This document shows positions 1-36,215 of a stretch of 36,215 nt of DNA, piece after piece. Location of the stretch: the NCBI RefSeq assembly GCF_004010195.1, contig NC_057719.1:30375853-30412067 (forward strand), written 5' to 3'. Under the pieces are notes generated by a model that was given only the letters and a program-made list of their open reading frames with translations, was not told where the DNA came from and did no database searches. A program made the translations under genes and the position numbers. Origin of the DNA: Chiloscyllium plagiosum. Taxonomy: Eukaryota. Position 1 is the first letter of the stretch. Each line of letters opens with the position of its first letter.

Positions 1-154
1 GTCGTCAAATGAAATCTCTCCCTAAGCTTTCCCTTGTCATAGTTCTGAACCCATATCTTTTCCATAGGATCAATCTTCTGTTTCCTTTATGCCATTTGCA
101 TTGAATTTCTCAACTCATTTAAAACTCTGCCTGCATTTTAAATGGCACCAGGCC

Positions 155-440
155 ACCATTACCCATGTTCTTTCTGACCTACATTGATTCCATGAGACAA
201 TGTCAAATTATCATTTTTTAAAAATCCCTGGTGGCCTCAGACCTAACTTTCAAGTCTGTACCCATTCCCCTCCTAACACTGTTCTTCACTCTGGCCTTTT
301 TCTGCACACCCCTCCTTTTACCCTATTTAGCAGCTATGCCTTTCACTATCTATTTGTCACAATTTGGAGTTCCTACATAAATCTTTTTTGCTTAAGTTAT
401 TACATTCTGAAACAATCTCTCCTAATAAGCCTTTCTTGAT
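155..440 (+). mobile_element. Old L2-like LINE 3' fragment (EML5 intron)
   Basis: Decayed L2 ORF2 C-terminal motifs: cattacccatgttctttctgacctacattga (HITPVL.DLHW-like), aaaatccctggtggcctc (KSLHGL-like), tgcctttcac (AFS), tggagttcc (WNSLP-like). Recognised by eye only. Confidence 0.5.
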
Positions 441-562
441 TCTGTCTCCCATTTTTGTTTAGTCATGTATGATGAACTGCTGTGCAATTTGTTTTACTGT
501 TTTAAAAAAGATACTAATTCATTCAATTTGCTCTAACATACACATTGCTGCATAGCTGATAA

Positions 563-736
<174 letters not shown>

Positions 737-880
737 TGAAAAAAAAGACAAGGTATTAGTGTAGGAATAAGTGTTTAGAAATGCAATGTACTGAGTAAAC
801 AAAACTCCAAGAAGCTAAATGTCATTTCAAGAATTTATATTTAAAAAAGACTAAATTTTTATTTTTTTCCCCAATTCAAG

Positions 881-905
881 TTTGTTTGTCTGGAAATGTT
901 TATGA
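881..905 (+). CDS. EML5: EML5 terminal coding exon (S)LFVWKCL*
   Basis: Polypyrimidine tract and acceptor ttttttccccaattcaag| at 880. The phase-2 join with the previous exon gives AG|T Ser, then TTG TTT GTC TGG AAA TGT TTA TGA, matching the EML5 SLFVWKC terminus. Confidence 0.88.
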
Positions 906-3189
906 AAATAGAAACAAAGAATACAAATGGCCATGAGAAAAAGCTTGGATCATAAAAGAAGAATCAAGATATTCATTACAAAATAAAGCTGGAAATGCTC
1001 AATGTATGAACATAAGGCAGCTAAGCACTATCTGCAAAACAATTTAAGAAGGCAGTTTGCTTTCAAAAGTATAAGATGATTTTCAGCTATCTTGGTTTAA
1101 GGCAATTTGTCAGATTTTCTACTGCACAGCTTTGTGTATATTGATGCAGTTGTAACAGTGTTCACGAACTTTAGGGCAGAGCTTGTATTCAAACTTCAAT
1201 ACTGGTGTACAAATTATTTTGACCATTCTACATCTATGGTCCTGTTGTCAAGGACACAATTGCTAAACAATCGTGTGGCAATGCCATGAAAATGGTTAAT
1301 TGAGTTCTATCAATATACAAATGAACAACATGCTGTAAGTATACTGCTAGTTATAACACAAGCTTAATATCTTCACTTTGTGCTGTAGTGGATTTGATAA
1401 GTAGCCTTAAAACAATGTGCTTTTCAAAATGTTGTAATGCTGCTGTCTTCTGAACAGACAGAATGGTATCTAGTGGCCTTCATCCTGAATGTACCAGCTG
1501 AGTAAAATTTGAATCAGTGTAAAATCTGAAGCAAGCATGCCAAAGTACACTATGCACTACTGTACCAATCACTGTGGCAACCTGAACAATTACATTTAGT
1601 TCAGTGTATAAAATGTTTCTAATTTTTATCATGTATTTGCAGGTATAAAATTGGCAATCCTGCAAATTATTATAATTTTTCCATTTATATAGTATACAAA
1701 TGAAATGCAGTTTCTTAAAGCACATAGTAAATGTGTGTTGTTTTGATGTGTATTCTACATATTAACAGCATCCCAGGGTGCAGTGTTATGAAGAATCACT
1801 AACTGTTGAACTGCTGGTTGTCTAAGTTTAACTGACGTCAAGCTTTGAGTAATAGCTAAACAATTTCTGTAATGTTAATATATATAATGAATAGAGTAGA
1901 AATTTATTGTCACATGTACTTTTACATGAAAAATAGTGAAAAGTTTTATAAGTTGCCCCACCATGGCACCTACATCAATGACAATGTTTCATATGTTAAC
2001 TAAAAGCAAACTAAATACCTGTACTGTTTTAATACTTAATATTTTATTCATCTATAATAAGTCCATTTGAATGGTTTATTGATGTAAATTTAATCATTGT
2101 GAAATTATACTGAATGAGTTTAAATCAGTTTCAAGTAATTGCACTGTTGGTAATTATATTTTACTATAACTTATGCAATATCAAATGGCATTATTGTAAT
2201 ACTTGAAATTATGCATTGTGCCATTGAAGTGAATGAAATTTAACCATTATGATTTCCTGATTTTGTTGTACCTCTTGTAATTCCCAATCATGTTCCGGAG
2301 AAATCAATGACATGAAAAGACAATTAGGCAAGAAAAGGATTCCTAATGGAGTTCTGCTAATGAATTTGACTATTGCACAAGAAAATCAAAACATTACTAA
2401 CTTCCTCAGTATGGTCTTCTGTAGAACGAAATAAAATGTTGCAAGGGGAAATACAAGAAACATTTTTCAGAAAGTGCTGTTAATTGAGATGCATTGATTC
2501 AAAATAATGTACTTAAAAGATCTAAATGCTGACATCACACCATATAATTACTCAAATATAAGTGGAAATGTAAACACCTATCAAGATAATCCAGTTGTAT
2601 GTTTTGTGCCTGTAGGTACTAAATCTTACTTCTCAGGCACATTTTGACTTGAAACATTTGAGCATTTGCAAACAAGCCACAAGTTTGGGTCTATGCAAGT
2701 AGTGGAACAGAATCTACCTGCCGATGGAGATTGTACAGTTGGTTTAAAATTATTTTGTATTCAACTAGTTGTCTTATTACTGGCAATCATAGTTTTATGT
2801 CATTAAACAAGACTGCAAGCAATTTTGTAACAAAAAACAGAGTTCTTTCATTTGCAAATAATGCCATCATTTCAATAACTAACTTCAAATGAGGAGCCAG
2901 GTGAAGCCAAGACAAACATGCAACTTAGTTACTGCACTTAACCATATTTCAAGGCACCAGACAATTCCCAACCTGAATAATTTTTTTAAAAACTGATTTC
3001 AAAACCCAATGGAAATAAAATATAGCTTATAAAATAATATTCAAGTTGATTGTTTTTTTCTGTCACAAAAATAGTTTCAGGAAGTGTTGTGCCTTAAATT
3101 TCAACTGCTGTGGTTTCAAATTCCTGGGCCATAGTGTGGCATAACTGGATCCCTTTTGGACAGTGGTAAAGTTCAGTGTTCAAGAAGAA

Positions 3190-3341
3190 TAGAGGAACCT
3201 CGACTATCCCAATGACACGGATGGGGAGTATTTTGTTCGGATAATCGAATGCCAGATAACACAGTTTAGCCAAGAATCGGGACCTTGCGATCTTATTCGG
3301 ATAATCCCGATTCAAACTATCTGAATTTCGAAGTTCCTCTG
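3190..3341. mobile_element. pogo/Tigger-like (Tc1-mariner) MITE
   Basis: Inverted ends tagaggaacctcga (3190) / tcgaagttcctctg (to 3341) followed by TA; internal repeated ttcggataatc motifs; CpG-rich relative to the AT-rich flanks. Confidence 0.7.
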
Positions 3342-3875
3342 TAAATAGTTATTGTTTCTGTAGAACAATTACAATCAAAGGGATTTAACACTAATTACAA
3401 TGTTAATCTATGACTAATTTAAAAAACATTGCTGAATGACAAGTATGACCAATGTAAGTGACCCTAAATACAGGAATTACAAATAAACAATACAACAGTA
3501 ACTGATTCATTAAACAAGTGCCTTAAATCAATTTTTACTGTAGAATTTTTTTTAACAAAAGGGATGTTACATCAGACAATGGCATTTCTCTTTGGATATT
3601 TCATCATCCAGTAGAAAACTCTAGAACAGCACAAAACAAGTTACAAAATGTATCTTTAAAACCCACCACTGAATAACCTTAGTGAGGCTGCATCTATGTA
3701 TGGGAAAAATGATCAAGCAATTCACACTGGGGAGAAAGTTATTTTTAACATCAAAATCTTTTTGACTTTCAATGTTAAACAATATTGAAAAATAATACAA
3801 AATTGTAAAATGCTACATCTTCAAACATTTGCAGCCTTATATCCACAATATGCGATCAAGCACGATCCAAATCGA

Positions 3876-3882
3876 TCATTCA
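3876..3882 (-). CDS. ZC3H14: ZC3H14 terminal coding micro-exon (G)E*
   Basis: Minus strand ttctttttactctttcag|T GAA TGA. The phase-2 join with the upstream exon (GG|T) gives ...RPQQNGE*, equivalent to human ...RPQTSE*. Confidence 0.8.
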
Positions 3883-4113
3883 CTGAAAGAGTAAAAAGAA
3901 GTCTCAATTCATTTTATGAATAAAAGCTATTATCTTACAGATCCTGCTTATGAAGCCAATATTTTGCTTTGTTTTTACAAAATGTAGATCTAAAGGAGCA
4001 TGCAATCAAAACCTGTAAAAGGATGCCTACATTAATATGCTCCAACTTTTGTAATATTTACTGAACTTACATTTACATAATCTACAAAGTTTTTACTTCA
4101 CAAAGTTATTTAC

Positions 4114-4223
4114 CCATTTTGTTGAGGCCTGGTCCATTTTAATGCATGGCGAGGAGGTAATGTAACTGCAGGATGGTAGAATGTGCAGTCAGCTCTCTTA
4201 CAGTGGGTGCTGAATCGACATGG
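4114..4223 (-). CDS. ZC3H14: ZC3H14 (Nab2 orthologue, CCCH zinc-finger polyadenosine RNA-binding protein) penultimate coding exon
   Basis: Acceptor ttgttctcag| and donor GG|gtaaat. 110 nt translating PCRFSTHCKRADCTFYHPAVTLPPRHALKWTRPQQN(G): a C-x5-C-x4-C-x3-H finger plus the diagnostic PPRHALKW tail of ZC3H14. Confidence 0.93.
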
Positions 4224-4311
4224 CTGAGAACAACATAACAATAGAGTCACAACTCTGTTTTATATTTTCACCTAAATAAATCCTCTTATTGTTTCAAGTT
4301 AATTTGCATAC

Positions 4312-4394
4312 CTTTGGGTGGATAAAAGGGCACTCGACCTTTTTGCAATCTGGAAAAAATCGACACAAAGAACTGCTTGGATTTGTTGCGGGTG
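4312..4394 (-). CDS. ZC3H14: ZC3H14 coding exon with CCCH finger
   Basis: Acceptor ttcttgttctgcag| and donor AAG|gtatgc. 83 nt (2+81) translating PATNPSSSLCRFFPDCKKVECPFIHPK, matching human SSSQLCRYFPACKKMECPFYHPK; in frame with the next exon. Confidence 0.92.
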
Positions 4395-5567
4395 CTGCAG
4401 AACAAGAATTCTTTTTAAAAAATGCATTGTGAACAAGTCCGAAGTCAATAATTAAATAATAGACTTATGGTAAAAAAGTGAAAGCAGAGTAAAATGCCAG
4501 TAATTTCAGTTTACTGGGTTTATGCACTAAACTTTTACTAAGCACAAAATGTGAATTTTTTTAATAGATTAATTCCAATATTCCATTATAATTGAAGCAA
4601 ACTTTGCAAATTAGTGATACAGTAATTGTACATACCACTGCCCCTCCACCATGGGGAGGCACTGCATCCCCACAACTTAGATGCGCATTTACAGTACAAT
4701 AAAGTTATTCTAATTAATGTGGAACAAGGAATTTAGAAGAGAAAAATTGAAAAAAATAAAGAGACTGCAAGACTCAAATTCTGATACAAATTACATCTGC
4801 TTGAATCATACTATGCTGTCTTGAGACAATAGGATTACTTGACTTAAAAAATCAATGTCTCTCCCACTGCCTCGTGAATGTCGGGCACAAGTGAAAATCA
4901 CAGCAGTACAATCTATGCAGTTCATGACACTGCCATTTCCCAGAGATTCATCAGTTTCAAATTGGAGCCTGATTTTAACATGTCCTATTGCACAAAGTTT
5001 GAGAAACTGATAGGCAGGCCTTCCACTATCAACTTGATGGTATCAGATGTTATGAATTACAAAATGCACTTAGAATCAAATAAATTGCTTTGCTTATAAA
5101 AAAAGATCCAAAATTCACACGCAATATTTAATGCCACAGTACAGCATTCTAGGATCCGAAGGATGGCAGTGGAATTGAAAAAGCCAGAAGTGTGGCAAGT
5201 CCTTGCCAGCATTTTAGTAGTAACACAAAGATGTGCTCAAGTAAAAGAACATTGCGTCAATATGAATAATAATCTTGTATGTAATACAAGAAACAGCATC
5301 TGAAATCACAATGCATTTGAAGTTATTTACTTTCTTATTGAAAAAGGATTTGTACGTCTAAAACCAAATCATCATATATACCAATGCATATAAACAAATC
5401 ATTTCATTTAAATGTAAGAGAATCATCTGTGAATTTAAAATATTGACGTTAACAGGTAATGCAACCACAGGGCACAAGGCTACACAACCATCCCATTGCT
5501 GCTACATTGAATGGCCTCATCTGATTGCCTTAGTAGGTAACTGCTGTGTGTTGTGACACTACGTTAA

Positions 5568-5654
5568 AAGATTTCTCAGTAACAAACCCAAACAAGCAGA
5601 CAAAACGCATCCTGAAACCCCAGCCACTCTCCCCTACATCAAAGACATCTCGGA
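5568..5654 (+). mobile_element. Penelope-like (Poseidon-type) fragment running into gap 1
   Basis: ctcagtaacaaacccaaacaagcagacaaaacgcatcctgaaaccccagccactctcccctacatc is near-identical to 36001-36065 of the Penelope element in the PTPN21 intron. Confidence 0.85.
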
Positions 5655-6154
5655 NNNNNNNNNNNNNNNNNNNNNNNNNNNNNNNNNNNNNNNNNNNNNN
5701 NNNNNNNNNNNNNNNNNNNNNNNNNNNNNNNNNNNNNNNNNNNNNNNNNNNNNNNNNNNNNNNNNNNNNNNNNNNNNNNNNNNNNNNNNNNNNNNNNNNN
5801 NNNNNNNNNNNNNNNNNNNNNNNNNNNNNNNNNNNNNNNNNNNNNNNNNNNNNNNNNNNNNNNNNNNNNNNNNNNNNNNNNNNNNNNNNNNNNNNNNNNN
5901 NNNNNNNNNNNNNNNNNNNNNNNNNNNNNNNNNNNNNNNNNNNNNNNNNNNNNNNNNNNNNNNNNNNNNNNNNNNNNNNNNNNNNNNNNNNNNNNNNNNN
6001 NNNNNNNNNNNNNNNNNNNNNNNNNNNNNNNNNNNNNNNNNNNNNNNNNNNNNNNNNNNNNNNNNNNNNNNNNNNNNNNNNNNNNNNNNNNNNNNNNNNN
6101 NNNNNNNNNNNNNNNNNNNNNNNNNNNNNNNNNNNNNNNNNNNNNNNNNNNNNN
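5655..6154. other. Assembly gap, exactly 500 N
   Basis: Run of N; the round size suggests an unsized scaffold join. Confidence 0.98.
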
Positions 6155-6404
6155 ATCTATTGCAAATGCATCTCTTTGTTCATGGTATTATAGGAGTCAT
6201 TACTGCACAGTCCTTGTAGAGTCAAACTTCCAGCTTCATAGTGAGGACACCCTCCGTTGTATTGTGCAGCACTATAACTGTTTTAAATAGTATTTGGTAA
6301 TAGTTTTCAGTTTTCTATAATACTAATAAAGTTCTCACTATTGTTCTCCTAAATTCAGATTGTTGTGGTGCGTCTTGAGAAACTACCAAGAGTTTCAGAA
6401 TTAG

Positions 6405-6512
6405 AAGCCAGGGAAATTATAATGGGGAAACAAAGAAATAGCAGCAGAGTTGAAAACTTGCAGTGGTTCTGTCTGCACAAAAGAGGGCACAAATAGTTTT
6501 GCAGAAATGTTG
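6405..6512 (+). mobile_element. Short CR1-like ORF2 fragment
   Basis: gggaaattataatggggaaacaaagaaatagcagcagagttgaa...tctgtctgcacaaaagagg resembles the CR1 'EMA..LN.YFASVFT.E' region (compare MVEILNEYFASVVSEE at 18872). Confidence 0.5.
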
Positions 6513-8101
6513 TGGAGATCACAGCGGGTCAGAGAGCAAGCGAACGTTTCCAGTCAGCTGACTCTTCATCACAGCTGAAGTGAAATGTGGAGGGGATAAC
6601 ATTTATGTTATATTTTGGAGGGAGGCAAGATGGGGTGGGGATTGGGGATAGTGGGTGTCGTGTACCAGTTGGAGAAAGATGTTGATAGTTCAGATTAAGT
6701 GATTGGAATGGGAGAATGGCAGAACAATGCTGTGTCTGCTGCCAGACTTGAAAAGACAGACAGTCCCACTGGAATGGGGGAAGGGGAGAGAGGACATGAT
6801 GACAAGCTAAAAGAAAAGGAAGAAATCATTCACAATTTGAAGGTGTTGAACTCAATATTAAGTTCAGAACGCTGTAAAGTGCCTCATCTGAAGATGAGCT
6901 GTTGTTCGTCCAGTTCGCACTGTGATTCACTGGAACACTGCAGCATACCATGGACAGACATCTGGCATGCGAGCAGGACACTGTGTTAAAATGACCAGCT
7001 GCAGGAAGGTCAGGATCCTGCTTATGCATGGACTGGAGGTGTTCTGCAAAGCGGTCACGCAGTCTGCGTTTGGTTTCTCCAATGTAGAGTAGGCCACATT
7101 GGGTGCAGCGAATACAGTCCACAAGATTGGAGGAGGTACAGGTGAAATGCTTATTCACCATAGAAAGATTGTTTAAGTCCTTGCATGATGAACAGGGAGG
7201 AGGTAACCTTTTGTGGTTACATGGGAAGATGGCATGCGGAAGAGGGGGTGGTGTTGGTGGTTGTGGAATGGACTAGCGTGTTCCAATGGGAATAATTCCT
7301 ACGAAATGCAGATAGGGGAGTGAGGGGAAGATGAGTTTGGTGGTGGCCTTCTGCTGGAGTTGTCTGAAATTGCACAGAATGATCCTTTGAATGTGGAGGC
7401 TGGGGGTATGAAAAGTGAGGACAAGGAGTACACAATCATGCTGTTGTGAGTGATGGGAAGGGGTAAGGACAAAAGCACAGGTGGTAGGTCGAATGTGGTT
7501 GAGGACCCTGTCAACCAGTCATCAGGGAAGAAGCAAGTAATGTTAGCAGCGCTATTTTGGAAGGTGGCATCATCTGAACAGATGTGACATAGGTGAAGGA
7601 ACTGGGAGAATGGGATGGAGTCCTTGCAGGACATAGGGTGTAACAAACTGTCATGAAGGTAGCGATGGCAGTGGACAGTTTATTCCCTGAAATAGAGGCA
7701 GGGAGGTCAAGGAAAGGAAGCAAAGTGTCAGAAATGGACGATGTGGAAGTTATAGAGGATTGGAAATTGGAGGCAAAATGAATGAAGTTCTCAAGGTCCC
7801 AGCGGGAGCATGAAGCAATCATCGATGTACCAAAGAAAAAGTTGTGGAAGGGGCCAGTGTAAGACTGGAACAAATATCATTCCACATACCCCATAAAAAG
7901 GCAGGCCTAACTAGGACCCATGCAGGTGCCCATAGCCACTTCTTTGACTCGGCAGAAGTGAGTTGAATTACAGGAGAAATTGTTCAGTGAGAGAGCAAGT
8001 TCAGCCAGGCGGAGGAGAGTGGTGGGGGATGGGGATTGTTCGGCCTCTGGTCGAGGAAGAAGCCGAGAGCTCTCAGACCATCCTGGTGGGGAATGGAGGG
8101 A

Positions 8102-8319
8102 TAATTGGTTCTGATTTAACGCGATAGTTCCATTTTTGTGTGATCTTGCGTTATGTTAAAATTGTGGAAAAACCTTGCCATTTAAACTAATTGGGCTGGA
8201 ATTGCATTGCAGCCATACAGGTAAGGAAAGCTCGCATTCTAGAAATAACTGTCAAAATTTCTCAATCACATTAAAGCCACTTTGCATTGAAGAAACACAC
8301 ATCATAGCAGAACCGACTG
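8102..8319. mobile_element. pogo/Tigger-like MITE inserted in the Penelope RT
   Basis: Right end tagcagaaccgactg|TA and degenerate left end ..ggttctgatttaacgcg. Removing it rejoins the RT motif SLY-TSIPH. Same family as 22960-23493 (shared ccatttaaactaat.ggg..ggaat). Confidence 0.75.
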
Positions 8320-8759
8320 TATAGAGGGATTGGCCATTCATGGTGAACAGAAGTAGATAGGGCCAGGTAACTGGAAATTGTCAATATGGTGGAGGGCATC
8401 AAAAGAATCACGGATACAGGTGGGCAGGGTCTGGACATGTAGTGAGAGGATGGAGTCAATGTAAGAGGAAATGAGCTCAGAGGGGCAGGAACAGGCTGAT
8501 ACCAGGGCAGTCTGGTTGTGGATTTTTGGGAAGGAGGTAGAAGCGGGCTGTCTGAGGTTGGGAGACTACAAGGTTGAAGGCAATGGGAGGAAGATCTCCG
8601 GAGGTATTGAGGTCAGCGACAGTCCAGGCATATTCTGATCACTTAATCTGAACTATCAACATCTTGTCTCCACCAGAACCGTACACCCACTAGCCTCAAC
8701 CATAACCCCTCACTTCCCCAAACTATAACATAAATGCTATCCCCTCCACAGTTTACTTC

Positions 8760-8798
8760 AACTCTGATGAAGGGTCATCTAGACGTGAAACATTAGCT
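8760..8798 (+). ncRNA. Minimal hammerhead ribozyme core in Penelope terminal repeat (degenerate)
   Basis: CTGATGA (8764-8770) - AGGGTC atcta GACGT - GAAA (8787-8790) - CATT|AGCT. The inverted partner at ~6540-6576 keeps GAAACGTT but has GTGATGA. Confidence 0.6.
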
Positions 8799-9254
8799 TG
8801 CTGTCTCTCCATGGATGCTGTGTGATCTCCAGCATTTGTTGTTTTCAGTACCAATTCCAGCATCTGCAGTAATTTGCTGCTAGATTCAGGGGAGAGTAGT
8901 CTAGGACAGTTATGTATAAAAAAAAAGCTTTCAGTCACAACTATGTACCATCACTCAATTTTAAAACTTACATCTAATATTTGCCCTTAATTTTGTTTCC
9001 GTGTGTACATACCAGACATATTATTCTCATCCATATAAGATTTCTATTATCTCACTGCACATTATAAGTCACCTCCTTGTTTCTCTCAGCCACTCCCTGG
9101 ATGAGTCCTTTGTCCTAGTTTCATTCCTAATCCTGTCAAGAATGCATTTGCTACTTTTCTGTTCTGTTTACAACTTATTTTACAAAAGAAACACAACTGT
9201 AACTGTTTAATCCTTTCAAGGTCATTGCTGCACGTCCACAATGTTACCAGAAAG

Positions 9255-9375
9255 CAAATCATGAACTGCAAGGAAGATAGTGATGGATCTAAAAAGGATA
9301 TAGACTAGCTGGTGGAATGGGTGGCTACGCCAAATGAAAGTTAATGCAAACAGGTGTGAGATATTGTGTTATAGG
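9255..9375 (+). mobile_element. Old CR1 RT fragment
   Basis: gaactgcaaggaagatagtgatggatctaaaaaggatatagactagctggtggaatggg...gttaatgcaaacaggtgtgag corresponds to the CR1 'LQ.D.D.L..WA...QM.FN..KCE' region. Confidence 0.6.
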
Positions 9376-9969
9376 TTATCTTTATTAACTCATTCACCAG
9401 CTCACTGTATTCATTAATACCAGGTTCCTGTTCATTCAGTCATAACCCTTTATGAAGCCGTAATTTACCAATTCATTCATTCATAAAACCGTGGTTCTAT
9501 AGTATGTTTTACTATCCAAATTTAAAACAACCCTTTCTAATAATACTGCATTCTCACACCTTGTCAGCCCTTGCTACAACCAGTGTTTACCTCTGAATAA
9601 GTGTAGCAAAAAGAACAATACTATTCCCCTCAAGTCAAAACATTATAATATTAATCAGCCCTAACCAACCTTCTCCTGGACCTGAATAAATTCACCAATT
9701 AGTAAGTACCTGTACCTGTTAAATACCTTTTAACTAGGCCATTATCCCATTAAGAAAATAACTGACAAAACAGTGCTTCCATGAAACTGCATGAATGAAT
9801 GAAACTCATACCGGCAAATAGTATAAATCTCACAACCCAGATGCAGTAATCAGTTTAATATCTTTTATTAAGTACAGGTACAATTTCTAAATTATTTAGA
9901 GCATATAGGCCTCGTATTTTTACTAACGTTTACTAACTTAGACAGAAGGACGAACACCTCTTAATTATG

Positions 9970-10165
9970 ATGCAGAGATGCCAATGTTGGACTGGGGCGG
10001 ACAAAGTTAAAAATCACACAACGCCAGGTTATAGTCTAACAGATTTTGTAAGATTTTGGAGCGTTGCTCCTTCACAGCTACCTATTGAAGAAGCAGCGCT
10101 CTGTAAGCTTCTACTTCTAAATAAGTAGTCCTGTTGGACTATAACCTGGTGTTGTATGATTTTTA
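9970..10165. mobile_element. ORF-less Penelope terminal-repeat mini-insertion (inverted arms) with 14-bp TSD
   Basis: gttaaaaatcacacaacgccaggttatagtctaacag is inverted against ctgttggactataacctggtgttgtatgatttttaac. TSD acctcttaattatg (9956-9969) / acctctgaattatg (10166-10179). Same repeat as the 3' end of the element at 24496-25710. Confidence 0.8.
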
Positions 10166-10469
10166 ACCTCTGAATTATGCAAGCAGACTGGATAGACTCT
10201 CTTAATCCCATCAGAGGTAGCAGCCAACATTTAGCACGTTTTAACCCATCTCCTTCAAATGAGCCCTTCAAACCTTTTTTTACTATAGATAAAACAATGT
10301 AACAACATAGTAGTGGAATTTTTTAAATGTAAGAACTGTGTATAAAGGGGCTCTTGTAAGAACTGTGTTTTGGGATTGTATTGCTCCTTAAAACTTGTAC
10401 TGTATTTGCTGAATAAAAGAGGCTATTTTCACCACTGACCAATTTTGGTCATTATTTGAACACAATCCC

Positions 10470-10800
10470 ACATATGTGTAAAATGATAGGAGGAGGAGCA
10501 GTGTAAAATTAGGGGTACAAATTAATGGGGACCAGCAGAACTAGATGTACATATTCACAAATAAATAAAGGTAACAAGGCAGTTTGAGAAATTAGTTAAA
10601 AAGGGCTTTATATGGAGAGGTCTAGAGTACACAAAATAGAAGTTACATTGAATATTTGCAAAACTCTGGATTGATTTCAATTCAAGTGTTGCATTAATTT
10701 TGTTTACTTCACTTTAGGAAAGAAATGAAGGTTTTAGATGGGTTGCAGGAAGCATTTCTAAAAATAGTTCCAAGGAAAAGATGGATTCAGGCATCAAATC
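10470..10800 (+). mobile_element. Old CR1 3' ORF2 fragment
   Basis: Decayed homology to the CR1 at 14495-15421 (ggcagtttgagaaattagttaaaa, gagtac, cactttaggaaagaaatgaagg, gggttgcaggaagcattt). Confidence 0.55.
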
Positions 10801-12230
10801 AGAAATTCTGACCCTTTTAAGATTTTTATATCAGCAGAGTGCAATTTTTAGATACAAATAGTTGACCTGTCTTCTTTATAATGTCCAAGCAATTGTTGTT
10901 GTAAAGTTATAGATTAATGTGACTGGTTTTCATCTCCTCATCTCATTTGCTCTCAGGAAACAGTGGTCATGAGGCCAACTGTATTTCATACTGTAATATA
11001 TGCTTCAAGAACCACGATTAAATGTGTTCAATGCCCCAGCCTCCACTATTCTGTGGGAAAGAAAAATCTAAAAAAGCTCCATATTTTTCACATTTGTCCC
11101 CTAGGTCTAGATTCACCTACAAGGTAACATCCTCTTAACATCTACTGTGCAATTCCTCTCATAATCTTCAAACTTTCAAATGATTGTTCCTCAATCTTCT
11201 AAACGTCAAAGAGTATGGGCCCAACTTGTGCAACACTTAGTCACGATACCATTTCATCACAAGAATATATTCGTAAACTTTTTCTTAACTATTTCCAATG
11301 CAAGTATTTCTGGTGCAATACACTTATTTAAACCGGGGGCAGATAGGAGATTTAACAATGTTAAAAATATGTTCAAATTGATTACACATGTTGGATATCA
11401 GAAACGTTAGTGAGGGGAAAAATACATTAAAAGGATTTATTTTTGTGGGGTCTTCTGACTGAATATTATTTGAAAAGCACCAGAAAAGACCAAGACATCA
11501 AGTCCACTGCTACCCATTGTGTTGCTCATCTACACAAATCCACTCTTTTAAAAAATGTTGAGCATAAAGTTCACCTAATCACATTTTTCAATGTCTCTGC
11601 AATCATTTCTTGAATATAAGTTCACAAACTAACGAGTAGAAAACTGTCAGAAAATAGTGAAGCAACTTGGAAAAATTGGTTACTCAGCACATATCAAATA
11701 CATTCACCTCACATAACATTCTGTCAAGCTCAAATCCCAACTTTTGGGAGAGACTGAGACATTTAAATAAAAACATTAAGACATTGAAATACATGAAACA
11801 TTTGACTGGATAAATATAATTGTTATTATGAAAATAAAATCTTGTGGTATTAAAAAAGGTTTGCTTGTAATTTTTGGAACCGAACTTTACAACATCAGAG
11901 AGAAAAAGATAGATGGAAAGTTTCATGAAGTTGTGAAAACTACCACGCCACTGTGTAGGTATTTGTGATTACATGATGCCAAGTTTATAAAAAATCATAG
12001 TAAGACAATTTGCATAAATTTGACAAATATAATAGGAAGTAAAACAATGTGACAAATGCCAAATTTCAAAGAAAATATACAATTATCACATACTGTGCAA
12101 AACACCAGATTAGGAAGTTCCTGTCATATAGGTAAAAACAAGGGCTGCAGATGCTGGAAACCAGATTCTAGATTAGAGTGGTGCTAGAAAAGCACAGCAG
12201 TTCAGGCAGCATTCGAGGAGCAAGAAAATC

Positions 12231-12258
12231 GACATTTCGGGCAAAAGCCCTTCATCAG
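12231..12258 (-). ncRNA. Minimal hammerhead ribozyme core (Penelope terminal repeat, left arm)
   Basis: Minus strand CTGATGA-A-GGGC-TTTT-GCCC-GAAA-TGTC: conserved core with a perfect 4-bp stem II and a GUC cleavage triplet; C>T in the stem III palindrome. Confidence 0.7.
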
Positions 12259-12315
12259 GAATAGAGGCAGAGTGCCTGCAGGGTGGAGAGATAAATGAGA
12301 GGAGGGTGGGGGTGG

Positions 12316-13263
12316 NNNNNNNNNNNNNNNNNNNNNNNNNNNNNNNNNNNNNNNNNNNNNNNNNNNNNNNNNNNNNNNNNNNNNNNNNNNNNNNNNNNNN
12401 NNNNNNNNNNNNNNNNNNNNNNNNNNNNNNNNNNNNNNNNNNNNNNNNNNNNNNNNNNNNNNNNNNNNNNNNNNNNNNNNNNNNNNNNNNNNNNNNNNNN
12501 NNNNNNNNNNNNNNNNNNNNNNNNNNNNNNNNNNNNNNNNNNNNNNNNNNNNNNNNNNNNNNNNNNNNNNNNNNNNNNNNNNNNNNNNNNNNNNNNNNNN
12601 NNNNNNNNNNNNNNNNNNNNNNNNNNNNNNNNNNNNNNNNNNNNNNNNNNNNNNNNNNNNNNNNNNNNNNNNNNNNNNNNNNNNNNNNNNNNNNNNNNNN
12701 NNNNNNNNNNNNNNNNNNNNNNNNNNNNNNNNNNNNNNNNNNNNNNNNNNNNNNNNNNNNNNNNNNNNNNNNNNNNNNNNNNNNNNNNNNNNNNNNNNNN
12801 NNNNNNNNNNNNNNNNNNNNNNNNNNNNNNNNNNNNNNNNNNNNNNNNNNNNNNNNNNNNNNNNNNNNNNNNNNNNNNNNNNNNNNNNNNNNNNNNNNNN
12901 NNNNNNNNNNNNNNNNNNNNNNNNNNNNNNNNNNNNNNNNNNNNNNNNNNNNNNNNNNNNNNNNNNNNNNNNNNNNNNNNNNNNNNNNNNNNNNNNNNNN
13001 NNNNNNNNNNNNNNNNNNNNNNNNNNNNNNNNNNNNNNNNNNNNNNNNNNNNNNNNNNNNNNNNNNNNNNNNNNNNNNNNNNNNNNNNNNNNNNNNNNNN
13101 NNNNNNNNNNNNNNNNNNNNNNNNNNNNNNNNNNNNNNNNNNNNNNNNNNNNNNNNNNNNNNNNNNNNNNNNNNNNNNNNNNNNNNNNNNNNNNNNNNNN
13201 NNNNNNNNNNNNNNNNNNNNNNNNNNNNNNNNNNNNNNNNNNNNNNNNNNNNNNNNNNNNNNN
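12316..13263. other. Assembly gap, 948 N
   Basis: Run of N inside one Penelope insertion whose TSD matches on both sides. Confidence 0.98.
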
Positions 13264-13954
13264 AAATCATCCGCCGACATTTCCGCCACCTCCAAACAGA
13301 CCCTACCACCAGGGATATATTTCCCTCCCCACCCCTTTCCGCCTTGCACAAAGACCATTCCCTCTGTGACTACCTGGTCAGGTCAATACCCTCCCAACAA
13401 CCCACCCTCCCGTCCTGGCACCTTCCCCTGCCACCTCAGGAATTGCAAAACTTATGCCCACACCTTCTCCCTCGCCTCCATCCAAGGCCCCAAAGGAGCC
13501 TTCCACATCCGAAGTTTTACCTGCACATCCACCAAGATCATTTATTGTATCCGTTGCTCCCGATGCAGTGTCCTCTACATTGGGGAGACTGGACGCATCT
13601 TCCACCTTGGAATACTTCAACCCCAAGGCATCAATGTGTACTTCACCAGTTTCCTCATTTCCCCTTCCCCCATCTCACTCCAGTTCCAAACTTCCAGCTC
13701 AGCACTGTCCCCATGACTTGTCCTACCTGCCTACCTTCCTTTCCACCTATCCACTCCACTCTCCTCTCTGACCTATCACCTTCAACCCCATCCCCATTCA
13801 CCCACTGTACTCTTTGCTGCCTTCCCCCACCCTCCTCTCTGACCTATCACCTCCATTCCCACCCCATTCACCTATTGTACTCAATGCAACTTTCTCCCCA
13901 CCCTCACCCTCCTCTCATTTATCTCTCCACCCTGCAGGCATTCTGCTTCTATTC

Positions 13955-13982
13955 CTGATGAAGGGCTTTTGCCCGAAACATC
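13955..13982 (+). ncRNA. Minimal hammerhead ribozyme core (Penelope terminal repeat, right arm)
   Basis: CTGATGA(13955-61)-A-GGGC-TTTT-GCCC-GAAA(13975-78)-CATC; G>A in the ACGT palindrome relative to the aaacgtc copy at 22581-22588. Confidence 0.7.
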
Positions 13983-14494
13983 AATTTTCCTGCTCTCGGT
14001 TGGTGCCTGAACTGCTGTGCTTTTCCAGCACCACTCTAATTTAGTTCCTGTCATATGGCATAACAATAAATAGAGATAGGAATTTAAGAATATTTTCAGG
14101 TTTCAATGAAGGAAATAGATGTACAATTGTTTGATAATTGTGAATCATTGATCTTAATTATACATGGTCATTTTATTTTGATTTACTCTTTCATACAGAA
14201 CCACACATGAAACAAATAGTTCCTCTAACTCTGTCAAAAGATGTACCACAAGCTACCTTATTACAGCACCACAGTCACGATCTAAATTTTAAAAAAAACC
14301 TTTTCACTGCACCATCACTCATCTCACATCTCAAAAATGTAAAGAACACAAAACTGCATCATATTTAACAGGAATTGTAAAACTTCTACAAAATAAGCAC
14401 TTATTTAGAGTGTAAAGAGAAGCATCATTACTACTACTCCCACCCCACCAATTAAGTGCAGATGAAGTTCATTTGAGCAAGTTGTCATTTATAT

Positions 14495-15421
14495 AAATAG
14501 GAGGTATCATTAGTAAATTTGCAGATGACATCAAAATTGATAGTGCAGTGGACAGAGAGTATAATGGAAGCTTGATCAAATGGGCAAACATTCCGAGGAG
14601 TGTCAGTTGGAGTTTAATTTAGTTAAGTGTGAGGTGTTGGCATTTTGGAAAGGCAAATCAGGACACAACTTATACACTTAATGGTAAGATCTTGGGGAGT
14701 GTTACTGAACAAAGAGACCTTGGGGTGTAGATTCATATAGTTCCTTGAAAGCAGAGTTGCAGGTAGACAAGGTAGTGCAGGTGGTATTTGGTATGCCTGC
14801 CTTTATTGGTCAGTGCACTGACTATAAGAGTTGGGAGGTCAAATGATGGCTGGAGAGGACATTTATTAGGCCATGTTTGGAATTCTGCATTCAATTCTGG
14901 TCTCCCTGCTATAGAAAGAATGTTGTGAAACTTGAAAGAGTTCAGAAAAGATTTACAAGGATGTTGCCAGGGCTGGAGGGTTTGACCTATAGGAAGAGGC
15001 TGAATAGACTGGGGTTAGTTTCCCTGGAGCATCGAAGATTGAGGGGTGACCTTATAGAAGTTTATGAAATCATGTGGGGCATGGATAGGATGAATATCCA
15101 AGGTCTTTTCCCCAGGATAGGGGAGTCCAAAACTAGAGGGCATAAGTTTAAGGTGAGAGGTGAAAGATTTAAAAGGGACCTAAGGGACAACATTTTCATG
15201 CAGATGGTGTTGCATGTATGGAATGAGCTGCCAGAGGTGGTGGAGGAGGAGGGTACAATTACAACATTTTAAAGGCATCCAGATGGGCATATGAATAGGA
15301 AGGATTTATAGGAATAGAAAATGCTGGCAAATGGAACTAGATTAATTTAGAATATCTGGTCACCGTGGACAAGTTGGACCGAAGGGTCTGTTACATGCTG
15401 TACATCTTTATGATTCTATGA
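14495..15421 (+). mobile_element. CR1 (HER1-like) LINE, 5'-truncated
   Basis: ISKFADDIKI RT motif at ~14507-14540; ORF 14877-15272 EFCIQFWSPCYRK...LERVQKRFTRMLPGL...RRLRGDLIEVY...TRGHKFK...WNELP; 3' tail ggaccgaagggtctgtt...tgattctatga. Confidence 0.92.
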
Positions 15422-16500
15422 AAAATGACCCTTAAGAAATGCCAAAGAAATTAAAAATGCAAAGATTCTTTATGTAATTTTAGTTGCTCTGTGAAACTAT
15501 TAAATGACAGGAGTACAAACTACATGCATTCTTGTTTTAAAATACTTACTTTGACAATACATGAGAAATGGATATTTTACAAATTATAATAATGTTTGAA
15601 TTGTTTTTCAATAATGTAGAGTGACACCAAGTGGAAAGTATAGATTATTGCATCTCATGATGAATGGAATTCAACTTTACAGAAGGATTGAATTAAAAGA
15701 TGCTGCTGGTTATGACATTTAACGAATAATCGTATACAGTTATTTTATTGTACATGCAAATAGTGTGTTGCATAATTTAATTACTATCAAGATTTTGTGT
15801 GACACTACTTCATAAGTATCCCACATAAACCAGAAAGATAAAAAGGAAACATAAACCAGAAATATACTTGTAACAAAATGCACAAATACAATTAACAAGA
15901 TCTTGGTAGGAAAGTATCCAGTTTCGCCTGGAAACCAGGTCATTCACTGAACAATATGTTCTTTTTTGATTAAATAGGATGAAGGAAATATGTTAAACTG
16001 TTTCAACTTTATTAAAACCTCACTATTTACTTATCCAATGAAAATCTGGCATTCAAAAATAATGCTAGCCCTTGTTTAATACATTTTTGAATTAGCATTT
16101 ATCCATTCAAACAATAAAAAATTTCAAATTCAGTTTAGCTTTGTGTTTTACATGTATGATTAATAAGAAAATAACTTGATTTGGTGTAGGGAGTGTTGTA
16201 ACAAAGGAATTGATCATATTGGACGATTTATGTCGAGTGTTAAATACAATTTGTTTTTAAAGTGAACTCAAGATTTCTAACTAATGTGTGCGCCTCAAGA
16301 CTGTGGCCAAATGACTACAGATTAATACATGATTGCACTTCAATCCAAACATCCCATTTCTTGTACCAAAGAAAAATATGCAAGTACCCAAAATATTATG
16401 TACACAACTATTCTACTACCAGAGCTTTGGTATTCCCTTCAGTCTGTGTGCGCATTGCACAGTCCCTAAATCATTGCTAGTCTCTTAAATGGTACATGCC

Positions 16501-16624
16501 TGTTATTGGACAAATTGACCGGGGACTCATTAAACAGGTTAGACAACTGTTTATTTAATGATCACATAGGAGAGCTGGTCTCATCACTGTGAGGTGTAAA
16601 ACCAACATTGCTGGGTTATAGACA
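16501..16624 (-). repeat. Candidate 3' LTR of the Gypsy element
   Basis: On the minus strand it begins TGT immediately after a purine tract (aaagcaaggaga, 16625-16636), contains AATAAA (16550-16555) and ends ...aataACA at 16501. No 5' LTR found in the window. Confidence 0.55.
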
Positions 16625-17161
16625 TCTCCTTGCTTTATATGAAGTATAAGAATTGTAATACAATATGCAATGTTTCAGCTGTGTTCTCCACAGTTTAGAC
16701 AGGTATTGTCTGTGTTTCATCCAAGGCCATGCTATCTTACTGATTGTATGGCTCCTGCATTCTAACCTGCCTTAGTAGAGTTGTTGTTCCCATTTAGTTT
16801 TACTATTAAAATTTAACCCTTAACTAGCTGAAACTGATACCATTTTTTTATTCCTATATTGCTATTGGAAGTTCATTTTGTTTCCCTAGGGATTATTGAT
16901 CTTGTATCTTTTGTTGTTGCTCCCATTTCTGTTGGATTGCTGTGGACCTTAGGATCAAATGGTTAACATGTGACCTTGAAGATGGTGCATTCACGTCTTC
17001 CTGATCAACCATATACACTTGAAAAGCAGCTTCTCCAACTGGACGTGTAGTTGCAGTCACTTCCACTGTGTACAACTGAAATAACTTTACCACTTGATCT
17101 GGCTTTTGTTTAAATCACTGAAGGTTTGTATCCTGATTGTCAGAGATAAGCATTGGAGAGG

Positions 17162-20100
17162 CAAAGAACAAAGAAAGTTACAGCACAGGAACAGGCCTTT
17201 CAGGCCTCCAAGCCTGCACCGATCCTGATCCTCTATCTAAATCTGTTGCCTATTTTCTAAAGCTATGTATCCATCTGCTCCCTGCCCTTTCACGTATCTG
17301 TCTAGATACATCTTAAATGATGTTATCATGCCCACCTCTACCATCTCTGCTGGCAATGCGTTCCAGGCACCCAACACCCACTGCGTAAAGAATTTTCCAT
17401 GTGTATCTTCCTTAAACTTTGCCCCTCTCACCTTGAACTCATGACCCCTAGTAATTGAGTCCCCCACTCTTGGAAAAAAGCTTCTTCGTCTCCACCCTGT
17501 CTATACCTCTCATGATTTTGTAGACCTCAGTCAGATTTCCCCCTCAACCTTCATCTTTCTAATGAAAATACTTCTAATCTACTCAACCTCACTTCATAGC
17601 TAGCGCCCTCCATACCTGGCAATATCCTGGTGAACCTCCTCTGCGCCTTCTCCAAAGCATCCACATCCTTTTGGTAATGTAATGACCAGAACTGTATGCA
17701 GTATTCCAAATGTGACCAAACCAAAGTCGTATACTAATGTAACATGACTTGCCAACTCTTGTACTCATTACCCCGTGCAATGAAGCATGGCATATACCTT
17801 CTTGACCACTCTATCGAACAGTGTTGCCACCTTCAGGGTACAATGGACCTGAACACCCAGATCTTTCTGTACATCAATTTTTTCCAGAACCTTTCCATTT
17901 ACCATATAGTTCGCTCTAGAATTGGATCTTCCAAAATACATCACCTTGCATTTTCCTGGATTGAATTCCATCTGTCATTTCTCTGCCCAACTCTCCCATC
18001 TATCTATATTCTGCTGCACTATCTGACAGTACCCTTCACTATCTGCTACTCCACCAATCTTAGCATCATCTGCAAACTTGCTAATCAGACCACTTATACC
18101 TTCCTCCAGATCATTTATGTTTATCACAAACAACAGAGGTTCCAACACAGATGCCTGTGGATCACCACTGGTCACAATTCTCCATTTTGAGAAACTCCCT
18201 TCCACTACTACACTCTGTCTCCTGCAGCCCAACCAGTAGTCTATCCATCTAGCTAGTACACCCTGGACTCCATGTGACTGCACTTTTCCATCAGCCTAAC
18301 ATGGGGAACCTTATCAAATGCCATACTCAGTCCATGTACATGACATCTACAGCCCATCCCTCATCAATCAAACTTTGTAACTTCCTCGAAGAATTCTACC
18401 GTTGGTAAGACACCATCTTCCGTGCACAAAACTGATCACTGATAAGCCCAATTTCTTCCAAATGTGGATAGATTCTATCCCTTAGTATGTTCTCTAGCAG
18501 CTTCCCTACCACTGTTGTCAGGCTCACTTGTCTATAATTACCTGGATCATTCCTACCACCCTTCTTAAACAAGGGGACAATATTAGCAATTCTGCAGTCC
18601 TCTGGGACCTCACCCATGTTCAAGGATGCTGCAAAGATATCTGTTAAAACCCCAGCTATTTCCTCTCTCACTTTACTCAGTAACCCAGGATAGATCCCAT
18701 CCAGACCTGGGGACTTGTCCATCTTAATGTATTTTAGAATACCCAACACCTCCTCCCTCCTCTTTCTAACTTGACCTAGAGTAATCAAACATCTATCCCT
18801 AACCTTAACATATGTCATGTCCCTCTCCTCAGAGACTACTGATGCAAAGTACTCATTAAGAATCTCAACCATTTTCTCTTACTCCACACATAACTTTCCT
18901 CCTTTGTCCTTGAGTGGGCCAACCCTTTCTCTAGTTACCTCCAGCTCCTTATATATGAATAAAAGGCTTTGGGATTTTCCTTAGCCCTGTTTGCTAAAGA
19001 TATTTCATGACCCCTTTTAGCCCTCTTAATTCCTCATTTCAGATTGGTCCTACTTCTTGAATATTCTTCCAAAGCTTTGTCTGTTTTCAGTTGCCTAGAC
19101 CTTAGGTATACTTCCTTTTTTATCTTAACTAGTCTCACAATTTCACCCGTCATCTATGGTTCCCTAATCTTGCTATTTCTATCCCTCATTTTCACAGAGA
19201 CATGTCTGTCCTTCACTCGAAATCAACCTCTCTTTAAAAGCCTCCCAACATATCAAATGTGGATTTACCTTCAAAGAGCTGCTCCCAATTCACACTCACT
19301 AGCTCCTGTCAAATATTGCTATAGTTGGCCTTCCCTCAATTTAGGACCACTCTCATCTTTGTCCATGAATATTCTAAAATGTACAAAATTGTGGTCACTA
19401 TTCCCAAAGTAATCCCCTACCGAAACTTCAACCACCTTGCTGGGCTCACTCCCTATCACCAGGCCCAGTATGGCCCCTTCCCGAGTTGGACTATTTATAT
19501 ACTGCTCTGGGATATTTAGTTGCCAATCATGCCCTTCCCTCAACCAAGTCTCATACATCATATTTGTAGTACTAATCTAAGCCCTGAGATCACCTGCTTT
19601 ACCTACACTTCTCACATTAATACCAATGCGCCTCAGATGACCTGTCCTTTGCATTCGTCTGCCTACTCTTCCCTTTAGTCACGCTGATTTTATTATCTAG
19701 TTCCTTACAGGCTTTCGTTCCTACCTCCTTGCAGTCCACTAACCTCATTTGGTATCCATCCCCCTGCCACATTAGTATAAACCCTCCCCAACAGCATTAG
19801 CAAAAGCAACCCCAGGACATTGGTTCCAGTGCAGCCCAGATATATACCATCCAATTTGTAATATTCCCACCTCCCCCAGAACTGGTCCCAATGACCCAAA
19901 ACTCTGAACCCCTCCCTCCTGCACCATCTCTCAAGCCACATATTCATTCTGTCTATTTTGTCATTTCTTCTCTGACTAGCACGTGGCACTGGTGGCAATC
20001 TGAGATTACTACCTCGGAGGTCCTACTTTTTAACTTGGCTCCTAACTCACTAAATTCTGCCTGTAGGACCTCATCATGTTTATTACCTATATCATTGGTA

Positions 20101-20556
20101 CCTATATGCACCACAACAACTCTCCATTCACCTTCCCCCTTTAGAATATTCTGCAGCCAATCTGAGACATCCCTGACCCATGCACCTGGGAGGCAACATA
20201 CCATTCTGGAGTCTCATTTTCAACCACAGAACTATCTACTCCCCTTACAATGGAATTCCCTAGGACTATAGCCCTTTCACTCTTTTTTCTACCCTTGTAT
20301 ACAGCAGAGTCAGCCACAGTGCCATGAATCTGGCTACTGCTGCCTTCCCCTGGTGTGTCATCTCCACCAACAATATCCAAAACAGTATACCTGTTTTGGA
20401 GGGAGATGACTACAAAGGACACCTGCACTGCTTTCCTGCTCTTTCTCTGCCTTTTGTTCACCCAATCCCTTTCTCCCTCAGCAATCCTAATCTGCTGTGT
20501 AACCAATTCATGAAACATGCTATCCATGACCTCCTCAGCATCACAGATGCTCCAAA
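17162..20556 (-). mobile_element. CR1 LINE with esterase (SGNH/GDSL) ORF1 and internally deleted ORF2, inserted in the Gypsy integrase
   Basis: ORF1 AIVLGNSIVRGVD / CCLPGAWVRD / VVVHIGTNDIG (19705-20527). APE remnants ETWL, PTREGAILGLV, GNSDHN (19319-19561). RT KSPGLDGIYP, DPGNYRQVSLT, ISKFADDAKIGG, MEFNPGKCKVMYFG (17589-18872). 3' tail with ttctttg repeats at 17162-17175. Confidence 0.93.
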
Positions 20557-21292
20557 GTCAATGGCTAAATCACGTCAAATGAAATTTGGCTTTCTGCCAT
20601 TTCAATTCCAATTTTGTCACACATACCTGTTACTACTTCTGGTTTCAATAGATTATTTTGGCTACTGGAGGAATAGTTTGTGGATGCTGTGATGTTAGTG
20701 TTGATACTGAAGTAATTTCCATACCTTCTGTAAGTATATTTCTTCACTTGAGGAATGCATTATATACAAGTGTGCGACTTGCTCAATTTTTTAATGATTC
20801 CTTTGGCAATTTTGATTACCACCTCATGTTTTCCAATTGACTGGGGATAGTGTAGAGATGCTATGTAGTGTCAAATTTCCCAATCATTTATAATGACCTC
20901 ACTGAAGTTGACTGGCCCACCTTCCAGTAGTCAGAATAGTAGTCTTTTGTGACAAGATAATCAGTTCCTGAAAACATAACCATGATTTGTCTGGGATACT
21001 ATATGTCATTAGAGGCTTTCCAGCTTGCTTACCTTGGTACTCTTATTTTAAAACCATACTAACTGCTGTGGTCCTTGATTTTGTTACTCATTTGTCCAGT
21101 AGAGCAAGTCTTTACTTCCTCAGTCTTGACTAAATTCACTGGTGGCTCGTACATTCACACTTTAGCATCTCTTTTCTCAATTTCTTTGGGATACTGACTA
21201 TGTCCTCTACATGATAGGCTGTCTTGGGCTGTCAATTAGTGCTTGATGCCATTCCTCTTATATAGTGACAAATTTATTATCAATGCTCTCAG

Positions 21293-22055
21293 CAGAAGAG
21301 GAAAAACAGCTAATGCTCCATTTAGGCACACTACAGGCTCAAAATCTCAACACGAAATTCAGTAACTTCAGGAACTGACCAGTTTATGTCTATCCTCAGT
21401 TTTTCTCACATTCTCATCCCCCTCAACCCATCAGTGTCATGTTTGCACATTATGTACTTTACATTTTGTAACAAGAATTAATTTTCTCCATTTCACATCA
21501 TAGTGGGCGGCACGGTGGCACAGTGGTTAGCACTGCTGCCTCACAGCGCCAGAGACCCGGGTTCAATACCTGCCTCAGGCGACTGACTGTGTGGAGTTTG
21601 CACGTTCTCCCCGTGTCTGCGTGGGTTTCCTCTGGGTGCTCCGGTTTCCTCCCACAGTCCAAAGATGTGCAGGTCAGGTGAATTGGCCATGCTAAATTGC
21701 CCGTAGTGTTAGGTAAGGGGTAAATGTAAATGTAGGGGTAGGGGTATGGGTGGGTTGCGCTTCGGCGGGGCGGTGTGGACTTGTTGGGCCGAAGGGCCTG
21801 TTTCCACATTGTAAGTAATCTAATCTAATCTAGTTGATACCCTTTTTAATATTTATTTTCCTTTCGCCACTATTAATACCTTTCTTTTTTCACTGGGCCC
21901 CTATACCATCTACCCTCTTAGTCCTCCTTTGCCAAAATTAGTTTTATTTTTCTACTTTCTAATAATCTTTGCTTTTGAAGTCATTCTAGACTTGAAATAT
22001 TAACTGTTTCCCTATCCACAGACGCTATCAGACCTGCTGAGTTGCTACAGCATTG
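21293..22055 (+). mobile_element. Penelope-like 3' fragment (GIY-YIG C-terminus + terminal repeat) inserted in Gypsy pol
   Basis: EKQLMLHLGTLQAQNLNTKFSNF (compare IFHLGILQPQGINVYFTSF at ~13600). Decayed terminal repeat tgaagtcattctagacttgaaatattaac...cagacctgctgag at 21976-22041. 16-bp TSD ttatcaatgctctcag (21277-21292) / ttattgacactctcag (22056-22071). Confidence 0.7.
21505..21832 (+). mobile_element. HE1-type tRNA-derived V-SINE, full length and young
   Basis: Pol III A box tggcacagtgg (21516-21526) and B box ggttcaatacc (21560-21570); V-domain ctgtgtggagtttgcacgttctccccgtgtctgcgtgggtttcctc...ccggtttcctcccacagtccaaaga; CR1-like tail gggccgaagggcctgtttcc and (taatc)3 end; CpGs retained. Confidence 0.92.
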
Positions 22056-22508
22056 TTATTGACACTCTCAGACCTTCCTCATTGCTACTTCTTACAAACT
22101 TAGAGATTTGCATTTTGTTGGATAGTTAGATTAATGAGTTAGATGCTTGTCTTATATTCAATGTTTCTGCTGCATTGATGATTTTCAGACCATGATGAGC
22201 TGTTGCTTTACATTATGAAATTTTTGAGATTTTACTCTGTTGAAGCAGTCTGTATTTTCTTTATTGACAGGGCTGCAATGTACAAGTGCTTCCCTTGCTT
22301 ACACCATATCCAGATGGTATCTCTGTGATCAGAATAAATTCTTTGAAGTTGCTTTGGAGCAGATAGTAGGAGCATGAGGAAAATGCTTTCTATTGGCTTG
22401 TGGGACTTTGTGCCTTCCAAGTAGGTATGGAAGGAAATGCTCACAAGCAGACAATGGCCAGACACGCTTTCTCAATTTGAGCATATTGTCACGCTGTTTA
22501 TGTTATTG

Positions 22509-22653
22509 GGAGTAAGTGAGGACTACAAATGGAGATTAGAGTCGAGCCCTTCATTAGGAATGAATGAGGACTTATGCCCAAAACGTCGATTCTTCTGCTC
22601 CTTGGATGCTGCCTGACCTGCTGTGCTTTTCCAGCAACACACTCTCGCCACCA
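22509..22653. mobile_element. ORF-less Penelope terminal-repeat mini-insertion with perfect 12-bp TSD
   Basis: TSD tttatgttattg at 22497-22508 and 22654-22665. The interior is a truncated inverted arm (gcccttcattaggaat) joined to a forward arm (gcccaaaacgtcgatt...ctgctgtgcttttccagca) homologous to 13955-14036. Confidence 0.8.
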
Positions 22654-22959
22654 TTTATGTTATTGCCCTGGATGCAAATGTAACTGTCTGTCTTTGCTAC
22701 AATAAGGCTGCTCCAAGTCCTGTTTCATTGGCACCACACAGCAGAGTGACTTCATGGTTTACATCACAGCATTTCAACACTGGTGTAGCTGTCACAAGAT
22801 CATTTTAGTGAACACTGCTTCTAGTTCTGTGCCCCAAAACCACTGTAAATCTTCGACAGAGAAGTTGGTGTAATGGCTCATGCTCTGGCAATAAATTAGA
22901 CAAAGATGCTACAAAGCAGCTGTCAAATCTAGCAAAACATTGCACTGCTTTCACATCTA

Positions 22960-23493
22960 CAGTCAGTTCTGCTATAACACGGTAGTTCCGTTCTCGTACA
23001 ATCCTATATTATAAGAAAATCATGTAATAGTAGCACCATTTAAACTAATGGGGCCGGAATCATGTTATAATAGAACATAGAAAAGTACAGCACAGAACAG
23101 GCCCTGAGGCCCACGATGTTGTGCCGAGACTTAATCCTAACGTAAAATATAGTAACTTAACCGACAACACCCCTCAACTCACTACTATCCATGTGCATGT
23201 CCAGCAGTCGCTTAAATGCCCCAATGACTTCACTTCCACCACCTCAGCTGGCAACGCATTCCATGCGTAAAGAACCTACCCTCTGATGTCTCCTTTATAC
23301 CTTCCTCCTAATATCTTCAAACTATGGACTTCTCGTACCAGTCAATCTGCCCTGGGGAAAAGTCTCTGGCCGTTGACTCTATCTTTTCCCCTCATTATAA
23401 CCAGATCACACTTTAGAAACAATGCCCCTAATTTGCCAATTGCATTATAGTGAATTTGCATTAACAAAATGGGTGTAATAGCAGAACGGCCTG
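22960..23493. mobile_element. pogo/Tigger-like MITE with TA TSD, inserted in Gypsy pol
   Basis: TA|cagtcagttctgctataacac ... gtgtaatagcagaacggcctg|TA (21-bp TIR, 3 mismatches). Removing it restores the Gypsy sequence ...PV|DVKAVQ. Confidence 0.85.
23071..23394 (-). mobile_element. CR1 3'-end fragment nested in the MITE
   Basis: Minus-strand RGKDRVNGQRLFPRAD, tggaatgcgttgccagctgaggtggtgg, and a tail ending (ctatgtt)-like repeats; flanked by ttataa at 23065-23070 and 23395-23400. Confidence 0.85.
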
Positions 23494-24495
23494 TACTGGT
23501 CACTACGTCATAGCTACAGCACTCACTTTCAGGATCCAGTTGAAGACATTTTGATATCATATGTGACCAATGTATTTTAGCCATTTTTCATTGTAACTTT
23601 TTCTTATTCAGTTTCAGGTTCATCTGTCAAGTAGACGGACTAGATTTTGATCAGTCAGCATTGGCTTCTTCAATCATCCACTACAGTTTCCACTCTAGGA
23701 AGATTACCACCATCTCATGTTGTCTGCATTAATAATATGCTGGAGCAGTGGAAATGCCAAACAACGTGGAGAAGTACCTGCATCTCCAGAATGATGTTCA
23801 AAAAGTGGTTAGAAAACTGCTTTCATGATTGGTATAGGATACCTCTTCAGGGCATCCTGTCAGCATTCCAAGTGGTTTCACTGCTTCCATGCTGCTAATC
23901 TGTTTTGCAAGAGTTATTTTCTTGATTATTCCCTTGTTCTCCATTCCCTATTGTTGCTGGTATGCCGGAGCATTGTTTAGCAAATGCTAAATTGACCTTA
24001 CATTCTCATCACCATCAAAATAATATTCTCCTGGAAGACATGATAACCTTGTAAGCACATCACTGTAGGAACTGTTCTGTAGTAATTGTTGAGTGCACTT
24101 GTGGCACATTGGCAATCTCTTCTGGAGTGTTGAGGTTTACCAATCCAAGCTTTAGACTTGCCCCAATTGAAATGAGTAACTTTAAGCTTTAAATCAATGA
24201 TGTGGAACTCCAGATCATGTTGCTGCAATGGGCTCACAGAATAATCCATCCTCTTGACATGTATGGTGCCATCACCGTATCCTTTTCATAAGTCTGTGAA
24301 GATTATGGTCAAGTAGAGCATGACACACCAGTGTCTGATGCTTTTATAATGACCTGATGTTCTCCTTCTATAGTCATCTTTTTAGAAGTCACAACTTATT
24401 GACCTAGCTGAACCAAACCGTTGTATGGTACAGAATAATCCATCAGACTCTTCAACAGTTATCCATCCAGTAGCCATCTGTACCTGCTTTTAGTC

Positions 24496-25710
24496 ATGAG
24501 ACACTGGATGCGACCAATAGTGTACCCTTCGTTGTCAGTACTTCCCAGGAGTGGAGAAACCATGCCATGTTCTTTGCAGCCTGCAACATATTATCGATGA
24601 GGATGAGCACCTCGCCAACACCTTCCCTATGTCTCCACTTCTCCCCTTTAAACAACCAAATCTTAATCAGGCCATTGTTCACAGCAAACTGCCCAGCTTT
24701 CAGGACATTGACCACAACACTATACAACCCTGTCACGGCAACCACTGCAAGACGTGTCAGAGTGTCGACATTGACACCACCCACCATGAATGCATCAGGT
24801 ACTCATGTGACTCTCCCAACATTGTCTACCTAATATGTTGCAGGCAAGGATTCTCGAAGGCATGGTACATTGGCGAGATCAAGCAGACGCTATGACAATG
24901 GATAAACGGATACCATGCAATAATTGCCAGACAGGAATGCTTTCTCCCAGTCAGGGAGCATTTCAGCAGTTAAGTACATTCGGCCTCAGATCTTAAGGTG
25001 ACCGTCTTCCAAGGTGGACTTCGGGATACACAACAGAGTGGCCAAGCAGAGGCTGGTATCCAAGTTTGATATCCATGAGCATGATTCTCTTGAGTTTGAT
25101 ACTCAACCGGGACCTGGGGTTCATATCACACCACAGGTGACCCTGTTACATTATATACACACACACACACACAGACAGTCACACTCATGTACAAACTCTA
25201 GTGCGCGCACACACACACGCGCGCACACACACGCACACGGTCTATGGGGTGAATTTGCATTTGCAGAATTATATTTGCAGATACATTCGATTTTGCTCAA
25301 AAAGCACACAATCTGCTGGCAGTCAATCCATGTGATAGTTTATAAATTTCTACTTTGGAAATAGAACCAGTCTGACTCAAGATTGGAATACAACAGGCTC
25401 TAACTTCACACCTTTAATGCATTGCCTGAGCTGAGATGTCACTTTCTTTTATAAAAGTTTAAGTTATCTCGAGAATTTGACTTGAAAGTAGTTCTGGGAT
25501 TTATATATTAATCAATTGAAGCCAGCAACCCATTCTAAAAGATGAAAGACTTAACAGCAATCTACATTAGTTCAATATATTGTATTAGTTGCATGACACT
25601 ATGACTTTTTGCTAGAAATTCTGTCTTATGACCTTGCCCCACTAGCTACCTGACAAAGGAGTAGCACTCTAAACACTAGTACTTCCAAATAAACCTGTTG
25701 GACTATAACT
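24496..25710 (+). mobile_element. Penelope-like element 3' part (Cys-rich linker, GIY-YIG, long terminal repeat)
   Basis: ORF 24551-24895 QPCHGNHCKTC...YSCDSPNIVYLICCRQGFSKAWYIGEIKQTL; ends with a decayed hammerhead-like cctgacaaaggagtagcactctaaa and aataaacctgttggactataac. Confidence 0.87.
25157..25237. repeat. Imperfect (CA)n/(CG)n microsatellite inside the Penelope element
   Basis: acacacacacacacacacagacag...gcgcgcacacacacacgcgcgcacacacacgcacac. Confidence 0.9.
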
Positions 25711-26399
25711 GATTAAGTTACCTTTAAACTACTGTTTCTTTTAAACCCAGGTAAACTGTTAACATTCCATACCTCAAGACTGCAAGACCAACTTTCAGCC
25801 AGTGTATACATTTTTCTGGACAAAAACAAAGCTTGTGTCCAGGCTTTCCAGAGTAACGTCAAACAAAAACTTCAGGAAAGGATTAAATGGAAAAAAAAGA
25901 TTCACATTAGTGTGAAATATAATTTTTATTTAATCTTGACAGTAGAAAGTTACAAAAATGACATTTTTCAAAAAAACAAGTCAATGTGATTTGATTGGCT
26001 TATCAACAAATCACGTACAAATGTTGACGTGTTTTCAAAGGAATTTCCATTATTAATAAAAAAGCATTAATCTCAACCTGTAAAGTGGAATACAGTAAGG
26101 TTAATGTATAAATAAAAAGGTGCGTGTCAGATTTACTATTCATAATTTACAAGTCAACCTCTTTTTTGACAGGGGAGGGGAGAGGAAGCGTATTCATAGC
26201 TCAGCATTCACAGCTTTAAGGGGAGCCCTTGTATATAGACAAGTACAGAATTTGACTACTTTAGTTTGTACATCACAGGGGGTGCAGTACTATTTTGAAG
26301 AATGTTCCAAAGAACGTCAAGAACATATCCTAGATAGTAGGGTTACTTGAGCACAAGATTCTAGGATCTTGCCACTGTGGAGGATATGGGTTTTTGGCA

Positions 26400-26452
26400 G
26401 GGGGGGGGGGGGAAAAAAGAGGTGAGCTCACAATTTGTAGCTCACAATTTGT
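26400..26452. repeat. G13 run followed by a 14-bp tandem duplication
   Basis: g x13 then a-run; agctcacaatttgt repeated at 26425-26438 and 26439-26452. Confidence 0.85.
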
Positions 26453-27949
26453 AAGCACTAGAATTTTGTCCTATGTTATCAGCAAAAATAGAACTTACAG
26501 CATCTAGGAATTTGAAGCTTTTATAGAGGTGGTGATCCTAGGGTACTTCAGAAGTGCATAAAAATTAACTTGCAACTTAGTGAACAAGTGACATAAATCA
26601 TCCAATTTTAAGTGACAAAGAAGCCTCAAACAAATGCTATTTCTCTCCCACCCCTCATGGGAGGTTAAATGGTTTATTACAGAAAACAGCACTTCTAAAC
26701 AAAATAAAATGTGAGCATAGTTCCTTCCTATGACTTTTTTTTATTGGACAAAGCCAAGAAACTTTTAAAGCCTTACAAAATGAAGTGACCTACCCCTCTA
26801 TTATTCAATGCTCTGATGCATAGACAACATGGTGAGAAATTCTGCAAACTGTGTACATACTCAGATGTGTTTAAAAGCCATCACCAACAAAGCCTGAATG
26901 ACTAAACCGGAGAGATGCTAAAGTAAAAGTAAAAACCTTAATGAATGTATTAAAAGATAGGCATTGAACAGTAGAGAATTTTGAGAGTAATTTTATCAGT
27001 GTTGTGAAATATACTATTTTTGAACATTAGGAATTTCAGGTACTGAAGGAAATAGTAATACATTGTGACAAATGTGTAAATATTTAGATAGTTATCTTCA
27101 ACGTTAAAAGATTAACATAAACATTGTTTAGGGTAAAGACTTTGGGATAGATATCTAATGCAAGGTTTTTAAATCTAAAATGTGCTTATCCCTACGTCAG
27201 GCATCCAGGATTTTGGTTCTTCTTAAATTAATTTATTACAACTAATTGGCTCATTTGTTATATTATCAATTATAACTGAAAATGCAAGACTAAATCAATT
27301 GAATTTAATGGTATGGGGCTGGTAACAAAAAACAAATGAACAGCATGCAAGCAAAAAAATGAATAGGTAGAAAAACCAGAAAAAAAGTGAAAACAAATTA
27401 CTACTATTTTGTGAAAGTAATTTGGAAGCAATTTTACACACTATTAGTTTCTCCACCAAATCAAAGCTTTCACTAGGTGCAAATGTATAATTAATTGTTT
27501 AAAACAAATAATGAAATTTGTTATAAATAGTAATCTGTAGGTAATTGTATGTTTGAAATATTTTAAATACTGTTCACCTGGCCAGATATGATATGCTCAA
27601 GTTTTGAACTTCCATAGCCTCACTATTCGGTGAGGAAAATAGAGTTAGCAAGTGACAGTTCTCAGCAAACAACTTTATCGTCAAATTGCAATAAAATTTG
27701 CCCTCTGCTGGTGTGTCAATGTAAAATGTGTAACAATCAAATCCTACTTTTTTTGTAGACTAAATGGCTTTTGTTTTAAGTGTAAGCATCCTGAATAAAA
27801 CATTTCCTTCTTAACATTTCCTAAAGCAATTTTCCTAAAAAATTAAAACATTCATAGCTTGTTTATACAAGATCACATGCATAATAAATCTTTAAAATAC
27901 ACTAAATTTTCAAATCATCCTGTAATTTGTAACTTGCAAAAGAATCAAG

Positions 27950-28300
27950 AATGTGAGGGGCAAGTAAATTGCAAAAGAAACAATTTATTTTCCAGGGTAA
28001 GTAATTAGGCCTTGGAATGCACTCCCTGGAAGTATGGTAGAGGCAGGCATTTAAGAAGGCATTAGAAGATTATTTGAATAGAAACTGTGCAGGGTTGTGG
28101 GGAAAAGGAAAGAAAATGGCACTTAAGCAAAAAGCTCATTTGAAGAGCTGGTGCTGACGTGATGGGTTGAACGGCCTCCACCTTCTTAATAAGTAAGGGA
28201 AATCAAGGGTTACGGGGCAAGGGCTGGACATAAGGAATGTCGGATCAGCCATGGTCTTGTTGAATCACGGAGCAGGCTCAAGAGGCTAAACCTCACAATT
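27950..28300 (+). mobile_element. Two old CR1 3'-end fragments in tandem
   Basis: tggaatgcactccctggaagtatggtagaggcagg...gatgggttgaacggcctcc, then gggaatcaagggttacggg...ggatcagccatggtcttgttgaat..cggagcaggctcaagaggctaaa; typical CR1 3' ends. Confidence 0.7.
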
Positions 28301-28585
28301 CTAAGATGCTGCAGTGTATTTTGAGTGCGCTTTTCAAAATTGATACAATCAAGCTTCCAAGTTCTGGAATGATTATATCATTTATTCAAGCTGATGAATG
28401 TTTCTGTAAGTGTCATAAAAAAAGCATTTTACGAAGTGGCTTTACATATATACTGGCACACGCAAATTTAGTCAAGGTAAATGCAAACAGGAAAATGTTA
28501 AAACTAAAGTTTTGCTTATATCTGAAAAAAAAACCCCATAAAATGTCACATACTGAAAAGATGCTTCAGCCAAATTATGCAAAGA

Positions 28586-28591
28586 TTTATT
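28586..28591 (-). promoter_or_regulatory. Candidate PTPN21 polyadenylation signal (AATAAA)
   Basis: tttatt on + lies 1.6 kb downstream of the stop, with many upstream TGTA motifs and a G/T-rich tract downstream on the minus strand. Alternatives at 29574-29579 and 25925-25930. Confidence 0.35.
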
Positions 28592-30219
28592 TACGCAACA
28601 CAATGGTATTTGTATTTAAATCAGCAGTTACAAAACATGGTTACTTATTTTTCAGGAAGCAATCAAAAATATTTCATCATCTCTACAGAGATGTCTTTCA
28701 CATAATATGTAACAGATGGATGGGTTACAACAGGATGCTCTACAATATCAAATTCTTCTAGCATTACTCAAAGTGACAGAATTCCAAGTTACAAAACATT
28801 ATAAGCCACATTTGTAAACCCATAATTAATGTACAGGTCATATTCCATTTGATGTAAAGAGAACACCAAGAAAGAATACAGCATATGTTGACTTCAATGT
28901 ACAAAACCATGCACTCAGATAATCTTCACAAAGTAAAACCCTGTACATTTCATTTATGAATATGATGTGATCTACATAATTTATATATACACAAAAATGT
29001 TTCACAGATTGTCCTTCATACTCCCATGATTGAATATACTACCCTGTAAAGGAAACAAACTACCATTTGTCATAAACTCATTTTTTTCTAATTACTGAAT
29101 CAAGTGGAAGTCAATAAAATTAGGCCAGTAAGGAAGCTTTAAAAGAAACATTATGGACACTGAGCTGAAATCCTTCTCTTTTAAACTTTGTAAACTCAAG
29201 TCACTTAGCAGCAGTTTTCCAATTCATAGATTATGTTTGAAGTGCTTTACTGCAAAATTATATTACACTAAAGTATGTTACAGTGAAGGTCACACAAAAG
29301 CCAGTTGTGTGCAGACTCTCTCACTTACATCAAATAGTTATCAGTGCTAAAATACTCACTTAAACCTAAGCTAAAAGTAATTCAAAAATAACAATAGGTC
29401 TAACAGCTAAAAGTAGATAAATGAACTGAATAAACTTACATTATTTTGAGTAATCATATAACATTTAAGTTTCAATAATTGTAATTGAGTGTAATTAAAC
29501 TATACATATAGTTTTTACAAAGTTGATAGTCATGCCTAACTGAACAGGTCTATTGAAAAACAAACAGGATTGGTTTATTTCATATCATTACATGTATTTT
29601 CATTACTTCTGTAAACCATGATACATTATAAGCCTAAAAAAGGATTTTTCACCTATTTACACACTAGAAAATTAATTCTAACAAAATACTTCCACTTGCA
29701 CCAGTTCAACCTCACATTCACTCGTTCTGCTTGCATATTTTCATTTTCTCCTACTATTGAAATATAGCAGTCATCACATCTCTATCAAAGGTAAAATACT
29801 TCCATACTATAGCTTAAAACTGATCATGCACCAAATACAGAGTTTCATGATGTTTATGCCAGATATTATTGTTTATAATGTTCAGCTGGAGGAAATGGTT
29901 AAAAGTTACTTAAATTTGGGTGCAAATTAAAGTTAAGTGAAAAACTGCACTAAGATAGGTTTCACTTATGCTGTATTGAACTATATTCTTCATTAAAATG
30001 AAGCACAATGCCTATTTTAAAATAATTAAAAATATCAGAGGTAAAATATTTAACTTCACCTTTAAATTTGGTGCTCCATTTGAGTACATCGCACTTTTTT
30101 TTTAATGCAAATTGACTTTCTCCTCCTCAACTCAAGGGGTAGAAAAACGCTTCCTTCATTTAAAACAATTCTGCAATCAGTTGTTTCACTTACAAAATCA
30201 CAGCATTATGAATACAAGC

Positions 30220-30348
30220 TTAAATCAGCCTAGAACTTCTCAGAAAGTGAATGAGCACTTTGTAGACAAAGATATATTGTGTAATTGTTTGCACCATTAA
30301 CATCCGTTGCTGTCTGAGCAGATTCAGCATGGTAGTAATATCCAGAGT
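30220..30348 (-). CDS. PTPN21: PTPN21 terminal coding exon (Q-loop)
   Basis: Acceptor tttttttttaattccag|. 129 nt [42 protein letters not shown], matching the human PTPN21 end ([32 protein letters not shown]); phase 0 with the upstream exon. Not in the ORF track. Confidence 0.95.
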
Positions 30349-30384
30349 CTGGAATTAAAAAAAAATATTTATTATGTCATACAT

Positions 30385-31487
30385 GGAGCTAGAGAACTTG
30401 GGGAAATGAACAGTGACATCTTGAAAAGGTGGAGCTGGAGGTTTTAAAACACAAAAGGTAGATAAATCCCCAGGACCTGATTAGGTGTTTCCCAGAATTT
30501 TGTGGGAAGCTAAGGAAGAGATTGTTGGGTCCCTTGCTGAGATATTTGCATTATCGACAGCCACAGGTGAGGTGGTGGAAGACTGAAAGGTTGGCTAATG
30601 TGGTGCCATTATTTAAGAAAGGCTGTAAGGAAAATAAAGAGAATTGTAGATGGGTGAGCTTAACATCAGTGCTAGGGAAGCTGTTGGAGGGGACTCTGAG
30701 GGACAGGATTTACATGCATTTGGAATGGCAAAGACGGATTTGGGATAGTCAACAAGGAAATCATATCGCATTAATATGATGTAGCTGTTTGAAAAAGTGA
30801 CAAAGATTGAAGGAGGCAGAGCAGTAGTTGTCGTCTATGTGGTCTTCAAGGCACTCAACAAGGTTTCATGTGGTAGATTGGTTAGTAAGATTGGATTATG
30901 TGGAATCCAGGGAAAGCTTGCCAATTGGATACAAAATTGGCTCAAAAGTAGGAAACAGAAGGTGATGATAGAGGGTTGCTTTTCGGATTGGAGGCCTGTG
31001 TCCAGACATGTGCCATAAGGATTGGTGTTGGGTCCACTGTTTTTTGTAATTTACATAAATGATTTGGATGTGAATATATGAGGTATGGATAGTAAGTTTA
31101 TAGATGACACCAAAATTGGTGGTGCAATGGACCGTGAAGAACAGTACCTCACAGTACAACGGGACCTTGGTCAGATAGGCCAATGGGCTGAGGAGTGGCA
31201 GATGGAATTTAATTTAAATAAATGTGAGATCATGCATTTTGGTAAGGCAAATCAGACAGGACTTATACACTTAGTGATAAGGTCTTGGAGAGAGTGTTGC
31301 CGAACAAAGAAACCTAGGAGTGCAAGAGCATAATTCCTTGAAAGCAGAGTCGCAGGTAGATGGGAGGTGAAGATGTCATTTAGGAGTTGGGATGTCATAT
31401 TGTGGCTGTACAGGACATTGGTTAGGCCACTTTTGGAATACTCCGTTCAATTCTGTGCTGTGCGCTGTAACTCTAACTCTATGACAT
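30385..31487 (+). mobile_element. CR1 LINE RT fragment in the last PTPN21 intron
   Basis: DKSPGPD, LANVVPLFKKGCK..N.R.VSLTSVLGKLLE, NWIQNWL, SKFIDDTKIGG, WQMEFNLNKCEIMHFG; tail gtaactctaactctatga. Confidence 0.9.
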
Positions 31488-31539
31488 ACTGGGCGCACTG
31501 TGTAAGGTTTGAGCAGAAAACTAGCCCGAAACCTCTATG

Positions 31540-31905
31540 AGGTCACCTCTCGGCCTCCGACACTCCAGGGAAAATAACCCGAGCCTATTCAGACTCTCCC
31601 TATAGGTCCAAAACCTTCAATCCCGACAACATACTTGTAAATCTTTTCTGCACCCTCTCAAGTTTAATAACATCTTTCCTATAGCAGCGAGACCAGAATT
31701 GAACAGAGTATTCCAAAAGTGGTCTAACCAATGTCCTGTACAGCTACAATATGACATCCCAAATTCTATAATCCATACAATGACGAATAAGGACAGTGTA
31801 CCAAATGCCTTCTTCACTACCCTGTCTACTTGTAACTCCAACCTGCACCCCTCGGTCTCAGCAACACTCCCCAGGACTGTACCATTAAGTGTATAAGTCC
31901 TGCCT
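31540..31905 (-). mobile_element. CR1 LINE fragment, opposite orientation
   Basis: Minus-strand GRTYTLNGTVLGSVAE...LQVDRVVKKAFGTL..., contains a near-identical inverted copy of 31387-31455. Confidence 0.88.
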
Positions 31906-32329
31906 TGAGGGAAAAAAAAGTTGTTTCTCATGTGAAATCATGCAAGCTCTTGAAGATAGAATCTGCACAATCCTCAGCGTTGCGAGGTTTTATTTTCAAA
32001 TAGTCCTATGAAGCAACTTGAACATTTTATCATGTTAAAGCTGAACAAAATAAGTGATTTTTTTGTGTTTAATAGGTGCATTTAAAATACAAATATAGGA
32101 GAATTGGATAAAAAAAATGCAACCATAATGGGGAGATGGGAGGAGATTTACACCTACAGTATAAAAAGGTGAACTCAATGAGCAAAAATGAGAGCTAATA
32201 AGGGAACAGGCCATATTATACATGGACAACAGGGTGAGCAACGATCATGAATTAGTTAATTTAATATTCATTGAATGATATTGACTTAAATCAACATAAC
32301 AATTTAATCGGATGTGCTGTTTCTTAAAA

Positions 32330-32880
32330 AAAAAAGAGATTTACAAACTCAGGTTATAAATTTAAATGATGTAAATTTTAGGGATGAGCCACAAACTGCA
32401 GGAAACTAGGCTGAACTGATGGGTAAACCTACAGATTAATAGCACACATGCAGTTAAGCAATAAGGTAGCAGAAAAGATCAAGCTAAAAGGCTTATTAAA
32501 ACAGAAAAGGAAATTCAGAAAAGGAATTCAGCAAAAAGCAAGAGCTATGAAGAAAATTATCAGTAGGAGACAAGAAAAATACAAAAGAACGAACATTTTG
32601 AAAAAAGCTTCAAGGATTATCAAGCTGAAAATAATATTTTTCATAAATACATTAAGGGAAACAATTGTAGAGGGGAATTGTGGTCTTTGAACAGAAACAG
32701 ACAAGATTTATGGGTGGTGAAGAAATAATAGCCCTGTTAAATGGGTATTTTGTATCTATGCTCACTTTGGAAAGAGACACATAATACTGGAAGTTACAGA
32801 GTGCAAATTAAGTCAAAAGGGGGAACTTCATAGATTCAATGAAATTGCAGTTAAGCAGGTCATCATTTTCTTCAATGCTC
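32330..32880 (+). mobile_element. Very old CR1-like ORF2 remnant
   Basis: aattttagggatgag...aaactaggctgaactgatggg, lysine-rich tether (ORF 32448-32690), gaagaaataatagccctgttaaatgggtattttgtatctatgctcac (E..LN.YF.S.FT-like). Confidence 0.5.
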
Positions 32881-33052
32881 TGCAGAATCACAAATTGTGC
32901 CTTCAGATTTATAAATTGTAAATTACTTAAGTGATGGGAGACCGGGAGAAAGCAAGTAAACACATATCTGTTGTTTTATCAGTTGTGCAGAGGTTGCTTG
33001 AATTTATCAGAATCATATGACATAGCAAGTTTAACAAATAGGATAATCTTAC

Positions 33053-33213
33053 TGCATTGTGCTCCAGGCAGCCAATCATAATTTCTGATAAAATCACAAC
33101 ACCAGTCCTTCCTACACCAGCGCTGCAGTGTATAAGTAAAGGCATGTCCGGATTTTTACTGTCTGCTGTACTATTGGTATGACGACGCACTGACTCAATT
33201 TCATCCAAATATG
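33053..33213 (-). CDS. PTPN21: PTPN21 catalytic-motif exon
   Basis: Acceptor gcttttacag|CA and donor GCA|gtaaga. 161 nt (S)[56 protein letters not shown] signature HCSAGVGR at 33107-33130. Confidence 0.96.
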
Positions 33214-33354
33214 CTGTAAAAGCAATGAGAAATTTAAAAAGGGGTCATTATTAAAGAAACATTTTTTGCAATACAGCCAAAATGCCTTAGCATAAACATT
33301 TTGTTTTAAACTTAAAATGACAAGTGCTGCCAATCAGAATTCAATAAAACTCAC

Positions 33355-33589
33355 ATCGGAATCCTTTGATATCTTCTGGACAGCCATTTTCTGGCCAATC
33401 TGTATACTGCAAGTGCCACACTGTTCTTTCTTGCCCATTCAACAGATGTTTAATTTTTAACCCGGTAGTTGCATAACAACCAGAGTCTGTTCGAAATCTT
33501 GTAGTAATTTTGAATCTTCCATACGTGACAGAGTTATTCCTGGAGCCTAATCGAGGCCAATACCGAAAACTTTTCTCTCTCCCTCCCTC
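33355..33589 (-). CDS. PTPN21: PTPN21 PTP-domain exon with WPE loop
   Basis: Acceptor cattacag|GAG and donor T|gtgagt. 235 nt [78 protein letters not shown], near-identical to human PTPN21; WPE (not WPD) distinguishes it from PTPN14. Confidence 0.96.
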
Positions 33590-33824
33590 CTGTAATGTTA
33601 TTACAACAAAGAGCTTGATTAACACTAAACATAAAATTCTATAATTGGAATGCATACTCCAAGTAATTGTATTGTGAACAAAACTTTAAAGTCACTTTAC
33701 AGAATATAATTTTCTTAAACATGTGAAGTACAAACTGGTGAATAAAAAGACGTATAATTTTCCTAAATATCTTTGAGAATTAAATGAGATTACCATGTAC
33801 TCTCTTTCCTCAATTGAAAAACAA

Positions 33825-34200
33825 TACCCCTCCATGTGGAGCAACATTGGGAGGAAGCACAGAGGGTGGTAAGGGCACAAAATGTACTCTGGGCGGGGGA
33901 TTTCAATGTCCACAACCAAGAGTTGCTCAGCAGCAGCATTTCTGACTGAGCTGGTCAGGTCCAAAGGACATAGCTGCTAGATTGCATCTACAGCAGGTGG
34001 TGAGAGAATCAACAAGAGGGAAAAACATATTTGACCACATCCTCAATAATATGGCAGCTGCAGGTACATCTCTCTAGTACAGTATCAGTAAGGGTGACCA
34101 CCAAGATAGCTCTTGCGGAAACAACCTTCCACCTTCACACTGAAAACATCCTCTATCATGCTTGTGTAGTACTATCAGCAAACTAAAAAAGGGACAGACT
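33825..34200 (+). mobile_element. LINE APE endonuclease fragment
   Basis: VLWAGDFNVHNQE at ~33884-33920, TRGKNIFDHIL at ~34013-34045, and a GDH (SDH-like) motif at ~34093. Confidence 0.7.
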
Positions 34201-34220
34201 ACAAAGCGACATTAGCGATT

Positions 34221-35600
34221 TTGAGAAGAATTGTAGCTCTAGTTGAGGTTCTGGATGTAGGTTTGCTTGCTGAGCTGGAAGGTTCAGTTTCAGATGCTTT
34301 GTTACCATACTAGGTAACGTCAGTAAGCCTCCGGATGAAGCACTGGTGGTATGGCCTGCTTTTTATTCATGCGTTTAGGTTTCCTTAAGTTGGTGACGTT
34401 ACTTCCTGTTCTTTTTCTCAGGGGTGGTAAATGGGATCCAAGTCAATGTGTTTGTTGATAAGAGTTCCGGTTGGAGTGCCATGCTTCTAGGAATTCTCGT
34501 GCCTATCTTGGTTTGGCTTGTCCAAGGATGCATGCATTGTCCCAGTCAAAGTGGTGCCCTTCCTCATCCATATGTAAGGATACTAGTGAGAGTGGGTCAT
34601 GTCTTATTGTGTCTAGTTGATGTTCATATATCCAGGTAGCTAGTTTTCTGCCTGTTTATCCAACGTAATGTTTGTTACAGTTCTTGCAAGGTATTTTGTA
34701 AATGATATTAGTTTTGCTTGTTGTCTGTATAGGGTCTTTCAAGTTCATTAGCTGCTGTTTTAGCATGTTGGTGGGTTTGTGGGCTACCACGATGCCAAGA
34801 GGTCTGGCAGTCATTTCAGAAATCTGTGGTGTAGGGGAGAGTTGCTAGGGTTTCTGGATTGTTTTGTCTGCTTGTTTGGGTTTGTTGTTGAGCAATTGGT
34901 GGACTGTATTCATTGGTTACCCGTTCTTTTTGAATACACTGTAAAGGTGATTTTCCTCTGCTTTGCGTAGTTCCTCTGCGCTGCAGTGTGTGGTGACTCA
35001 TTGAAATAATGCTCTAATGTAGCTTCGCTTGTGAATATTGGGATGATTACTTCTGTAATTCAGTATTTGGTCCGTATGTGTTCTTTTCCTGCAGACGCTG
35101 GTTTCAAGTTCCCCATTGGCTGTTTGCTTTACAGCCACATCTAGGAATGGCAGTTTATTGTTGTTTTCCTCTTCTTTAGTAAATTTTATGCCAGTAAGGG
35201 TATTATTAATGGTCTTGAAGGTTTCCTCTAATTTGTTTTGTTTAGTGATGTCACCACATAGCGGACCCAAAGTTTGGGTTGGATGGTTGGCAGACCGGTT
35301 TGTTAGAGTCTCTGCATTACTGCCTCTGCTGAGAGCTCTGATATCAGAGATGTCATGGGTGTTCCGATGGTTGGTCTGTAGGTTTTGTTGTTGAAGGTGA
35401 AGTGAGTGGTAAAAGGCATAGGTCCACTAGCTTGACGAAATTTTCCTTGCTGAAGTAGTTTGGGGTATTTTGTGCATGCGTCTTTGATTCTTCTAAGAGT
35501 GTAGTCAGTGTTTCCTTGGCCAGGTTAATGTTGATGGATATGAACAGAGCTGTTACGTCAAAAGGAGACCATTATTTCATCCTCTTCTATCTTGGTGTCT
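34221..35600 (-). mobile_element. Penelope-like element (Poseidon-type), left arm: RT, GIY-YIG and terminal repeat
   Basis: Minus strand IEEDEIMVSF/DVTALFISIN, LWVRYV.., KFTKEEENNNKLPFLDV, RKRTHTDQILNYRSNHP; GIY-YIG NIIYKIPCKNCNKHYVG*TGRKLATWIYEH...EFLEAWHS; terminal repeat 34221-34400 with a decayed hammerhead-like core. Confidence 0.9.
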
Positions 35601-35619
35601 TTGATTGCCTTCAGAAGTT

Positions 35620-36215
35620 CTTGGGTTGGATGACACCCTTTTCATCACTAAACAAAACAAATTAGAGGAAACCTTCAAGTCTATCAATAATACCCTTACT
35701 GGCATAAAATTCACTAAAGAGGAGGAAAACAACAACAAACTGCCATTCCTAGATGTGGCAGTAAAGCTAACAGCCAATGGGGAACTTGAAACCAGCGTCT
35801 GCAGGAAAAGAACACATACGGACCAAATACTGAATTACAGAAGTAATCATCCCAATATTCACAAGCGAAGCTACATTAGAACATTATTACAATGAGCCAC
35901 CACACACTGCAGCGCAGAGGAACTACGCAAAGCAGAGGAAAATTACCTTTACAGTGTATTCAAAAAGAACGGGTAACCAATGAAAACAGTCCACCAATTG
36001 CTCAGCAACAAACCCAAACAAGCAGACAAAACACATCCAGAAACCCTAGCAACTCTCCCCTACACCACAGATCTTGGAAATGACTGCCAGACCTCTTGGC
36101 ATCATGGTAGCCCACAAACCCACCAACACACTAAAACTAATGAACTATACCTGATGTTACCTAGTATGGGATAATGAATTTGAAAGACCCTATACAGACA
36201 ACAAGCAAAACTAAT
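35620..36215 (+). mobile_element. Penelope-like element, inverted right arm (continues past the window end)
   Basis: 35643-36215 is the reverse complement of ~34706-35250 at high identity; ORF 35605-35895 DDTLFITKQNKLEETFKSINN...LPFLDV...SNHP. Confidence 0.9.

Follow-up and report, generated by a model that had tools for sequence, protein, structure and literature searches.

A putative fossil minimal hammerhead ribozyme in the pseudo-LTR of an abundant Neptune-type Penelope-like element of a shark

The segment 13951-13986 on the forward strand of the window, i.e., of the whole stretch of 36,215 nucleotides analysed here, is almost certainly a minimal type I hammerhead motif (min-HHR) located in the 3' pseudo-LTR (pLTR) of a broken Penelope-like element (PLE). 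Taking structure, letters and mechanism together, we consider it reasonably likely that this motif is the fossil of a min-HHR of an abundant Neptune-type PLE, whose RNA would have been cut as a dimer with the aid of a protein. Such motifs have been known since 2014, when min-HHRs were described in the pLTRs of metazoan PLEs (Cervera and De la Pena, 2014; available parts of PMC4209133), and the motif in the window is a further, decayed example of them. It is composed of the following parts, with a second copy in the inverted arm of the same insertion:

13951..13986, forward strand: minimal type I hammerhead motif, copy 1 (focal), from structural scan, folding and letters
13951-13954 and 13983-13986, forward strand: helix I strands of copy 1
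13955..13962, forward strand: CUGAUGA core box (C3-A9) and the single unpaired A ahead of helix II
13963..13974, forward strand: helix II with four G-C pairs, a 4-nt loop and the closing pair G10.1-C11.1 (folding, pair probabilities about 1.0)
13975..13982, forward strand: GAAA box (G12-A15.1), positions 15.2/16.2 and U16.1-C17; ACAU in the focal copy, ACGU in the family majority
12227..12262, reverse strand: minimal hammerhead motif, copy 2

In the standard hammerhead numbering, the scheme cited in PMC4209133, which we take to place C3 at 13955, G12 at 13975 and C17 at 13982, the cut site of copy 1 is predicted between 13982 and 13983. The letters CTGATGA-A-GGGC-TTTT-GCCC-GAAA were found at 13955-13978 on the forward strand, followed by CATC (copy 1), and at 12258-12235 on the reverse strand, followed by TGTC (copy 2), just as the earlier note had recorded them; its third string, aaaacgtcga, starts at 22580 and not at 22581. 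The motif thus contains the core, the bulge, G10.1-C11.1, helix II and the NUH site. The focal copy has decayed at 13980 (16.2) and at 13983 (1.1), and because of the latter change (G1.1>A) it has 0 contiguous helix I pairs, while copy 2 carries a single defect, C15.2>U; the ACGU palindrome is accordingly broken in each of the two copies individually. Helix I of the family reads C-G, U-A, U.U and A-U, with two contiguous pairs in copy 2 and in the majority, which agrees with the very short helix described before and identifies its mismatch as U.U. Compared with the majority of the three copies in the window, the focal copy differs solely at 13980 and 13983, where it has A instead of G; the majority letters form a self-complementary ACGU together with a GUC site.

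A structural scan allowing up to two defects found three sites in the window (13955 and 8764 on the forward strand, 12258 on the reverse strand) versus a mean of 0.1 and a maximum of 1 in 20 resampled windows. With up to three defects, six sites were found versus a mean of 3.2 in the resampled windows, and a plain pattern matched four times in the window versus 1.27 expected, with at least four matches in 3 of 100 shuffles. No hammerhead family of the Rfam covariance models matched the window, or either arm alone, at E values up to 10. The RNAMotif descriptor given in the available part of PMC4209133 (Fig. S7), in which the minimum of three contiguous helix I pairs is a search setting and not a definition of the class, had no match in the window either, and with this minimum lowered to two it returned one match, at 12258 on the reverse strand. 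A longer helix I seen in the centroid fold (13934-13938 with 13989-13993) was not accepted because both of its sides vary in the family (13934, 13935 and 13989).

A single insertion accounts for both copy 1 and copy 2, each lying in one of its inverted arms, and the third string belongs to another. The components of both are as follows:

13898..14042, forward strand: right arm (pseudo-LTR) of the insertion
12170..12315, reverse strand: left (inverted) arm, running into an assembly gap
12130..12169, reverse strand: tail of about 40 nt, at the left end only
12116..12129, forward strand: target-site duplication, left copy, 14 bp
14043..14056, forward strand: target-site duplication, right copy, 14 bp
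12316..13263, no strand: assembly gap of 948 N, covering the inversion junction
13266..13694, forward strand: remnant of the C-terminus of the element protein (Zn-finger-like linker and GIY-YIG endonuclease)
22509..22653, no strand: separate 145-nt inverted insertion (copy 3) of a sister subfamily with the loop TTAT

The duplications measure 14 bp at the first insertion and 12 bp at copy 3 (22497-22508 and 22654-22665), whereas none of 1,981 random pairs exceeded 10. The left and right arms differ at 13 of 146 columns, and the first insertion is therefore not recent. An inverted pLTR structure with a tail of 30-40 bp at one end has been described for PLE insertions, Neptune/Nematis-type elements included, in the accessible text of PMC8557442, and the same arrangement was found here. 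The motif lies in the pLTR, on the coding strand and 3' of the endonuclease remnant, so that its original description as a minimal type I hammerhead in a Penelope-like terminal repeat holds for both its anatomy and its position. Upstream of the ribozyme, in the 3' region of the element, a unit of about 71 nt is duplicated at 13756-13898.

In copy 3, neither strand contains a complete ribozyme. Its forward arm (from about 22568) is devoid of the CUGAUGA box because it starts within helix II, and carries G12>A; its reverse arm (22561-22547), which abuts the tail directly, retains the first box, with G5>A, but lacks GAAA. The proposal that the ancestral core can be rebuilt from three copies is thus sound with respect to the letters, with the qualification that these derive from two insertions, not three. 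As for the origin of the focal copy, its intact core boxes at 13955-13978 could be taken to mean that it is a ribozyme or regulatory RNA adopted by the host, or else a chance match to the pattern. However, it is one member of a very large family, and the positions needed for helices I and III are the very ones that have undergone CpG decay, as would be expected if the copy were neutral, while a chance match is ruled out by the target duplications and the structural scan; we thus regard an origin of either kind as highly improbable.

In the coding remnant, the reading frame changes near 13390, and about 58 codons are missing after 13602. Its frame at 13266-13602 was 79-86% identical to residues 263-375 of a Chiloscyllium punctatum protein (P0001), which has reverse transcriptase (RT) motifs, a CX4CxxC linker and a GIY-YIG-like motif; the RT part is not visible in the focal element copy. 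In the Pfam GIY-YIG search, P0001 scored 21.7 bits, below the cut-off of 22.6, and the protein piece of the window gave no match. A linker of the CX2-5CxxC type was present in 76 of 93 long relatives, which are annotated with RT and GIY-YIG, and its last C is replaced by Y in the copy of the window. An exhaustive protein search retrieved no further full-length close relative, the best matches being 47-48% identical. In the accessible text of PMC8557442, Neptune and Nematis, unlike Penelope/Poseidon, are distinguished by a CX2-5CxxC linker ahead of the endonuclease, and on account of this Zn-finger-like linker the element is assigned, from its sequence, to the Neptune/Nematis-type EN+ PLEs and not to Penelope/Poseidon in the narrow sense.

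An ATG at 14000 (A in 90-96% of the depth) begins a frame that runs across both the conserved downstream block and the tail, spanning 14000-14042 and the tail side (12212-12130, reverse strand), with one stop in the left arm. The ORF of the element may start here, or the frame may lie upstream of it, and the 27-residue peptide that it encodes had no match to the N-termini among 98 proteins. An ORF start at the ATG of the ribozyme core was rejected, the frame closing after about 17 codons (read by eye).

To characterize the family, reads from 4 of the 24 listed runs, namely three DNA runs from three organisms and one RNA run, were aligned to 13860-14070 at 80% likeness. The contigs matching this region numbered 40,685, 49,360 and 38,649 in the three DNA runs, contig depth not being equivalent to copy number. 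G was the commonest base at 13980 (66, 50 and 65% in the DNA runs, 75% in the RNA reads) and also at 13983 (78, 64 and 80%, and 86%, respectively), and CpG decay at 13974 and 13975 was symmetric (13-17%). These observations, independent of the three copies, bear out the claim that an ancestral ACGU stem and GUC site had been lost from the window's copies by CpG decay. Consensuses of the loose ends revealed a second subfamily, which has the loop TTAT and other upstream letters, meets the shared motif at 13951 and, like the first, keeps the U.U in helix I.

Loose ends just before 13951, the outer edge of helix I, were present on 845-920 contigs per DNA run, strand-switch joints recur there, and the depth climbs about 9- to 13-fold between bins 13940 and 13964. 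The boundary at 13951 is partly that between the subfamilies, and it may also mean that the start of many copies lies a little upstream of the ribozyme.

With the exception of G12, which lies in a CpG, no core purine showed an A>G, A>C, G>A or G>C change of at least 4% in the three DNA runs, and few flank purines did either. In run X1, the visible non-CpG polymorphic sites numbered 0 among 36 motif positions and 11 among 100 flank positions (p 0.04, or 0.18 when a hidden loop variant is counted), the block 14004-14035 was as deep as the core, and the core was not visibly better conserved, 36 of the 76 variant rows being hidden in these comparisons. A search of metagenome, genome and viral contigs for exact matches to a 32-nt motif from the downstream side gave 0 loci. 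Better evidence for a selected architecture comes from a second PLE remnant in the window, described below, whose two arms combine the same core with other helices.

The conservation of the downstream block bears on whether the motif is a noncatalytic descendant of a hammerhead, kept as a protein-binding or template signal or carried along beside the region where reverse transcription starts. Such a vestigial state would also be consistent with the dominance of a decoy fold (see below), with a helix I weaker than those of all six published 2-bp cases (available parts of PMC4209133), and with the spread of Naiad PLEs without canonical hammerheads (PMC8557442, in the text accessible). On the other hand, two subfamilies with different upstream sequences both keep the motif from 13951 on and differ in loop 2, the same core, combined with different helices, is retained by an unrelated PLE family of the window, and the core purines other than G12 are unchanged at the 4% level, as are most of the flank purines. 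We thus judge a vestigial state to be quite unlikely, and prefer a motif that was once catalytic in its family.

By analogy with known PLE hammerheads, one RNA of an active tandem element would have carried two motifs, whose ACGU palindromes would pair into a shared helix III and permit the cut after GUC. Folding suggests that the naked RNA would instead favour an inactive hairpin, in which U4-G8 is paired with 15.2-1.1: in the majority monomer, the pairs of this decoy hairpin had probabilities of 0.59-0.98, and those of helix I 0.06 or less. In the dimer hammerhead model, the majority scored -10.3 kcal/mol, copy 2 -6.0 and the focal copy +5.4, and the best two-strand folds about -26 kcal/mol (majority best cofold, -25.9), all being nearest-neighbour energies that omit the tertiary contacts of the core. 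Given this preference of the naked RNA for the inactive hairpin, cutting was probably slow and aided by the element's own protein, on the model of the anole PAc element. The read depth further suggests that cutting would not have been required before reverse transcription, because most inserted copies span the site.

Helix I of the family would be too weak to assemble without help, and yet it appears fixed in two subfamilies and three organisms. A more far-reaching interpretation, namely an obligately protein-gated hammerhead in which the element's own protein flips a switch between the inactive hairpin and the dimer fold, is in our estimation doubtful; were it true, a family missed by 3-bp descriptors would represent many thousands of uncounted motifs in shark genomes. 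The focal copy itself is probably dead, because its palindrome and first helix I pair have been lost and its only neighbour motif lies on the other strand. With the arms on opposite strands, a read-through RNA would contain one sense motif and its complement, and hence no dimer in cis.

The earlier note had further proposed that this family processed its RNA by self-cleavage, for which the reads provided no support. In a poly(A) single-cell RNA run, a type of library that constitutes a weak test, no pile-up of ends was observed anywhere among 1,432 reads, and the direction with the greater depth showed no step across the site (422.9, 421.5 and 423.8), the other being nearly flat (236.9, 220.4 and 217.8). 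The RNA reads lie in both directions and 99% of them continue into dissimilar sequence, as they would if the copies formed part of host transcripts. The DNA depths just upstream and downstream of the cut were approximately equal (4.90M vs 5.09M, 20.0M vs 18.6M and 8.65M vs 8.80M), which suggests, contig depth being distinct from copy number, that the templates were mostly uncut, or cut and religated; if cleaved 3' fragments were the usual template, copies would start at 13983.

Religation is the essence of a model proposed in the discussion of PMC4209133, as far as its available parts go, in which both motifs of a tandem transcript cleave, ligation closes the unit-length RNA to a circle, and every copy regains an intact motif when the joint is reverse transcribed. 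The copies spanning the cut fit a religated circle as well as uncut RNA, and the palindrome is retained in the family majority. However, none of the 1,432 RNA reads ended at the site (in a poly(A) library poorly suited to detecting this), core mutants of PAc insert like the wild type in vitro (accessible text of PMC11167929), and so weak a helix I should disfavour ligation. Such a cut-and-circle route seems unlikely to us, and we continue to favour protein-aided cutting of a dimer that would not be obligatory before reverse transcription. The very large size of the family makes the matter countable, in that the numbers of insertions starting at the cut site and running through it bear on uncut linear versus cut templates.

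In the RNA run X21, the core-breaking change A15.1>C at 13978 occurred in 95 of 418 reads in one direction, in 1 of 215 in the other and in 0.2% of the DNA depth. This excess probably reflects a single, strongly expressed host transcript that contains a copy; persistence of copies unable to cleave would be indistinguishable from it here.

Several other elements were observed in the window. The second PLE remnant (6500-8885), which is unrelated to the focal PLE and has the same hammerhead core with different helices, contains RT and GIY-YIG at about 6870-8620 (reverse strand) and inverted arms; its motifs, from 8764 (forward) and 6572 (reverse), have a 5-bp helix II and a GUU-type site, both arms being decayed. 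A third, heavily decayed hammerhead-like end was seen by eye at 25649-25680 (forward), after a GIY-YIG remnant at 24569-25000, and likewise at 10006-10167 (both strands) in a short inverted element; it fails the structural scan at three defects. A fourth PLE-like element (34200-36215) has 391-nt inverted arms, a decayed hammerhead-like end with a shortened first box near 34323-34290 (reverse strand; by eye, failing the scan), and, within the opposite arm near 36150, a piece of similar letters at 36147-36168 (forward). These other PLE remnants showed no target duplication beyond what chance would give (5-7 bp). Tyrosine phosphatase exons occur at 33344-33685 and 32927-33244 (reverse strand), with the best match to PTPN21 (E 3e-50) and one to PTPN14 (4e-44). 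Other retroelement-like remnants lie at 14526-15400, 17237-20560, 30462-31937 and 21498-21830, and are presumably CR1-type LINE pieces and a short SINE-like repeat.

A literature search that covered few subscription papers retrieved no paper on this shark family. Work by Lunse, Weinberg and Breaker may have covered short-helix variants or sharks before. The role of PLE ribozymes in transposition is described as unsettled (PMC8557442 and PMC11167929, in the parts accessible). The PAc hammerhead of the Anolis carolinensis Poseidon element cleaves only with protein, and is dispensable for insertion in vitro (Frangieh et al., 2024; accessible text of PMC11167929). Like the insertion in the window, PAc has its pLTR motif upstream of the two insertion ends with a tail of 30-40 nt between them, and, as in the RNA run of the shark family, no RNA-seq read ends were found at its cut site. 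PAc, whose ORF starts at helix II, differs, however, in belonging to another clade that is devoid of the Zn-finger-like linker, and its cleavage has been demonstrated, whereas that of the shark family is predicted from sequence. The non-LTR retrozymes, found in one chondrichthyan genome, likewise contain a type I hammerhead related to those of PLE pLTRs, but they form head-to-tail tandem arrays, whereas those of the window occur as inverted or scattered copies, one of them linked to a PLE coding remnant; of 9 Xenopus dimer elements assayed in vitro, 8 failed to cleave (available part of 10.64898/2026.07.22.740005).

The fundamental properties of the motif were in good agreement with those of the metazoan PLE min-HHRs in the available parts of PMC4209133, of which the monomer is inactive and the dimer and trimer have low activity. 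The CUGANGA box, the single unpaired nucleotide and G10.1-C11.1 are found in copies 1 and 2, the helix II of 4 bp and loop of 4 nt fall within the published 3-7 bp and 3-10 nt, and GAAA-NN-UH with a palindromic 15.2/16.2 is matched by the family majority. Of the type I helix I with at least two pairs, the majority and copy 2 have two and the focal copy 0, so that the motif fits the consensus except for the 3-bp helix I of the descriptor. Among the 56 motifs in those parts of PMC4209133, 0 are from cartilaginous fish, and the nearest rows are those of Acropora digitifera Neptune and Nematostella vectensis (2), which share the CUGANGA box, the one unpaired base, G10.1-C11.1, the 4-bp helix II, the 4-nt loop, GAAA followed by the CG palindrome and UC, and the pLTR position after the endonuclease, but have three helix I pairs where the shark family has two pairs, U.U and one A-U. 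The suggestion of an unusually reduced variant was overstated, since Fig. S3 shows a helix I of 2 bp for 6 of the 56 motifs, including those of Culex quinquefasciatus, Drosophila virilis/rhopaloa/kikkawai and Oikopleura dioica; in the Culex row, moreover, CG is followed directly by UC, and helix III bears no insert. All six consist of two G-C pairs, whereas the shark family has the weaker C-G and U-A. Judged by its letters, helix I of the shark family is thus placed at the weak end of the known range, and descriptors demanding 3 bp of helix I miss this family.
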